A stretch of 64,000 bases of DNA from IMG/VR virus record IMGVR_UViG_3300025120_000036, positions 4,974 to 68,973 of that record. One strand, 5' to 3'. Each line of letters opens with the position of its first letter. Within the stretch, counting starts at the first letter, position 1. The DNA is from a virus. This document shows, one piece after another, positions 1-64,000 of this stretch. The position numbers and the translations under genes are program-made. The notes below the pieces were generated by a model. The model saw nothing but the letters and a program-made list of their open reading frames with translations, was not told the DNA's origin and ran no database searches.

Positions 1-1176
1 TTGTGCACCATCGTCTGCTCCAGTTGGCAAATAAGAACTTGGAATTCTTAAACCTCTAAAAAGTTTGTTAGTAAAGAATCTCAAATCATCAATCTCTCCC
101 AAGTTAGTACCACCCGGAAGTGTGTCTACTTTAGAGCCTCTTCCTTCTGCAGTTTGTGGAAAGAAGTAATCTTCATTGATACTCATTGGATTGTAAGTGG
201 CGTCAACATAGTTCATACCACCTGATGTGCTTGGAATTCTTCTTTGATTAATTTCATTTTTAACTCGTTCAACAAATTGCATTGCCAAGTGTGTAGGCAT
301 ATTACCTACGTCAATGTAGAACACTCTTCTTTCAGGTGCTCTTTGTACTCTGTAAATAATAATTGCATCTTCAAGCAATTCTTTTTGTTTGTAAACTTTG
401 AACACTTGTTCTAACACTGATTGTCCAAACGGAAATAAATTATCTAAACCATCACTCATTGACATATGAACCACGTGTTCAGCATTAATACTGTATTGAT
501 TCATTGCTCTGTAGAATCTACCGCCTGCGCCTGCACTGCCCATATTAGCGTTTGTCATTGTAGTGCCTTGTCCTGCACCTGCATAATTTTGATTGTACGT
601 GCCACCCGTTGTTCCACCGCCACCATACGTTTGATTTGGTGTAATTTGCGTTGCACTCAATCTTTGTAAATTAGGATTAATATCTCTTACAACATATTGT
701 TCTGGCAATTTGCCTTCTGATTCGTTTACAATGATTCTATCTACTTTGGCAGGATCAATATAAAGTAATCTGTTTGTTTCGGGATCTCTAACAAAGAAAC
801 AGTCACCGTATTTTAATGTGTTTCTAAAAATTCTAAAAACTCTTTTTTGAAACTTGTTAGACTTTGTCCATTGTTGTAATGCTTTTTTTAATAGTTTTAT
901 TTCTGAATCTGTAACGTCACCTTTGAACACAATGTCAAACGGTGTTTCGTTTTCTTTATTACTCTGTGTACAAAATTCTGCAAGAATATCTAGTGCCGCA
1001 TTTACTTCAGAATCAGAATCCATTTGGTCGTATTGAAAGTACCTTTGTATTCTGTTAGGGTGTCCTGTGTAAACATCAGGCAAATAAGATGAATAATTTC
1101 TTTTTGCAAATTGTGGATTTCTATCTCCTGCTATGGGAGACATATTTGCGTCTTTAAAATATTTTTTCCAAGTCAT
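1..1176 (-). CDS. gp20: T4-like portal protein (5' part; continues beyond window start; absent from ORF track)
   Basis: Manual translation from ATG 1176: MTWKKYFKD...YDQMDSDSEVNAALDILAEF...LLEDAIIIYRVQRAPERRVFYIDVGNMP...EDYFFPQTAEGRGSKVDTLPGGTNLGEIDDLRFF, hallmark gp20 motifs. Confidence 0.95.
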   Translation of the reverse strand, partial: MTWKKYFKDANMSPIAGDRNPQFAKRNYSSYLPDVYTGHPNRIQRYFQYDQMDSDSEVNAALDILAEFCTQSNKENETPFDIVFKGDVTDSEIKLLKKALQQWTKSNKFQKRVFRIFRNTLKYGDCFFVRDPETNRLLYIDPAKVDRIIVNESEGKLPEQYVVRDINPNLQRLSATQITPNQTYGGGGTTGGTYNQNYAGAGQGTTMTNANMGSAGAGGRFYRAMNQYSINAEHVVHMSMSDGLDNLFPFGQSVLEQVFKVYKQKELLEDAIIIYRVQRAPERRVFYIDVGNMPTHLAMQFVERVKNEINQRRIPSTSGGMNYVDATYNPMSINEDYFFPQTAEGRGSKVDTLPGGTNLGEIDDLRFFTNKLFRGLRIPSSYLPTGADDGAQ

Positions 1177-1184
1177 TGTTTATA

Positions 1185-3314
1185 TTATACAAGAGAACCG
1201 TTCAAATTTGCAAGTTTTCTTGTGCTGTTTTCCGTATTTTTTTCTGTTTTAGCACTAATGCTAACAAGTGTATTTAAATGTTTTTCCATCTTACTTGATA
1301 TATCTGCAAACTGTTTAAACGTAACATTTTGTTTTCCAAATATTTCTTCCATTCTGCCCATATCTGCTCCTTGATTGGTTACTGATGCATTTACTCCGGT
1401 TGGTGATTTAGTAATAAGCATGGGTTCTACATTGCCAGATTGAGTTGGTAGGAATAATTCTGGTCCTCTTTCACCAACTAGTGCTGGTTGTCCTGCGGCC
1501 AATGAACCACCATACTGTCTTTTTGACAGTCCTGCACCAATCATTCCACCTACAAAATTACCTGCTGTGGCTCCAAGTGCAATACCTAGTGGTCCACCAA
1601 AGGCACCAAGTGCACCGCCAATGCCTGCTCCAATTAATCCGCCAATTCCTTGTTTGTCGTTCTTGTCTGAGTCGTCCATAAGCATTGATGCTGATGAACC
1701 AATGGCAAGTATGGCACCAATCGGTGCTATTACTCTACCTAAAACTCCTAGGGCTCCGCCTATTCTTCCTAATGGGCCTGCTAGTACACCTTTAGTTCCT
1801 ATGGCTGTACCTGCCGCCACTATGCCAACTTCTGATGCAAAATTGGCTGTGTATTTTAATAGTTGGGCACCTGCTACTGCTGTGGCCATTGTTGCAGGAG
1901 CGTTGGTTGTAAAATCTTCTAATGCTCCGCCAACTTTTGTTAATGTTTTATCAGTTGCACCTAATGTTGATGCTATACTTGGACCTACAACTTGTAAAAA
2001 GTTTGTTTGTAATCCTTCAATTTGACTTTTAAAAACTCTAAAGCCTTCTTGTGTAATACCAATTTGACCTGTTAAAGCATCTGTGGCTCTGCTTTGGTCT
2101 TGAATAATTTTATTTAAATCACCAAATCTGTCTCTGACATCGATTAATGCATTACCCACTTCACCTACGTTGCCTGCCGCTCTTAATACAGCAGGATCAA
2201 AATTGTTTAAGAATGTGTTACCACCCTGTTCTAAAGATTTGGCAAATTGTGCTGTTGATATATTTCCTTCACGTAAAGCCAGTATGTTGTCCATTAAGCC
2301 GTCAGTGGTTCCTACTAATGTTTGTTCAAATTGTCCAAGCGGGAATCCTGTGGCTAAAATATTTTTAACTGCACTGCCTAAAGCAGGATTTATATTATGT
2401 AACCCTGCTGTAAAAATTTGTAATTGATCTGCTCTAGTTTTTTCTAAGCCTTGTAAGAAAGTTGAAAACACTGCATCTGATTTTTGTGCTCGTACAGCCT
2501 CGTTTAGTTGTTCTCTTTGTATTCCTGTGATTTTAGCTACTTGGTCTAACTCTGCTGTGTAGTTTCTTAATGCTTCAGTTGTTGCCGCTTGATTTTTAAA
2601 TTCTTCTCTGCCTTGTGTTCTTTGTTGTTCTAAGAACGTTGAGAAAAAATCTAAATAATTTTCAGTTGTAATACCTAGTCCAGCAAATTGCGGTATTAAT
2701 TCATCTCTCACATTTGCGGCCAATCTTCCTACTTCGATGGCTCCTGACGTAGCCGAACCAAATAATCCTGCCAACACCTGATTGTTGCCAGCAATAAAAT
2801 CTGTAAATTCTAATAACGGTAGCCTAGAGTCTCTGGCCGCTAATCTTAAGCCAACTAAACTTTGATTAAAGTCAGCACCAATTGATGCTAGGGCTCTAAA
2901 GTTGTTAATATTAAAGTCTAAACTTTTACCAAGCTCATCAACCGCGGCACCAAGGACTGGAAAGTTTTTTAGAGCACCGGTATAGAAACCAATCTGTTCT
3001 GCACCTTTTTGACCAGCATCTCCTAATTTAAAAAGTGTGCCACCAACATCTCCAATTGTGGTACCAACTTTTTTAAATGCTTTGTCTGTTGCTACTACTT
3101 GCTTTTCTAATTTTTCTAATTCTTGGACTAAATCTTTGTTTTCTTTAGAAAGTTGGTTAGTATTGCCTTTTAACTTTACCAATGCTTTTGTTAGATCTGC
3201 ATTAGATTCACCACGTCCTACACGTGTTTTAAGCTCTTTGATTAAAGCACTGAGTTCTTTACTGTTTCTACCCAGTATCTTATTCAGCTCTTCTAGTAGT
3301 TGTTGTTCATCCAT
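1185..3314 (-). CDS. Tail tape measure protein
   Basis: 709 aa, helical Ala/Gly/Leu/Gln-rich, Gly-rich hydrophobic segments, C-terminal GG..AGQPALVGERGPELFLP motif typical of tape measure proteins. Confidence 0.75.
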   Translation of the reverse strand: MDEQQLLEELNKILGRNSKELSALIKELKTRVGRGESNADLTKALVKLKGNTNQLSKENKDLVQELEKLEKQVVATDKAFKKVGTTIGDVGGTLFKLGDAGQKGAEQIGFYTGALKNFPVLGAAVDELGKSLDFNINNFRALASIGADFNQSLVGLRLAARDSRLPLLEFTDFIAGNNQVLAGLFGSATSGAIEVGRLAANVRDELIPQFAGLGITTENYLDFFSTFLEQQRTQGREEFKNQAATTEALRNYTAELDQVAKITGIQREQLNEAVRAQKSDAVFSTFLQGLEKTRADQLQIFTAGLHNINPALGSAVKNILATGFPLGQFEQTLVGTTDGLMDNILALREGNISTAQFAKSLEQGGNTFLNNFDPAVLRAAGNVGEVGNALIDVRDRFGDLNKIIQDQSRATDALTGQIGITQEGFRVFKSQIEGLQTNFLQVVGPSIASTLGATDKTLTKVGGALEDFTTNAPATMATAVAGAQLLKYTANFASEVGIVAAGTAIGTKGVLAGPLGRIGGALGVLGRVIAPIGAILAIGSSASMLMDDSDKNDKQGIGGLIGAGIGGALGAFGGPLGIALGATAGNFVGGMIGAGLSKRQYGGSLAAGQPALVGERGPELFLPTQSGNVEPMLITKSPTGVNASVTNQGADMGRMEEIFGKQNVTFKQFADISSKMEKHLNTLVSISAKTEKNTENSTRKLANLNGSLV

Positions 3315-3336
3315 TTTTTAGGCCATTTTCTGCGTA

Positions 3337-3344
3337 TATAAATA
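3337..3344 (+). promoter_or_regulatory. T4-type late promoter TATAAATA for the gp26-like gene
   Basis: Exact T4 late consensus in the intergenic gap; a gp55-like sigma is encoded in the window. Confidence 0.75.
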
Positions 3345-3369
3345 TAGACACGTTCTCATATCTATGTTA

Positions 3370-3377
3370 TATTTATA
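3370..3377 (-). promoter_or_regulatory. T4-type late promoter TATAAATA for the tape measure/portal genes
   Basis: tatttata on + strand, upstream of ATG 3314. Confidence 0.75.
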
Positions 3378-3388
3378 GAACGTAAATT

Positions 3389-4246
3389 ATGGTAGAAAAC
3401 ACTAACCCACTAAACAAGTATTACAGGCAACCTGCAATATACATTACTTTGCCCTCCAAAGGCAAATACTATACTGCTGTATCCTATCAAACCACAGAAA
3501 CAGGTGAAATACCTGTTATGCCGATGACTGCAAAAGACGAGATGGCATTTAAAACACCAGATGCTATGATCAACGGTCAAGCTACTGTGGATGTGATTAA
3601 GAGTTGTTGTCCTAATATACTAGATCCATGGCAATTAGCCAACTATGATTTGGATACTGTTTTGTTAGGGATTAGAATTGCTACTTACGGAGAAACCATG
3701 GACATAAACGCGACGGTGCCTGTGGTCAACGAGCAGATGGGTCATACTGTTAACCTACCTGCTCTACTTGATAGTATAAGAAATTTTGAATTAAAAGAGT
3801 CATTTAAAACAGACGCTGGATTTGAAGTGTTTGTAAAACCTTTAACCTACAAAGAAGTTACTGATGCACAGGTTAAAACTTTTGAACAACAAAAAATGGT
3901 TGCCGCAGTTGGACAATCACAAATGACAGATGAACAAAAGAGTCAAAAATTTGCAGAAGCACACAAGGTGTTGACTGAATTAAATTTTGAAATATTGTCA
4001 ACAAGTTTTGCAAAAATTATCACTCCAGAAGGACAGGTGGTAGACGATCAAAATCAAATTAAAGAATTTTTAGAAAATGCAGATTCAAAAACTGTAAATT
4101 CTTTTCAAGACAAAATGCTTGTATTAAGGAACCAAGCACAGGTAAAACCGATCAAACTTAAAGCTACTGATGAACAGATTAAAAAAGGAGCGCCGGTGAC
4201 ATTTGAAACACCGTTGACGTTTGATAACTCAAATTTTTTCGTATAA
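3389..4246 (+). CDS. gp26-like baseplate hub / tail assembly chaperone
   Basis: NPL..Y.RQP.IYI.LPS.G, PMTAKDE, D.D.VL..IR.ATYGE motifs; ends in ...NFFV over a slippery site. Confidence 0.7.
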   Translation: MVENTNPLNKYYRQPAIYITLPSKGKYYTAVSYQTTETGEIPVMPMTAKDEMAFKTPDAMINGQATVDVIKSCCPNILDPWQLANYDLDTVLLGIRIATYGETMDINATVPVVNEQMGHTVNLPALLDSIRNFELKESFKTDAGFEVFVKPLTYKEVTDAQVKTFEQQKMVAAVGQSQMTDEQKSQKFAEAHKVLTELNFEILSTSFAKIITPEGQVVDDQNQIKEFLENADSKTVNSFQDKMLVLRNQAQVKPIKLKATDEQIKKGAPVTFETPLTFDNSNFFV

Positions 4247-4470
4247 GACTTTTGGCACTCTCGGATTCTGAAATAATCAAATTTTTAAAAGATTTAGAAT
4301 CAGACATAAAAAATCTCAAACATGAATTACTTAAAATATGTTGGTATATGCGAGGCGGAGTAACTTACCAAGAATCTCTCAATATGAGCCTAGATGAACG
4401 CAAAATAGTTGCTAACATAGTCAAGGACAACTTGGAAACTACCAAAAAATCAGGTAGAGATTTCTTTTAA
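4228..4470 (+). CDS. gp51-like small protein, probably made as a -1 frameshift extension of the upstream ORF
   Basis: W.MRGGVTY.E..NMS..ER motif; only a TTG start at 4252 with no clear RBS; reading frame open from 4228, overlapping the slippery site. Confidence 0.65.
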   Translation, partial: LKFFRIRLLALSDSEIIKFLKDLESDIKNLKHELLKICWYMRGGVTYQESLNMSLDERKIVANIVKDNLETTKKSGRDFF

Positions 4471-4534
4471 ATGTGCTATAATCATTAACATATACTTTAA
4501 TGAACTCAAAATTTTAGGATAATTACACTCACTT

Positions 4535-4822
4535 ATGTCAAACAAAGATCTCGCACGAGAATTTAAAAAGACTATTCAAGAACTTACAGACGACAAAGAA
4601 GAATTGCAAAAAAAGATAAGTGCAAAAGAGTCTCGAATAAAACAGATATTGATACAGTTAGAAAATGCAACTGATGATGTGTCTCATTGTGGTAAAAAAA
4701 TACGTCAACAAGAAGATGAAATAAAAAGCCTAACATTGGAATTAGATGAATTTCAAAGGAAAGAAAAAGCAAACAATGAAACAGTCAAAGAGCCAGAACC
4801 TGAAATCAAAGAAGAAGAATAA
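4535..4822 (+). CDS. Hypothetical coiled-coil protein
   Basis: 95 aa, heptad E/K/Q-rich; TGcTATAAT and ATAATTA elements upstream. Confidence 0.7.
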   Translation: MSNKDLAREFKKTIQELTDDKEELQKKISAKESRIKQILIQLENATDDVSHCGKKIRQQEDEIKSLTLELDEFQRKEKANNETVKEPEPEIKEEE

Positions 4823-5318
4823 ACCCACACAGTTTATAAAAAATTGGTTACGTAAATTTGTAGAAGTGCCACACCCTGCATTTGCGGATATGCCACCATG
4901 TCCTTATGCTAGACAGGCTCGAATGCAAGACAAAATAAAGTTTATGGAAATCAACACAGCTTTTCCTGAAGTAAACATTTATTTAGAAATAAGCAAATTT
5001 GATTTTGACAACAATGATGTGTTGGTAATGATACTGCCTGCAGATGATTTAACGGTCAAACAAACTCAAAGCACAGCAATCACATTAAACAAGCAATTTC
5101 GTAAAAGCGATATTGTGGTACTAGAAGATCATCCTCAAATAAAAGAACAAGTACAGTCAGTTAAACTTAACAACGGGCAATACATTTTGTTTTTGGCTCA
5201 AAGACTTTCAAAATTAAACAAGGCCAGTAGTGCTTTGAAACGAACTGGATACTACAAAAATTGGACTAAACAGTATTTTGACCACGTGGTAACTTCGAGA
5301 GATCCTCAATCTTCTTAA
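4776..5318 (+). CDS. DUF1415-like hypothetical protein (start uncertain, 4746 or 4776)
   Basis: W...FVE.P......PCPYA and DHP motifs resemble DUF1415-type proteins. Confidence 0.5.
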   Translation: MKQSKSQNLKSKKKNKPTQFIKNWLRKFVEVPHPAFADMPPCPYARQARMQDKIKFMEINTAFPEVNIYLEISKFDFDNNDVLVMILPADDLTVKQTQSTAITLNKQFRKSDIVVLEDHPQIKEQVQSVKLNNGQYILFLAQRLSKLNKASSALKRTGYYKNWTKQYFDHVVTSRDPQSS

Positions 5319-6066
5319 TCCGGCTGTCACGTTGACACAACCTCACATATTTTTCTTTGTCTTTGCTCCACTCCGTGCCTGTCCACCATTGGAATCCTCT
5401 GTACTGACTTTTGTATGCACTGCTTTTTTCATAACCACTGCCCAGATACAAATCTGATACTCCACGTCTCTTGCACCAGCTGGCTTCCATGTCCACAGTG
5501 ACTTGACTGATGGGCACTGTGTTGGCATGAAGCACACTCTCTACTGCTACACACTGATCTGGATTTAATCTTTTTAGTTCTTTTCTGTTGTTGAAGTTCA
5601 GCAGTTCTTCTTGGAACCAATAGCGTTTAATTTTGGAAAAGCCAACCATGTTGGTGACGTTGCCCACGTAGTACAATAAAAAACTGTCTCGGTCTGATAT
5701 GTGTCCAAACGGATCATAGAGATCTCTGAATCCGGTACGTTTGATATAGCTGTTGTACACACGTCTCAGGCCAGTCATCTCAATGTTGTCTGTGTCTGGA
5801 ACAATTTCCATCATCTGTATAGTACGGCCACGCCATTGCGCCGTACGTTTGGACGGTCTGTACTGTGATAGATTGATACGTGTACTACGGCTTTGATAAA
5901 AACATTCCTGCAGTCTGCCTTCAAAATGCACAGGATTATCCAGTGCCAACCAGCCAGTGTCCAGCATTTCTGCTTCTTCGAAACTTTCGGGAATTGCAAA
6001 AGGTTTACACACAACAAGGTCCTGTCTTTCCTGTTTGCCAAAACTGTGATCAAAAAGTAATTGCAT
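5266..6066 (-). CDS. ATE/Bpt-like aminoacyl-tRNA--protein transferase (GNAT fold)
   Basis: N-terminal ML..GW...S.RI.L and C-terminal LYLG.GYE....YK..Y.GF.W motifs resemble the ATE_N/ATE_C arrangement. Confidence 0.55.
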   Translation of the reverse strand: MQLLFDHSFGKQERQDLVVCKPFAIPESFEEAEMLDTGWLALDNPVHFEGRLQECFYQSRSTRINLSQYRPSKRTAQWRGRTIQMMEIVPDTDNIEMTGLRRVYNSYIKRTGFRDLYDPFGHISDRDSFLLYYVGNVTNMVGFSKIKRYWFQEELLNFNNRKELKRLNPDQCVAVESVLHANTVPISQVTVDMEASWCKRRGVSDLYLGSGYEKSSAYKSQYRGFQWWTGTEWSKDKEKYVRLCQRDSRIKKIEDLSKLPRGQNTV

Positions 6067-6084
6067 TGCTTAATAGTTATTGAG

Positions 6085-6479
6085 TTGAAGAGATGTGCAT
6101 GAGCACATCTGAAACTTCGCTGTGCTCGTTTCCTTTGTTGCGTCTCCTGTGGTAGATGAGCAGTCACAATTCGGCTATTTCTAGCCGAACCGACTTGAGC
6201 TCTGTGGTGAGTTCACAGTCACTATACATCGCTACTTGCGTCGGGCGGTTGTGCTGTACCCGTTTGCTCATTCATTACAACGCGAGCCTACCAAATCCTT
6301 GTATAATAGTTTTTGGTAAACCTGAGGTTTGTCTTTTTCTAAGAGCCTCATCATTTTTGCATTTGCATCTACAGATTCACCTATCCTCTTATCGAGTGCA
6401 ATTCTGTGCTCACTACATTGATGCTATTTTTGCCTATTGAGAAATTTGTTTGCCTGGTGGTTGGATGCTGTTGCCCAAC
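6085..6479 (-). ncRNA. Unidentified ~400 nt structured non-coding RNA (or origin-associated primer RNA)
   Basis: No credible ORF; many stems, a GAAA tetraloop and G-U pairs that work on the minus strand; two candidate long-range pairings; upstream sigma70-type promoter. Confidence 0.6.
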
Positions 6480-6484
6480 ACTAG

Positions 6485-6513
6485 TATATAACATGGAATA
6501 CTTTTGGGGTCAA
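6485..6513 (-). promoter_or_regulatory. Sigma70-type promoter for the structured RNA
   Basis: TTGACC-17 nt-TATATA with a TG extension (overlapping TATACT); predicted start ~6479. Confidence 0.6.
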
Positions 6514-6536
6514 TCTTTTTGACTTTAAATACCACT

Positions 6537-6977
6537 ATGACATGGTTTTACCAAAACAATCCAATAGCTGAATTACCTGCGGACTGTGTGGGTTTTGTGT
6601 ACGAAATAACCTGCCTAGAGAACCAACGCAAATACATAGGCAAGAAATTAGCCAAATTCAAAACCACGCGATATAAAATGCACACGCAAAAAAACGGAAA
6701 AAAAATACGCAAAAGAATTCGCGGCGCTGTAGACAGCGGTTGGAAACAATACTACGGTAGCAGTGACGCATTGCAAAAGGACATTGATTTATATGGTGCT
6801 GACAAATTTAAAAGAGAAATATTGTTCTATTGCCACAGCAAAGCAGAACTATCTTACGTAGAAGCCAGAGAACAGTTTGCACGAAAAGTGTTAGAATCTG
6901 ATCACTACTACAACGGACACATAAGAGTGAGAGTCCATGGCAAAGGAATCCTAAAAGAAAAAGCCCCCAACCGTTAA
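6537..6977 (+). CDS. Stand-alone GIY-YIG endonuclease (endonuclease II/Seg-like)
   Basis: GFVYEIT...RKYIGKK, W..YYGSS, F.REIL, YYNG.I motifs; likely start ATG 6537 just after TTTAAATA. Confidence 0.85.
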   Translation: MTWFYQNNPIAELPADCVGFVYEITCLENQRKYIGKKLAKFKTTRYKMHTQKNGKKIRKRIRGAVDSGWKQYYGSSDALQKDIDLYGADKFKREILFYCHSKAELSYVEAREQFARKVLESDHYYNGHIRVRVHGKGILKEKAPNR

Positions 6978-6990
6978 GCTGAAGGCTTTT
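6952..6990 (-). terminator. Intrinsic terminator after the H1-like gene
   Basis: Minus strand AAAAGCCTTCAGCT-TAAC-GGTTGGGGGCTTTT followed by a T-rich tract; sits between convergent genes. Confidence 0.7.
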
Positions 6991-7012
6991 GTGAATTGCA
7001 ATTCAATAATTA

Positions 7013-7201
7013 TTACGCGGCTTTTTGTGCGTTTTTAGTTTCTTGAATTTCTTTTCTTCTTGATTTAATTAACTTAGATAATTCAGCAAGTGCTTTTCTG
7101 GCTCTTGTTGCAGATGCCTTTACGCCTTTTTCCACAAACTTAGAATTTTCTTCTGAGTATGTTTGAATTGCTGTCATTATTGATTCATGTGTTTGTGACA
7201 T
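7013..7201 (-). CDS. Small basic histone H1-like protein
   Basis: 62 aa, KGVKASATRARKAL.EL.K..K.RRKEI motif. Confidence 0.65.
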   Translation of the reverse strand: MSQTHESIMTAIQTYSEENSKFVEKGVKASATRARKALAELSKLIKSRRKEIQETKNAQKAA

Positions 7202-7240
7202 ATTTTTTCCTTTTGTTGTCGTACGATAATTAATTAACGT

Positions 7241-7825
7241 ATGATCAATGATAGCATTAAATTTCTGGTTCAGTCAATAGAAAAATCGCTGGTAATACAA
7301 AAACATGGATGTTATTACCAAAGTTTTCAAGATATTCTACCAGAAAACCTTCTAGAAAGATTAAAAAAGTTAGAACCTACTAATTGTTTGGTAAAAAAAT
7401 TAGAAGGACAAGAAACTTTTAATCGAGTGAGAGTCGACTATCAAGAAGACATATCTAAAGCATTAAATTTAATTTTTAAGTCATCAAAAATTAAAAATGT
7501 ATTTGAAGAAAAATATAAAATGGAATTAGTACCACAAACCACTGACATTTGGTTTGACAGTAAAGGATATAACTTAACGCCGCATACAGATGATTCACGC
7601 TTGGCTTTGTCAATGCAGATTTATATAAACACTGACAGTAGCATTCCTGGAACGGCCTTGTTCAAATCAAAGAATAGCACTGAATCTTTTTGTCAATTTA
7701 AATATGTAGAAAACAATGGCTATTCACTACTCAACAACAAAACCGGATATCACGGCACTGCATTTGAAATGAAGTCTTCAAATGTTAGGAAAAGTGTTTA
7801 TGTAAGATATGGAAAACGCACCTAG
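7241..7825 (+). CDS. 2OG-Fe(II) oxygenase
   Basis: H-x-D (PHTDD), distal His (YHG), R-x-S (RKS). Confidence 0.75.
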   Translation: MINDSIKFLVQSIEKSLVIQKHGCYYQSFQDILPENLLERLKKLEPTNCLVKKLEGQETFNRVRVDYQEDISKALNLIFKSSKIKNVFEEKYKMELVPQTTDIWFDSKGYNLTPHTDDSRLALSMQIYINTDSSIPGTALFKSKNSTESFCQFKYVENNGYSLLNNKTGYHGTAFEMKSSNVRKSVYVRYGKRT

Positions 7826-8603
7826 TAAAATTTTACACCTATTAACAGACAAAAAAACCAGAGCATTGAAAGATGATTTTTTTGCTAAGAAACAAATAGT
7901 GCCCGGCAGACAACAATTTATTGAGCAGGCTGACAAATGGTTTCTAGATACAAAAATCAACAAATTACAAGGTATAGAAAAATTTAAAAACAAAGACATT
8001 ATAATTGGATGTACACAATTCATTGAGAATCTCTGTTTAAAATACAAATGGAATATTCAAGTATTGCCTGAAGATTATGCATACTATTCTGTTATGGGTA
8101 AACAACCCACACAGGTTGGCAGTTTAGAACCAAACGTGCCTTTGATTACATCAGTGCCTAATTGGAAGTACGGACATAGACCACAATGGAATGAAATATT
8201 AGAAGAATGTAAAAATAAAAATATTGATATTCATTTAGATTGTGCTTGGTTACCTGTTGCTAGAGATATTGAATTAAATTTTGATCATCCTAATATCAAA
8301 AGCATAGGAATGAGTATTTCAAAAATAATTGGAAGTTGGAATAGGATAGGATTAAGATATTCAAAACAAAAATCTGTTGATTCTATTGCATTGTATAATG
8401 CAAAAGGAAAATATAACGATGCTTTGATATCAGCCGGCAGTTACATAATGCAAAATTTAGATAGAGATTATGTTTGGAATACCTATAAAAAACAATATGA
8501 AGAAGTTTGTAAAGAATATAACTTAGAAGAAACAAACTTTATTAATGTTGGAAAACAAGATGGCGTGCCTGTTGGTATAGCACATTTGGTTACTAAATTA
8601 TAA
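7809..8603 (+). CDS. PLP-dependent transferase-like protein
   Basis: HLDCAW and S.SK...RIG motifs of fold-type I PLP enzymes; short for the family. Confidence 0.5.
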   Translation: MENAPSKILHLLTDKKTRALKDDFFAKKQIVPGRQQFIEQADKWFLDTKINKLQGIEKFKNKDIIIGCTQFIENLCLKYKWNIQVLPEDYAYYSVMGKQPTQVGSLEPNVPLITSVPNWKYGHRPQWNEILEECKNKNIDIHLDCAWLPVARDIELNFDHPNIKSIGMSISKIIGSWNRIGLRYSKQKSVDSIALYNAKGKYNDALISAGSYIMQNLDRDYVWNTYKKQYEEVCKEYNLEETNFINVGKQDGVPVGIAHLVTKL

Positions 8604-10362
8604 TCTCAACGTCATTGGCATAGTTTGTAAAGCCATTTTCTTTAATAACTTTTAAAACAGAATTGACTCTGCTTACCAATTCGTCTTTGTGAGATATTAG
8701 GAATATATTTTTGTTTTGTGTTCTTGCCATGTCTTTTAACACTGCCATAGAACTTTCTACGCCAGATGCATCCATACCAGCATCTATTAATTCATCAATG
8801 AACAACAAGTTTATTTGTTGATATAGTCCTTCCCAAACATCTCGGAATGCCCAACTTAGACTTAAAATTAATCTATTTCTTTCACCTCTACTTAAATTGT
8901 CAAAATCTAATTCTCTACCCAACTCTTCAATTTGCACAGTAAGATCTGGTTGGAACACAACAGTGTGTGGCAGTTTTACTTTGCTCAAATAATTTGCTAA
9001 TCTTTGATTCAAGTATGTTAAGTTTTGCTCTATAATTTTTGTTCTCAAGAAACTATCTTTTGCAGTCAAAAGTTTATACAAGAATTCCTGGTGTCTGTAT
9101 AAATCTTCTAGCTCATTAGCTTTAACATAGTCTACTTTTTGTACTGCACTCTTTGTTAGTTCGTCAATTTGTTCTGCATAAGGATCTTCTTTGGTTTGTG
9201 TTTGTTCCAGCTGTCTTTTTAAATCAGCAAGAGATCCTTTGTGATTGTAAGCCTCGTCTAAAGTGTCATAGTAAGTATCTGGTATATTGCCTAAATCACC
9301 AATGCTATCAATGTTCTGTTGTATTTTTACAAGATCACTTTTTAGTTTATTGCTGTACTCTCTACTTTCATTTAACATTGTTTTTAGTTTGTCTTGTAGA
9401 TGTTCGTGTTTGTCGTCATGCAGTTCTTGTTCACACGTAGGACATTTGGCCTGCTCTGCATATTCTAAGTCTTTTACTGTTTTATCAACTGTTGATTCTG
9501 CTTTAGTCAATGAGTCTTCGTGATATGCTTTTTCTTTTTCTAAACTTGCAAGTGCTTTTACGTCTTCGTTGTGTTTTTGTAATTTTTTATGTGAATTAAG
9601 TTCTTTGTTTATGTCTACTTTTTGCAATTCTTCTATGGCTTCTTTAAAGCTGAGAACGTCTTTGTTTTTTTGTGTTTGCCAAGCACTACTTCTTAATTTT
9701 ATTGTTTTTATAGATTCTTCAATTTTTTCATTACTTTGTTTTAAGCTGTCTAGTCTATATTTCTCACTCATTAATTCATCTTTAGTGCCACGCATCTGAT
9801 CTTTTAAAAGATTTGCCTTTTCACTTAATATGGTTATTCCTAATAGCTGTTCAATAATTTCTCTCTGTTCAGCTTGTTTGGTTGCTAAAAATGGTTGTGT
9901 ATATGTGTTCAATGCAATTATGTTTTTAAACATTGCATGGCTCATGCCAATCAACTTGTTTATTTCGGCCTGTGTTTCTCTGTTTTCTCCCTGTGCTTCG
10001 TTGCTCTCTTGCTCAACGTCATTGATAAAGAATCTTAATTTAGCAGGTTTTCTTCCTCTTTCAATTGTGTAAGTGATATTGTTTTTTTCAAACGTAATAC
10101 CAACAACCATATCTTTGTTGTTAGTTTTGTTTACAAGATTATCTTTTCTAATTTGTGTTAGTGCATCGCCAAAAAACGCATAACTGATGGCATTTATTAT
10201 TGTAGTTTTGCCTGTACCATTTCTTGCACCAGCATCATCACCACCCAAGTCCATGTTTTCTCCTAAAACTAAAACAAGATTTTTGCCTTCAAAATTTATT
10301 GCCTGTGCTTGATTGCCCACAGACAAGAAGTTTTTAACTGTAAGTGTTTTAACTGTTAACAT
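8593..10362 (-). CDS. gp46: Recombination endonuclease ATPase subunit (SbcC/Rad50-like)
   Basis: KNFLSVG, Walker A NGTGKTT, zinc hook CPTC, signature LSRGE, Walker B FIDE, ISH. Confidence 0.95.
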   Translation of the reverse strand: MLTVKTLTVKNFLSVGNQAQAINFEGKNLVLVLGENMDLGGDDAGARNGTGKTTIINAISYAFFGDALTQIRKDNLVNKTNNKDMVVGITFEKNNITYTIERGRKPAKLRFFINDVEQESNEAQGENRETQAEINKLIGMSHAMFKNIIALNTYTQPFLATKQAEQREIIEQLLGITILSEKANLLKDQMRGTKDELMSEKYRLDSLKQSNEKIEESIKTIKLRSSAWQTQKNKDVLSFKEAIEELQKVDINKELNSHKKLQKHNEDVKALASLEKEKAYHEDSLTKAESTVDKTVKDLEYAEQAKCPTCEQELHDDKHEHLQDKLKTMLNESREYSNKLKSDLVKIQQNIDSIGDLGNIPDTYYDTLDEAYNHKGSLADLKRQLEQTQTKEDPYAEQIDELTKSAVQKVDYVKANELEDLYRHQEFLYKLLTAKDSFLRTKIIEQNLTYLNQRLANYLSKVKLPHTVVFQPDLTVQIEELGRELDFDNLSRGERNRLILSLSWAFRDVWEGLYQQINLLFIDELIDAGMDASGVESSMAVLKDMARTQNKNIFLISHKDELVSRVNSVLKVIKENGFTNYANDVEIII

Positions 10363-11371
10363 CTAAATTGCTATAAATTGCCATTAATATTTTTTTGTCG
10401 TATGTTTGAGAATCTACGCTTTCTAATTGTTTTACAACAATTTGATCTACTGAATCAAACTTTTCGATAGTGGCTGTTGTTTGTTGTGCTTGATCAACCT
10501 GTTCAGGAATAAGTTGTAGTTCTCGTAGTTTGTATTTGTCTATAAATGTTTCTCTAATAAAATTAGCTTCTTCGTATGAAATCTTAATGTCTAACGTTAC
10601 TCTCACATACATTTTTTCTTTTAAAAGACCTTCTGGGTCAGCTAACAGTTGACTTATTTTGTAATTTCTATATCTAGGCATATTAGGATAATTGATATAT
10701 TTTGGTGTACCGCCGTGTTCTAATATCATCATGCCTCGTTCGTCATCACCAGCATCTGCATAGTTGTGTGGAAAAGCGTTGCCCATATACACAATATTGT
10801 TTCTTACTTGTCTTTTGTGAAAGTGTCCTGTAAACACATATTGTTGATTTACAAAATGTTCTGCTTTTATGCCACCTACATCTGGCATATCTACCATAGC
10901 GTTCATCTTAAAGTACGGCAATTCAAAGTGTCCAAAAATATACTTTTGTTTTAGTTGGGGAATACGTTTCCATTCATCTTGCACAACCCATGGAATAATT
11001 GCAACATCTTCTTCTTCAATCCACTCATTTACTATTTTTATGTTTGGAATATTTCTTATAAACTCCATACTGTTTATTTCTCTTTTGTCTCTGTAAAATA
11101 AATCGTGATTACCCATAATGACGTAAACTTTTTCAAATGCGGCGGATAGTCTTTCCATATTGGAAACTGTGTAGTTCATTGTAGATACGTTTGTAGATGA
11201 TCTATGGTGGTGCCAGTCGCCTAAGAATATACAAGTTTCGCAACCTTGAGCTTTAGCTTGTTCTATGAACCAATGAACAAAAGCTTCGCAATCGTCATTG
11301 TGTACTCTTGAATTGCCTTTCATTCCAAAGTGAATGTCAGTAAAACAAGCAACCTTTTTAAACATTGCCAT
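10349..11371 (-). CDS. gp47: Recombination endonuclease nuclease subunit (SbcD/Mre11-like)
   Basis: DIHFG, LGD, GNHD, GHFH metallophosphoesterase motifs. Confidence 0.95.
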   Translation of the reverse strand: MAMFKKVACFTDIHFGMKGNSRVHNDDCEAFVHWFIEQAKAQGCETCIFLGDWHHHRSSTNVSTMNYTVSNMERLSAAFEKVYVIMGNHDLFYRDKREINSMEFIRNIPNIKIVNEWIEEEDVAIIPWVVQDEWKRIPQLKQKYIFGHFELPYFKMNAMVDMPDVGGIKAEHFVNQQYVFTGHFHKRQVRNNIVYMGNAFPHNYADAGDDERGMMILEHGGTPKYINYPNMPRYRNYKISQLLADPEGLLKEKMYVRVTLDIKISYEEANFIRETFIDKYKLRELQLIPEQVDQAQQTTATIEKFDSVDQIVVKQLESVDSQTYDKKILMAIYSNLDVNS

Positions 11372-12357
11372 TATTTTTTATGTTCCTCTTGTATTTTTCT
11401 TTGTATCTCTTGAAGCTTTTCTGTTGGTGTGTCTTTGTATTTTAAAATAGAATAATCCATTTTTCCAGTTTTTTTATAGTGTTTGTTGAATAGCGCCATT
11501 GATGTCTTTGTTGCTACTTTTACTGTAGACTGTGATTCTTTTATTTGTTTATTTTGTCTTGCAATCTGTTCGCTCATCTGCCTAGTCATACTTGGCATCA
11601 TGTTATTTTGTTCCATAATATCATCTCTAATATTTTGATTTTTCTTTTCAATGTTTAATATTCTAGTAAATGAATTTGTTATAGCCGCTGTGTAATAAGC
11701 AAACGGATTTTCAGATTTTGATTCATCAAACTGTAAACCTATTTGACTTAACTGCATTAGTGCTTGTGATTGCATTTCGTCATTGTAGGTATAACCTCTC
11801 CAGTTTGAACGTGTTCCATATCTTTCACAAAGTTTCATATACATCTTGGCTAGTTTTTCTGTAATTGTTCCATGTTTATTATCAAAGTATCCGTTACTCA
11901 AACCACCAACCCAATGTGACTTGCCTACAAGTTTAACTTTTGCTTTTTTATCTAAACGATAATGTTGGAATGGAGGAAAGTTACATTTTGTATGATGATC
12001 AGCAACAGTTTTAGGATTGTTTTTTCGTGTGCTATCTTTGGGTATATGATCAAAGGACATTACACGAAAAACTAAATCTGTTTTTTCGATCTTCCTAGGA
12101 GACACTTCAAAGTCTGCCATTTTTAACTTGTTTCTTTTTCCAGCTTCAGCTTTGGCTTTTTCCCATGCTATTTGTGTCATTCTTTTGGCACGTGCTTTTC
12201 TGGCTTTTGCAACAGTGGCCGCATTTATTTTTTTTACGTCAGGCACTATGACGTCATAGTGTGCGTCTTCAGGATCAACATAAGAACAATAGGTATTTTT
12301 GCTCTTGTGTATTTCAGCCATCAAATCACGGTTGTTTAAATAATTTACTCTTTTCAT
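11371..12357 (-). CDS. gp55: Late-transcription sigma factor
   Basis: NYLNN.D, NWRGYTY.DEM, FD..KS.NPFAYYT....NSF.R.L..EKK motifs. Confidence 0.88.
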   Translation of the reverse strand: MKRVNYLNNRDLMAEIHKSKNTYCSYVDPEDAHYDVIVPDVKKINAATVAKARKARAKRMTQIAWEKAKAEAGKRNKLKMADFEVSPRKIEKTDLVFRVMSFDHIPKDSTRKNNPKTVADHHTKCNFPPFQHYRLDKKAKVKLVGKSHWVGGLSNGYFDNKHGTITEKLAKMYMKLCERYGTRSNWRGYTYNDEMQSQALMQLSQIGLQFDESKSENPFAYYTAAITNSFTRILNIEKKNQNIRDDIMEQNNMMPSMTRQMSEQIARQNKQIKESQSTVKVATKTSMALFNKHYKKTGKMDYSILKYKDTPTEKLQEIQRKIQEEHKK

Positions 12358-12457
12358 AATTCTCTTTCTATGTTAATTAAGATGACCACAAACAGGTCTG
12401 TTGAAATGTACTCTAAACTGTGCCGTATGGGGAATTAAATGCGCCTATTATTGTGCC

Positions 12458-12465
12458 TATAAATA
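12458..12465 (+). promoter_or_regulatory. T4-type late promoter TATAAATA for the baseplate operon
   Basis: Exact consensus 23 nt upstream of ATG 12489. Confidence 0.75.
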
Positions 12466-12471
12466 TTGTTT

Positions 12472-12500
12472 ATTATACTATATTTTTTATGAGTACACAA
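12472..12500 (-). promoter_or_regulatory. Sigma70 promoter for gp55-gp47-gp46
   Basis: TTGTGT-17 nt-TATAAT on the minus strand. Confidence 0.65.
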
Positions 12501-13400
12501 CCTTTTGAAAACAATAACCAGAACACTTTAGGCAAGTCTATAGGGCGAGCCGCCTCTAACGTTTTTAACAGAACATTGGGCAGACTTTTTGGTGCAGGTT
12601 TAAAAAGAGGAGGTGAGGGTCTAATAGGGGATCAAAGAGCAACAGCACGTTGGAATACTCGTAGCGGCAACACAGACTGGCGTGTAAAACTTACTTTACC
12701 AACTAACAGTAATTTAAGAGAAATGTTTTTTGCAGATAATAACAAAACAACAACCGGTGTAAATTACAAGTTATTAAATGCTTTGACAGGAGCAGGCGGA
12801 GTAATTTTTCCAATTACACCATCAGTCATTATACAGCACCAAGCCAATTATTCACAACTAGCAACAACTCATGCAAACTATCCTTACTATGCATATCAAA
12901 ATTCTGAACCAGCAAACATGACCATTGTGGGAGAATTTCCTGTACAGAACCAAACAGATGCGGCATACTGGGTAGGTACAATTCATTTCTTAAGAGCAGT
13001 AACAAAAATGTTTTTTGGTGGAGCAGATGCAACAAGAGGAAATCCACCACCAATTTTAAAATTAAATGGATACGGAAATCATGTTTTTAAAAATGTACCT
13101 GTAATTGTAACAAACTTTACTTGTGAATTAAGATCTGATGTAGATTACATTGCAACATCACAAGGACCACAAATACGTAATCCTTCAAATCAACAAACAC
13201 CCGATGATGGTTTTATAACTGCACAATCAACAAGTGCCATTCCGGAAACATGGGCACCTAGCCTTTCAACAATAACAGTGCAACTACAACCAGTCTATTC
13301 AAGAGACACTGTAAAAAACTTTTCAATGAGAGATTTTGTTAATGGCAATCTAAGTAATTTTGGTTCTAAAGGAAACCAAGAAGGAGTAGGGTTCATTTAA
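12489..13400 (+). CDS. Baseplate/tail-tube initiator-like protein (gp48/gp54-like)
   Basis: FP.TP, HFLR..TKMFFG, GNPPPILKLNGYG...F.NVPV.V.NF motifs; start moved to ATG 12489, downstream of the late promoter. Confidence 0.65.
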   Translation: MSTQPFENNNQNTLGKSIGRAASNVFNRTLGRLFGAGLKRGGEGLIGDQRATARWNTRSGNTDWRVKLTLPTNSNLREMFFADNNKTTTGVNYKLLNALTGAGGVIFPITPSVIIQHQANYSQLATTHANYPYYAYQNSEPANMTIVGEFPVQNQTDAAYWVGTIHFLRAVTKMFFGGADATRGNPPPILKLNGYGNHVFKNVPVIVTNFTCELRSDVDYIATSQGPQIRNPSNQQTPDDGFITAQSTSAIPETWAPSLSTITVQLQPVYSRDTVKNFSMRDFVNGNLSNFGSKGNQEGVGFI

Positions 13401-13699
13401 TGGCTCAGTATTCAAACACATCACCTTATTTTAACACAGAAGAAAATGCAATCAGTCTTGACTTTTTAGTGCCGAGAGCAATTACAGCCGATCAAGATGA
13501 TACAACATATACAATTGATCAAATATATGCTTACAGGCCTGACCTATTGGCATACGATTTATACGGCTCACCGAGACTTTGGTGGGTGTTTGCACAAAGA
13601 AACCCCAATCAAATAGAAGATCCAATATACGATTTTGCCCCGGGAGTCACAATTCAAATTCCAAAATTAAGTAATTTGAAAACAGACTTAGGAATTTAA
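13400..13699 (+). CDS. gp53: Baseplate wedge protein, gp53/LysM-like
   Basis: YRPDLLAYDLYG...LWWVF..RN motif. Confidence 0.75.
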   Translation: MAQYSNTSPYFNTEENAISLDFLVPRAITADQDDTTYTIDQIYAYRPDLLAYDLYGSPRLWWVFAQRNPNQIEDPIYDFAPGVTIQIPKLSNLKTDLGI

Positions 13700-13700
13700 A

Positions 13701-15797
13701 ATGGCATACCAACCAGGCGATACAGGCACAGTGAAAGAAGCGTTCACTGAAAAAACAATAAGCCAAGAATTAAAAACTGACGTAGATAGATTTGTTGATG
13801 CAAACAGACTGCATAAATTTGCAACCTACAACTATGTTCTTACGCTTTCAGGTTTAAGTAGAACACAACTTGATAATCCAAAAAGCATTTTAAAAGATCC
13901 TGCACACGATATTATCGCTAGAACAGGAGGTATAGGCGATGCTGAAGAATTTGCCAATTCAAACATACAATTTGGCACAGGGTATGGTAAAAAGTTTGAA
14001 GCTGAAGGATCAGATGATTTTGCTAGAACTCTAAAAATAAAAAGAGAAGTAGGAGCCACAGCAGAACAATACAATAAAACTCTTAAAAAAAACAGAGACA
14101 TTTATTTTGAAAGAGTAGAAATTGACAGCTATCCAAGGCCTAACGCAGATAGAAAATTAATGAATTATACCAAGATAGAAATGACAATGAGTGAACCCAA
14201 CGGCATTACTTTTTGGGAAAAAATAAGAGCGGCCGCATTCAACGGAGGTTACCTTGACCACACAGATGCACCTTTCTTACTTACAATAGAATTTAAAGGA
14301 TACGACTCTAAAGGAGATCCTGTGCTTGACGCTGTGCAAAAAAGATTTTTGCCTATAAGATTGACTCAATCTAGTTTACAAATGAATGCAGGCGGTACTA
14401 CTTACACATTAACAGCACAACCATGGACAGAATTTGCAATGGTTAACACTTTTTTATACACTAGAGGGCAAGGAAAAATGTCAGGACGAGGCAACGATCT
14501 AAGAAGTTATCTAAATGATTTTCAAAATACTTTAAACACAATCATGAAAAGTGAAGTTAAGAGAGGTGTTAGAGAATATGAAGACGTATACAAAATTACT
14601 GCAGATCCAGATATAGGTGACACAGGTTCAACAAGTATTCAAGCTGGAACTGGAGACTATTCAAACAAATTTAAATCAACTGGATTTTTTGGAAACAAAG
14701 ATCTACATTCTATGACTTTTAGAAAAGGTACATCGATTGCTAAAATATTGGAAGATTTTGTAAAACAATTTCCGCAATACAGTGAGATTGATAAAATTTG
14801 TGATATTTATTGGAATCAAGTTCAAGCATCTACGGCATACGACGAAGCAGATGGATCAGCTCCAACGCCATGGGTGCCTTGGTTTAAAATTATTACAACA
14901 GTAAAAGTTGAAAAAGAGTTTGATAGAACTTTAAAATCACACAAAAGAACAATTCACTATCATGTCCAGCCGTATAAAATTCATGTTGGAAACTTTGCGA
15001 GAGCAGGCATGGGCGGATATGACACTTGGAATCAATATGTAAAAAAAAAGTACAATTACATTTACACAGGAGAAAATCTTGACATATTGGATTTAAATGT
15101 AGAATACAATGCAAGTTATTATCAATCAAAATTAATTGATGGAGGATCAGCACAAGGAAATAATGATCTAAGTCCAAGTTTATTTAAAAAAGTAATACAA
15201 TATTTTGGCAAAAGAACCTATCCAGAGCCTGGACTGCCACTGAAACAAAATGTTACAACATCCAAAGGAGAAGATCCTGAACAAGTTGGCTTAGAAGTTG
15301 GATTACAGGCACAACAGTTTTACGATTATCTTACTAATCCAAAAGGAGACATGGTTAATGTAGACATGAAAATTATGGGAGACCCTGCATTTTTAGGGCA
15401 AGATTTTGCACTACCAATGACTGATCCTGGATTTGGAGGCAGTTATGATAAAAAAATTCAAGTAGGTGGAGTAAAAGGTTTTGAATTTGATACAGAAAAA
15501 GGTTGTTTTAATTTTGACAATGCAGAACCAGTTGTATCATTAGATTTTAAATTTCCAACAGACTTTGATGAAGGCACAGGACTTTATGAGTTCACCAAAG
15601 GTGATACCCCACAGTTTACAGGAATATATAGAGTTAACAGAGTAGTAAGCGTTATGGAAACTGGACAATTTACGCAAAATTTAGAAATGACAAGATTCAA
15701 TAATCAAAAAGGAAGTTCAAAAGCAGTAAAACAAGAATTAAAAGAACTTAAAACAGCTAGTCAATTACCACCACCAATAGAGGACAACGTCGCATAA
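13701..15797 (+). CDS. Baseplate hub protein (gp27/phage D-like)
   Basis: Position before the spike gene; C-terminal I.GDP...G.Y.V..V......GQFTQ.L motif. Confidence 0.6.
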   Translation: MAYQPGDTGTVKEAFTEKTISQELKTDVDRFVDANRLHKFATYNYVLTLSGLSRTQLDNPKSILKDPAHDIIARTGGIGDAEEFANSNIQFGTGYGKKFEAEGSDDFARTLKIKREVGATAEQYNKTLKKNRDIYFERVEIDSYPRPNADRKLMNYTKIEMTMSEPNGITFWEKIRAAAFNGGYLDHTDAPFLLTIEFKGYDSKGDPVLDAVQKRFLPIRLTQSSLQMNAGGTTYTLTAQPWTEFAMVNTFLYTRGQGKMSGRGNDLRSYLNDFQNTLNTIMKSEVKRGVREYEDVYKITADPDIGDTGSTSIQAGTGDYSNKFKSTGFFGNKDLHSMTFRKGTSIAKILEDFVKQFPQYSEIDKICDIYWNQVQASTAYDEADGSAPTPWVPWFKIITTVKVEKEFDRTLKSHKRTIHYHVQPYKIHVGNFARAGMGGYDTWNQYVKKKYNYIYTGENLDILDLNVEYNASYYQSKLIDGGSAQGNNDLSPSLFKKVIQYFGKRTYPEPGLPLKQNVTTSKGEDPEQVGLEVGLQAQQFYDYLTNPKGDMVNVDMKIMGDPAFLGQDFALPMTDPGFGGSYDKKIQVGGVKGFEFDTEKGCFNFDNAEPVVSLDFKFPTDFDEGTGLYEFTKGDTPQFTGIYRVNRVVSVMETGQFTQNLEMTRFNNQKGSSKAVKQELKELKTASQLPPPIEDNVA

Positions 15798-17917
15798 TGT
15801 TAAACGTAAGTGGACACCAAAGCACAAAGAAATTAACAGGAGAGTCATCTTATACAACATTAGACTCTGGTCCATATGTGGCTGTTGTCAAAGACAATGT
15901 TGATCCAACACGTATGGGAAGATTGAAGGTTGTTATTCCAGCATTAGCAGGAACCAGCAGTATCAGTGAAAGCGAATTAATCAGCGTTGAATATGCTCCG
16001 CCTTTCTATGGGGCAAAAAGCCCTGAAGCAACAAATAGCTCCTCCACAGCAAGTTATAAAGATTCACAGCACTCTTATGGTATGTGGATGGTACCACCTG
16101 ATATAGATTCTCGTGTGCTAGTAATTTTTGCAGAAGGCAAAATTAGTTTAGGTTATTGGATAGCCTGTGTACAACAACCGTTTATTAACAACATGACGCC
16201 AGGTATTGCAAGTGCAGATACTAGTGCTGAAGACACTAACGACTTTGGCCAAACTAATCAAGAGTTGTATGGAGCAGATAAGTTACCCGCAGGAGAAGTT
16301 AATAGACAATTTTATGCAAATGCTTCATTAAAAGGATTTGACAAACTTAAAAAACCTATACACCCTTTTGCCAAAACATTGAGAGATCAAGGGTTGGTAC
16401 AAGATAATGTGCGTGGAACAACAACCTCTTCTAGCAGAAGAGAAACGCCAAGTAATGTGTTTGGCATCAGTACTCCGGGTCCTATAGACAAAAGAGTTGC
16501 TAAAAAAGACAAACTTGGACCTAATGATCGATTACAAAACAAAAATACAACAAGAAAAACAGGACATACTTTTGTAATGGATGATGGCGATGAAAACGGA
16601 GATAATCATCTAGTACGATTAAGAACAAGTTCTGGTCATCAATTGGTAATGCACGACTCAGCAGGGGTTATGTATTTGGCCAATTCCGAAGGAACAGTCT
16701 GGATGGAATTTTCTAACAACGGACTTGTAGATGTTTATGCACAGACAGGATACAATTTAAGATCAGGAGCAGATATTAATTTCCATGCAGAAGGAAATAT
16801 TAATATGTACGCAAACAAAAATATAAAAATTAAAGCAAACGAATCAACCGGCGGAGTGAGTCTTGATGGATCAAGAATAAATGCTTTGGCTTCAGACGAT
16901 GTTAGAATAGAAGGCAGAAACGTTTATACAAAAGCATCTTCACAGATAATAGCAGACGCTGGTTTAAGAAATATTCAACAAGGTATGGGTAGAGTAGACC
17001 TAATAGGAGGTCAAGTACACTTTAATAGTTTTGGCACAATAGGAAACCTAGTGCCAACTTTAACAAGAACAAGTTTTTTAGATCCAGATGGATCAGGCAC
17101 AGGTACAGCTTTAACATCTTATCCTGATGTATCATTGAGATCCGTAGGATCAATATATGAAGTAGACAGAGGATTGCCGGGTATGTCAGGTATGAGAGTA
17201 CCAACACACGAACCGTTTTGGGGACATCAGGATCGTAATCCAGCTTTTGGATCTGTTGGCGGAACAACCAATAGTCCAGGCACAGTAGGATTTGTAGAAA
17301 GTGCAAATAGAAATAGTGATCTTGCTTCCATTAAATGGGCTCAATACAGATCAGACTTACTTACAGACTTTGCAAAAAATCCAACCAAAACTTTTGAAAA
17401 TGCATTAAGTAATTTTAACAACTCATATAGTGCAAATTATAGTGTAGATGTAAATTATTTGACAAGTGGTGTGTTAGGATATACTGCACTACCAGAAGCA
17501 GTATCAGAAACATATCAACAACTTACTTCAGCTGTCAACACAGGTGGTGCAAATTTAAAAAACGTATTGATCAACGAATCAGGTGTGTTGTACACCGAAG
17601 GAACAAACAAAATTGTAAATATTCCAAACACAAATAAAGTTACAGGAACATTAAATAAAGTTTCATCTACAGTAAACACAATTGGCACATTATTATCTGA
17701 TGGAACAGGAACAAATATTGGCGGAACGATACAAGGAATAACAGGACCAGCAAACACACTAAACAATTTGACTAAAGTTACAAGTACATATAAAAATGTA
17801 GTTGGAGGAAAAGTTACCTCAGTAGTACAGACAGCAGAGGCGGTAAGTACAGTTGCACGAGCTGTTAGCACTGTTGGTAAAGTTGCTAGAAGCATAGGAA
17901 AAGTATTTGGATTTTAA
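15797..17917 (+). CDS. gp5: Baseplate central spike (gp5/VgrG-like) without a recognisable lysozyme domain
   Basis: DP.RMGRLKV.IP OB-fold, SYGMW.VPPD, GH.FVMDDG, RT.SGHQ beta-helix repeats, RVPTHEP. Confidence 0.8.
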   Translation: MLNVSGHQSTKKLTGESSYTTLDSGPYVAVVKDNVDPTRMGRLKVVIPALAGTSSISESELISVEYAPPFYGAKSPEATNSSSTASYKDSQHSYGMWMVPPDIDSRVLVIFAEGKISLGYWIACVQQPFINNMTPGIASADTSAEDTNDFGQTNQELYGADKLPAGEVNRQFYANASLKGFDKLKKPIHPFAKTLRDQGLVQDNVRGTTTSSSRRETPSNVFGISTPGPIDKRVAKKDKLGPNDRLQNKNTTRKTGHTFVMDDGDENGDNHLVRLRTSSGHQLVMHDSAGVMYLANSEGTVWMEFSNNGLVDVYAQTGYNLRSGADINFHAEGNINMYANKNIKIKANESTGGVSLDGSRINALASDDVRIEGRNVYTKASSQIIADAGLRNIQQGMGRVDLIGGQVHFNSFGTIGNLVPTLTRTSFLDPDGSGTGTALTSYPDVSLRSVGSIYEVDRGLPGMSGMRVPTHEPFWGHQDRNPAFGSVGGTTNSPGTVGFVESANRNSDLASIKWAQYRSDLLTDFAKNPTKTFENALSNFNNSYSANYSVDVNYLTSGVLGYTALPEAVSETYQQLTSAVNTGGANLKNVLINESGVLYTEGTNKIVNIPNTNKVTGTLNKVSSTVNTIGTLLSDGTGTNIGGTIQGITGPANTLNNLTKVTSTYKNVVGGKVTSVVQTAEAVSTVARAVSTVGKVARSIGKVFGF

Positions 17918-17919
17918 AA

Positions 17920-18321
17920 ATGGCAGAAAATAAAACATATCTACAAGGACAATCAATATTCAAAGGATTTAGTTCTAGAGCTGATAACAACAACTACAAA
18001 CTGTATGATTTTGCTTTGATTAAGCAGGATTTAATAAACAGATTAAGTGTGAGAAAAGGTGAAAGAGTAGAAAATCCAGAATTTGGTACAATAATATATG
18101 ATGTATTGTTTGAACCATTGACAGATGATGTAAAACAAGCTGTTGCAGATGATATTACTGCAAATTTAAACGCAGATCCACGCCTACAAACAGAAGAAAT
18201 CATAGTAAGCGAGTTTGAGCACGGTATTGCTGTGCAGGCCACTATACGTTTTGTGCCCTACAATGTTGTAGAAAAGCTCACTTTTAGTTTTGATGAAGAT
18301 AGCACTCTCCGTCTATCTTAA
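17920..18321 (+). CDS. gp25: Baseplate wedge subunit
   Basis: RKGERV.NPEFG.II.D.LFEP, DPR motifs. Confidence 0.88.
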   Translation: MAENKTYLQGQSIFKGFSSRADNNNYKLYDFALIKQDLINRLSVRKGERVENPEFGTIIYDVLFEPLTDDVKQAVADDITANLNADPRLQTEEIIVSEFEHGIAVQATIRFVPYNVVEKLTFSFDEDSTLRLS

Positions 18322-18363
18322 TATACGCACTTTATATAATCAATAAATATTCATACAAACAGT

Positions 18364-21300
18364 ATGGCCACAACAGATAGACAGAACAGATTACTAGTTG
18401 CTGAGGATTGGCGTAAAATTTACACCTCTTTCCAACAAGCAGATTTTAAATCATACGATTTTGAAACCATTCGTAGAACAATGGTAGCATATCTAAGAGA
18501 GAACTATCCTGATGATTTCAACGACTATATTGAATCATCTGAATACGTTGCCTTACTAGATTTGATTGCATACATATCACAATCACTTTCATTTAGAGTA
18601 GATTTAAATGCCAGAGAAAATTTTTTAGAAACAGCAGAAAGAAGAAATTCGGTTTTAAGATTAGCAAGATTAATTAATTATAATGCCAAAAGAAATTTAG
18701 CGGCAACCGGATTATTAAAATATTCCTCAGTGTCAACAACTGAAAACATATCTGACTCAGCTGGAACAAATTTAGGCAACGTTACAGTTGTTTGGAATGA
18801 TCCTACTAACTCAAATTACAGAGAACAGTTTATTAATATTTTAAACGCTGTGAATGTTTCAGGTCAAAGATTTGGCAAACCACAAGAGTCAGGCACTATT
18901 GGCGGAATTAAAACTGAAATTTACACAACAAATTCTAACAACACAGATCTACCAGTTTTTAGTTTTAGAAGATCTGTTAGTGGAGTTGATAGAGCATTTG
19001 AAATAGTGCCAAGCACAATTGAAGCATCAGAATCCATTTATGAAAAAACTCCAATACCAGGTGGTGGATTTACATACGTATACAGAACAGATGGCGCAGG
19101 TGATTCATCTAACAATACAGGATTTTTTAGTTTGTTCAAACAAGGAGCTTTACAAAATGTAGAATTCAACATTGATACACCAACTACAAATTTTATTCAA
19201 CCATTAAATGTAAACAACATAAACAATACAGATGTTTGGCTTTATGGTTTAGATGATTTTGGCCAAGTGCAAAATTTATGGGACAAAGTTGCAACCACAG
19301 TTGGAAACAATGCAATTTATAATTCTTTAGCAAAAGATCAAAGAAACATCTACAACGTTATTACAAAAAACAATGATGCGGTTGATCTTGTGTTTGGAGA
19401 TGGCAATTTTTCAAATCTTCCTTCAGGTAGATTTAAAACATATTACAGAGTTTCAGACAACGCAACATTCTCAGTACAACCTACAGATATTAGCAACATT
19501 ACTTTTAGCTTAGGCTACACAGATAAAAATGGTGGCGGACAAACACTTACAGTTACAGCATCATTACAACAATCAATTTACAACGCATCTGCAACAGAAA
19601 GTTCAGATTCAATAAAAGAAAAAGCGCCACAAGTTTATTATTCTCAAAACAGAATGATTACAGCAGAAGATTACAATGTTGTGCCTTTATCAGCATCTCA
19701 AGACATTGTTAAAGCAAAAGCAACAAATAGAACAGCTTCAGGTATATCAAGAGCTAAAGAAATTATTGATCCTACAGGAGCATATTCAAATGTAAACACT
19801 TTTGCAGATGACGGAATTCTTTACAGAGAAGATACTATGCCAAGTTTTACTTTTACTTTTGCAAATCAAAATGAAATATTAAACACAATTAATAATAATG
19901 TTGAAGGAAAATTAAAACAAGCATCATCAAGACAATTTTTTTACAAAAATTATGGTACAAAACCTTTAAGCACTTTAAGTGCAAGTTGGGTATCAACTAC
20001 TACAGGCACTAATACTAATACAGGTTACTTTAATGCAGGCGGTCCTTTGTCTGTTGGAGAATATGCAACCTCAAATTTAAAGTATGCTACTGTAGGCGCA
20101 TTAATAAAATTTACTTCGCCAGATACTAGAGAATTTTTAAATGGCAAATTAGTCACTGCAAACTCCACTGATGCAGAAGATAGATCATGGGCAAAAGTTA
20201 GTGCAGTCACAGGTGACGGAGCAAACTCTGGTGTAGGAAATTTAGAATCAGGAATAGGACCAATTACACTTAATAATGTAATACCTGCCAATGCAGTATT
20301 GAACGCAATTTTTCCTGTATTTGCTACAACCTTTACAGCAACTCTAAAAACTGATTTGATAGATAGAATTAATTCTTACGAAACTTTTGGTTTAAGATAC
20401 AACGTAGATTTAGGCGAATGGGTTGTAATTTCCTCAGCAAATTTAAGTACAGATACAACTTTTTCATTGAGTAATGCTGGAAGTACTGCGTCTACTAATT
20501 CAGATGCAAGTTGGTTCTTTAAGTTTACAAATGACGGAAACACATACACGGTAGCATACAGATCATTAGCTTATATTTTTGAATCAGAAAGTCAAAACAA
20601 ATTTCATTTTGATAAAACAGAAAAAATTTACGATTATACCACAGGAAAATCAGTTAAAGACACAGTAACAATTTTAAAAAACAACACAATAGTTTCAACA
20701 GGATTAGGTGTTGGTTATCAATTACCATGGCAAGTTGTAGACACTGTTGAAGAAGCTGACGGATACCAGGACAACAGAAAAGTACAAGTTGGATTCCTCG
20801 ATGATGACGATGACGGAGTTGTTGACAATCCTGAACTTTTTGATATAATTGTTGAGCCAGATACTAGTGTATCAACAAAATTTGTATTCTTTGAAAAATA
20901 TACAAGTTACAACAATATACAAAGATTCAAACCGTATGCTTCATCTAATTTTGTAATAGCCGAAAACGAAACAAGTATAACATTACCAGGTGCATACACA
21001 GACGGACAACTGTTTTATTTTTATGCTACCGATGAAGATGTTATTAAAAAATATGATTCAACAGCAATATCATTGACTACCACAACAGATTATATTGCAA
21101 GAAGAGGTAGATCAAGTATTGATTTCAAATACAAACACAACGCAGGACAAGACACAAGAATTGATCCTAGTGTTAGTAACATTGTTGATTTATATCTATT
21201 AGAAAGGAATTATGATTCAAGATTTAGAGGATGGTTAAGAGAAGGCGGAACAAAACCAACAGCTTCTACATCGGATCAATTAAGAATTAGTTATAGCGGA

Positions 21301-21885
21301 TTTTTGAATCCACTAAAAGGATTATCTGATCAAATTGTATATCATGCTGTAAAATACAAAATACTTTTTGGATCTAAAGCAGATGATTCATTCCAAGCAA
21401 CATTTAAAGTTGTAAAAAATACATCTAGCAACGTTACAAATGCAGTTATAAAAACTAGAACAATCCAAGCTATAAATGAATTTTTTGCTTTGGATAATTT
21501 TGACTTTGGAGATACTTTTTATTTTACAGAATTAGCGGCATACGTTCATCAACAACTAGCACCTGATTTGCTAACTGTGGTGATTGTGCCAAATCAAAGC
21601 GGTCAGAGTTTTGGGTCATTATTCCAAATTTCTGGAGCAACAGACGAAATTTTTATCAGTGGGGCCACCGTTGATGATGTTTCTATAATTGATGCATTAG
21701 GAGCCAACCAATTGGTAGCTTCTGGCACAGTTGTAACATCAACCACAACAGCTACAACAAGCACTAGATCAACATCAGCAGTATCATCAGTGACCTCTAC
21801 AACATCAGGAACAGGATATAGTTCAGGAAGTTCTTCTTCTGGAAGTTCTTCGTCAAGTTCCGGCAGTAGTGGGTCAGGATACTAG
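18364..21885 (+). CDS. gp6: Baseplate wedge subunit
   Basis: DF..YDFE, D...RENFLETAERR.SV.RLA..I.Y, FGDG, QNRMITAEDY motifs. Confidence 0.88.
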   Translation: MATTDRQNRLLVAEDWRKIYTSFQQADFKSYDFETIRRTMVAYLRENYPDDFNDYIESSEYVALLDLIAYISQSLSFRVDLNARENFLETAERRNSVLRLARLINYNAKRNLAATGLLKYSSVSTTENISDSAGTNLGNVTVVWNDPTNSNYREQFINILNAVNVSGQRFGKPQESGTIGGIKTEIYTTNSNNTDLPVFSFRRSVSGVDRAFEIVPSTIEASESIYEKTPIPGGGFTYVYRTDGAGDSSNNTGFFSLFKQGALQNVEFNIDTPTTNFIQPLNVNNINNTDVWLYGLDDFGQVQNLWDKVATTVGNNAIYNSLAKDQRNIYNVITKNNDAVDLVFGDGNFSNLPSGRFKTYYRVSDNATFSVQPTDISNITFSLGYTDKNGGGQTLTVTASLQQSIYNASATESSDSIKEKAPQVYYSQNRMITAEDYNVVPLSASQDIVKAKATNRTASGISRAKEIIDPTGAYSNVNTFADDGILYREDTMPSFTFTFANQNEILNTINNNVEGKLKQASSRQFFYKNYGTKPLSTLSASWVSTTTGTNTNTGYFNAGGPLSVGEYATSNLKYATVGALIKFTSPDTREFLNGKLVTANSTDAEDRSWAKVSAVTGDGANSGVGNLESGIGPITLNNVIPANAVLNAIFPVFATTFTATLKTDLIDRINSYETFGLRYNVDLGEWVVISSANLSTDTTFSLSNAGSTASTNSDASWFFKFTNDGNTYTVAYRSLAYIFESESQNKFHFDKTEKIYDYTTGKSVKDTVTILKNNTIVSTGLGVGYQLPWQVVDTVEEADGYQDNRKVQVGFLDDDDDGVVDNPELFDIIVEPDTSVSTKFVFFEKYTSYNNIQRFKPYASSNFVIAENETSITLPGAYTDGQLFYFYATDEDVIKKYDSTAISLTTTTDYIARRGRSSIDFKYKHNAGQDTRIDPSVSNIVDLYLLERNYDSRFRGWLREGGTKPTASTSDQLRISYSGFLNPLKGLSDQIVYHAVKYKILFGSKADDSFQATFKVVKNTSSNVTNAVIKTRTIQAINEFFALDNFDFGDTFYFTELAAYVHQQLAPDLLTVVIVPNQSGQSFGSLFQISGATDEIFISGATVDDVSIIDALGANQLVASGTVVTSTTTATTSTRSTSAVSSVTSTTSGTGYSSGSSSSGSSSSSSGSSGSGY

Positions 21886-21887
21886 CA

Positions 21888-24800
21888 ATGGCAGACGTAC
21901 CAGTTAATTCAACATCCAACAGTGCAACTTACAAAGATAAAAACGGAACTGTAATAAGAAGATCAATAGCTCATCTTCCTGCATTTTACAGAACAGATGC
22001 TAACGAAAGATTTTTAAACAGCACAATAGATCAATTAATACAACCAGGACAACTTGAAAGATTAGATGGATTTATTGGTAGAGAATACGCATACACTAGA
22101 AACACAACAAAAGACAAATATATTACTGCCACTAGTACAGACAGAAAAAATTATCAACTAGAACCTACGGTAACATTTACAGATCAAGATACTTCAAGTG
22201 TAAATCCGGAAGATCAAGTAAAGTTCACAGGCACATATGATGATTACATCAACCAAATTAATTTTTATGGCGGCTTTACAGATAACCATGATAGACTAAA
22301 CAAAGAAAAAGTTTACGCATGGAATCCAGCAATAGACTACGACAAATTAATTAATTACAGAGAATACTATTGGGTACCAGATGGTCCTAATGCAATAGCT
22401 ATAAGTTCAGTTGGCACAGGGTCAACAACAGAAATTGATGTTGTAAACAATGCCGCTGGAGCATACCAATTTGGAATTAAAGGCAACACAAATAATCCAA
22501 CAATTGAATTATACAGAGGCAACACTTACAAATTTAAAGTAAATGCTCCAGGTCATCCTTTTTACATAATGACCGAACCATTTAAAACAGGAATTGCTTT
22601 AGATGGTTCAACTTCTGTAATTTGGAGCACAGGAGTAACAAACAACGGCACAGATTCAGGTACAGTTGAATTTGTTGTACCAGCAGACGCACCAAATAGT
22701 TTATTTTATCAATGCGGTAATCACACTGCCATGCATGGAGTCATAAATGTTAAGACTGTAACATCAACTACAAAAATTGATGTAGTGAATGATATAATTG
22801 GTTCAAGAACATACACAACAACTTCAGGAACTGTTTTAAGCAACGGAATGAAAGTAAAGTTTGGCAGTAATGTTTCAGATATTACAAACTATTCAGGTAA
22901 CGAATTTTATGTTGAAGGAGTTGGTGAGTCAATTACATTGTCAAATATATCAGGATTAATAACACCGGAATCTTACAGTACTGAAACAACAGAATTATAT
23001 GATACAGTAGCTTACGATCAGAGACCTTATGCTATTGCATTTTACAGACCAGAAACACGAGACTATATTACAATTAAAAGAGATTCACTAGATCAAAATG
23101 CATGGTCAAGATATAACAGATGGTTCCATAAATCTGTGCTTGAAACGACTGCAATAGCAAATGGTGGTGTAGCAAACTTATTAGAAGAAGACAGAGCAAA
23201 GCGTCCTATAATTGAATTTGATTCTGGACTTGCACTTTACAATCATGGTTTACAAGCAAAAACATCAGTTGCTTTGGTTGACACAGTAACCACTGACGCA
23301 TTTTCTCAAATTGTAAACACAGGAGGTTACATCGTTGATGGTGTGTCTTTAGCAGAAGGTATGAGAGTGCTTTTTACAGCAGACACAGACAACCTTGTAA
23401 AAAATAAAATTTTTAAGGTTAGTTTTCATACAGTAGACGATTCCACAATACTTGCAGGTAAAAAAACAATTATTGCTTTAACTGAAGAAGATGACGCAAC
23501 ACCTGTAGATGGTGAATGTGTATTTGTAGAGTTAGGCACAAACAATCAAGGAAAAACTTATTTTTACAACGGCACAACAAAAATTTGGGCAGTTGGACAA
23601 ACTAAAACAGGCGTCAATCAGCAACCGTTATTTGATATGTTTGATAATAATCATACTAGTTTTGGAAACACTACAACATATCCAAATACAAGTTTTAGTG
23701 GAGCAAAAGTTTTTGAGTATGAAACATCAGACACAGCAGTCACTGATACTGTATTAGGAATTAAAGTAAAATACAAAACTATAAACAATGTTGGAGATAT
23801 CGTATTTAAATCAGATATTTCTTCCGGAACCTTTACTTACAAAAGTGGAGACGAATTTTTAACTAAAAGTAATGGAGCAGGACATTTACATTATACAACA
23901 GGACTTACAACACATAATTCAAAAAGCGGCTGGATTGAAAGATCTGTAGAATCTAAACAAAGAGTTATAAACACAGTTGTTGTTACAGCAGATGAAAAAT
24001 TATTATTTCCAATAAATGTTTACAAAAATTCTGCTAATTTAAGTGATTTAGAAGTTTCAGTAGAAGTTAATCATATAAGAAAAAATTTAACTACTGATTA
24101 TACTTTAGCAAGTGGTACGGTTAACAAGTATGTTAAATTTGTAAAAGAATTATCAGTTGGAGATATAATCAAAATTCAAACTTATTCAGCAACTAAAAAA
24201 GTTAACGGAAAAGGCTTATATGAAGTACCTGAAAATTTAAGTACAAATCCTCTTAACACTCAATTGGGAGAATTTACTCTTGGTGAAATTTTAAATCACG
24301 TAAATGACATTATTGTCAAAAACAATGACGTGGTTGGCACAACACCAGGCTCAAGCAACCTAAGAGATTTGCCAGATGTCAGAACAAAAGGTGGAACTAT
24401 ATTACAGCACTCAGGAGCCCTACCAGCCGGAATATTCAACTTAATTGATCAGAGTGCAAATGCAATCACATCTTTAGATTACGTAAATTTAGAATATCAA
24501 AAATTTAAAGATAATTTTTTAGCACAATCTACAGGAAAAACTTTTGAAGGCGACGTTGCAGACTTTGTTGACACAATTATTGATACACTAGGACAAACTA
24601 AATCTTCTAGTTTTCCTTTTTACTATGAAGACATGGTTGGTTATGGACCAAATGTTTCTTTAAGAACTTACACTGTATTAGATTCATCTGAAGTAGAATA
24701 TGCAATAGATTCTCAACACACTATGTCAACACCTAGCAACAGAGCTGTGTATGTTTACTTGAATGACGTACAGTTGTTACTAGGCACAGACTATACTTTT

Positions 24801-27800
24801 AGTACAACAGATGACAGTATAACCATACTTGCCACTATTGCAGTAAATGATATTATTAAAATTAAAGACTATGCAAGTACTACTGGAAGTTTTGTTCCAC
24901 CTACGCCAACTAAACTTGGAATGTATCCAAAGTTTAAACCAGAATCAATCACTGATAACACTTATAGAACAAGTCAAACTGTTATTGTAGGACACGACGG
25001 GTCAAGAACAATCGCTTATGGAGATTACAGAGACGATCTACTGATAGAATTAGAAAAAAGAATTTACAATAACTGTAAAACTGCATACGATTCATCTTTG
25101 TTACCTTTCTCTGATGTAAAACCTTCAGCTTTTACAAAAACAGATTATACTAGACAAGAAGTTGATGCAGTTTTAGGACCAGATTTTTATAGTTGGGCAG
25201 GTAAAAACGGTGTTGATTGGCAAAACAATAAAACGTTCAATGCCAGTGATGGCTTTACTTGGAACTACGGATTTTCAAGAAGTCATATTACTAATGATTT
25301 CCTACCAGGCTACTGGAGAGGAATATTTTATCACTTGTATGACACAGATAGACCTCATACGCACCCATGGGAAATGCTTGGCTATTCTGAAAAGCCTAGT
25401 ACTTGGGAAACCGAATACGGACCAGCTCCTTACAGTGCAGGTAACTCTGTGTTGTGGGAAGATCTTGCCGCTGGGTATGATAGGCTTCAAAAGAAAAGTA
25501 TTACAAGATACATAAGAACTAATTTACTAAATTATCTACCTGTAGATGAAAACGGAACTTTAAGAAGTCCAGCATCTATAGGATTAGTGTCAAACGATTT
25601 AACAAGAAATTTAAATAGAAAATGGAATTTTGGCGATCAATCTCCTGGAGAATCAGCTTGGAGAAGATCATCTGCTTATCCTTTTACTGTTTGTAAATTA
25701 TTAGCGATAACAAGACCTGCAAAATTCTTTGGACTGTTTTTTGATAATTCAAGACTTATTGTTAACACCGGTGGAAACTTAATTGATAAAGACACAGAAA
25801 TAAGACAAAATTTAAACACTGCAAAATATCATTTAGAAATAGAAACTGATAGCAAAACAGGTGTTGTCACTAGATATATTACTGCAGGCTATCAGCCTTG
25901 GGTAGTAAATTACTTAATTGCAAATAACCTTGATCCAGCTACGTTTTACTATGACAAAATGAAAGGGTTAGGAGTGCAACTTGCATACAAACTTGGTGGA
26001 TTTACAGACAAACAAAACATAAAAGTATTAACAGATTCAACATCTCCGTCAAGCACTGGAGGATCACAGTTTATACCAGACGAAAACATAAAAGTTTTAT
26101 TTAGAAGTTCAAATCCTGTTGAAAGTTATGATTACTCGGGTGTCTTAATTGAATTAAACACAAACCTTACTCTTGATGGATCAACATTAGAAGGCGGTTA
26201 TAAAGTTATAGGTTACAATACTTTAAGACCTTTCTTTAAAGTTTTTGAACCAATTGTAAATGGAAATAATACAAAGTCCAAAGTAGGAACTGCTGAAGCT
26301 TTAATTTATAACAACTGGGGCATTACAACTAAAACAATAACTTATGGCACGGTGCTGAGAACTGTTCAAGACGTTGTAAACTTTTTAGTTGGATATGGCA
26401 AATATTTAGAATCCAGAGGATTTGTATTTGATAAATTTTCAAATGAAATAAAAGAAGTTAATAATTGGGAAACTTCAGCAAAAGAATTTTTATATTGGAC
26501 AACACAAGGATGGTCGGCTGGTTCGGCAATCACAGTGTCAGCAGGAGCTGACGGATTTAATATTGAAACCAACAATAGTATAATTACCAGATTAAGAAAT
26601 ATGCGTGGCGATTACACAGTAATGGACGCAGGTGGAAGGACTATTGGCACAAAAGATATATCAACTAAAAGGATTGGTACTACTTTTAGTATATCTGCAA
26701 AAAATTCAGAAGTTGGAATATTCAATGCGACAATGAATTCTGTACAAAAAGAACATTTAATTATTTTTGATAATAAAACAGTGTTCAACGATGTTATACT
26801 TGAAACTACTACAGGTTTTAGGCAAGAAAGATTAAAACTAGTTGGTTGGAAAACTGGCGGATGGAATGGAGACTACTATTCTCCTGGTTTTGTTTTTGAC
26901 GAAGCTAAAGTAAGTTTATGGTCCGCAAATACTAACTACGAAATTGGTGACACAGTTGAATATGATGCTAAATTTTTTGTAGCAAAAAAGAATCATAATT
27001 CTTTATCTGCATTTGACTTTGCACAATGGATCAAAAAAGATTCAAAACCTGCACCAGCATTAATTCCAAACTTTGACTATAAAATTTCACAGTTTAACGA
27101 TTTTTACAATTTAGAAACAAATAACTTTGATGAATCGCAACAAGCACTAGCACAACATTTAATTGGATACCAAAGCAGAAGTTATCTAGAAAACTTACTT
27201 GTTAACGATATTTCTCAGTATAAATTTTATCAAGGATTTATTAGAGACAAAGGAACAAGAACAGCAATAGACAGACTTTTGAAAGCACAATTTAACAATG
27301 AAAGTTTAACAATTGAAACGTACCCAGAATGGATGATACGTATTGGTGAGTTTGGAAATGTAGACGGCCTTAAATCTATTCAAATTAAAATGGATGACAC
27401 AACATTCTCAAAAAATATTCAATCAATTGAGCTACTTGACAACGCAAACTCAACTGTAAGTTATGATAGATCTGCTACTGCAACTGTTGATCAGATGTAT
27501 AGCAAACCATTAGATTATACAGCTTCAACAACTTTTGATCATTATGATTACACTCAAGCAGGAATTGACAGAAATACACCTGAAGTTTTCAAAACCGCTG
27601 GCTTTGTAAGACCAGAAGATGTACAACATACTGCTTTTACAAAAGCTGATTTAACAAACTTAGATGCAAATAACATAAAGTCAAATGATCTTGTGTGGGT
27701 AGCGAACACCAGCACATTAGATTCAAATACATCAACATACAATCAATGGGACGTTTTACGTATTACCTCAACTAATTTAAGGGTGAAGTCATTACAGTCA

Positions 27801-30800
27801 TTTAACACTGATACACAATTATTAATCAACACATCAGCTAGTCATACTTTTAAAAAATTGGATTATGTAACTATTTCTAATTCACAATTTACAGAATTAA
27901 ATGGTGCGTATCAAATAATTGATGTGCCAAATGCAACATCAATTTTAATTTCATATGCCAATGCTTCTAGATTAGGCACAGGCGTTAGTATATTAGCTGA
28001 CGGATCTACTTTTGGCACATACGGAAATCTTTACAAATTTGTTAGTGTAAGAGTAAGTTCAATGGATTATGCTAATCAATCTCTTTCTTATAAAGATTAT
28101 CGTGATGCAGATGCAACAAATAAAGCAAACGGTGATAGAATTTTTGCTGATAACACCGCAAGCCTATGGAAAATTTACGAGAAAGTTGAGCCATACACAA
28201 CCACGGTGTTAAATTCACCTAGTACAACAGACAATCAAGATTTTGGTTGGGCTATTACAGGCAGAAACGATGGAAGAACTTTAGTAGTTTCAGCTCCTGA
28301 TTTAGGACAAGGCACAATTAACTTTTACTTTAGATCAAGTTCTGCACCAGGCACAGCTTATACATTACAAACCAGTTTGACAATGACAGACGATGAGGAT
28401 ACAAGTTCTAGACTAGGTTACAGTTTATCATCTAGCATCGATGGCAACTTTATAGTTGCAGGTGCACCATTAGCCAACGCAGTAGCCAACGATGGTAGCA
28501 CAAGATTTACAGATTCAGGACTTGTCAAAGTTTATATTTGGAGTCCATCAACATTTGCATTTACTGAATTGTCTACAATTAGAGCTCCGCATGACGGATC
28601 TAGTGTGAGACACAGAGCAAATTTTGGTTGGTCAACAGCAATAGCAGAGCTTACAGAGTCGGCAGACAGAACAACAACTCCTAAGTATTTGTTTGTTGGA
28701 GCACCAGGACATGAAAATGACACAGGTATTGTTCATATGTACACTTGGGGAATAGGTTCAGATGGTTCCACATATGACACATGGACGCACAATGTATCAA
28801 TACAAAGTGCCGCACCTTCAAACAATGATAGATTTGGACACAAAGTTGCAACCAATGATAACGGTGATATCCTAGCAGTATCTTCTATATCTACAAGCAC
28901 AGCAGGTAAAGTTGAAATTTATATTAGAGGTGGACACACTAATGATGACAGTACAATCAACAGTTGGACACTCGCACAAACTATTGTTGGACTTGCCGCA
29001 GATGGATCAACTCTTAATCAAGCATTTGGTGATGCAATAGCAATGGACAAAAGTGGTGACACTTTGATTGTGTCAGCACCTGGCTATGACAAAACAAATC
29101 AAGCAGATGCAGGTGCAGTTTATTACTACAAATGGAACGCAGACGGATCTACAAACACATATTCATTACAACAAACATTAGAAGCACCAGATGATCAATA
29201 CAACATGAAATTTGGTACTACCCTTGCTATAAATCATGCAGGTGACAGAATAGTAATTGGTGCAGAAAAATTAGGAAACAGTAGAGAGATGAGAATTGAT
29301 ACTGGAGCCACAACATTTGATTTACAAGACACAACATTTATGGATTTAAATATTGGATCAGGCGGGGCCTACACAGCAACCAAATATGATTCAAAATTTG
29401 TAGTAGATGATTTATTAGTTACAACACACGTGAGTTCAAATGATGATTTTGGCAGAGGTGTTTATATCAATGACAGAGGTGTTTACATAGGTGCACCGGA
29501 AGACGATTCATCGTCAGCTGTAGAAAATGACGGAACAGTGACAATATTTGACTTAGATACAGTAGGAAGTTATGCATGGAAAAATTTAGTTACTGAAAGT
29601 AATTTAATTGATAATAGAAAAATTAAATCAGCATTTACTTTTAACAAAGCAAGTAATAGAATTATTGATTATTTAGATTACTACGATCCAATCAAAGGAA
29701 GAATATTAGGTATTGCAGACAGAGAAATTAATTATAAAACAGAATGGGATCCGGCAGTCTACAATGTTGGTTTGGAAACTGACACAGTAAATTCTACAAC
29801 AGCATGGGGAGAAGAACACATTGGAGAAGTATGGTGGGATCTTTCAAAAGCAAGATGGAAAACTTATGAACAAGGTGATCAAGAGTACAGAGCTAAAAAT
29901 TGGGGCCAGTTGTTTCCAGGAGCAACTATAGATGTGTATGAATGGGTTGAAAGTAAACTTACTCCAAGTGAATGGGAAGGACAAGCAGACACCACGGCAG
30001 GGTTATCAAGTAACGTTTCAGGAACACCTTTTGTCGCTGAAAACACAACATTTACACTTAAACAAAAATATAGTTCAGCTTTAGATGGCTTTATAAATTA
30101 TTATTACTTTTGGGTAAAAAATTCAGTATTTTTACCTGACCCAGGACAATCAGTTGTAAGAAGAAAAAATACAACCGCATATGTTTCTAATGTAATTGCA
30201 AATCCAATAGCATCAGGAATTAAATTTTACACAGTTTCAGACAAAAACAAAATTATTACTTTTAATGTTAAAGATAGTTTATTCAATGACAATGTTGTTT
30301 TAAACATAGATTATAGCAGTAACTTAAACGAAGGTGAATCACACGCAGTTTGGAAAATATTCAGTGAAGGTGATGCTGACGATAGACCAAATGCAACTAT
30401 AGAAAACAAATGGTGGGACAGTTTAATTGGAGACGATCAATTTGGAAATCATGTTCCAGATTTAGACTTGCCTCTGAATAGAAAATATGGTACAGGACTA
30501 AGACCAAGACAAAGTTGGTATGTTGATAGGTATGATGCTCTTAAGCAAATTATTGATTATGCTAATACAGTGATGAAACAATATCAATTGGCAAACACTA
30601 TTGACAAAACAAACTTAGAGTCAGAAGAAGCACAACCTACTGCGGCATCAGGCGAATGGGACGGATCTGTTGACACTTACGCAGATCTTACATACCTAGA
30701 TACAAGAGAAATTAGTGGCTTGTCCAAATATTTGGTCAAAGCAGACGAACAAAATTCAAATGGTTACTGGGCAATATATCAATGGAGTGGTACAGAATGG

Positions 30801-33800
30801 AACAGAACAAAATTACAAACGTATAAAACATCAACTTATTACGATTTAGCAGACTGGTACGGTACCGATCCTGCTATTCATGGAATGCTACACAGTGAAA
30901 ATACAGTCATAGATGCACAGGTAACTTTTGAATATCAACTTGATACTTTAAATTTAGAAACTGGACAACACGTAAAAGTAACTAAAGCAGATACTGGTGG
31001 TTGGAAGTTGTTTATGAAAACGTCAACAGGATATACAAACGTTGGTACTGAAAATGGTACAATACAGTTAAGCACTAAACTTTATGATTATTCTATTGAT
31101 AATACAGGTTACGCTGGTGATGATACCTTTGATACTAACTTCTTTGACCAAGAACCTACTATTGAAACAAGAAAAGTTTTACAAGCATTAAGAGATGATA
31201 TCTTTATTGGGGAATTAAAAGTTGAATACAACAATTTATTCTTTATTGGATTAAGAAAAGTATTAGAAGAGCAGTTGTACGTTGACTGGTTATTTAAAAC
31301 AAGTTTCCTAAATATTAAAAATAATTTCCGTGAACTAGATCAAAGAAAAACTTACACATCTGGTGCAGACACATATGTTGAAGAATATATTAAAGAAGTC
31401 AAACCATTCCATACTAAATTAAGAGAGTATAAAGTTGGTTACAATAAAACAGAAACACAAGACGGACTGTTTTCAGACTTTGACAATCCAGCATTTTACG
31501 ATGAAGATATTAAAGCAATAAGAACTTTAAACAAAGACAGTTCAGCAGATGCAACACGTATTACTGAATATCCACACAAGATATGGAATACAAGTTACAA
31601 AAAATCTGTTAAAACTTTAACACTAGTAAATGCAGGAACAGGATACACTACTGCACCAACTGTGACATTTTTAGGTGGTACATCTGATTCCACAGGACCA
31701 TTTCAAATTTTAGGTAGAAGTAGTTCAGGTGGTAGTTCAGGAACATACGGATATTTTTATCCACTGTTTTTAAACGAACAAAAGTCCAACATCTATGACA
31801 AACAAAATGGTGGAGCAGGTGCTTCTCACAGACACACGTTCGAGGAGTATCCTGGGAACGTATATTACATGCCAAATAGTTTCATTGCTAATCATGGTCT
31901 GTCAACTAGAAATTTTGCATTTAAGATGTATTACGAATCAACAGCGAACCATGCCACTGCTCAAGCAGTTGTACAAGGTGGAAAAGTTACTAAAATTAAT
32001 TTATTGACTGCTGGTGCAGGTTACGATACAACACCAACAATAATTTTATCAGGAGGCGCATCAGATGGGTCTAATCCTACCGACACAGCCAAAGTTTACG
32101 CAAATCTTGGTAATGATCTTGTGAGAGATTTTGATGTTACGTTAAGGTTTGACAGAATTACAAAAACTTCAACAGTGTATGATTGGAAAGCAAGTACATC
32201 ATACGTGTATGAGAATTTAATAAGGCACAATAACGAATTGTATAGAGCCACAAGTGATTTCACATCTACAACAACGTTCAATGATAGTATTGGAAATTTA
32301 TTTAAACTAACCGGTAATGAAAGTTACATCACTGCCGCTGACAGAACTTTAGGTATGTATACACCAGAAGCTGGAATGCCAGGAAATGATTTAACACAAT
32401 TAATGGAAGGTGTCGATTATGGAGGAGTAATGGTTACAGGTTTATTATTCAAAGAAGATCAAGGTTGGGACAAATCATCTTGGTATGATTTCCCATGGGA
32501 CACATTTGGAACTACAAAAGTTAAAACTTTTTATGGTGATGGCTCAACTGTGCTTTATACATTTGATACTGCACCAGCTGTTGGCGAAGTATACACAGTG
32601 TACTATGCAGGCGTGAGACAGACTGCTCAGGTGTTTTTAGGTGATGGTTCTACAAGAACATTAACACTTTCAACTGCTCCAGGCAATGGAGTCAAAGTTG
32701 AATTAATTCCATTTGATGACGATAAAGTTTTAACTCCTACAGATGACAGAGTTTTAGATTCTTTAGTGACAGGTGGATTGTTTTCAACAGCAGTAGGTAT
32801 TGCTCCAGGTGATATACTTACAGACGGTGATGCTTTTATTACACCTGAAAATAGTTTTGCTCCTGAAGAACAAGTACCAGGTCAAATATTTGACACATTA
32901 GATATCACAGTTTATACCACACCTGAATCTGGAGTGCCATTTATTGTAGATAAAACATATAGAGGTAACGGATCAACCACTACATTTGATATTGGACAAC
33001 AACCTGGCACACAGGCCGCGGTAATGGTAAGTTTAGATGGTGTACATCAAAACAATCTTGCTTCTGATAGCACATTAAATTATACTGTAGACACAGCGGC
33101 AAAAACAGTTTCATTTACGTCAGCACCTGTAACAAATTCAATTATAAACATAAAAAGTTTTGCAGTATCAGGAAACAATTACGTACTGTTAAACAGTTTT
33201 ACTGGCGACGGATCAACAACAGCGTTTGAAACTTCTGCTAGAGACACTTATCAACTAGACAGTGCATCACCGCAAATTTATGTAACAGAAGACGGAGTGC
33301 CTACAACAGATTACACAACAACTGAAGCAAACAGAAGAGTAACAATTACTTTTAATTCAGCTCCTGCAAATGGTAAAGCAATACAAATTGCTGGATTCAA
33401 TCAAGATCCTAGCACTAGAGCGTTTGCTGAAATTAGAAGCGAAAATATAAATTATGATTTATCAACAACAACTTATACATTAGACTTCCCTCCTGGAGCA
33501 GTTGGTCCTTTTGCGGCTCTAACATTAGTTGAAGTGAATGGCATATTGTTAAGAGGCCCAGACAATACATATTATTCAGGAGATGGTACAACTTATTCTT
33601 ATGGTGTTGTATCTGGCCTTACAGATGGTTCTACTGTTGATCCATCAAAAACTATTACTGATGCAAGTCAAATAGAAGTTTACAAAAATGGAATTAAATT
33701 AGCTCTTAACACAGACTATACAGTAGACATATCAGCACAAACAGTAGAGTTTACATCACCCCCTACCGATGCAGATGTAGTTGCTGTGTCAACATTAGTT

Positions 33801-34862
33801 GAAAATCATTACTCAATGGTGGATAATGACCTAACTTTTAATTTGGCACAATTGAGTACAGATAGTATAACCATTACTACTGGAGATGATATTAGAGTTA
33901 CAACTTTTAACAATGCTCTTGGCATGAAACATAGAAGAGAAATTCTTGAAGGAAGACAAAGCAATCAACTAGCTTTAAGTAATGATGTAATAAATGCAGA
34001 CTATGTTTTTGTTACATTAAACAATAATAGAGCTTTAGTACAAAATCAGGATTACACATTATCAGGAAAAATTATTACAGTTGGATCACATATAACTTTA
34101 ACAGCTTCAGACAGAATTGATATAATGTATTTTGCAGTTGAATCTGCAACCAACGCCACAGGATTTAGAATTTTTAAAGATATGTTAAACAGAACTTTTT
34201 ACAAACGTATTAGTGCAAATGCAACAACAACTTTAGCCAAGTCTTTAGAGCCAGGTGATAAGAAAATTACAGTTGCTAACGCCACAGTGCTTACACAACC
34301 TGACATTACAATTGATGATGGATCAACAGTGCAGTTTAGCACACCGGGTGTAATTTTTATAGATAAAGAAAGAATAGAATATTTTGCCAAATCGGGTAAC
34401 GAATTATCTCAATTAAGAAGAGGTACCCTTGGCACAGGAATTAAGGTGCACGTCTCAGGCGTATCAGTAGTTGACGCAGGTGGACAACAAACCGTACCTT
34501 ATGCTGATACTGTTTCAACCAAAACCCACGTAGGTGATGGAAGTACAGTACAGTTTACTACTACATACGCTCCGTCTCGTGCAGAAGATTTAGACATATT
34601 CATTGGTGGCCAACGATTGTCCTTCCAACACGAGACGGACGACAGTACAATTAACCCAAACTATTCGGTAGATGGAAGTACCGCAAATGTAACATTAACT
34701 CTGGCACCTGCTTCTGGAACGCAGGTAAAAATAGTACAAAAACGTGGTAATACATGGTACACAGCTGGAACAAACACAGCCGCTGACGGAAATGGACTAC
34801 AAAGTTCAACAACTGCACAGGCTAAATTCATAGCAGGAGACCCAACAAATGCGCCAGAATAA
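21888..34862 (+). CDS. Giant (4324 aa) baseplate/virion structural protein in the gp7 position
   Basis: Uninterrupted ORF after gp6; cupredoxin-like segment, FG-GAP repeats, YIKEVKPFHTK, GDGST..F repeats, C-terminal L.QLRRGTLGT. Confidence 0.8.
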   Translation: MADVPVNSTSNSATYKDKNGTVIRRSIAHLPAFYRTDANERFLNSTIDQLIQPGQLERLDGFIGREYAYTRNTTKDKYITATSTDRKNYQLEPTVTFTDQDTSSVNPEDQVKFTGTYDDYINQINFYGGFTDNHDRLNKEKVYAWNPAIDYDKLINYREYYWVPDGPNAIAISSVGTGSTTEIDVVNNAAGAYQFGIKGNTNNPTIELYRGNTYKFKVNAPGHPFYIMTEPFKTGIALDGSTSVIWSTGVTNNGTDSGTVEFVVPADAPNSLFYQCGNHTAMHGVINVKTVTSTTKIDVVNDIIGSRTYTTTSGTVLSNGMKVKFGSNVSDITNYSGNEFYVEGVGESITLSNISGLITPESYSTETTELYDTVAYDQRPYAIAFYRPETRDYITIKRDSLDQNAWSRYNRWFHKSVLETTAIANGGVANLLEEDRAKRPIIEFDSGLALYNHGLQAKTSVALVDTVTTDAFSQIVNTGGYIVDGVSLAEGMRVLFTADTDNLVKNKIFKVSFHTVDDSTILAGKKTIIALTEEDDATPVDGECVFVELGTNNQGKTYFYNGTTKIWAVGQTKTGVNQQPLFDMFDNNHTSFGNTTTYPNTSFSGAKVFEYETSDTAVTDTVLGIKVKYKTINNVGDIVFKSDISSGTFTYKSGDEFLTKSNGAGHLHYTTGLTTHNSKSGWIERSVESKQRVINTVVVTADEKLLFPINVYKNSANLSDLEVSVEVNHIRKNLTTDYTLASGTVNKYVKFVKELSVGDIIKIQTYSATKKVNGKGLYEVPENLSTNPLNTQLGEFTLGEILNHVNDIIVKNNDVVGTTPGSSNLRDLPDVRTKGGTILQHSGALPAGIFNLIDQSANAITSLDYVNLEYQKFKDNFLAQSTGKTFEGDVADFVDTIIDTLGQTKSSSFPFYYEDMVGYGPNVSLRTYTVLDSSEVEYAIDSQHTMSTPSNRAVYVYLNDVQLLLGTDYTFSTTDDSITILATIAVNDIIKIKDYASTTGSFVPPTPTKLGMYPKFKPESITDNTYRTSQTVIVGHDGSRTIAYGDYRDDLLIELEKRIYNNCKTAYDSSLLPFSDVKPSAFTKTDYTRQEVDAVLGPDFYSWAGKNGVDWQNNKTFNASDGFTWNYGFSRSHITNDFLPGYWRGIFYHLYDTDRPHTHPWEMLGYSEKPSTWETEYGPAPYSAGNSVLWEDLAAGYDRLQKKSITRYIRTNLLNYLPVDENGTLRSPASIGLVSNDLTRNLNRKWNFGDQSPGESAWRRSSAYPFTVCKLLAITRPAKFFGLFFDNSRLIVNTGGNLIDKDTEIRQNLNTAKYHLEIETDSKTGVVTRYITAGYQPWVVNYLIANNLDPATFYYDKMKGLGVQLAYKLGGFTDKQNIKVLTDSTSPSSTGGSQFIPDENIKVLFRSSNPVESYDYSGVLIELNTNLTLDGSTLEGGYKVIGYNTLRPFFKVFEPIVNGNNTKSKVGTAEALIYNNWGITTKTITYGTVLRTVQDVVNFLVGYGKYLESRGFVFDKFSNEIKEVNNWETSAKEFLYWTTQGWSAGSAITVSAGADGFNIETNNSIITRLRNMRGDYTVMDAGGRTIGTKDISTKRIGTTFSISAKNSEVGIFNATMNSVQKEHLIIFDNKTVFNDVILETTTGFRQERLKLVGWKTGGWNGDYYSPGFVFDEAKVSLWSANTNYEIGDTVEYDAKFFVAKKNHNSLSAFDFAQWIKKDSKPAPALIPNFDYKISQFNDFYNLETNNFDESQQALAQHLIGYQSRSYLENLLVNDISQYKFYQGFIRDKGTRTAIDRLLKAQFNNESLTIETYPEWMIRIGEFGNVDGLKSIQIKMDDTTFSKNIQSIELLDNANSTVSYDRSATATVDQMYSKPLDYTASTTFDHYDYTQAGIDRNTPEVFKTAGFVRPEDVQHTAFTKADLTNLDANNIKSNDLVWVANTSTLDSNTSTYNQWDVLRITSTNLRVKSLQSFNTDTQLLINTSASHTFKKLDYVTISNSQFTELNGAYQIIDVPNATSILISYANASRLGTGVSILADGSTFGTYGNLYKFVSVRVSSMDYANQSLSYKDYRDADATNKANGDRIFADNTASLWKIYEKVEPYTTTVLNSPSTTDNQDFGWAITGRNDGRTLVVSAPDLGQGTINFYFRSSSAPGTAYTLQTSLTMTDDEDTSSRLGYSLSSSIDGNFIVAGAPLANAVANDGSTRFTDSGLVKVYIWSPSTFAFTELSTIRAPHDGSSVRHRANFGWSTAIAELTESADRTTTPKYLFVGAPGHENDTGIVHMYTWGIGSDGSTYDTWTHNVSIQSAAPSNNDRFGHKVATNDNGDILAVSSISTSTAGKVEIYIRGGHTNDDSTINSWTLAQTIVGLAADGSTLNQAFGDAIAMDKSGDTLIVSAPGYDKTNQADAGAVYYYKWNADGSTNTYSLQQTLEAPDDQYNMKFGTTLAINHAGDRIVIGAEKLGNSREMRIDTGATTFDLQDTTFMDLNIGSGGAYTATKYDSKFVVDDLLVTTHVSSNDDFGRGVYINDRGVYIGAPEDDSSSAVENDGTVTIFDLDTVGSYAWKNLVTESNLIDNRKIKSAFTFNKASNRIIDYLDYYDPIKGRILGIADREINYKTEWDPAVYNVGLETDTVNSTTAWGEEHIGEVWWDLSKARWKTYEQGDQEYRAKNWGQLFPGATIDVYEWVESKLTPSEWEGQADTTAGLSSNVSGTPFVAENTTFTLKQKYSSALDGFINYYYFWVKNSVFLPDPGQSVVRRKNTTAYVSNVIANPIASGIKFYTVSDKNKIITFNVKDSLFNDNVVLNIDYSSNLNEGESHAVWKIFSEGDADDRPNATIENKWWDSLIGDDQFGNHVPDLDLPLNRKYGTGLRPRQSWYVDRYDALKQIIDYANTVMKQYQLANTIDKTNLESEEAQPTAASGEWDGSVDTYADLTYLDTREISGLSKYLVKADEQNSNGYWAIYQWSGTEWNRTKLQTYKTSTYYDLADWYGTDPAIHGMLHSENTVIDAQVTFEYQLDTLNLETGQHVKVTKADTGGWKLFMKTSTGYTNVGTENGTIQLSTKLYDYSIDNTGYAGDDTFDTNFFDQEPTIETRKVLQALRDDIFIGELKVEYNNLFFIGLRKVLEEQLYVDWLFKTSFLNIKNNFRELDQRKTYTSGADTYVEEYIKEVKPFHTKLREYKVGYNKTETQDGLFSDFDNPAFYDEDIKAIRTLNKDSSADATRITEYPHKIWNTSYKKSVKTLTLVNAGTGYTTAPTVTFLGGTSDSTGPFQILGRSSSGGSSGTYGYFYPLFLNEQKSNIYDKQNGGAGASHRHTFEEYPGNVYYMPNSFIANHGLSTRNFAFKMYYESTANHATAQAVVQGGKVTKINLLTAGAGYDTTPTIILSGGASDGSNPTDTAKVYANLGNDLVRDFDVTLRFDRITKTSTVYDWKASTSYVYENLIRHNNELYRATSDFTSTTTFNDSIGNLFKLTGNESYITAADRTLGMYTPEAGMPGNDLTQLMEGVDYGGVMVTGLLFKEDQGWDKSSWYDFPWDTFGTTKVKTFYGDGSTVLYTFDTAPAVGEVYTVYYAGVRQTAQVFLGDGSTRTLTLSTAPGNGVKVELIPFDDDKVLTPTDDRVLDSLVTGGLFSTAVGIAPGDILTDGDAFITPENSFAPEEQVPGQIFDTLDITVYTTPESGVPFIVDKTYRGNGSTTTFDIGQQPGTQAAVMVSLDGVHQNNLASDSTLNYTVDTAAKTVSFTSAPVTNSIINIKSFAVSGNNYVLLNSFTGDGSTTAFETSARDTYQLDSASPQIYVTEDGVPTTDYTTTEANRRVTITFNSAPANGKAIQIAGFNQDPSTRAFAEIRSENINYDLSTTTYTLDFPPGAVGPFAALTLVEVNGILLRGPDNTYYSGDGTTYSYGVVSGLTDGSTVDPSKTITDASQIEVYKNGIKLALNTDYTVDISAQTVEFTSPPTDADVVAVSTLVENHYSMVDNDLTFNLAQLSTDSITITTGDDIRVTTFNNALGMKHRREILEGRQSNQLALSNDVINADYVFVTLNNNRALVQNQDYTLSGKIITVGSHITLTASDRIDIMYFAVESATNATGFRIFKDMLNRTFYKRISANATTTLAKSLEPGDKKITVANATVLTQPDITIDDGSTVQFSTPGVIFIDKERIEYFAKSGNELSQLRRGTLGTGIKVHVSGVSVVDAGGQQTVPYADTVSTKTHVGDGSTVQFTTTYAPSRAEDLDIFIGGQRLSFQHETDDSTINPNYSVDGSTANVTLTLAPASGTQVKIVQKRGNTWYTAGTNTAADGNGLQSSTTAQAKFIAGDPTNAPE

Positions 34863-34872
34863 ATACAATGAG

Positions 34873-35565
34873 ATGCAAGAACAACCAATAGAAAATAAAG
34901 ACATAGAAGAGAACAAAAAGCCTGACGATAAATCAGGTGTAATGATGCAAGGACACATCAAGATCTGGGATCCAGAAACTGGTGAAGTAATTGTAGATAA
35001 AAGAAATGCTATTCATTATGAAAATATGAGTACAGGACTTGCAAATTCATTAGCTAACAAAACAACCGGTTTTGTACACGAAATGGCTTTTGGAAACGGT
35101 GGTACTACTGTTGATACAACAGGAGTTATTACATACCTGACACCAAATTCTACAGGTACAAATGCAACTTTATATAATCAAACATATTACAAAGTGGTAG
35201 ATGACAATTCATCTACAAATAAAGATACAACAAGAAATAAAATGGAAGTGAGACATACTGCAGGCAACAAATATACTGACATAGTTTGTACTTGCACATT
35301 AGATTACGGTGAACCTACTGGACAAGCCGCATTTGATAACACAACAAATTTTAATGGTGACTATGTTTTTGACGAATTGGGATTGAAGTCTTGGGAAGGT
35401 ACAGAAAATGGATCAACGAATAAATTGTTAACCCATGTAATTTTTCACCCGGTACAAAAATCTCTAAACAGATTAATACAGATTGATTACACTTTAAGAA
35501 TACAAAGTTTAACATCATTTACGGAAACAACATCAACAGGAACAACAACCACAACAACTAGTTAA
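34873..35565 (+). CDS. Virion/baseplate structural protein
   Basis: G.IKI.D, LDYGEP, FDELGL, HVIFHPVQKSLNR motifs; start placed after AATAAATA (34858-34865). Confidence 0.65.
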   Translation: MQEQPIENKDIEENKKPDDKSGVMMQGHIKIWDPETGEVIVDKRNAIHYENMSTGLANSLANKTTGFVHEMAFGNGGTTVDTTGVITYLTPNSTGTNATLYNQTYYKVVDDNSSTNKDTTRNKMEVRHTAGNKYTDIVCTCTLDYGEPTGQAAFDNTTNFNGDYVFDELGLKSWEGTENGSTNKLLTHVIFHPVQKSLNRLIQIDYTLRIQSLTSFTETTSTGTTTTTTS

Positions 35566-35567
35566 TA

Positions 35568-37070
35568 ATGGCTTATACAGTAAACAAAACAAATAGTTCA
35601 GCATCGCCAAGTTCATACACTGTGAATGATTCAGTATTGAATACACAAACTGATTTAAGTTTTATAGGAAAAGGTTATGCAGGTTATGGTGAAGTAGTTG
35701 CTGAAAACTTTTTAGCTCTATTAGAAAATTTTGCAAATACATCTGCTCCAAGTAAACCAATTACAGGACAGCTATGGTATGATACTACAAATGCAAAATT
35801 AAAAGTTTATGACGGATCATTTAAACCAACATCAGGAGCTGTTTATCAAGCGGCAGAGCCAACTGGACAAGTAGCAGGTGATCTTTGGGTTGATTCAGAT
35901 ACAGGACAACTTTTCTTTTATAATGGAAATGATAATGTTTTAGTTGGACCACCAAGTGGATCAGGAAATACAAACGGTTTTGTTTATAACACAATACAAG
36001 ATTCAACAGATGCAAATCAAAATGTCACTTACCAATACAATGATGGAAACTTAATTGCAATAATTTCAGAAGATACTTTTACACCAAAAGTTTCAATATC
36101 AGGATTTTCAACAATAACAAAAGGTATAACACTATCAACAGCAATATCAGATTTAAGGTTTGCAGGTACCTCAACAAACGCAGAAAAATTAGGCGACATA
36201 TCAGCAACATCATTTTTAAGATCAGATGCCAATGACACAACAACAGGTACCTTAGGAGTTGTCACTGACTCAGGATTTACTGTTGGTGCTGATAGCGATT
36301 TTAAAATTTCAGTTGATTCAAGTGGAGCAATACTTCAAAACGTTGTCACAAACACTGACATTACATTTAAAGTCAACGATGGAGGTGTCACAACAACAGT
36401 AATGACCATTGATGGTGCAGAATCAAGAGTTGGCATAGGGACAGCAACGCCAACTGCAAAATTAGAGGTCAACGGTGTAATCAAAGCAACATCAATTGAA
36501 ACCTCAGTAACTGGTGCATTGGCAGGAAACGTTACAGGTAACTTGTCAAGCTCGGGTGCAAACACTATGGGCACTTTGGTGATGTCAGGAAACATCACAT
36601 CACAAAATATAATTCCAGCGGCCAATACCACTTATGATTTAGGATCAAGTTCATTAGGTTACAATGTTGTGTATGCCAAAGCAACGTCGGCTCAATACGC
36701 TGACTTGGCAGAGATTTATGAATCAGATGATTCGTACGAAATTGGCACAGTGGTTGTTTTTGGAGGAGATAAAGAAATTACAATAAGCAAATTTGCTCAA
36801 GACACAAGAGTAGCAGGAGTTGTTAGTGAAAATCCTGCATACTTAATGAATAACACTTCCACAGGACAGCCAATAGCACTTGTGGGAAAAGTTCCAGTAA
36901 AAGTGCATGGAATAATTGCAAAAGGAGATCTATTAACAACGTGTGGAGAACACCATGGTTGTGGAAAAAAGGCAATGGATCCAAAAACTGGTACTATAAT
37001 AGGAAAGGCATTAGAAAACTACAATTCTACAGAGGTTGGCAGGATCTTTGTATCTGTAGGAAAACTATAA
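35568..37070 (+). CDS. Tail fibre protein with C-terminal peptidase G2-like autocleaving chaperone domain
   Basis: MAYT.N N-terminus, GQLWYD, C-terminal YADLAE...GVVS.NPAYLMN...IAL.GKVPVKV...KGD. Confidence 0.75.
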   Translation: MAYTVNKTNSSASPSSYTVNDSVLNTQTDLSFIGKGYAGYGEVVAENFLALLENFANTSAPSKPITGQLWYDTTNAKLKVYDGSFKPTSGAVYQAAEPTGQVAGDLWVDSDTGQLFFYNGNDNVLVGPPSGSGNTNGFVYNTIQDSTDANQNVTYQYNDGNLIAIISEDTFTPKVSISGFSTITKGITLSTAISDLRFAGTSTNAEKLGDISATSFLRSDANDTTTGTLGVVTDSGFTVGADSDFKISVDSSGAILQNVVTNTDITFKVNDGGVTTTVMTIDGAESRVGIGTATPTAKLEVNGVIKATSIETSVTGALAGNVTGNLSSSGANTMGTLVMSGNITSQNIIPAANTTYDLGSSSLGYNVVYAKATSAQYADLAEIYESDDSYEIGTVVVFGGDKEITISKFAQDTRVAGVVSENPAYLMNNTSTGQPIALVGKVPVKVHGIIAKGDLLTTCGEHHGCGKKAMDPKTGTIIGKALENYNSTEVGRIFVSVGKL

Positions 37071-37073
37071 ATA
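37066..37073 (+). promoter_or_regulatory. T4-type late promoter TATAAATA
   Basis: Exact consensus 7 nt before ATG 37081. Confidence 0.7.
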
Positions 37074-37080
37074 CTGGTAT

Positions 37081-38520
37081 ATGGCGTATACAATCAACAA
37101 AACAGACGGAACAGCAATAGCTACAATTACAGATGGTACTATTGATACTTCAACAAGTATAACACTTTTTGGAAAAAGTTATTCAGGGTTTGGAGAATTA
37201 TTAAACGAAGACCTTGTAAAACTATTAGAAAATTCAGCATCAAATTCAGCACCAACGGCTCCACTTAAAGGTGAGCTTTGGTTTGATACATCATCAGGTT
37301 CACTTAAGGTTTATGACGGATCAGCTTTTAAACCAACAGGTGGTGCAAAGTCTCAATCAGCAGAACCATCTTCAGCTTCGGCTGGTGATTTATGGCATGA
37401 TTCAGATGATGATCAAGTATATTTTTACACAGGATCAGCTTGGCAACTATTAGGCCCAGTATTCACATCAGGACAAACTTTATCAGGTTGGAAAATTGAA
37501 ACTATAAACGATTCAGTTGGAGCCAGTAAAGTTATTTCTTCAATGTACACTGGAAACATACAAGTTGCAATACTTTCAAAAGAAACATTTACACCACAAG
37601 TAACAATTTCAGGATTTGCTTCAATTAAAGCTGGGTTAACATTAAACTCTACATTAGGTGCAGTGTTTGAAGGTACAACAAGTCAATCTTCAGCAATAAA
37701 TGTATCAGGTACAACTAACACATCTTCAACAGTTATTGCAGGCGGTAACTTTTTAAGAGCAGATGCGGCTGATACAACAACAGGTGCATTGACTATTGAT
37801 TCAGATTCAGGTTTAATTGTTGGAGACACACAAGAGTTAACAGTAACAGTTTCATCTGGTAATGTAATAGTTGCACAAACAAGGCAAGATAAAAATTTAA
37901 GTTTTACAATTAACGATGGCGGATCAACAGTAACACCTTTGACATTTACAGGTACCACAGGTGCTATTGGTATGGTAGGAAATGTTACTATTACAGGTAA
38001 TTTAAGTGTATCTGGAGAATACGAAAATACATCATCAAATATTACAACTGTAGATGATGCATTTATAAAAACAAATACAGGAAATTCAGAAGTTGATTCA
38101 GGTTTGATAGTAGAAACATCAGACACAGATGATGCAAGATTCTTTTACGATGTATCAGAAAATCACTTCACAGCAGGACAAGGTGGGACATATTCTCAAG
38201 TAATTAGATTAGCAGACGCAACAGACGACGGTGGCGCAAATCACAGCACAGTATTGAAATCAACTTCAGCTGGTGGGCTAACAATGGATTCAGTAACAAT
38301 GGTTGCAGTTGGATCTGATATTACATCATCAACATCAACGTCCAGTAAAGTTGTTCCAACAACGGGGCAAGTTGCTAAGTCAATACAAATATGGGGTGGA
38401 TCAACAATTACTGATGACAGTTCAAACAGTATTGCTGGAAACAGATACGTAGAGACCTCAGCACCTACCTCAGGTCAAGGTAGCAACGGAGATCTTTGGT
38501 TCGTACGTGAAGGAAGTTAA
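37081..38520 (+). CDS. Tail fibre-like protein (paralog)
   Basis: Same N-terminal module (MAYTINKT...GELWFD); C-terminal AP....G.NGDLWF. Confidence 0.75.
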   Translation: MAYTINKTDGTAIATITDGTIDTSTSITLFGKSYSGFGELLNEDLVKLLENSASNSAPTAPLKGELWFDTSSGSLKVYDGSAFKPTGGAKSQSAEPSSASAGDLWHDSDDDQVYFYTGSAWQLLGPVFTSGQTLSGWKIETINDSVGASKVISSMYTGNIQVAILSKETFTPQVTISGFASIKAGLTLNSTLGAVFEGTTSQSSAINVSGTTNTSSTVIAGGNFLRADAADTTTGALTIDSDSGLIVGDTQELTVTVSSGNVIVAQTRQDKNLSFTINDGGSTVTPLTFTGTTGAIGMVGNVTITGNLSVSGEYENTSSNITTVDDAFIKTNTGNSEVDSGLIVETSDTDDARFFYDVSENHFTAGQGGTYSQVIRLADATDDGGANHSTVLKSTSAGGLTMDSVTMVAVGSDITSSTSTSSKVVPTTGQVAKSIQIWGGSTITDDSSNSIAGNRYVETSAPTSGQGSNGDLWFVREGS

Positions 38521-38526
38521 TCCTTT

Positions 38527-39936
38527 ATGCCTACGGTAACTAAAACATTCACCTACTCAGGTACAACACAAAATTTAACAGTGCCAGCTGGCACAACTTC
38601 AGCGGCCATTTACCTTTGGGGTGGCGGCGGAGGCGGCGGAGGCGGCGACCAAGCTGGTTCAGGAAGAACCGGTTCAGGCAGTCAACACACCAAACACACA
38701 GCATTATCTCTAACAGCTTACGTAGGACAATTAATGTCAGTAGGTGTTGGCGGTGGTGGAGCAGGTGGATCAGCTGGAGGCAGTGCACCAGGAGGTGCAA
38801 ACGGAAAAAGTTTAACAGGCTACTCAGGAGGAGTAGGTGGTACTTCAGGTCCTCGAGGATCATCAGGTGCTGGTGGAGGTGGCGGAGGAGCCACAGTCAT
38901 CACAATGGACGGTACATCAATCATGATCGCAGGAGGCGGTGGTGGAGGTGCTGGTGACGGAAAAAGTGGAGTAGGTACTGCAGGAATAAATTCAAACTCA
39001 GCAACAGGAAATTCACCAGGCACACTGGGAGAAAATGGAGCCAATCACTCAGGAGACGGTGGTGCGGGTGGTGCCGGAGGCGGAGGCGCTGACGGTGGCA
39101 AAGGCGGAAATGGTGGATCGGGTGACGTTGGAGGCACAGGCGGCTTTACAGGTTCTAATCAATTGCCATCAGGAGCATCAGAAATTAATCCATCAGGATC
39201 GGTGCCAGGTGGTACAGGAGACGCTAGATATCAATCAGGCGTTGGAGTTGGCGGAGCTTCAGGTTCATCAGGCGGCAACGGTCTAGCAGTTATTATTTTT
39301 ACAATAAGTCCAGAATCATTTGTAAAAATTGGAGGAACTTGGAAATCAATAACAGAAATTTACAGTAAAATTGGTGGAGCATGGAAAAAAATTACAGCAG
39401 GCTATATTAAAATAGGCGGAGCCTGGAAAGCAATTTTTAATTCAGGAATAGAATTTAATTCAACAGCGGCAGATTTTGGTGATAGTTCAGGAGGTTCAAC
39501 TTCTGGATCAGCAGGATCAGGCGGTGGTGGAGGTGGCGGCGGTGGACGTGTTATATGTACATGGTTGCAGAACAAAGGTATGTTCACTGTACAAGATTTA
39601 CAAATAGATACAGAATTTTCAGTGAAACATTTAGGCAGAACAACAAAAATTGGATACTGGTTCTGGGCTATACCGCTTGTTAGCTATATGCAAAATTCAG
39701 CAGAAACAAAATCATGGTTTGGTAACCTAGTAATAAATGTTATTAAAGTATTAGCTCAAGCAAGAGCAAATGAACTAGCTTATCAAATGGGCAAACGATC
39801 CAAGGGAGATATTTTAGGGAAATTTACAAGATGGATAGGAGAATCCTTCTGTTTTGGCATAGGTCTAATGGTTAGACCTTTTGTGGAGCATAAATTTGGC
39901 GAATGGCTAGAAATATATGATCCGGAGATTAGATAA
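38527..39936 (+). CDS. Glycine-rich fibre-tip/adhesin-like protein with C-terminal G-linker-VICT domain
   Basis: Poly-Gly tracts, three KIGG.WK repeats, GGGGGGGRVICTWL domain. Confidence 0.7.
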   Translation: MPTVTKTFTYSGTTQNLTVPAGTTSAAIYLWGGGGGGGGGDQAGSGRTGSGSQHTKHTALSLTAYVGQLMSVGVGGGGAGGSAGGSAPGGANGKSLTGYSGGVGGTSGPRGSSGAGGGGGGATVITMDGTSIMIAGGGGGGAGDGKSGVGTAGINSNSATGNSPGTLGENGANHSGDGGAGGAGGGGADGGKGGNGGSGDVGGTGGFTGSNQLPSGASEINPSGSVPGGTGDARYQSGVGVGGASGSSGGNGLAVIIFTISPESFVKIGGTWKSITEIYSKIGGAWKKITAGYIKIGGAWKAIFNSGIEFNSTAADFGDSSGGSTSGSAGSGGGGGGGGGRVICTWLQNKGMFTVQDLQIDTEFSVKHLGRTTKIGYWFWAIPLVSYMQNSAETKSWFGNLVINVIKVLAQARANELAYQMGKRSKGDILGKFTRWIGESFCFGIGLMVRPFVEHKFGEWLEIYDPEIR

Positions 39937-39954
39937 TTACAATAAGGAGTAAAC

Positions 39955-40131
39955 ATGGCAACAAAACAAGAAGTAGCAGATTATATTAACGCTAACTATC
40001 AGACTGTTTTAACAGCAGAGGAAATAGGCAAAATAGACGCGGCTTTAAATCCTGAATTAGCAACAATATTGATCAAACTTTTAGGTGACGTTAGTTTTTT
40101 AACATTTATTAGAGATAACGGATCAAACTAG
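39955..40131 (+). CDS. Small hypothetical protein (58 aa, not in ORF track)
   Basis: Strong RBS AAGGAG; MATKQEVADYINANYQTVLTAEEIGKIDAALNPELATILIKLLGDVSFLTFIRDNGSN; fills the intergenic gap. Confidence 0.8.
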   Translation: MATKQEVADYINANYQTVLTAEEIGKIDAALNPELATILIKLLGDVSFLTFIRDNGSN

Positions 40132-40139
40132 GAAATTAA

Positions 40140-41753
40140 ATGGCGTACACAATAAACAATACATTAGGGGCAACTCTAGTTACACTAGCAGATGGTACAA
40201 TTGATACCACGACTACTGATCTTACACTTATAGGAAAAGGTTATGCTGGATTTGGTGAACGTCTTAATGAAAATTTTATTAAAGTTTTAGAAAATTTTTC
40301 AAATACTTCTGAACCTTCAAATAAAATTAAAGGTCAATTATGGTATGATGCATTAAACAACCAACTTAATGTTTACACAGGATCAAAGTTTAAACCAGTA
40401 GGTTCAACTACAAATTCTGCAACACAACCAACTAATGGTGTAACTGGTGATATGTGGTTTGATACAACCAATGCACAACTTTACATTTACAACGGTACAA
40501 CATGGACACTTATAGGACCAACAACAGTGACTGGTTCTGGTGTTACTCAGGTTGTTTCTGAAGCTATTGAAGATGGAGTTGGAGTACAAAAAAGTATTTT
40601 ACGTTTTGTAACCAATGACGTAAATGTTATGATTGCATCAGCAGAAACTTTTACGCCAGGCACTGCAATATCAGGATTTTCTACAATTACAAAAGGACTT
40701 AACATTTCAACTGCAATAGCAGATGCTAAATTTACAGGCACATCTACAGATTCTGACAAGCTAGGTGGAATTGCAGTAGCAAACTTTTTAAGATCAAACG
40801 CCAATGACACTACATCAGGTACATTAGGTGTTTTAAATGATGACGGAATAACAATAGGTGCAGGATCAGATGTTACAATGTCATTATCTTCAGACAACTT
40901 TACTCTTGCAAACACAACACAAGACAAAGATATTAAAATTCAAATAAATGATGGTGGTTCAACAAAAACTCCAATTGAAATTACTGGAGCAACTGGTAAC
41001 ATTACACTTACAGGCGATACTAGCATTGTAGGAAATCTGGAAGTTACAGGTTCAACCACAATAGTAAACACAACTACACTATCAATCGAAGACAACATTA
41101 TAGAATTAAACAGAAATGTATCTGGAAATTCTGGTATGCCAGCTTACACAGGATTAAAAGTAAACAGAGGTGAGTCATCAACAGCCATAGAACAAGATTT
41201 ATACTGGGTATGGGACGAAACTTTTGCTGACGATACCACAACAACATACGGAAATGCAGGCGGGGCCTGGACAGCGTTCAAATCAGGTGGTGGTGACGAA
41301 ATGTCAGCTCCTACTTTAGTAGATTTACGAGCCAACATAGTACACGCAGTATCAACAGGGGCTCAATATGCTGACTTGGCAGAGCGTTATGCCGCAGATG
41401 TTCCTATGGAGGTTGGTGATGTAGTTGAACTAGGTGGTACAAAAGAAGTTACAAAATGTGTTACAGTAAAATCAACAAAAGTTTTTGGTGTTATATCTGA
41501 ATTTCCAGCATTTTTAATGAATAAAGATGCAGGCAATAACGATTCACATCCAATGATTGCATTAAAAGGACGAGTAAGAGTCAAAGTTATAGGCACGGGT
41601 GAAAAAGGTGATAGAATTGTGTCTGCAGGCAACGGTGAAGCCATGGTTGCGCCATTAGAAGACTGCACTGCGTTTAATGTAGTAGGCCGATTAATACTTG
41701 ATAAATACAACACAGAAACAGAATTACACGAATGCGTAATAGGAGTTAAATAA
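40140..41753 (+). CDS. Tail fibre protein with C-terminal peptidase G2-like chaperone (paralog)
   Basis: MAYTINNT...GQLWYD; C-terminal YADLAERY...PAFLMN...IALKGRV. Confidence 0.75.
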   Translation: MAYTINNTLGATLVTLADGTIDTTTTDLTLIGKGYAGFGERLNENFIKVLENFSNTSEPSNKIKGQLWYDALNNQLNVYTGSKFKPVGSTTNSATQPTNGVTGDMWFDTTNAQLYIYNGTTWTLIGPTTVTGSGVTQVVSEAIEDGVGVQKSILRFVTNDVNVMIASAETFTPGTAISGFSTITKGLNISTAIADAKFTGTSTDSDKLGGIAVANFLRSNANDTTSGTLGVLNDDGITIGAGSDVTMSLSSDNFTLANTTQDKDIKIQINDGGSTKTPIEITGATGNITLTGDTSIVGNLEVTGSTTIVNTTTLSIEDNIIELNRNVSGNSGMPAYTGLKVNRGESSTAIEQDLYWVWDETFADDTTTTYGNAGGAWTAFKSGGGDEMSAPTLVDLRANIVHAVSTGAQYADLAERYAADVPMEVGDVVELGGTKEVTKCVTVKSTKVFGVISEFPAFLMNKDAGNNDSHPMIALKGRVRVKVIGTGEKGDRIVSAGNGEAMVAPLEDCTAFNVVGRLILDKYNTETELHECVIGVK

Positions 41754-41757
41754 CAAT

Positions 41758-42756
41758 ATGGGATATGTAGCAGGCGAAACAATTTTAGACGACGAATATG
41801 TAAATTTCCTTAATGGAACTGATCCAGCGGGTATAAATCACATAATGGGTACAGGCACAGGAAACCAAGGTCTAGGACAAACAGGAATTGGAGCCGTAGT
41901 GGCAGGAGATACTATTACAGCGGCACAATGGAACGCTTTATTCACAGCAATGACTAACATTGCGAACCACGTTAATAGATCAGTCACATCAAATGTTGCG
42001 AGAGCGGCTGGACAAGATGTTGCAGTAGTATCTGCAATAGTAACAGATTTGGCTAACATAGCATCAGACGTAGCAGGTGGATCAGTAAATGCTACAGATG
42101 GCTTAACAGCAGGCAGTGAAGACCTATCATTAGTTGCTAACAAAGTTTACGATAAAGCACACGTCACAGAAGCATCATTTACTTTTGCTGGCGGTGACGA
42201 AACAAGATTCTTTTTTAATGCAGGCGGAAAATTAAGAGTACTTTTTACAAACACAGCAACAGGGTCAACAGGCAGAGACACAGCATTGAGCGCCGTAATT
42301 TCAGCCCTAGGAAATTTTGATATGGGAGCAACAGTGTCAACTAGATCAGGTTCAGGTGAAACTATTGTAACAAATGGTTTAGCAAAGGGTTACTTTGATT
42401 TGACAACTTCATACCAAACACTAATTAAATTGGCAGACGCGGCAGGCATATACACTAGTAATACAGTTTTTGCATCAGTAGAAGCAAAATGTGGCGCAGG
42501 TGCACACGCAGACGGCAGAGGTAACACCGGTAACGTTATTACATTGAAATGTACAGCATCAGTAGATGACGGATCATCTTACACGGATTATCACGCACAA
42601 AACTTAGATTCAAGACCAGCTGAAGACGAATCAGTAGGACCAACCGACTGGTCATTCAGAACAGTAGACCCAAACACTAGTGACGGATTAAACCCAGTTT
42701 ACACTTCGATATCAGTAGCTTCAGTATCTAATACTACCACAGACAACGACGATTAA
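41758..42756 (+). CDS. Virion structural protein
   Basis: I.A.QW..L, R.FFNAGG motifs; Thr/Ala/Gly-rich; last gene of the late operon. Confidence 0.6.
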   Translation: MGYVAGETILDDEYVNFLNGTDPAGINHIMGTGTGNQGLGQTGIGAVVAGDTITAAQWNALFTAMTNIANHVNRSVTSNVARAAGQDVAVVSAIVTDLANIASDVAGGSVNATDGLTAGSEDLSLVANKVYDKAHVTEASFTFAGGDETRFFFNAGGKLRVLFTNTATGSTGRDTALSAVISALGNFDMGATVSTRSGSGETIVTNGLAKGYFDLTTSYQTLIKLADAAGIYTSNTVFASVEAKCGAGAHADGRGNTGNVITLKCTASVDDGSSYTDYHAQNLDSRPAEDESVGPTDWSFRTVDPNTSDGLNPVYTSISVASVSNTTTDNDD

Positions 42757-42771
42757 GAAATAATTTACCAG

Positions 42772-42800
42772 TTGTATTTTACAATAATTAACTGTATAAT
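42772..42800 (+). promoter_or_regulatory. Sigma70 promoter heading the modification cluster (likely leaderless mRNA)
   Basis: TTGTAT-17 nt-TATAAT; ATG 42807 lies 6 nt after the -10 box. Confidence 0.7.
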
Positions 42801-42806
42801 ACAGTT

Positions 42807-43121
42807 ATGGATATTGGCAAACTTAAAAAGTATTCGGATCTAGCACATGATCTCGCACAAACAAAACGTAACGCTCTAGAAAAATGTAGAGCGAGGCAAA
42901 TAATTGCCTACAATGGACGTTTGTTTAATGCGGACGCAAACACAATCAATATAGTTTCTACATTCAAAGCTCATGCAAAAAAATTTGTTATGCTTGATGT
43001 AAACGATAATCCTTGTGAAATAACAGATCCAGATGCATTTTTAACACAACTTATACAAAGGAACCAAGAGACACTTAATACCTACAACCAATTATTCATA
43101 GCTTTAAAAAATAAAGGCTAA
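42807..43121 (+). CDS. Hypothetical protein
   Basis: 104 aa ORF directly after the promoter. Confidence 0.7.
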   Translation: MDIGKLKKYSDLAHDLAQTKRNALEKCRARQIIAYNGRLFNADANTINIVSTFKAHAKKFVMLDVNDNPCEITDPDAFLTQLIQRNQETLNTYNQLFIALKNKG

Positions 43122-43122
43122 A

Positions 43123-43650
43123 ATGATTATTGAAAAAATTAAGGCTCAGGTTGAAATACCTTTTATAAATTTTCAATTAGATAATTTTTCTGATTATCGT
43201 AAAGATATTATTTCTAGCATCAAAAAAGAAGCGGTTGCAAATTCTTTTGAGAAACTTTCACAAGGAAAAAGAACTCCATGGCACATTATAAAATATAATT
43301 CAATTAAATGGTTAGCAGATCAAGTGACAAACGCAATTGGCAAATTTGATAAACGGCAAGAAGGAGCACTTGTGTGTAAGGAAATATGGGGTATAGTCTA
43401 TCAAGGCAAAGATAATCATAAGAGTCATAATCATTATCCTGCAACTTGGAGTGCTGTTGCTTACATAGATTGTCCAGAAGGCAGTGGAAATACTGTGTGG
43501 CCTAACTTAAAAAAAACTATAAAACCACAAGATGGATCAGTTTGTGTCTTTCCAGGTTGGCTAAATCATCATGTAGAACCATCTATAGATGATGTTGAAA
43601 GAATAATAGTGTCATGCAACGTATATTCAAAGAGGCAAATAAATGAGTAA
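43123..43650 (+). CDS. Putative 2OG-Fe(II) oxygenase
   Basis: H.H (SHNH), WSAVAY, FPGWL.H.V, RI.VS.N motifs. Confidence 0.75.
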   Translation: MIIEKIKAQVEIPFINFQLDNFSDYRKDIISSIKKEAVANSFEKLSQGKRTPWHIIKYNSIKWLADQVTNAIGKFDKRQEGALVCKEIWGIVYQGKDNHKSHNHYPATWSAVAYIDCPEGSGNTVWPNLKKTIKPQDGSVCVFPGWLNHHVEPSIDDVERIIVSCNVYSKRQINE

Positions 43651-44407
43651 AGGTGTATTATTATATTGTTTTGATACAAACCATACACAGTATCATAAAC
43701 TTGCATTGCGTTGTATTGATTTTATTAATAAAAATTTAAAACTTCCTGTGACAGTGGTAACTGATCATACAACACATAGACATTTCCCACAGTTTGCAGG
43801 CGTATGCTATCATGTTATAAAAAACAAAACTAACAATAATAGATTGTACAGAGGTAAAACAGTGCCGTGGCACAACGAAGAAAGATCAAATGCCTATGAT
43901 CATTCACCATACGATACCACATTGTTAATTGACTGTGACTTTTTTCCTTACACAGATAACTTGGCACAATACATGGATACTGATTATGATTTTTTATGTC
44001 ATAATACTGTGCATGATGCTACTGGGGTATTTCAAATATTGTCCAAAAATGAATCTGTTCTGCCAATTGTATGGGCAACAGTTTGTATTTTTAAAAAAAA
44101 TGAAAATGTAAAAGCACTGTTTGACACTTTTAAAATGGTGCAACAAAATTACGAGCATTACAGACAGATGTATAGAATTACACACAAAAATTTCCGTAAT
44201 GATTACGCTTTGGCAATAGCTTTGCACCAATGCAATGGCCACACTAAAAATTTTAATTACTTTCCAACTCCTATGATAATGCTTCCACTAGATGTAGATG
44301 TTTTAGAAATGGACGATACAACTGTAACTTACAGATACAGACGTTGTGTAGGAGTAATAGAGAATCAAGATGTACACATTTTAGACAAGGAGTTTTGCAA
44401 TGAGTAA
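43643..44407 (+). CDS. GT-A fold glycosyltransferase-like protein (GT8-like)
   Basis: SPYD.TLL.DCD (DxD), WATV..F.K, RND.A motifs. Confidence 0.65.
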   Translation: MSKGVLLYCFDTNHTQYHKLALRCIDFINKNLKLPVTVVTDHTTHRHFPQFAGVCYHVIKNKTNNNRLYRGKTVPWHNEERSNAYDHSPYDTTLLIDCDFFPYTDNLAQYMDTDYDFLCHNTVHDATGVFQILSKNESVLPIVWATVCIFKKNENVKALFDTFKMVQQNYEHYRQMYRITHKNFRNDYALAIALHQCNGHTKNFNYFPTPMIMLPLDVDVLEMDDTTVTYRYRRCVGVIENQDVHILDKEFCNE

Positions 44408-45215
44408 AGGATTTGTTTGGTTTGCATTAAACAATGCAAAAACTGATTATGTTAAATTAAGCGAACGTTTAGGTGGAGCAATTAAAAAGTATAATAAAAA
44501 TAATCAAACTTGTATTATCACAGACAATCATATGCTTCAGATTCCTAATGCTGTAAAAAATATTGATAGAGTAATTTTAATTAATGAAAATACAAATCCT
44601 CATGAAGAATGGAATTTAAGCAATGAATGGCAGGTTTTTAATTTAACTCCTTTTACCCATACTATTAAATTAGAAGCTGATATGTTATTGGATTGCAATA
44701 TTGATTATTGGTGGAATTATTTGCATCAGCATGATATGATATTCAGTTGGAATTGCAGAAACTTTCAAGATGAAATTATTACTAGCACTCCTTATAGAGA
44801 TCTTTTTAAACAAAATAATTTACCAAACATTTACAGCAGTCTGACTTACTTTCGTAGATCAGTGTTTGCTGATAAATTTTATCAGTTGTGCAGAGACATC
44901 ACAAAAAATTGGAAACAAGTACAAGAAACTTGCCTTGTAAAATGTTATGACAAGCAACCAACAACGGATGTTGTTTACGCACTAGCTTTAAAAATAATGG
45001 ATCCAATGAATGATAAAAAAATTGATTTTGATTTTTTTAAGTTTGTACACAATAAAAAAGCTGTAAATAAAATATCAAGAAGTGTTGACACAGACGATTA
45101 TTTGTATCCAATGATTACAGATAACAAATTATATGTAGGTGGATACAAAATGAATAGACTGTGGCACTATCATAATAAAAATATACCGGAGGATTTAGAT
45201 GCCAGGATTTTATGA
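44400..45215 (+). CDS. GT-A fold glycosyltransferase-like protein (paralog)
   Basis: TPF..TIKLEADML, TD..YALA, F.H.K, HYH.K motifs. Confidence 0.65.
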   Translation: MSKGFVWFALNNAKTDYVKLSERLGGAIKKYNKNNQTCIITDNHMLQIPNAVKNIDRVILINENTNPHEEWNLSNEWQVFNLTPFTHTIKLEADMLLDCNIDYWWNYLHQHDMIFSWNCRNFQDEIITSTPYRDLFKQNNLPNIYSSLTYFRRSVFADKFYQLCRDITKNWKQVQETCLVKCYDKQPTTDVVYALALKIMDPMNDKKIDFDFFKFVHNKKAVNKISRSVDTDDYLYPMITDNKLYVGGYKMNRLWHYHNKNIPEDLDARIL

Positions 45216-45501
45216 GGCTTTTAATAATTGGAAACACGTAGATAAAAAACATTTTGTTACAATAGCTGACAAAAAAATTGAAGTGTCTTTACAAAAAAAA
45301 CTTGAGATAGACAGGCACGGAGTTGAAAAGTACGAGTTAGTTGACGGTGTTGTAAAACTTAAATTGATAGCAACAGTCAATATTCCACAAACTGAATTAG
45401 TAAAGGCTGAAAAAGGATACAAGTTTTATGGAAAAAATCCTTTTTGGGTTGAATCAATTGGAGATAACGGACACATATGGAAAACAAAACAAAAGTCTTA
45501 G
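45199..45501 (+). CDS. Hypothetical protein
   Basis: 100 aa ORF overlapping both neighbours in operon fashion. Confidence 0.65.
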   Translation: MPGFYEAFNNWKHVDKKHFVTIADKKIEVSLQKKLEIDRHGVEKYELVDGVVKLKLIATVNIPQTELVKAEKGYKFYGKNPFWVESIGDNGHIWKTKQKS

Positions 45502-46373
45502 ATTTAGATTTTGTATTCATTAGTTACAAAGAACCTAACTGTGAAGAAAATTATGCTGATCTACTTAATAAAGTACCATGGGCAAAACGTGTCCATGGTG
45601 TAAAAGGATTTGATACAGCACACAAGGCCGCGGCCGATGTTGCTGAAACTGATTTTTTTATTTCAATTGATGGCGACAATATTATTGATGAATCTTTTTT
45701 ATTAGAAACAATGGATTGGTTTAAAACGGATCCAAAATTTGTACATCGTTGGCGAGCAAGGAACAGTGTCAATGGTTTAGTTTATGGCAATGGAGGTTTG
45801 GTAGGTTGGCACAAAGAAACTGTGCGACATATGAAAACTCACGAGAATGCAATTATCACAGACCACGTAGCAAAAAAAGACTTTTGTTGGACTGTTCCTC
45901 ACGCAAATTTGCACAACTGTTATTCAACAACAGTTATAAACACAACGCCAATGCAGGCATTTATGGCTGGTTACAGAGAAGGAGTAAAATTAAGCATGGA
46001 TCGTGGAGCTAGAGTTGACCCAAGAGAATTTACAAAAAAAATTGTAAAGAGCAACTTGGTTAAATTAATGAGCTGGATGACTGTTGGAGCAGATGTTGAC
46101 AACGGACTATACGCTATGTTGGGAGCAAGGGTAGGCTGTTATGAATTAGCGGTGGCGGACAAAGCCAGTGAATTAGGACTAGATCAATTAGAGGAACTTT
46201 ACAATGGCAGGTGTACAATTCCTATTTTAGATAATTTAAAACAATACAAAGGATCTCTGAATAATAGATTGGGTCTCAACATTGTTGATTTAGATGAGTC
46301 CAGCAGTAAATTTTTTAAATTTATACAACCAAGTCATAGCAATCGTAAAATACAGACAGGTGAACATGAGTAA
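45477..46373 (+). CDS. Glycosyltransferase-like protein
   Basis: FISY.EP, RVHGVKG...AH..AA, IDGDN, NGL.YGNGG, AG.REGVKL motifs. Confidence 0.65.
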   Translation: MENKTKVLDLDFVFISYKEPNCEENYADLLNKVPWAKRVHGVKGFDTAHKAAADVAETDFFISIDGDNIIDESFLLETMDWFKTDPKFVHRWRARNSVNGLVYGNGGLVGWHKETVRHMKTHENAIITDHVAKKDFCWTVPHANLHNCYSTTVINTTPMQAFMAGYREGVKLSMDRGARVDPREFTKKIVKSNLVKLMSWMTVGADVDNGLYAMLGARVGCYELAVADKASELGLDQLEELYNGRCTIPILDNLKQYKGSLNNRLGLNIVDLDESSSKFFKFIQPSHSNRKIQTGEHE

Positions 46374-47727
46374 AAGTGTATACCAAAAAGCGGCAGACGA
46401 TGCCAAAACAAAACTTGATACTGTGTCGCCAACATTTTGTTTGGCCAAGTGGAATCAAGTAAGTCTGCATCTGCCAACAGGAATGACAAATTCTTGTTAT
46501 CACCCACCATTGCACAACATTGATGCCAAAGAATTAGAAAAGAATCCAGCCGCACTGCACAACACCAAACAAAAGTTAGCTGAAAGAGAACAAATGCTCA
46601 AAGGCAAAAGACCAGCTGGTTGCAGTTATTGTTGGAACATTGAAGACACCGGCGGCACGTCAGACAGAATTTATCGTTCAGGAGAACCCTGGGCGATCCA
46701 AGATTTTGAGTCAATTGTTGGAAAACCTATAGACTCAGAATGGACACCGAGATACGTGGAAGTAAACTTTAATAATGCTTGTAATTTCAAGTGCAGTTAT
46801 TGTTCACCACAGTTCTCAACAACGTGGGGCAAGGAGATTGACAGGTATGGCCAATATCCCACATCTCCTCCCCACAATGCTCCAGAACACTTTCAGGGCA
46901 GAAGACGTCCAATACCTCACAGAGAAGACAATCCCTATGTAAATGCTTTTTGGAAATGGTGGCCTAAACTGTATCAAAATTTAAAACATTTTCGTATGAC
47001 CGGTGGCGAACCATTAATGGACAAAAACACATACAAAGTATTGGAATACATAATAGATCATCCAAAAAAAGATCTGCATTTGAACGTAACTAGTAATATG
47101 TGTCCCCCAGATAAAAAATTAAAAAACAAATATTTTGACATGATAAAGCGTATATGTTTAGACGAACACGTAGAACATATGATGCAGTTTGTCAGTGTAG
47201 ATGCACATGGTCCACAAGCAGAATACATAAGGCACGGACTTGATTGGAATTATTTTACAGATACAGTGGAAGAATTTTTGTACAGAATACCTGTCCGTAA
47301 CAGTGTGACTTTTATTATAACCTACAATAATCTAAGTGTTACAACACTGGATAAACTGTTAAATTACATACGTGAATTAAGACAAAAATATTCTACAACA
47401 TATCAAAGAGTATGGTTTGATATACCGTTGTTGCGTCAACCAGCTTGGCAACAAATAACATTACTGCCGGAAAGCTATCAAAAAATTCACGAAGACAATA
47501 TATTAATGATGCAAAAACCTGCAGAGGGCTACGGAGCATATAAAGACTTTGAAATTCAAAAAATGCTTCGCAATTTAGCATACTGGCGAAAAAATTTTAA
47601 TGCTGACGCAAAGCAAAAAAATAACTTTTACGCATTTTTTAACGAACACGATCGTAGACGCGGTACTAGTTTTGAAAAAACGTTTCCTGAAATGCAGGAA
47701 TTTTGGCAGGAGTGTAAAAACGCATGA
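46366..47727 (+). CDS. Radical SAM protein with N-terminal Twitch/SPASM-like domain (1 of 5)
   Basis: CNFKCSYC, GGEP; N-terminal FC..KW..SC.HP..C.YCW; likely start ATG 46366. Confidence 0.9.
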   Translation: MSKSVYQKAADDAKTKLDTVSPTFCLAKWNQVSLHLPTGMTNSCYHPPLHNIDAKELEKNPAALHNTKQKLAEREQMLKGKRPAGCSYCWNIEDTGGTSDRIYRSGEPWAIQDFESIVGKPIDSEWTPRYVEVNFNNACNFKCSYCSPQFSTTWGKEIDRYGQYPTSPPHNAPEHFQGRRRPIPHREDNPYVNAFWKWWPKLYQNLKHFRMTGGEPLMDKNTYKVLEYIIDHPKKDLHLNVTSNMCPPDKKLKNKYFDMIKRICLDEHVEHMMQFVSVDAHGPQAEYIRHGLDWNYFTDTVEEFLYRIPVRNSVTFIITYNNLSVTTLDKLLNYIRELRQKYSTTYQRVWFDIPLLRQPAWQQITLLPESYQKIHEDNILMMQKPAEGYGAYKDFEIQKMLRNLAYWRKNFNADAKQKNNFYAFFNEHDRRRGTSFEKTFPEMQEFWQECKNA

Positions 47728-49067
47728 AAGATATAGACTTTAAGAAGCAAGTGTTAGATAGTATTTCTCCAAGTTTTTGTGGAGCAAAATGGTACAATGC
47801 CACTATATGGTTAGGATCAGGAATGACAACAAGCTGTCATCACCCACCTGCACATAAAGTTGATATTGAAAAGGTAAAACTTAATCCAAAACTGCTACAC
47901 AATACACCACAGAAAAAGCAAGACAGAGCTAAAATGATCGCTGGTGAAAGACCAAAAGGTTGTGAATACTGTTGGAAGATAGAGGACATGGGCAGAGATG
48001 CTATTAGTGACAGAGTTTACAAAAGTAAAATATATAAAAATGAAGATCTAACAACAGCTAGCCGTACACCAATTACGGAAGATGTTAACTTGAAAACATT
48101 AGAAATTGCTTTTGATAGAACTTGTAACTTTGCTTGTTCATACTGCAATCCAGCATTTAGTTCAACTTGGGTACGAGATATAAAACAAAAAGGTGCATAT
48201 AAAAATTTAGTATCAGATGGCAGGAATCATTTTACACACAACCATGACGGCGCACAACTTTACAAAGATACAGAAGAAAATCCATATGTTGAAGCATTTT
48301 TTAAATGGTGGGAATCAGATTTACATAAAACATTAGAAGAATTAAGAATTACAGGTGGTGAACCAATGATGAGTCCTAGTTTATGGAGATTGTTAGATTG
48401 GTTTGAAACACAAAAACACAGAGTAAATCCTAAAATGAGATTAGCCATAAATTCTAATCTCGTGCCTAAAAGAGAACTGTTTTGTAAATTTTTAGAGAAA
48501 GTAAAAAATGTACCTAATTTACACATTTATACTTCTAATGAATCAACGTATGAACAATCAAATTACATAAGAGATGGCATGGATTATGTTTCTTGGTATA
48601 CCCATTTGGTGAACTTACCGGATATTAGACCTGCAGGCATTCATAATATGTGTACTGTCAATGCGTTGTGTTTAGAAAGTTTACCTGAATTTTTAGATGA
48701 AATAGTAAAAAATAAAAAAGACTTTAAAAGAATATACAATGTAGATTTAAATTTTACTTTAAATATACTAAGGTTTCCTAGTTTTCAATCACCTTTAATT
48801 TTGCCTGACAATTTGAGAACAAGATTTAAGAAAAATTTACAAAGTTGGTTAGATAAAAATATAGAAGATCTAGAACCAATGGAAGTTGCACACACGTCAA
48901 GATTGATAGATTATTTAGATATAGTAAAAACACCTCATAGCGAGGCATTTAATTTACCAAAACTAAGGCAAGATTTTAAAAATTTCTATAAACAATACGA
49001 CGAAAGAAGAAACAAAAATTTTATTAAAACTTTCCCAATAATAGGAGAATGGTATAATGGCTTATAA
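47724..49067 (+). CDS. Twitch radical SAM protein (2 of 5)
   Basis: CNFACSYC, GGEP, N-terminal Cys cluster. Confidence 0.9.
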   Translation: MKDIDFKKQVLDSISPSFCGAKWYNATIWLGSGMTTSCHHPPAHKVDIEKVKLNPKLLHNTPQKKQDRAKMIAGERPKGCEYCWKIEDMGRDAISDRVYKSKIYKNEDLTTASRTPITEDVNLKTLEIAFDRTCNFACSYCNPAFSSTWVRDIKQKGAYKNLVSDGRNHFTHNHDGAQLYKDTEENPYVEAFFKWWESDLHKTLEELRITGGEPMMSPSLWRLLDWFETQKHRVNPKMRLAINSNLVPKRELFCKFLEKVKNVPNLHIYTSNESTYEQSNYIRDGMDYVSWYTHLVNLPDIRPAGIHNMCTVNALCLESLPEFLDEIVKNKKDFKRIYNVDLNFTLNILRFPSFQSPLILPDNLRTRFKKNLQSWLDKNIEDLEPMEVAHTSRLIDYLDIVKTPHSEAFNLPKLRQDFKNFYKQYDERRNKNFIKTFPIIGEWYNGL

Positions 49068-50349
49068 TTACGGCGCTAAAGAACCTGAAAAACTAAAAAT
49101 TGAAGATATGACAGCTCGACAAAAAGAGTTGCTTATTGATAGTGATAGTTTTTGTATGTTGCCATGGATGCATCTTCATGCTTTCCCTGATGGTAGAGCT
49201 TATCCTTGTTGTTTTGGTTTAGACAAATATCCTGTTGGAGACATGAATAAGCAGTCAATGAAAGAAGTATTCAACGACGAACCTTTAAAATTAATGCGTA
49301 GGAATATGTTGGCTAATAAAAAAAGCAAACAATGTGCTAAATGCTATGATCAAGAAAAGGCTGGATTCTTTAGTTTACGAATGAGTTCAAATAAACACTT
49401 TGGGCATGACATAGGCTTAATTGAAAATACATTGCCGGACGGAACTGCAGATTTTATGATCAAATATTGGGATATAAGATTTTCTAATCTCTGTAATATG
49501 GCTTGTAGAAGTTGCGGAACTTGGTTTAGTTCTAACTGGTACGAAGATCATAAAAAAATACACGGTAGTGACCCGGGACATCCAAAGATAATGAGAGTGG
49601 GTCGAAACGGTAATGATGTTTGGAATCAATTGTTAGAACAATTTGATCATGTTGAACAATTTTACTTTGCCGGAGGCGAGCCTTTAATAATGGAAGAACA
49701 TTATAGGATTCTAAAAGAATTGGATAAAAGAAAAATGTATCATGTAAGATTAATTTACAACACTAATTTCAGTAAATTAAAATTTAAAGATATGGATGTT
49801 TTAGAGCTTTGGAACAAATTTGATTCAGTATCTATAGGCGCAAGTTTAGACGCTGAAGGACCAAGAGCAGAATTGATGCGTAAGGGTACCAAATGGGAAC
49901 AAACATTAGCAAATAGAAAACGTATGCTGGAAGTCTGTCCACAAGTTGATTTTTATCTATCAAGCACAGTAGGACTTATCAATGCTTTACATATTCCTGA
50001 CTTTCACAAAAATTGGACGGAACAAGGGTTAATCAAAGCACAAGATTTTAATTTCAATTTATTACAATGGCCAAGTTGGCAAAGAATGGATATGTTACCT
50101 ATTGAATATAAAAAAAGAATTGAAGAAAAATACTTGAAACACATTGATTGGCTAAAAGGCCAAGACCATTTGACCAGAGCAACAAAAGGTTTTGAAAGCG
50201 GAATAAAATGGATGTATGATAAAGATACTTCTAGACATCTTCCAGAATTTTTTGAATTAACAAGAAAATATGATGCAGTAAGAGAAGAAACAACCACAGA
50301 AGTATTTCCTGAACTAAAAGAGTTATTTGACAAATATGAAAAGAAATAA
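49057..50349 (+). CDS. Twitch radical SAM protein (3 of 5)
   Basis: CNMACRSC, GGEP, FC.LPW..PCC..C.KC. Confidence 0.9.
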   Translation: MAYNYGAKEPEKLKIEDMTARQKELLIDSDSFCMLPWMHLHAFPDGRAYPCCFGLDKYPVGDMNKQSMKEVFNDEPLKLMRRNMLANKKSKQCAKCYDQEKAGFFSLRMSSNKHFGHDIGLIENTLPDGTADFMIKYWDIRFSNLCNMACRSCGTWFSSNWYEDHKKIHGSDPGHPKIMRVGRNGNDVWNQLLEQFDHVEQFYFAGGEPLIMEEHYRILKELDKRKMYHVRLIYNTNFSKLKFKDMDVLELWNKFDSVSIGASLDAEGPRAELMRKGTKWEQTLANRKRMLEVCPQVDFYLSSTVGLINALHIPDFHKNWTEQGLIKAQDFNFNLLQWPSWQRMDMLPIEYKKRIEEKYLKHIDWLKGQDHLTRATKGFESGIKWMYDKDTSRHLPEFFELTRKYDAVREETTTEVFPELKELFDKYEKK

Positions 50350-51619
50350 GCCAAGTGAAGGCAACAAAACATTTTGTATGGCACCATGGACGCATACGTA
50401 TTTGAGTCCACAAACAGAAAGACGTATGTGTTGTGCGTCAAGAGAACCTGCACAAAGTTTTAAGCAATACATAGATACAGGAAACGATGCTAAAGAATAC
50501 AAACCTAAAAGTTTAAAAGAACATTGGAACAGTGATCATATGCGTTCAGTAAGACAACAAATGATGTCTGGAGAAAAACTTAAAGAGTGTGTAGTGTGTG
50601 ATGACAAACTGTTAAACACCGATGTTTATAGGTCATATTGGAATCAGCTATTCAAAGACAAAGTAGACGAGGCGTTTGCATCAACAGATGACACAGGTTA
50701 TACTACAATGAAAACAATTAGTTTTGATTATAGATTTAATAATCTTTGTAATTTTAAGTGTAGAATGTGCGGAGATATGTTAAGCTCTAGTTGGGAAGCC
50801 GAGTCAAGAAAACATCAAAACTGGAATAAAGACTCACAGCCTTGGATGGCATCACCTTTAAGAGAACAAATAAAAACGTTTCAAGACAAACAAGTTGTGC
50901 AGGAGTTTGTAGATGCTGTTGAAACAAAAGAAATAAGAGAGATATACTGGTGCGGTGGAGAACCTTTGATGTGGGATATGCATTGGAAAAGTATGGAAAG
51001 AATAATTGAGTTAGGATTTGCAGACCAAGTATACGTAAGATATAATTCTAATTTAAGTAGAACAAGTTTTAGAAAATCAAATTTGTTTGATCTTTTAGGA
51101 TATTTTCAGGATTGGCAAGTGTGTGCATCAATTGATGGCACAGGAGAGGTTGGAGAGTATATAAGAGATGGATTAAACTATGAACAGTGGTTACGTAATT
51201 TTAAAGAAGGTTTATCTGTTTCAACCAATCCAAGACAAATGCGTTTAGATTTTACAATAACATTACTAGGGTTATTAGAATTAAAAAATATGTTTGATTT
51301 AAGCCAAGAATTAAACACTGAAATATTAACGAAAGTTATGTTTACATTTAGTAATGAAGAAATATTAAGTCCATTAAGTTTGCCTACAAAATTATTACAT
51401 GAAATAATAGACGAAGCGTTAGCTTACATGGAGCCTAAAGCTACCTACAAACAACAAGCATTAATAGATGTTTTAAAAAATTTAAAAACAAGAGAAACTT
51501 TTACTGCTACAAAAAAAGGAAAAGTAAGACAGCTATGGTTAGACAAAATTCGTAAACAAGATATTACAAAACTATTAGCAAAGGATAAGAGGATATTAGA
51601 ATGGTGGACAAGTATATAA
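50336..51619 (+). CDS. Twitch radical SAM protein (4 of 5)
   Basis: CNFKCRMC, GGEP, FC.APW..MCC..C.VC. Confidence 0.9.
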   Translation: MKRNKPSEGNKTFCMAPWTHTYLSPQTERRMCCASREPAQSFKQYIDTGNDAKEYKPKSLKEHWNSDHMRSVRQQMMSGEKLKECVVCDDKLLNTDVYRSYWNQLFKDKVDEAFASTDDTGYTTMKTISFDYRFNNLCNFKCRMCGDMLSSSWEAESRKHQNWNKDSQPWMASPLREQIKTFQDKQVVQEFVDAVETKEIREIYWCGGEPLMWDMHWKSMERIIELGFADQVYVRYNSNLSRTSFRKSNLFDLLGYFQDWQVCASIDGTGEVGEYIRDGLNYEQWLRNFKEGLSVSTNPRQMRLDFTITLLGLLELKNMFDLSQELNTEILTKVMFTFSNEEILSPLSLPTKLLHEIIDEALAYMEPKATYKQQALIDVLKNLKTRETFTATKKGKVRQLWLDKIRKQDITKLLAKDKRILEWWTSI

Positions 51620-52767
51620 AATCAAATGTTTGTCCTTTACCATGGACACATTTAGAAGTTGATGTAAACGGTGGAGCGTCTCCGTGCTGTTTGTATAAAG
51701 GGTCCATACCCAATGTAAAAGTTTATGAAACAGGTTTAAAAAAAATACAACAAACTGATTTTATGAAAAACTTAAGGCAAGAGTTTAAAGAAGGAAAACG
51801 TCCTGATGGTTGTACAAACTGCTGGAGTGAGGAAGACGCAGGCAAGACATCAAAACGTATGAATTCATTATACAAAATTAAAAACAGTTTAAAAGATTGG
51901 ACCCCCGATAGCGAGCCTTCACTAAAGTTTATTGACTTTAAGCTAGGCAATGTGTGTAATCTTAAATGTAGAATATGTGGATCATGGAGTTCAAGCAAAT
52001 GGGCACAGGAGGAATTAGATTATGGTGAAAATCCCGTGGCAAGAAAAAATTTAAAAGAAGGCGGTTGGCCAAAACGCAATCCACAGTTTTTTGAAGATCT
52101 TAAGGAAGACTTGAAACACGTAGAATATTTTGAGTTTACTGGCGGAGAGCCGTTTATGATAAAAGATCACTTTAAAATATTGATGCACTGTGTAGAAAAA
52201 GGATATGCAAAAAATATTGATATACACTACAATACAAACGGAACACAATTACCAGGAATAGAAATATTTGACCTTTGGAGTTATTTCAAAAGGGTTGAAG
52301 TAGCATTCTCAATTGACGACGTTGGTGAGCAATTTGAATATCAAAGGCACCCAGCTAATTGGAGACAGGTAGGAGCAAATTTAGTCAAATGGAAAGAACG
52401 CAGAACACCTAACATGGATTTTCAAATTTGTACTACTGTTAGTATGTTTAACATCTTTAGTTTGGCAAAAATTGCATTTTGGGTAGCACAATATCAACCT
52501 AAATTTTTTTATGTAAACACACTGTTTGATCCAGACTATTTCAATATTCAAACACTACCAAAAAATATAAAAAATATAGTTAACACTAGATACTCTATGT
52601 TAAGTGATTTTAAACCTACATTAAGGTTTATGAATGCTGTTGATAGAGATACGGCAGAAATTAGAAAGCAAAGAATGAATAGAATTGTAACTGCTGATGC
52701 ATATAGGCATGAAAATTTTGGAGAAGTGTTTCCTCTTTTAAATAAAGTATTAGGAATTTATGAATAA
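51601..52767 (+). CDS. Twitch radical SAM protein (5 of 5)
   Basis: CNLKCRIC, GGEP, C.LPW..PCC..C.NC. Confidence 0.9.
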   Translation: MVDKYIKSNVCPLPWTHLEVDVNGGASPCCLYKGSIPNVKVYETGLKKIQQTDFMKNLRQEFKEGKRPDGCTNCWSEEDAGKTSKRMNSLYKIKNSLKDWTPDSEPSLKFIDFKLGNVCNLKCRICGSWSSSKWAQEELDYGENPVARKNLKEGGWPKRNPQFFEDLKEDLKHVEYFEFTGGEPFMIKDHFKILMHCVEKGYAKNIDIHYNTNGTQLPGIEIFDLWSYFKRVEVAFSIDDVGEQFEYQRHPANWRQVGANLVKWKERRTPNMDFQICTTVSMFNIFSLAKIAFWVAQYQPKFFYVNTLFDPDYFNIQTLPKNIKNIVNTRYSMLSDFKPTLRFMNAVDRDTAEIRKQRMNRIVTADAYRHENFGEVFPLLNKVLGIYE

Positions 52768-53566
52768 AAATATTATATCAGGCGGTTGCAGTTTTACGTA
52801 TGGTCATGAATTAAGTGATTGTAATCATACAGGATTGCCACCTTCCAACAGAACATGGGCTAAAGGTTTGAGTGATTTGGTGCAAGGCAATTATTTTAGT
52901 GTAGCACAAGGCGGAATAGGAAATTCAGGAATTGCAAGAAAAGTTTTTGAATATATTTCACAAAATCCTACAGATATGGTTTTAGTAATGTGGAGTTTTC
53001 TTTCAAGATATGATGTTGCTATGCCAAGAAACAAATATTTAGAAGATACTCGTTGGGCTACAATAAGTCCTTGGGACACACAAGAAAAACAAGCAGAAGT
53101 GTACAGAACTTTATTAAGTTCAGAACCTCAACAAACGGCTTACAAATGGAGACGTGAACAACTAGGTACCACAGGCGTAAAAGAATATGCAGATGCTTTG
53201 TACAAATACCAAGCTAACGAATATAATGAAGTACACAACAGTTGGAAAAGTATAATTTGGTTACAAAATATATTAGAAAAGAAAAAAATACCATTTTTGT
53301 TTACACTTGCAGATAATACATTGTTTTACGATCACGATAAACCTCACAGTAATATAGACACTTTTATGACATACTTACACAATGAAATAGATTTTACCAA
53401 GTGGTTCACATTTGGCGAAAGAAAGATGGGCTTCAACCAATGGTCAGCAGTAAATGATTATCCAAGAGGCACAACACATCCACTAGACGAAGCACACAAA
53501 GATGCTGTACAATTAATGAAAGAAAAGTTTTTAGAAATTTATAACCAAAAGGAGAAAAATGATTAA
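52760..53566 (+). CDS. SGNH-hydrolase-like protein
   Basis: GCSFTYG, A.GG.GN, C-terminal HP...AH. Confidence 0.65.
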   Translation: MNKNIISGGCSFTYGHELSDCNHTGLPPSNRTWAKGLSDLVQGNYFSVAQGGIGNSGIARKVFEYISQNPTDMVLVMWSFLSRYDVAMPRNKYLEDTRWATISPWDTQEKQAEVYRTLLSSEPQQTAYKWRREQLGTTGVKEYADALYKYQANEYNEVHNSWKSIIWLQNILEKKKIPFLFTLADNTLFYDHDKPHSNIDTFMTYLHNEIDFTKWFTFGERKMGFNQWSAVNDYPRGTTHPLDEAHKDAVQLMKEKFLEIYNQKEKND

Positions 53567-53678
53567 ATGGCTTAAAGCAATGTTTGACAAAATCTTACCA
53601 GAAAAGATTAAGGCAGAAATTGCATATAGAAAAAGGCTGAAAGAATTAAAGAAAAAAGATCCTTTCATATACAAATAA
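53559..53678 (+). CDS. 39-aa micro-protein ending DPFIYK (not in ORF track)
   Basis: RBS AAGGAG; MIKWLKAMFDKILPEKIKAEIAYRKRLKELKKKDPFIYK; stop 1 nt before the carbamoyltransferase ATG. Confidence 0.8.
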   Translation: MIKWLKAMFDKILPEKIKAEIAYRKRLKELKKKDPFIYK

Positions 53679-53679
53679 A

Positions 53680-55164
53680 ATGAGAATACTAGGTATTAAT
53701 TGCATGAACCATGACGCCGCTATGGCTGTCATAGATGGACAAGACATTGTCTGGGCCGCTCATGCTGAACGATATAGCAAGGTAAAAAATGATCATTACT
53801 TGAATCAAGAGATAGTAAATGAGGCAATGTCCTTTGGACCGTTTGATAAAGTGGTGTACTATGAAAAACCTTTGCTTAAAAAGACAAGGCAGTTTTACGC
53901 AAAACAATATGGATTAGCTATTGATTCAAAGGAAATGCCTTTACAACACCTTAAAACATTTGGCATTAATAAAATTGACGAATATATTTTGCATCACGAA
54001 TCTCACGCCGCAACAGGATACTATACATCACCTTATAGAGACTGTGTAATTTTAACAGTTGATGCAATAGGCGAGTGGGACACAATTAGTATATGGTTAG
54101 GACAAAATGGCAAAATGGAACTTAAAGAAAGAACTAGATATCCTCATTCTTTGGGAATATTATATTCTGCATTTACACAGAGATGTGGATTAAAACCAGC
54201 TGAAGAAGAATATATTTTAATGGGCATGGCCGCTTATGGAATGCCTATCTACAAAAACAAAATTTATAGAGATTTTATTCATAGTTCAAATCCTTTTCAA
54301 TTAACAAAAAATTTACATAAAGGATTAGGAGACTGGATGCCTGATGCAGATGTAATGGATATAGCAAGATCCATACAAGAAGTCACAGAAGAAATATTGG
54401 CAACACTGTGGCACAAGGCGGCATCATATCTACCAGCAAAAAGTTTAATGGCACCACAGCGTAATCTTGTATTTGGCGGAGGAGTAGCTTTGAACTGTGC
54501 GGCCAATAGCAAGTTAGCTGAATTAGGTTTATTTGATAATATTTGGATTATGCCTAATCCAGGAGATGCAGGATCGTCAATTGGTTGTGTTGCGGCGTCG
54601 CAAAAAGAATTTTTAAATTGGGAACACCCATTTTTAGGACACGAAATCAAAGGTGAATACCCTGTAGACAGATTAATAAAAGAATTGAAAGAAAATAAAA
54701 TGTGTGGAGTGGCAAGTGGCAAAGCGGAATTTGGACCAAGAGCACTTGGTAATAGATCACTGTTAGCAGATCCTCGTGGACCTGAAGTTAAAGATTTGGT
54801 AAATCAAATAAAGCGTAGACAGAAGTTTAGACCGTTTGCTCCAGCCATATTAGAAGAGGATGTAAACGACTATTTTACTCTGCCTAAGTCAGTGAAAAAC
54901 ACCCCTTATATGCAATTTACAGCGGCGTGTGTGCGTGGTAAAGACTTCCCTGCCATAATACATCATGATGGCACATCTAGGGTCCAAACGGTGCGTAAGA
55001 CGGATAATCCAGGGTTTCATGCACTACTTACTGAGTGGAAAAAACAGACAGGTTGCCCTATACTTTTGAACACTAGTTTGAACATAAAGGGTCAACCAAT
55101 TGTAAATGATGAGGCAGATGGTAAAGCCTTTGAAAACAAATATGGAGTGAAAGTGTTTTCGTGA
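53680..55164 (+). CDS. CmcH/NodU/TobZ-family carbamoyltransferase
   Basis: HDAA, ERYS..K.D, HH.SHA, DAIGE, GGVALNC.AN, GDAG, EFGPRALGNRS, FRPFAP, LNTSLN. Confidence 0.95.
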   Translation: MRILGINCMNHDAAMAVIDGQDIVWAAHAERYSKVKNDHYLNQEIVNEAMSFGPFDKVVYYEKPLLKKTRQFYAKQYGLAIDSKEMPLQHLKTFGINKIDEYILHHESHAATGYYTSPYRDCVILTVDAIGEWDTISIWLGQNGKMELKERTRYPHSLGILYSAFTQRCGLKPAEEEYILMGMAAYGMPIYKNKIYRDFIHSSNPFQLTKNLHKGLGDWMPDADVMDIARSIQEVTEEILATLWHKAASYLPAKSLMAPQRNLVFGGGVALNCAANSKLAELGLFDNIWIMPNPGDAGSSIGCVAASQKEFLNWEHPFLGHEIKGEYPVDRLIKELKENKMCGVASGKAEFGPRALGNRSLLADPRGPEVKDLVNQIKRRQKFRPFAPAILEEDVNDYFTLPKSVKNTPYMQFTAACVRGKDFPAIIHHDGTSRVQTVRKTDNPGFHALLTEWKKQTGCPILLNTSLNIKGQPIVNDEADGKAFENKYGVKVFS

Positions 55165-56102
55165 AAATTCTCGTAACAGGTGGAAATGGCTTTATTGGAT
55201 CTAAAATTGTTGAATTGTTGTGTAAGAAACACAAGATCACAGTACTAGACAACAACGAAACCTACGGATTAGTTCATCAGGAACAATTACAAAATTTATT
55301 AAAATGGCGTCAAAGAAATTGGAAAAAAATTAGTACTACTATCACGGGAGATATTAGAAAGTCTTTAGTTGGATTGAAAGCATTTAAAAGCAGACCAGAT
55401 TTAGTAATCCATTTAGCATCGTACCCAAGAGCAAAAATTGTACAAAATAATCCTGTAGACGGAGTTAGTCAAATTGTAGACGGTACAGTAAATATGCTTT
55501 GGCACGCCGCTAAATTTGGAGCCAAAAAATTTGTGTATGTAAGTTCTAGTATGGTGTATGGCAATTACAAAGATGGCACACGAGAAGATGCAAAAACAAA
55601 ACCTATAAACATATACGGTGAAGCAAAACTAACTTGTGAAAGGTTAACTAAACTTTGGTGTACAAATAATAAATTAGACTATTCGATTGTAAGACCAAGT
55701 GGTGTTTATGGCCCTGGCGATTTGCCAGACAGAGTAATAAGCAAGTTTTTCGAGGCGGCTATGAATAATAAAACTTTAAAAGTACATGGCAAAAACAAAG
55801 TAGATTTCACGTACAGAAAAGATGCGGCACAGGGTATAATAGATGTAGCATTAGCAAAACATACAAATACAAGTTTTAATATTACTGCCGGTAAAGCCAC
55901 AAGTCTAAAAGAAGCGGCAAAATTAATTGTTAAGATATGTAAAAGTAAAAGTAAAATTGTTGATACAGGTGCAAAAGCATTATATCCTATTAGAGGTACT
56001 TTGAATACTAATAGAGCTAAAAAGTATTGTGATTATAAACCAACAATGAAATTAGAGGAAGGACTTATAAGTTACTATGAGTGGTTACAAAATCAGATTT
56101 AA
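55161..56102 (+). CDS. NAD-dependent nucleotide-sugar epimerase/dehydratase
   Basis: GGNGFIG, SSS.VYG, YG..K. Confidence 0.9.
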   Translation: MKILVTGGNGFIGSKIVELLCKKHKITVLDNNETYGLVHQEQLQNLLKWRQRNWKKISTTITGDIRKSLVGLKAFKSRPDLVIHLASYPRAKIVQNNPVDGVSQIVDGTVNMLWHAAKFGAKKFVYVSSSMVYGNYKDGTREDAKTKPINIYGEAKLTCERLTKLWCTNNKLDYSIVRPSGVYGPGDLPDRVISKFFEAAMNNKTLKVHGKNKVDFTYRKDAAQGIIDVALAKHTNTSFNITAGKATSLKEAAKLIVKICKSKSKIVDTGAKALYPIRGTLNTNRAKKYCDYKPTMKLEEGLISYYEWLQNQI

Positions 56103-57132
56103 TGGACTTGACAGACTGTATGACTCATTTAGTTGGCGGTTAACTAGAAGAGCAAAGAAAGCCTGGGAGACAGGTATTGTTGTTGACGGAACTTTCCTAC
56201 AAAAACTTGAAGCCAAAATTGCTGACAAAAGTCTTAGAAAATTTGCTGTTGGTGTTGCTAGTGCAACAGATGGTTTATATTTTGCTATGAAAGCCTTAGG
56301 ATTGAACAAAGATTCAGTGATAGGATGTCCTGTATTAAGTTATGTTGCAACTGGTGGAGCAATCAAAAGACTAGGTGCCAGATTAGAATATATTGATGTT
56401 GATCAATATGGCAGTATAGGATCTTTAGATTCAAAAAAATTAGATGCAGTTGTTTATGTCAACTTGTATGGTAGTCCTGCAGAGTATCAAAGGTTAAAAG
56501 ATTTTTGCAATGACAAACACATACCACTAATAGAGGATGCCGCACAATCACAAGGAGCATGGTATCACGGAATACCTAGCGGCAAAATGGGAGACATAAG
56601 TGTTTATAGTTTTGCGCCTTCAAAAAATTTACCATGTTTTGGCACCGGAGGAATGATACTCACAGACAACGCTGATGTCTATGACAAATTGAAGTCTTTA
56701 AGAAAGCATGGTCTAGGAACTAAAGAACACGGATACAATAGTATTTTAAGTGAAGATCATGCAAGTCAATTGACACTATTACTAGACAAATTTGATTCTT
56801 TGCAAAAAATGAGAGAACACATACAGAAACGTTATGAAAAACAATTAAAAGGTATTGAATTTTTAATTAAAAAAGAGAAAGGTGTTTTTCCTAGCTATCA
56901 TAAGTGTGTCATTATGTGCAATGAAAGAAACAAATTAAAAAGTTATCTAGACAATTATGGCATAGAAACAGCAATTCATTATTCTTATCTGCTGGACAAA
57001 ACAATGACTCATCACTATCCTATGGCAGAACTTATACAAGCACAGTGTTTAAGTTTGCCTATATATCCGTATTTGAAAGAGTCAGAAGTTGATTATATTT
57101 GTAACAGGATAAAAAAGTTTTATGGCATTTGA
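56077..57132 (+). CDS. DegT/DnrJ/EryC1/StrS sugar aminotransferase
   Basis: EDAAQS, SF..SKNL...G.GG, LSLPIYP. Confidence 0.9.
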   Translation: MSGYKIRFNGLDRLYDSFSWRLTRRAKKAWETGIVVDGTFLQKLEAKIADKSLRKFAVGVASATDGLYFAMKALGLNKDSVIGCPVLSYVATGGAIKRLGARLEYIDVDQYGSIGSLDSKKLDAVVYVNLYGSPAEYQRLKDFCNDKHIPLIEDAAQSQGAWYHGIPSGKMGDISVYSFAPSKNLPCFGTGGMILTDNADVYDKLKSLRKHGLGTKEHGYNSILSEDHASQLTLLLDKFDSLQKMREHIQKRYEKQLKGIEFLIKKEKGVFPSYHKCVIMCNERNKLKSYLDNYGIETAIHYSYLLDKTMTHHYPMAELIQAQCLSLPIYPYLKESEVDYICNRIKKFYGI

Positions 57133-58450
57133 TTGTTTTTGTATAGATCTAAAAAATAAAACCAATGAGAAAAATATCACTGTCATACAGGAAAAATTTC
57201 CACAGGCTAAAATACTACCTTTTACAAAAAACTATAAAAACACAATTGACTATGCTGTTGAAACAGCAAAAACAGAATACGTTTGGATATTAACAAGTCT
57301 TATTGATTATACAGAGTTTGATTTTGATTTCATTCCTGAACAGTTTGAAAAGGACCAGATACATACGTGGTCAACTTACAATCAAAAAGAAGGTGATACG
57401 TTTTTAGTCCCTAAAGTATACCTCACGCAAAAAGTTAAATTTTTAAGAGATTATAAAGATGTAAATTATCACGTAACAGGATACCTAAAATACGATGATG
57501 AAATTGAAGAGCATCAGTATGATCTATCAAATGCTGTTGAGTCTTTACCCAATTTAAAAAATCCACCGCATAGATACATTTGTTATAAAACAAACACCGG
57601 CTACCGTTGGCCTTTTTTCCCAAGTTATTGGGATGATTTAAAAATTGTACAAGACGCCGACGTATTTTATATTCCAATACACGCAATTGAACAAATTAAA
57701 AATGACATTTATGATTATCCATTAATATACACTAGACATCAAAACAAGAATGTAGATTGTTTTGATATTGCTTTTATTTCTAATGGAGAGCCCTTTGAAC
57801 AACAAAATTATGATCTTTTAAAAAAACACATTGAAATATACAAATTAAAAAATAGATTAATATGGATCAGAAACGTTAAAGGGAGATCACAAGCATACAA
57901 AACTGCGGCTAATAAAGTTGATACAGAATATTTTTATGCTGTGTTTGCCAAAAGCAGAGTAGATAAAAATTTTATGTTTGATTACACAGTCGATAGATGT
58001 AAATCTAAAAGGCATTATATTTTTCATTCATACTTGCCTGAATTAGAAATAGACTATGGAACCTTTAACATTTCAGCATTCAATAAAACACTATGTTTAA
58101 ATACCGGAGATGATGTTTTAGATTTTACTTTAGCACAACAACACGAAGTTGTCACCACTGTGGCCTCAGTTGCACTGCTGGCACCGGACAATTATACTGC
58201 ATGGAAAAATGGTTTTAGAGAAGTTTCAAAACTAGTTTACTGGAATAAACACACTCCAACTGTAGAAACAAGTTATAGAATAAAGAAATGGTTAAATTGC
58301 AATAACGAATGGTTAAAAAAAGGTGCAAGTGATGGGGAGCAGTTTACTAAAGAATCAAACTTTAATTTAGATAAAATACAAAAAACTTATTATTGGGATT
58401 TTTGTAGAAAGACTTTTAATTCAAAGTATCCAGCTGAAACTTCTTATTAA
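57122..58450 (+). CDS. Glycosyltransferase-like protein (C-terminal half resembles 45477..46373)
   Basis: FISNGE, VKGR..AY..AA, YG, AW..GFRE..KL. Confidence 0.55.
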   Translation: MAFDCFCIDLKNKTNEKNITVIQEKFPQAKILPFTKNYKNTIDYAVETAKTEYVWILTSLIDYTEFDFDFIPEQFEKDQIHTWSTYNQKEGDTFLVPKVYLTQKVKFLRDYKDVNYHVTGYLKYDDEIEEHQYDLSNAVESLPNLKNPPHRYICYKTNTGYRWPFFPSYWDDLKIVQDADVFYIPIHAIEQIKNDIYDYPLIYTRHQNKNVDCFDIAFISNGEPFEQQNYDLLKKHIEIYKLKNRLIWIRNVKGRSQAYKTAANKVDTEYFYAVFAKSRVDKNFMFDYTVDRCKSKRHYIFHSYLPELEIDYGTFNISAFNKTLCLNTGDDVLDFTLAQQHEVVTTVASVALLAPDNYTAWKNGFREVSKLVYWNKHTPTVETSYRIKKWLNCNNEWLKKGASDGEQFTKESNFNLDKIQKTYYWDFCRKTFNSKYPAETSY

Positions 58451-59417
58451 TTTTCAAATTTTTGTGATAAAACGGTTGTTTTAAAAACCAATCTATGTAT
58501 GCTGGTATGCCAGTTTCGATGTCAGTGGTTGGAGCCCAATTAAACATAGATTTTGCTTTGTCACTATTCAACGTATCTCTGTTTGGATAAAAACTATCGT
58601 GTGGTAGTGTTAGAATTTTTCCATAGCCTAATTTGTTTTTTATTAGTTCAGCGGCTTCAATTATTTTTCTGCCATTACCTCTTGTGCAATTAAAAGTTTC
58701 GTTGTAAATCTCGCTTGTGGTTGCCACACTAAAATACTTCGCAACATCAAACACATCAGAAAAATCTAGTTTGTTGTCTGGTCCTTGCACAGTCATTGTA
58801 CCATTTGTTAAACAATTCTTAGTCAATTGACTTATTACTCTCACTATGGCATCTGTTGTGCCATATAATGCTGATGGACGCATTATTACATAGTTCAATC
58901 CTTTTTCTCTGTGCCAAATTTTACACATTAGTTCACCCTGTCTTTTAAAAGATCCATACAAAGTATTAGGTTTTGGCATTACATCTTCATTAGGTATATT
59001 GTCTTTGAAGTCACCATATACCATACTGCTACTTGCAAACACTATTTTTTCTATTTTGTGTTCAACGCAAAGGTCTAACACATATGCAGTGGCAGTAATC
59101 ATATTGGCAGTGGCATCTGCTATATTTCTAGCTACCATTTTTGCGTTTGGATATGTTGCTACATGAATTACCCGATCAGGTTTAAAATCTTCAAATACTT
59201 CTCTCATAAATTGTAAATTTTCTATTTGACCAATGTATTCTTTATGCGGTGATGCAATAGCTTTTCTTTGAATAAGAATTGGATTGTATTCCCAATCTGG
59301 AAAAGTATAATATTGATGATAGCAATCAACAACACCAATTGTGTGATTTTGTTTTTTAAGAAGTTGTGCTGTATGACTGCCTATAAACCCGTAGCCACCT
59401 AATATTAAAATTTTCAT
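58416..59417 (-). CDS. NAD-dependent epimerase/dehydratase (paralog of 55161..56102)
   Basis: GGYGFIG, SSSMVYG, YG..K. Confidence 0.9.
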   Translation of the reverse strand: MKILILGGYGFIGSHTAQLLKKQNHTIGVVDCYHQYYTFPDWEYNPILIQRKAIASPHKEYIGQIENLQFMREVFEDFKPDRVIHVATYPNAKMVARNIADATANMITATAYVLDLCVEHKIEKIVFASSSMVYGDFKDNIPNEDVMPKPNTLYGSFKRQGELMCKIWHREKGLNYVIMRPSALYGTTDAIVRVISQLTKNCLTNGTMTVQGPDNKLDFSDVFDVAKYFSVATTSEIYNETFNCTRGNGRKIIEAAELIKNKLGYGKILTLPHDSFYPNRDTLNSDKAKSMFNWAPTTDIETGIPAYIDWFLKQPFYHKNLKINKKFQLDTLN

Positions 59418-60061
59418 ATTTTATTATACATTATTTGAAATGTTTCTGCAAATTTAGGTTCACTGTCATTGCTATCAAAAAAATTGCCTCTGTATTGATT
59501 GTAATTAAAAATATTTTCTATGCTGTCGTTGTTGAAATAACTTGGATAGCATTCTAATGCTCGTCTCTTTTTTGACACTTCATTGGTAATATCTATGTAG
59601 AGGTTACAATTTAAGTTTTTGTAGTGTAGGTTATAAGGTGGTACATCCATGCACCAAAATTGTTCAAAGTTTTTTCTAGCAATACTTCTAGCAACTTCAT
59701 AGCACACTCTATGATCTTGATGATAATCTTCTTTCCAGTGTGAGATTAAAATTTGATTATCTGCTATATAGGATTCTACATAGGTTATCAGATTATTTGT
59801 TAATTTTAAATTAGGTCTACCATTTTCATGCAAGGGCGTATCATATATCACAGTGTTAACATCTAACACTTGCTTACTTTTTTGTAACTCATTTTCAACT
59901 ATTTCTTTGTTCCTATTTTGATTTTGCTCGTTGCTAGGTTTGACTAGTATAAGATTTGTTACTGAACCACCAGCTTTGTTTATTTTAGCAATTAAGCCTC
60001 CGCAACCTATTTCTAAGTCATCTGGGTGTGCTGTGATTATTAGGAACTTTTTGTTGAACAT
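59414..60061 (-). CDS. PIG-L/LmbE family de-N-acetylase
   Basis: AHPDDLE.GCGG, H...D.HQDH, K..AL..Y.S, AE.F. Confidence 0.9.
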   Translation of the reverse strand: MFNKKFLIITAHPDDLEIGCGGLIAKINKAGGSVTNLILVKPSNEQNQNRNKEIVENELQKSKQVLDVNTVIYDTPLHENGRPNLKLTNNLITYVESYIADNQILISHWKEDYHQDHRVCYEVARSIARKNFEQFWCMDVPPYNLHYKNLNCNLYIDITNEVSKKRRALECYPSYFNNDSIENIFNYNQYRGNFFDSNDSEPKFAETFQIMYNKI

Positions 60062-60408
60062 TACTTAAAAGTTTTTGCTAAAACTAGTTGTGTTTTATTG
60101 TTCATGTCCAGTTTTAATTTAGCAATATTAAATTTTAGATCAACCATACGTATATTTTTATAGTTTTTCTTGATATAGCTTTGTAGCATTTTAGCTACCT
60201 TGACTTCACTGGTATTTTTTTTAAGTTTGTTGATATCAAATATAATTGATATTCCGCTTTTTTGTTGAATAGTAACAGCTAACACATAACCAATTGGCAT
60301 ATTAGAAAGCTTCATGCCCTCTAATACTTCTGGCCATTGTTTAACAAAATTTCTAGATAGCTCTATCCAGGATTGTTTACTTCTTGGTTGTTTTTTTCTT
60401 GCCGGCAT
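60061..60408 (-). CDS. Hypothetical basic protein
   Basis: 115 aa, WPEVL motif, coupled to neighbours. Confidence 0.65.
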   Translation of the reverse strand: MPARKKQPRSKQSWIELSRNFVKQWPEVLEGMKLSNMPIGYVLAVTIQQKSGISIIFDINKLKKNTSEVKVAKMLQSYIKKNYKNIRMVDLKFNIAKLKLDMNNKTQLVLAKTFK

Positions 60409-60898
60409 CTTTTTTCTCTACTGTTTTAGATTGGGCCGGTGTTGGATCTTCAACTGCTAATTCAGAAACTTTTACGCCACGTTCTTTAGCAATTAATTTG
60501 TTTAATTCAGTCAAATTAACTTCTCCAGTGGTTCCAGCTCCCATTGTTACAGTTATGTTATCAGTTGGTATTTTTTTAAGAAAATTACCTTGATGTAAAA
60601 ACGCCAACATATTTGTTCCATCTGCAAATTGTCTTCTAGATAAAACAGTGCCTAGTTCAAACGAACCTTGTGCTTCATCAGATTCTAAAACTTTTTGAAA
60701 CGAGTTGTGGTTAATATCATCTAAGAATTTTGGACCAAATACTAAAGCATCCTTTGGTGAATCTGGAATAGTTCTAAAAACTATTGCCACATTAGCATTG
60801 CTGTCTTTTAGTTTTCCGATGTGTTTATATTGTTTTCTGTTAGAAGCTACTGCTTCTGCATTGCCTTGTATGTCCATAGGCATCATTTGTTGTACCAT
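60377..60898 (-). CDS. Hypothetical protein
   Basis: 173 aa, RBS AAGGAG; KHIG, LN..IA...GV.V.ELA. Confidence 0.75.
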   Translation of the reverse strand: MVQQMMPMDIQGNAEAVASNRKQYKHIGKLKDSNANVAIVFRTIPDSPKDALVFGPKFLDDINHNSFQKVLESDEAQGSFELGTVLSRRQFADGTNMLAFLHQGNFLKKIPTDNITVTMGAGTTGEVNLTELNKLIAKERGVKVSELAVEDPTPAQSKTVEKKDAGKKKTTKK

Positions 60899-60907
60899 AG
60901 TTTCTCC

Positions 60908-61210
60908 TTATTGTCCAGCTGGTGTTTGAGGCACACTTGCGCCTGTAGTACCTGCTTGTGGTGTTGTTGATGCCGGAGCAACTTTTGTAATAAATGCTTG
61001 TAATTTATTATACATTGCACCTACTGTTGCCATCTCGCCGGCTCTAAAAGCACCTCTAGTTGAAGCTACATCAATAATTGTTGCTAAATTTTTTAAATCA
61101 GCTATTGATAGATCTGTTCCTGCAGATGCTTGTTCTGTTGCACTTGCAGTTGTACCTGCAGGCGAAACTGTTTCTTTTTTAATTTCTTTTGTTTCTGTTT
61201 TTGTAACCAT
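60908..61210 (-). CDS. Hypothetical protein
   Basis: RBS AGGAG; L.I.DL......IDVA..RGAFRA.E...VG..YNKL..F. Confidence 0.75.
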   Translation of the reverse strand: MVTKTETKEIKKETVSPAGTTASATEQASAGTDLSIADLKNLATIIDVASTRGAFRAGEMATVGAMYNKLQAFITKVAPASTTPQAGTTGASVPQTPAGQ

Positions 61211-61234
61211 TTGTTTTTTCTCCTGTGTACAGTT

Positions 61235-61263
61235 ATTATACTAAAATTAATTATCCAAAGCAA
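61235..61263 (-). promoter_or_regulatory. Sigma70 promoter
   Basis: TTGCTT-17 nt-TATAAT upstream of ATG 61210. Confidence 0.7.
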
Positions 61264-61300
61264 CCTTTGAATTTATAAATCGTGGCGGTATTTTGGTAAT

Positions 61301-61570
61301 TTAAAACGGCAGAGTTTGATTCATTTGCCCACTTAAAGCAAACAGTGTAAGGTCTGATGCATCTTCAAAACCAACAACAGTGGCTTTTTTCCAACTGTCT
61401 TTTTCCCAGCTAACCGAATTGACCAAACAATATCTGCCTGAACAGTTTTCATGAATCCATTTGTCCATAACTTTAATTTGGTAATCTGAAACATTTACTT
61501 TGGTAGTGGTAAAATGTAAAGGTAAAATTTCTACCTTTCTGTGGAAAAAATTTAATGGATTAATCCTCAT
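61301..61570 (-). CDS. Hypothetical protein
   Basis: 89 aa, NPLN, WI..N..GRY, GFED..DLT.F.L. Confidence 0.7.
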   Translation of the reverse strand: MRINPLNFFHRKVEILPLHFTTTKVNVSDYQIKVMDKWIHENCSGRYCLVNSVSWEKDSWKKATVVGFEDASDLTLFALSGQMNQTLPF

Positions 61571-62789
61571 ATGGCACAGTCAATCCAAACGGTGCTTCTA
61601 TGTTTCTATCGTAAGGATTATTAATTAAAAATATTGTATCGCAATAGTGTTCGTCACCCCAGCTATCAAATGGCCATCCGTCTGTGAACATTACAAATTT
61701 TTTAGGTTCTATACCTTCGTCTTTCATGTATATCCAGTTGCATTCAAACTCTGTACCACCACCATTGCCAAGTGTGTAATCTAACAGTTCTTCTGCATTG
61801 TCTGGTGTAAACACTTTAGGATTAAAAACCTTTGTATCAAAACTCCATAAGTGTATTCTGAAGTCTTTGTATTGATCCATAATGTTTTTTACTTCACTTA
61901 AAAATATTTTACATTGATGCTCTGTAATAGATCCTGAAGCGTCAAGAGCCAAACATATATCAATCATTTCGTCATTATTTTGTCCAGGTAATATAGCTGA
62001 TGTGTGCCAACTTTTTCTTGATGGTCTCATCCATGTGTAATCACTTTTAATGGTACTCATTATTTGTTGTTGTAATATTTCTCTCCAATCCATCTTGGGT
62101 TCTAATAGATCTTTTACTAATCTTTGTAGAGCACCTGGCAAATTACTAGCACCTGTTGATTGTGCGGCACTTATCATTGCTTCTTTTACTTCATCTCTGA
62201 TTTTTTTAAGTTCTTCTTTTGAATAAACAGGTTTGCCACCTTTACCGTTTTTCTGACCATTTTTACCTTGCTCATGAGCATCATCTTTGCCCCACTCTTG
62301 GTGATCGTCCATTAGCTCACCCATTTTTTCTAAAAACTTCTTACCGTTCTTCTTGGCAGTTTTCAGCAAGTCATCATAGATTCTTTCTGCATTCCAATCT
62401 TTGTATTTGTCGTCTTGGAAGCCTTTGTTCTCGCCTTTTTTACCTTTAGGCATTTCGCCAATGTTGCTTTCCATTAATATTTGATTGACTGCATAATCCG
62501 CCGCTATGTTCCACAGTTGAGGATCCCTGTTACCTATTCTTACAAGCATATGTTCAAACACATTGTGAAGTACCTCGTGTCCAAATAAAAATTCTGCTTC
62601 TTTTGGTGTAAGTGAATCTATAAACTTTGTATTGTAATAAAAGTGTCTGCCATCAGTACCAGCAGTAGGGCACCAGTCGTCTGCATTCACAAGTTTTAAT
62701 CTAGTAGCAAGATTGCCAAAGAAAGGATGTTTAAGCAATAGTGCAATTCTTGCCGTTACCAATTTATCTATTATTCTTTGATCACCCAT
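61560..62789 (-). CDS. Metallopeptidase-like + VWA domain protein (DUF2201-like)
   Basis: TAGTDG, HEVLH, WNIAADYAVN, MIDAS D.SGS, GGGT.F, FTDG. Confidence 0.9.
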   Translation of the reverse strand: MGDQRIIDKLVTARIALLLKHPFFGNLATRLKLVNADDWCPTAGTDGRHFYYNTKFIDSLTPKEAEFLFGHEVLHNVFEHMLVRIGNRDPQLWNIAADYAVNQILMESNIGEMPKGKKGENKGFQDDKYKDWNAERIYDDLLKTAKKNGKKFLEKMGELMDDHQEWGKDDAHEQGKNGQKNGKGGKPVYSKEELKKIRDEVKEAMISAAQSTGASNLPGALQRLVKDLLEPKMDWREILQQQIMSTIKSDYTWMRPSRKSWHTSAILPGQNNDEMIDICLALDASGSITEHQCKIFLSEVKNIMDQYKDFRIHLWSFDTKVFNPKVFTPDNAEELLDYTLGNGGGTEFECNWIYMKDEGIEPKKFVMFTDGWPFDSWGDEHYCDTIFLINNPYDRNIEAPFGLTVPYED

Positions 62790-62923
62790 TAGTTATAACT
62801 CGCATATATTATAAAAACAATTATAGAAATAAAAATTATAGTCAGTGTATGATTTCCAAGATTTAGAAAACTTCTGCCAACTGTATGAGGATTTTTTGGA
62901 TCTATCAAATCTTCTTTTTTCAT
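62789..62923 (-). CDS. 44-aa single-pass membrane micro-protein (not in ORF track)
   Basis: MKKEDLIDPKNPHTVGRSFLNLGNHTLTIIFISIIVFIIYASYN; TAATG overlaps with both neighbours. Confidence 0.75.
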   Translation of the reverse strand: MKKEDLIDPKNPHTVGRSFLNLGNHTLTIIFISIIVFIIYASYN

Positions 62924-64000
62924 TATTTAGACTCCATAGCAGTTATGACATACTTGCCAAACTTCTTATGGAACCTATCAAATGATTTCAACTTGCTAGG
63001 ATCAAACGGAAGTCTGTAGTTTGTTAAGGCAATTTTTGCACCCATAACAACCAACTCTGTCTCAAAGTTGTCCATCATATAGTCAAAAAATCTATCTGCC
63101 TGTTCGTTCCAAGTCTTTGCTCTCTTTTCGTGTGCCTGTTGTAGCTCATAACACAATGAAACTGTCAAAGAATACATTGCTGATATTTCTTTAGTTTTAA
63201 GATCTTTGATCTTGCCACTTAATATATCAGATGGGTTAGGCAACTGGCCGCTAATTTTACGATGATTCATAAACTTAACAGCCAAGCCTTCTCCTACGCA
63301 ACCTGCAACGAGGTCAGTGAGCGTACTTTCTGGCAGGTCATCTGATAGAAGTTGGGAAACAAAACTCCATGATCTTGGAGTTGCAAATGATCTACTTGAT
63401 CCTCTTGGATCAAAGTCATATAGATCTTGTTTTGCAAATGTGCAGTAACCTACTACATCTGCGTGAATGTGATTGTTAGTAGCCCATGTCATCCAGTCTT
63501 CAAAGTCCACTCTTAATTCAATGTGAACAAATCTGTTTGCCAATGGAGCCGGCATTCTGTAAGTGACGCCTTTGTCGCTTTCTCTGTTACCTGCCGCTAC
63601 AATTGAAACGCCTTCTGGTAAATGATACTGTCCTACTCTTCTGTTTAGGATAAGTTGGTATGCCGCCGCCTGTACTGCCGGAGCCGCTGAGTTTAATTCA
63701 TCTAAGAATACTATTGCATTAGATTTAGGATCAGTTGGCAATTCTGCCGGACTTGCCCAAACCATGTTGTTGTCTTTTGAATTGTAATATGGAATACCTT
63801 TAATATCTGTAGGCTCCCATAATGGAAGTCTTATATCTATTACTTCTCTATTTTGTGTATCTGCTATCTGTTTAACAATGTCTGATTTACCAATACCTGG
63901 CGCACCCCACATCATGATAGGTCTTTGCAGTTTGATACAATGTATCAATGCTGATTTTGCCTCATTAGGCGTTACAGTTCTATTTTGAGAACCAACTGCT
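62923..64000 (-). CDS. MoxR-like AAA+ ATPase (start lies beyond window end)
   Basis: Walker A GAPGIGKS, Walker B FLDE, AAGN, LANRF; frame stays open to 64000. Confidence 0.9.
   Translation of the reverse strand, partial: AVGSQNRTVTPNEAKSALIHCIKLQRPIMMWGAPGIGKSDIVKQIADTQNREVIDIRLPLWEPTDIKGIPYYNSKDNNMVWASPAELPTDPKSNAIVFLDELNSAAPAVQAAAYQLILNRRVGQYHLPEGVSIVAAGNRESDKGVTYRMPAPLANRFVHIELRVDFEDWMTWATNNHIHADVVGYCTFAKQDLYDFDPRGSSRSFATPRSWSFVSQLLSDDLPESTLTDLVAGCVGEGLAVKFMNHRKISGQLPNPSDILSGKIKDLKTKEISAMYSLTVSLCYELQQAHEKRAKTWNEQADRFFDYMMDNFETELVVMGAKIALTNYRLPFDPSKLKSFDRFHKKFGKYVITAMESK

Follow-up and report, generated by a model that had tools for sequence, protein, structure and literature searches.

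The window analysed here, a 64,000-nt stretch of viral DNA, has its largest stretch without a credible ORF at 6067-6503, in agreement with the first-pass annotation, which had called this the only large non-coding gap. These 437 nt lie between a 266-aa ORF on the minus strand (5266-6066) and the ORF of a GIY-YIG nuclease on the plus strand (ATG at 6537). Positions 6091-6479 of the minus strand hold the gene of a structured RNA of about 390 nt, supported by covariation, the 5′ end of which we infer from its promoter. The gene has the recombination genes gp46 and gp47 as neighbours and occupies a fixed syntenic position, between the recombination and baseplate modules. The predicted sigma-70-like promoter, as read from the sequence, spans 6485-6513 on the minus strand and consists of TTGACC (6513-6508) and TATATA (6490-6485) separated by a 17-nt spacer. 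Relatives uphold this element, which had been proposed earlier: 44 of 60 sequences of the window's subtype (group A) have TTGAC-N16-19-TAWAHH at the corresponding position. This pattern was found at that place in 0 of 30 sequences of other subtypes, and a simple promoter scan did not list the TTGACC/TATATA promoter. Two ORFs that overlap the RNA were rejected as genes. The 94-aa plus-strand ORF (6156-6440) is a composition artefact, as 126 of 134 core indels between relatives and window are not multiples of three, and its antisense frame is open over at least 100 of 113 codons in only 4 of 60 relatives. The 35-aa minus-strand ORF starting at AUG 6271 is lost in relatives, which have AUA in place of the start or a stop at the third codon.

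Comparison with relatives confirmed 6091-6479 on the minus strand as the gene of a large pseudoknotted structured RNA. In an alignment of 60 distinct sequences of group A, the window's own subtype (alignment A4), the 83 proposed pairs are paired in 94.0% of cells, as against 34-40% when the partners are slid, and 44 of them show compensatory changes (509 cells); none of 500 shuffles attained the observed values. The strand is set by G-U pairs in nearly all helices, which on the plus strand would be A-C. Examples are two pairs of helix P4 (G-U 46, A-U 11, G-C 3; U-G 41, U-A 17, C-G 2) and two of the pseudoknot (U-G 50 and U-G 49). Folding of the single sequence was not decisive, with z-scores of -1.9 on the minus and -2.7 on the plus strand; as these do not stand out and slightly favour the wrong strand, we left them out of the case. 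The RNAalifold structure of the 60 sequences was likewise set aside, its central fold running implausibly through invariant sequence, and the working structure was guided by mutual information in its place. Covariation among relatives, which the first-pass annotation had named as a check on its reading, is found in most of the stems it listed and in one of its two pseudoknots.

The same covariation bears on whether the locus might primarily be a DNA element, be it a replication origin, a primer RNA or protein-binding iterons on either side of an inverted repeat, in which case the RNA folds would be a by-product. A 10-bp inverted repeat does lie between two direct repeats spaced by about 55 bp, and gp46 and gp47 adjoin. 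Against this, however, stand strand-specific G-U covariation in nearly all helices, as well as the pseudoknot, and GC skew, which tracks gene strand and has no inflection at 6.3 kb. The ColE1-like motif that had suggested a replication primer is a hairpin loop and differs in most relatives. The earlier proposal of a primer or origin is thus not sustained, and a DNA-element reading, already made unlikely by the covariation, is hardly credible.

All parts of the RNA lie on the minus strand and are described here from 5′ to 3′. The most 5′ is an optional hairpin (6460-6479), which had been listed from the single sequence. It does covary (GUUGG/CCAAC, GAAGG/CCUUC, GAUGG/CCAUC), but only within the subset of group A that has an insertion; because most sequences are without this insertion, 56% of cells are paired over all 60. 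The 5′ domain (6365-6424) consists of P1 (GCAUC/GAUGC, 6424-6420 with 6369-6365; 97.7% of cells paired, 3 compensatory pairs) enclosing P2 (ACAGA/UCUGU, 6407-6403 with 6375-6371; 97.6% paired, 3 compensatory pairs) and a small apical hairpin. This domain varies among subtypes, and in group B its position is taken by the Polynucleobacter-1 motif. P3 (6323-6350), a UGAGG...CCUCA hairpin with an inner stem CUU/AAG, is kept in all seven subtypes and is followed by the 11-bp hairpin P4 (6285-6322). Both had been picked out before and both are borne out in A4, P3 by compensatory changes (A-U 30 and G-C 25 at one pair, for example) and P4 by compensatory changes at 9 of its 11 pairs (97.3% paired), many of them involving G-U pairs possible only on the minus strand. 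The loop of P4 forms the pseudoknot, in which UAUUAUACA (6300-6308) pairs with UGUAUAGUG (6220-6228), 6308-6300 facing 6228-6220. This first of two suggested pseudoknots is well founded, with 6 of 9 pairs compensatory and 98.7% of cells paired in A4, and in subtypes A-F its place is constant and its sequence different. The second, AUGAGCA/UGCUCAU, had to be abandoned, since it does no better than shuffles and the changes in it mostly disrupt pairing.

P6 and P7 make up a small three-way domain, the 11-nt loop of which hardly varies. P6 (CGGGU/GCCCG, 6242-6262), which carries this loop, ACAGCACAACC, shows compensatory changes in A4 (closing pair C-G 43, U-A 16), as anticipated for a CGGG/CCCG stem there. 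P7 (6231-6241) is a mini-hairpin with a tetraloop (A6241-U6234, C6240-G6235; 100% paired), and the domain is closed by G6232 and C6231 pairing with C6266 and G6267 (100% paired; C6266-G6232 is C-G in 50 sequences and U-A in 10). Further 3′, P9 (6168-6191) is a 10-bp hairpin with a GNRA loop, GAAA in the window and GCAA, GUAA or GAGA in relatives; it is paired in 99.3% of cells with 3 compensatory pairs, so that the perfect 8-bp GNRA hairpin seen previously holds, at 8-10 bp. The last two stems had also been named. P11 (GAAAC/GUUUC, 6111-6132), which has a conserved loop, is compensatory at all 5 pairs (99.0% paired), and P12 (6091-6110), the terminal 8-bp hairpin, ends 24 nt ahead of the start codon of the 266-aa ORF and has 3 compensatory pairs and 89.7% of cells paired. 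We attribute its unpaired cells to window-like rows that the alignment has shifted by one column.

Two single-stranded arms complete the RNA. Arm 1 (6202-6219), without internal complement, consists of ACUGUGAACUC and box 1, ACCACAG (6208-6202); arm 2 (6147-6167) consists of GUGACUGCUCAUCU and box 2, ACCACAG (6153-6147), which matches box 1. Each arm comes after a helix, begins with (GUG)ACUG and finishes in a box of 7-10 nt. Local stems within the arms, CUGUG/CACAG and UUGUG/CACAG, are unsupported by relatives; the former, proposed earlier at 6218-6202, is unpaired at one pair in 38 of 60 sequences. Inside one RNA the two boxes are the same, and from RNA to RNA their sequence changes. Although variable among sequences, the box columns agree with each other in 98% (361/429) and 93% (362/430) of sequences, and the longest word that the arms share has at least 7 nt in 78 of 90 RNAs, compared with 31 of 322 between-group pairs and 50 of 450 shuffles. 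In 58 of 60 sequences the boxes find no partner inside the RNA, whether by Watson-Crick or G-U pairs, and no column of the alignment covaries with them as a partner would. Nor does the reverse complement of the box take any consistent position within 4 kb at 30 loci, or any meaningful pattern in the window, where ACCACAG itself occurs 14 times (7.6 expected), again without pattern. Complementarity of the boxes to tRNA anticodon loops, considered by eye, was rejected: by the general rules for tRNAs, the purine position would be C in many box types.

Rfam returned no match at gathering cut-offs anywhere in the window (RNase P RNA, GOLLD, ROOL, HEARO, OLE, tRNA and tmRNA included), which settles the Rfam comparison that had been suggested, and at E up to 10 it returned only mir-4000, sR5 and SNORD65 in 5950-6650, at chance level (E 1.3-4.5). 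Together with 0 genes found by ARAGORN in the window, this agrees with the earlier judgement that the RNA is not a tmRNA, RNase P RNA, tRNA or group I intron; the intron is further discounted because the element lies between complete divergent genes, after a promoter. A covariance model built from group A only (R1) matched 30 of 30 loci of groups B-G over positions 1-150 of 150, at E 7e-11 to 2e-5. The window scores 174.6 bits against R1, but is in its training set; it combines a full-length R1 match with the pseudoknot at the conserved place. The core of this superfamily is P3-P4-pseudoknot-P6/P7 with the signature GGGUACAGCNNAACCGCCC, given by the P6 hairpin and its loop, a pattern present in at least 120 viral contigs. 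In bacterial genomes the 19-nt signature occurs by chance, R1 giving merely local matches of 19-30 nt. Bacterial and archaeal genomes together gave 38 pattern matches, 34 by chance in G+C-rich DNA and 4 on short, probably mis-binned phage contigs. RF01718 (Polynucleobacter-1) forms the 5′ domain in 12 of 12 distinct group B loci (38-101 bits), ending about 105-110 nt ahead of the signature; in the window it is found neither at gathering (37 bits) nor, within 5950-6650, at E 10. From the full-length R1 matches and the presence of RF01718 in one subtype, the RNA is therefore a member of a large phage-only superfamily that is catalogued in part. The claim of a new large phage ncRNA class thus survives as regards a large structured RNA without match to described families, and gives way as regards its sister subtypes, which carry Polynucleobacter-1.

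The superfamily is confined to uncultured T4-like (Kyanoviridae-like) phages, more than a hundred of them. A blastn search of GenBank phages with RNAs of groups A, B, C and D gave no match, a search that diverged copies could escape, and R1 gave none when run over the complete records of Melnitz-3, P-HM1 and the L013 contig. With the GenBank phage searches empty, no cultured carrier is known. Polynucleobacter-1 is described as an orphan motif of no known function, from fresh water and estuary sequence, and is listed as a probable cis-regulatory element in Table 1 of Weinberg et al. (2010; PMC2864571). A literature search that extended to this table turned up no paper on the RNA other than its Polynucleobacter-1 entry. 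Polynucleobacter-1 shares with the window RNA its genomic place and strand, lying directly 5′ of a homologous core. However, the 5′ domain of the window (P1/P2, 6424-6365) is built differently, and RF01718 models just 141 nt, without the pseudoknot, invariant loop and twin arms of the superfamily.

GOLLD and ROOL (and also OLE and raiA) resemble the window RNA in being phage-borne, of no known function, several hundred nucleotides long and rich in helices, with a pseudoknot and conserved unpaired nucleotides. The window RNA differs in being smaller, in having no Rfam match to any of them, and in its fixed syntenic site and two identical variable boxes. Its size, pseudoknot, GNRA loop, near-invariant unpaired nucleotides and variable periphery about a constant core would suit a ribozyme or a self-assembling RNA-only particle, the conserved junctions and loop then serving as active site or assembly interface, and GOLLD, ROOL and OLE are reported to form homo-oligomers (PMC12286853). 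Contigs from RNA libraries (four runs of three studies) cover 5907-6541 at 90-100% identity and leave the rest of 5200-7100 uncovered; they are short, of low depth, unstranded and from query-selected runs, and show neither transcription, ends nor silence. No processing site or joint is visible in these few contigs, no Rfam ribozyme family matches, and no palindromic or complementary loop pair is present that would serve self-assembly. A ribozyme or particle is, in our view, quite unlikely.

Downstream of the RNA, the 266-aa gene (5266-6066, minus strand) encodes a candidate aminoacyl-tRNA-dependent transferase of predicted ATE1/Bpt/Fem/MprF-type fold. The best Foldseek match of its AF2 model (pLDDT 75, pTM 0.79) is human ATE1 (8tzv_A; E 2.7e-4, TM 0.50), and VIA-align aligned 211 residues to ATE1 with Z 12.6 and rmsd 4.7, followed by MprF (Z 12.0), L-PGS (10.7), K. 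lactis Ate1 (10.2) and FemX (9.6). The modelled tandem GNAT fold, as in ATE1, the MprF C-domain and FemX, extends over most of the protein, a shared fold that alone is no proof of activity. By sequence, the protein has no Pfam or PHROG match and does not reach the ATE_N or ATE_C cut-offs; ATE_C appears at E 0.021 in 1 of 12 relatives. No precomputed Pfam domain is recorded among the 120 relatives listed of 433 found, tblastn gave no match in GenBank phages, and a literature search found nothing on phage ATE1/Bpt-like proteins.

Because no terminator precedes this gene, the window RNA is formally a 420-nt leader. As a cis-acting leader its fold would sense a ligand, a tRNA or a protein and control the next gene, the transferase here and p172 elsewhere. 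Among the loci listed, the next ORF is co-directional in 51 of the 88 with a downstream ORF in view, being Bpt-like at 33 loci and p172, in another subtype, at 11, and through three different arrangements the RNA keeps the Bpt-like gene as its neighbour. The listing of Polynucleobacter-1 as probably cis-regulatory, in the table cited above, points the same way, as does a terminator-like hairpin with a T-run after box 2, found in 39 of 60 group A sequences and absent from the window, the 5′ half of which (ACGC) could pair with an invariant GCGU as a competing helix (helix 8). This GCGU/ACGC helix, however, never varies on both sides and thus never covaries. Further, the RNA does not lie consistently upstream of co-directional related genes: the next ORF is convergent in 37 of the same 88 loci, 12 of 12 distinct Polynucleobacter-1 loci have no co-directional ORF within about 1.3 kb, and the downstream genes belong to clusters unrelated to each other. 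A leader would also give the twin boxes no role. We therefore consider regulation in cis unlikely, while keeping it in serious view.

On the other side of the RNA lies the divergent SegE-like GIY-YIG nuclease gene (6537-6977, plus strand). Its product matches PF19835 over residues 14-140 of the 157-aa ORF form (E 2.2e-31; 109 bits, cut-off 25) and has the catalytic domain only, as expected from the earlier remark that it shows no obvious extra DNA-binding domain. Among the loci listed, a nuclease gene stands directly 5′ of the RNA in 85 of the 110 with an upstream ORF in view, GIY-YIG in 80 (53 divergent, 27 co-directional) and an unrelated PD-(D/E)XK nuclease in 5; the latter five are from 120 loci listed, and locus L007 adds another. 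Such adjacency, a nuclease reduced to its catalytic domain and boxes that differ among RNAs as guides do would all fit a specificity subunit, the boxes guiding the GIY-YIG protein to its target. Yet 390 phage records of GenBank have an orthologous GIY-YIG gene, and blastn of that collection with RNAs of four subtypes found no match, nor did R1 in two of the genomes, Melnitz-3 and P-HM1. Moreover, two unrelated nuclease folds share the position, the nuclease gene may point either way with respect to the RNA, and the boxes have just 7-10 nt. Of the suggestion that this is a partner RNA of the GIY-YIG protein, the adjacency therefore stands, and the partnership itself appears very unlikely.

Free-standing homing endonuclease genes of T4-like phages, of the Seg and Mob type, adjoin conserved genes. 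A nuclease swap at one place is more typical of homing endonuclease genes beside a conserved target, and for the neighbouring nuclease gene the best reading is a free-standing homing endonuclease that has settled beside such a highly conserved target. The RNA is 76-87% identical in DNA where the neighbouring protein is 47-49% identical (87% beside 47%), and gene conversion tracts of the endonuclease would help to keep the DNA identity of the RNA high. As with such homing endonuclease genes of T4-like phages (compare PMC10448857), a SegE-like GIY-YIG gene, swapped in some genomes, adjoins a very conserved module-boundary sequence, and the DNA identity of the neighbour here is above that of the flanking gene. 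Homing endonucleases explain the neighbour, however, and not the RNA, and the GIY-YIG gene is unusually constant here, at the 80 of 110 listed loci given above.

Our preferred reading, held tentatively and at somewhat less than an even chance, is that the RNA is transcribed independently and acts in trans, base pairing through both boxes. The RNA would be made early, from its own sigma-70-like promoter and as its own unit, bounded in most relatives by the hairpin with a T-run after box 2; in the window, where that hairpin is missing, the transferase-like gene is probably transcribed along with the RNA by read-through. Acting in trans, the folded core would hold out its two identical boxes, each to pair with a separate copy of a single complementary sequence carried by a phage or host nucleic acid. 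The RNA could thereby act as a bivalent adaptor, decoy or guide, possibly inside a protein complex. For an independent gene over a leader speak the convergent ORFs (37 of 88), the hairpin with T-run (39 of 60) and the promoter (44 of 60). Pairing in trans, on the other hand, has to contend with a search for targets that found none, the reverse complements of the box taking no consistent position as described above, with boxes that are short for a guide, with RNA-library contigs that are few, unstranded and query-selected, and with the missing terminator ahead of the 266-aa gene in the window, while identity of the boxes could equally reflect two sites for one fast-evolving protein. The function of the RNA we infer in its entirety.

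Omega RNAs (of IscB and TnpB) and the IS110 bridge RNA combine a constant scaffold with variable pairing segments. The window RNA is like them in that its conserved scaffold contains a pseudoknot and adjoins a gene of nuclease or recombinase type, and in having short segments that vary by locus; it is like the bridge RNA in presenting two segments. It differs in that it has no IscB, TnpB or IS110 protein, its nuclease neighbours also exist without the RNA, and its two segments are identical rather than different. A bivalent guide, the scaffold of which shows identical lineage-specific boxes, and which pairs with two copies of its target and recruits or aims a neighbour-encoded enzyme, is highly improbable, the partner then being either a GIY-YIG or PD-(D/E)XK nuclease or the transferase of ATE1/Bpt fold. 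If this were true, phages would possess a kind of RNA-directed activity that differs from those of CRISPR, omega RNA and bridge RNA systems.

In conclusion, a large RNA class of complex fold joins the few ornate RNAs of bacteria and phages that lack a known function, and an orphan Rfam motif, uncharacterised since 2010, turns out to be merely an optional 5′ domain of a much larger RNA. The class belongs to uncultured T4-like phages of the sea and fresh water, where it keeps to one syntenic site with nuclease genes adjoining, and the predicted transferase-fold gene often found beside it represents a previously unrecognised phage family. The twin identical boxes offer a concrete, testable handle on function. 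Were it shown to work as guide, decoy or ribozyme, the RNA would be relevant to host takeover or gene exchange by abundant marine phages.

We show that the gap upstream of the 266-aa gene encodes a strand-specific, pseudoknotted RNA, and that this RNA belongs to a large phage-only superfamily. The stretch in question (6067-6503) lies between the minus-strand ORF for the 266-aa protein (5266-6066) and the plus-strand GIY-YIG ORF (ATG at 6537). The first-pass annotation had called it the only large non-coding gap, which holds on a map of ORFs of at least 80 aa, apart from the window edge and two regions whose small ORFs are conserved in relatives or match Pfam. We built a structure of 83 pairs by hand and counted it on the group A alignment (60 distinct sequences, all of the subtype to which the window belongs). 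Standard pairs occupy 94.0% of 4878 cells; shifting the 3′ partners by 1-3 columns lowers this to 33.7-39.8%. Compensatory changes occur at 44 pairs (509 cells), the alignment gives a covariation score of 0.357 (0.05-0.08 after shifting), and none of 500 shuffles reached any observed measure. Compensatory pairs number nine of 11 in helix P4, six of nine in the minus-strand pseudoknot joining the P4 loop (6308-6300) to 6228-6220, all five in P11 and three each in P1, P2 and P3, and the two small helices closing the invariant-loop domain are well supported (50 sequences have C-G at C6266-G6232 and 10 have U-A). Because these counts support most helices and the first pseudoknot, the stems proposed from the sequence alone are largely right. 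The exceptions are the CUGUG/CACAG stem, which fails with one pair unpaired in 38 of the 60 sequences, and the second pseudoknot (AUGAGCA/UGCUCAU), which does no better than shuffled columns. Folding of the single sequence was uninformative (z-scores of -1.9 on the minus strand and -2.7 on the plus strand). The frequency of G-U pairs assigns the RNA to the minus strand, and that the stretch acts as a DNA element is very improbable. The proposed promoter pointing into the RNA keeps its pattern in 44 of the 60 sequences. A protein-coding region is ruled out by core indels, 126 of 134 events relative to the window not being multiples of three; a small minus-strand ORF from 6271 is lost in relatives.

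Searching viral contigs with the 266-aa protein yielded 12 loci, in 11 of which the gap aligns at 76-87% identity with the DNA immediately 5′ of the gene. The match stays this close where protein identity has dropped to 47-49%, as in contig L008 (87% over 357 nt, against 47% for the protein). At least 120 viral contigs carry a near-invariant 19-nt signature taken from the alignment of these loci. Bacterial and archaeal genomes (596 Gb) contain it 38 times; of these occurrences, 34 are chance matches in G+C-rich DNA, and the other four, on short contigs of unrelated MAGs, have the whole RNA. Blastn of GenBank phages with RNAs of four subtypes gave no match, and the RNA is so far known from uncultured phages only. 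Four RNA libraries yield contigs matching the region, although these are few, unstranded and query-selected.

Among the matches listed, the 530-nt stretches around the signature comprise 90 distinct sequences, which form seven groups (A 60, B 12, C 10, D 4, E 2, F 1, G 1) sharing one order of elements. A group A profile used with nhmmer misses many of these stretches. Trained on group A only, a covariance model of 150 positions and 28 pairs recovers each of the 30 loci in groups B-G at full length (30.8-51.6 bits, E 7e-11 to 2e-5), while chance loci give only local hits of 19-30 nt at no more than 18.6 bits; the pseudoknot keeps its position across groups despite quite different sequences. The Rfam check that had been proposed returned no family at gathering score anywhere in the window, lax thresholds gave just three chance-level hits in the RNA region, and ARAGORN reported zero genes in the window. 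The claim of novelty stands in this respect but needs qualifying, since a sister subtype carries an orphan Rfam motif: all 12 group B loci contain Polynucleobacter-1 (RF01718, 38-101 bits), on the same strand and directly 5′ of the common core, and it is absent from the window and from 12 scanned loci of other groups. From this distribution we conclude that the catalogued 141-nt Polynucleobacter-1 is an optional 5′ domain of a far larger RNA, the model being confined to the 5′ third of this longer, conserved RNA (contig L036, 5954-6330; also L016, L030 and nine further group B loci), and that the window's RNA is a variant with a different 5′ domain. The one paper naming Polynucleobacter-1 that our literature search returned (PMC2864571) lists it as a probable RNA, probably cis-regulatory, found in Burkholderiales and in fresh-water or estuary sequence. 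The cis-regulatory label fits group B poorly, as no co-directional gene follows RF01718 in those phage contigs.

More generally, a cis-acting leader would govern the gene that follows it. Among 88 listed loci with an ORF in view 3′ of the RNA, this ORF is co-directional in 51 and convergent in 37; of the co-directional ORFs, 33 belong to the 266-aa family and 11 to an unrelated family of 172 aa. We regard a leader as unlikely, though the strongest of the alternatives considered here. The 266-aa family keeps its place next to the RNA in three arrangements, namely downstream co-directional, upstream divergent (L017, L020 and L101, 24% identity) and downstream convergent (L029), which may point to a functional link, although a 141-kb phage record contains a 32%-identical copy without the RNA. 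The protein matches nothing in Pfam or PHROG, tblastn of GenBank phages recovers no homologue, and none of the 120 listed of its 433 relatives carries a Pfam domain or informative name. Its AF2 model (pLDDT 75, pTM 0.79) retrieved human ATE1 in Foldseek (E 2.7e-4), and VIA-align gave Z scores of 12.6 for ATE1, 12.0 for the MprF domain, 10.7 for L-PGS, 10.2 for K. lactis Ate1 and 9.6 for FemX. With both aligners, the predicted fold is thus closest to aminoacyl-tRNA-dependent transferases (ATE1, MprF, FemX). The gene has a G+C of about 43-45% against 35% for the genome, and the block 5200-6400, spanning this transferase-like gene and the RNA, reaches 41-50% against 30-35% around it, consistent with a cassette moving between phages. 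The source IMG/VR virus record (68,973 bases; window G+C 35%) includes T4-like recombination, baseplate and tail genes in the window; as CheckV estimates it to be only 17% complete, the phage may be very large. A single 4324-aa ORF occupies 21888-34862 (plus strand), preceded by a 1173-aa ORF.

The first-pass annotation had suggested that the RNA partners the neighbouring nuclease. The ORF at 6537 matches PF19835 (E 2.2e-31), and among the 120 pattern loci listed, out of at least 120, a SegE-like GIY-YIG ORF lies directly 5′ of the RNA in 80 of 110 with an ORF in view, with 53 divergent, like that of the window, and 27 co-directional. In five listed loci, plus L007, a PD-(D/E)XK nuclease (PF24608, E 3.6e-20) takes its place (L007, 941-1492, minus strand; also L022, L029, L040, L109 and L117). 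GenBank contains 390 phage records with an orthologue of the GIY-YIG protein, that of Methylophilales phage Melnitz being the best match (51% identity; Kyanoviridae); Melnitz-3 and P-HM1 have no gap of the RNA's size beside the gene, and the covariance model found no RNA copy in either whole genome. That two unrelated nuclease families occupy one site, in either orientation, beside a sequence of unusual conservation speaks more for free-standing homing endonucleases than for a dedicated RNA-protein pair, and gene conversion by such nucleases would account for part of the RNA's excess DNA identity. A guide for the neighbouring nuclease is improbable, and the nuclease-partner and replication-primer ideas are the two less likely of the three functions originally put forward as possibilities. 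Many cyanophage records and PHROG 447 label small SegE-like orthologues 'NAD synthetase' (e.g. NC_015280.1, 157848-158333; L173, 2420-2905), which looks like a propagated misannotation. Just past the GIY-YIG gene, a 62-aa ORF (7013-7201, minus strand) matches histone H1-like protein Hc1 (PF07432, E 7.5e-13).

Two similar single-stranded arms, (GUG)ACUG...CU(C/U), one after the pseudoknot and one after the GNRA hairpin P9, each terminate in a short box. The window has ACCACAG as the sequence of both boxes (6208-6202 and 6153-6147, minus strand); other RNAs have GCCACAG, AGCACAU, AGUACA, ACAUGAUG, GGUGAAG, UGUCAAG, AGUCAAG, AGGAUAAU and others, with both arms always alike. In group A the box columns vary between sequences, yet are equal between arms in 98% and 93%, and the arms share a word of at least 7 nt in 78 of 90 RNAs, the corresponding figures being 31 of 322 for between-group pairs and 50 of 450 for shuffles. 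After box 2, 39 of the 60 group A sequences, though not the window, have an insertion before the GAAAC hairpin (hairpin ACGCA...UGCGU, T-run, second UGCGU; L006, L008 and L010-L012 among the carriers), which may be a terminator or attenuator splitting the RNA from its two 3′ hairpins. No column of the group A alignment shows Watson-Crick covariation with the box columns, 58 of 60 RNAs have no internal complement of the boxes even with G-U allowed, and no box complement recurs within 4 kb at 30 loci. We know of no RNA class with two identical variable boxes. A ribozyme or self-assembling RNA seems to us distinctly unlikely. Our preferred, tentative reading is that the RNA would be made early as an independent transcript and act in trans, its core displaying the twin boxes so that they can base-pair with a target present in repeated copies.
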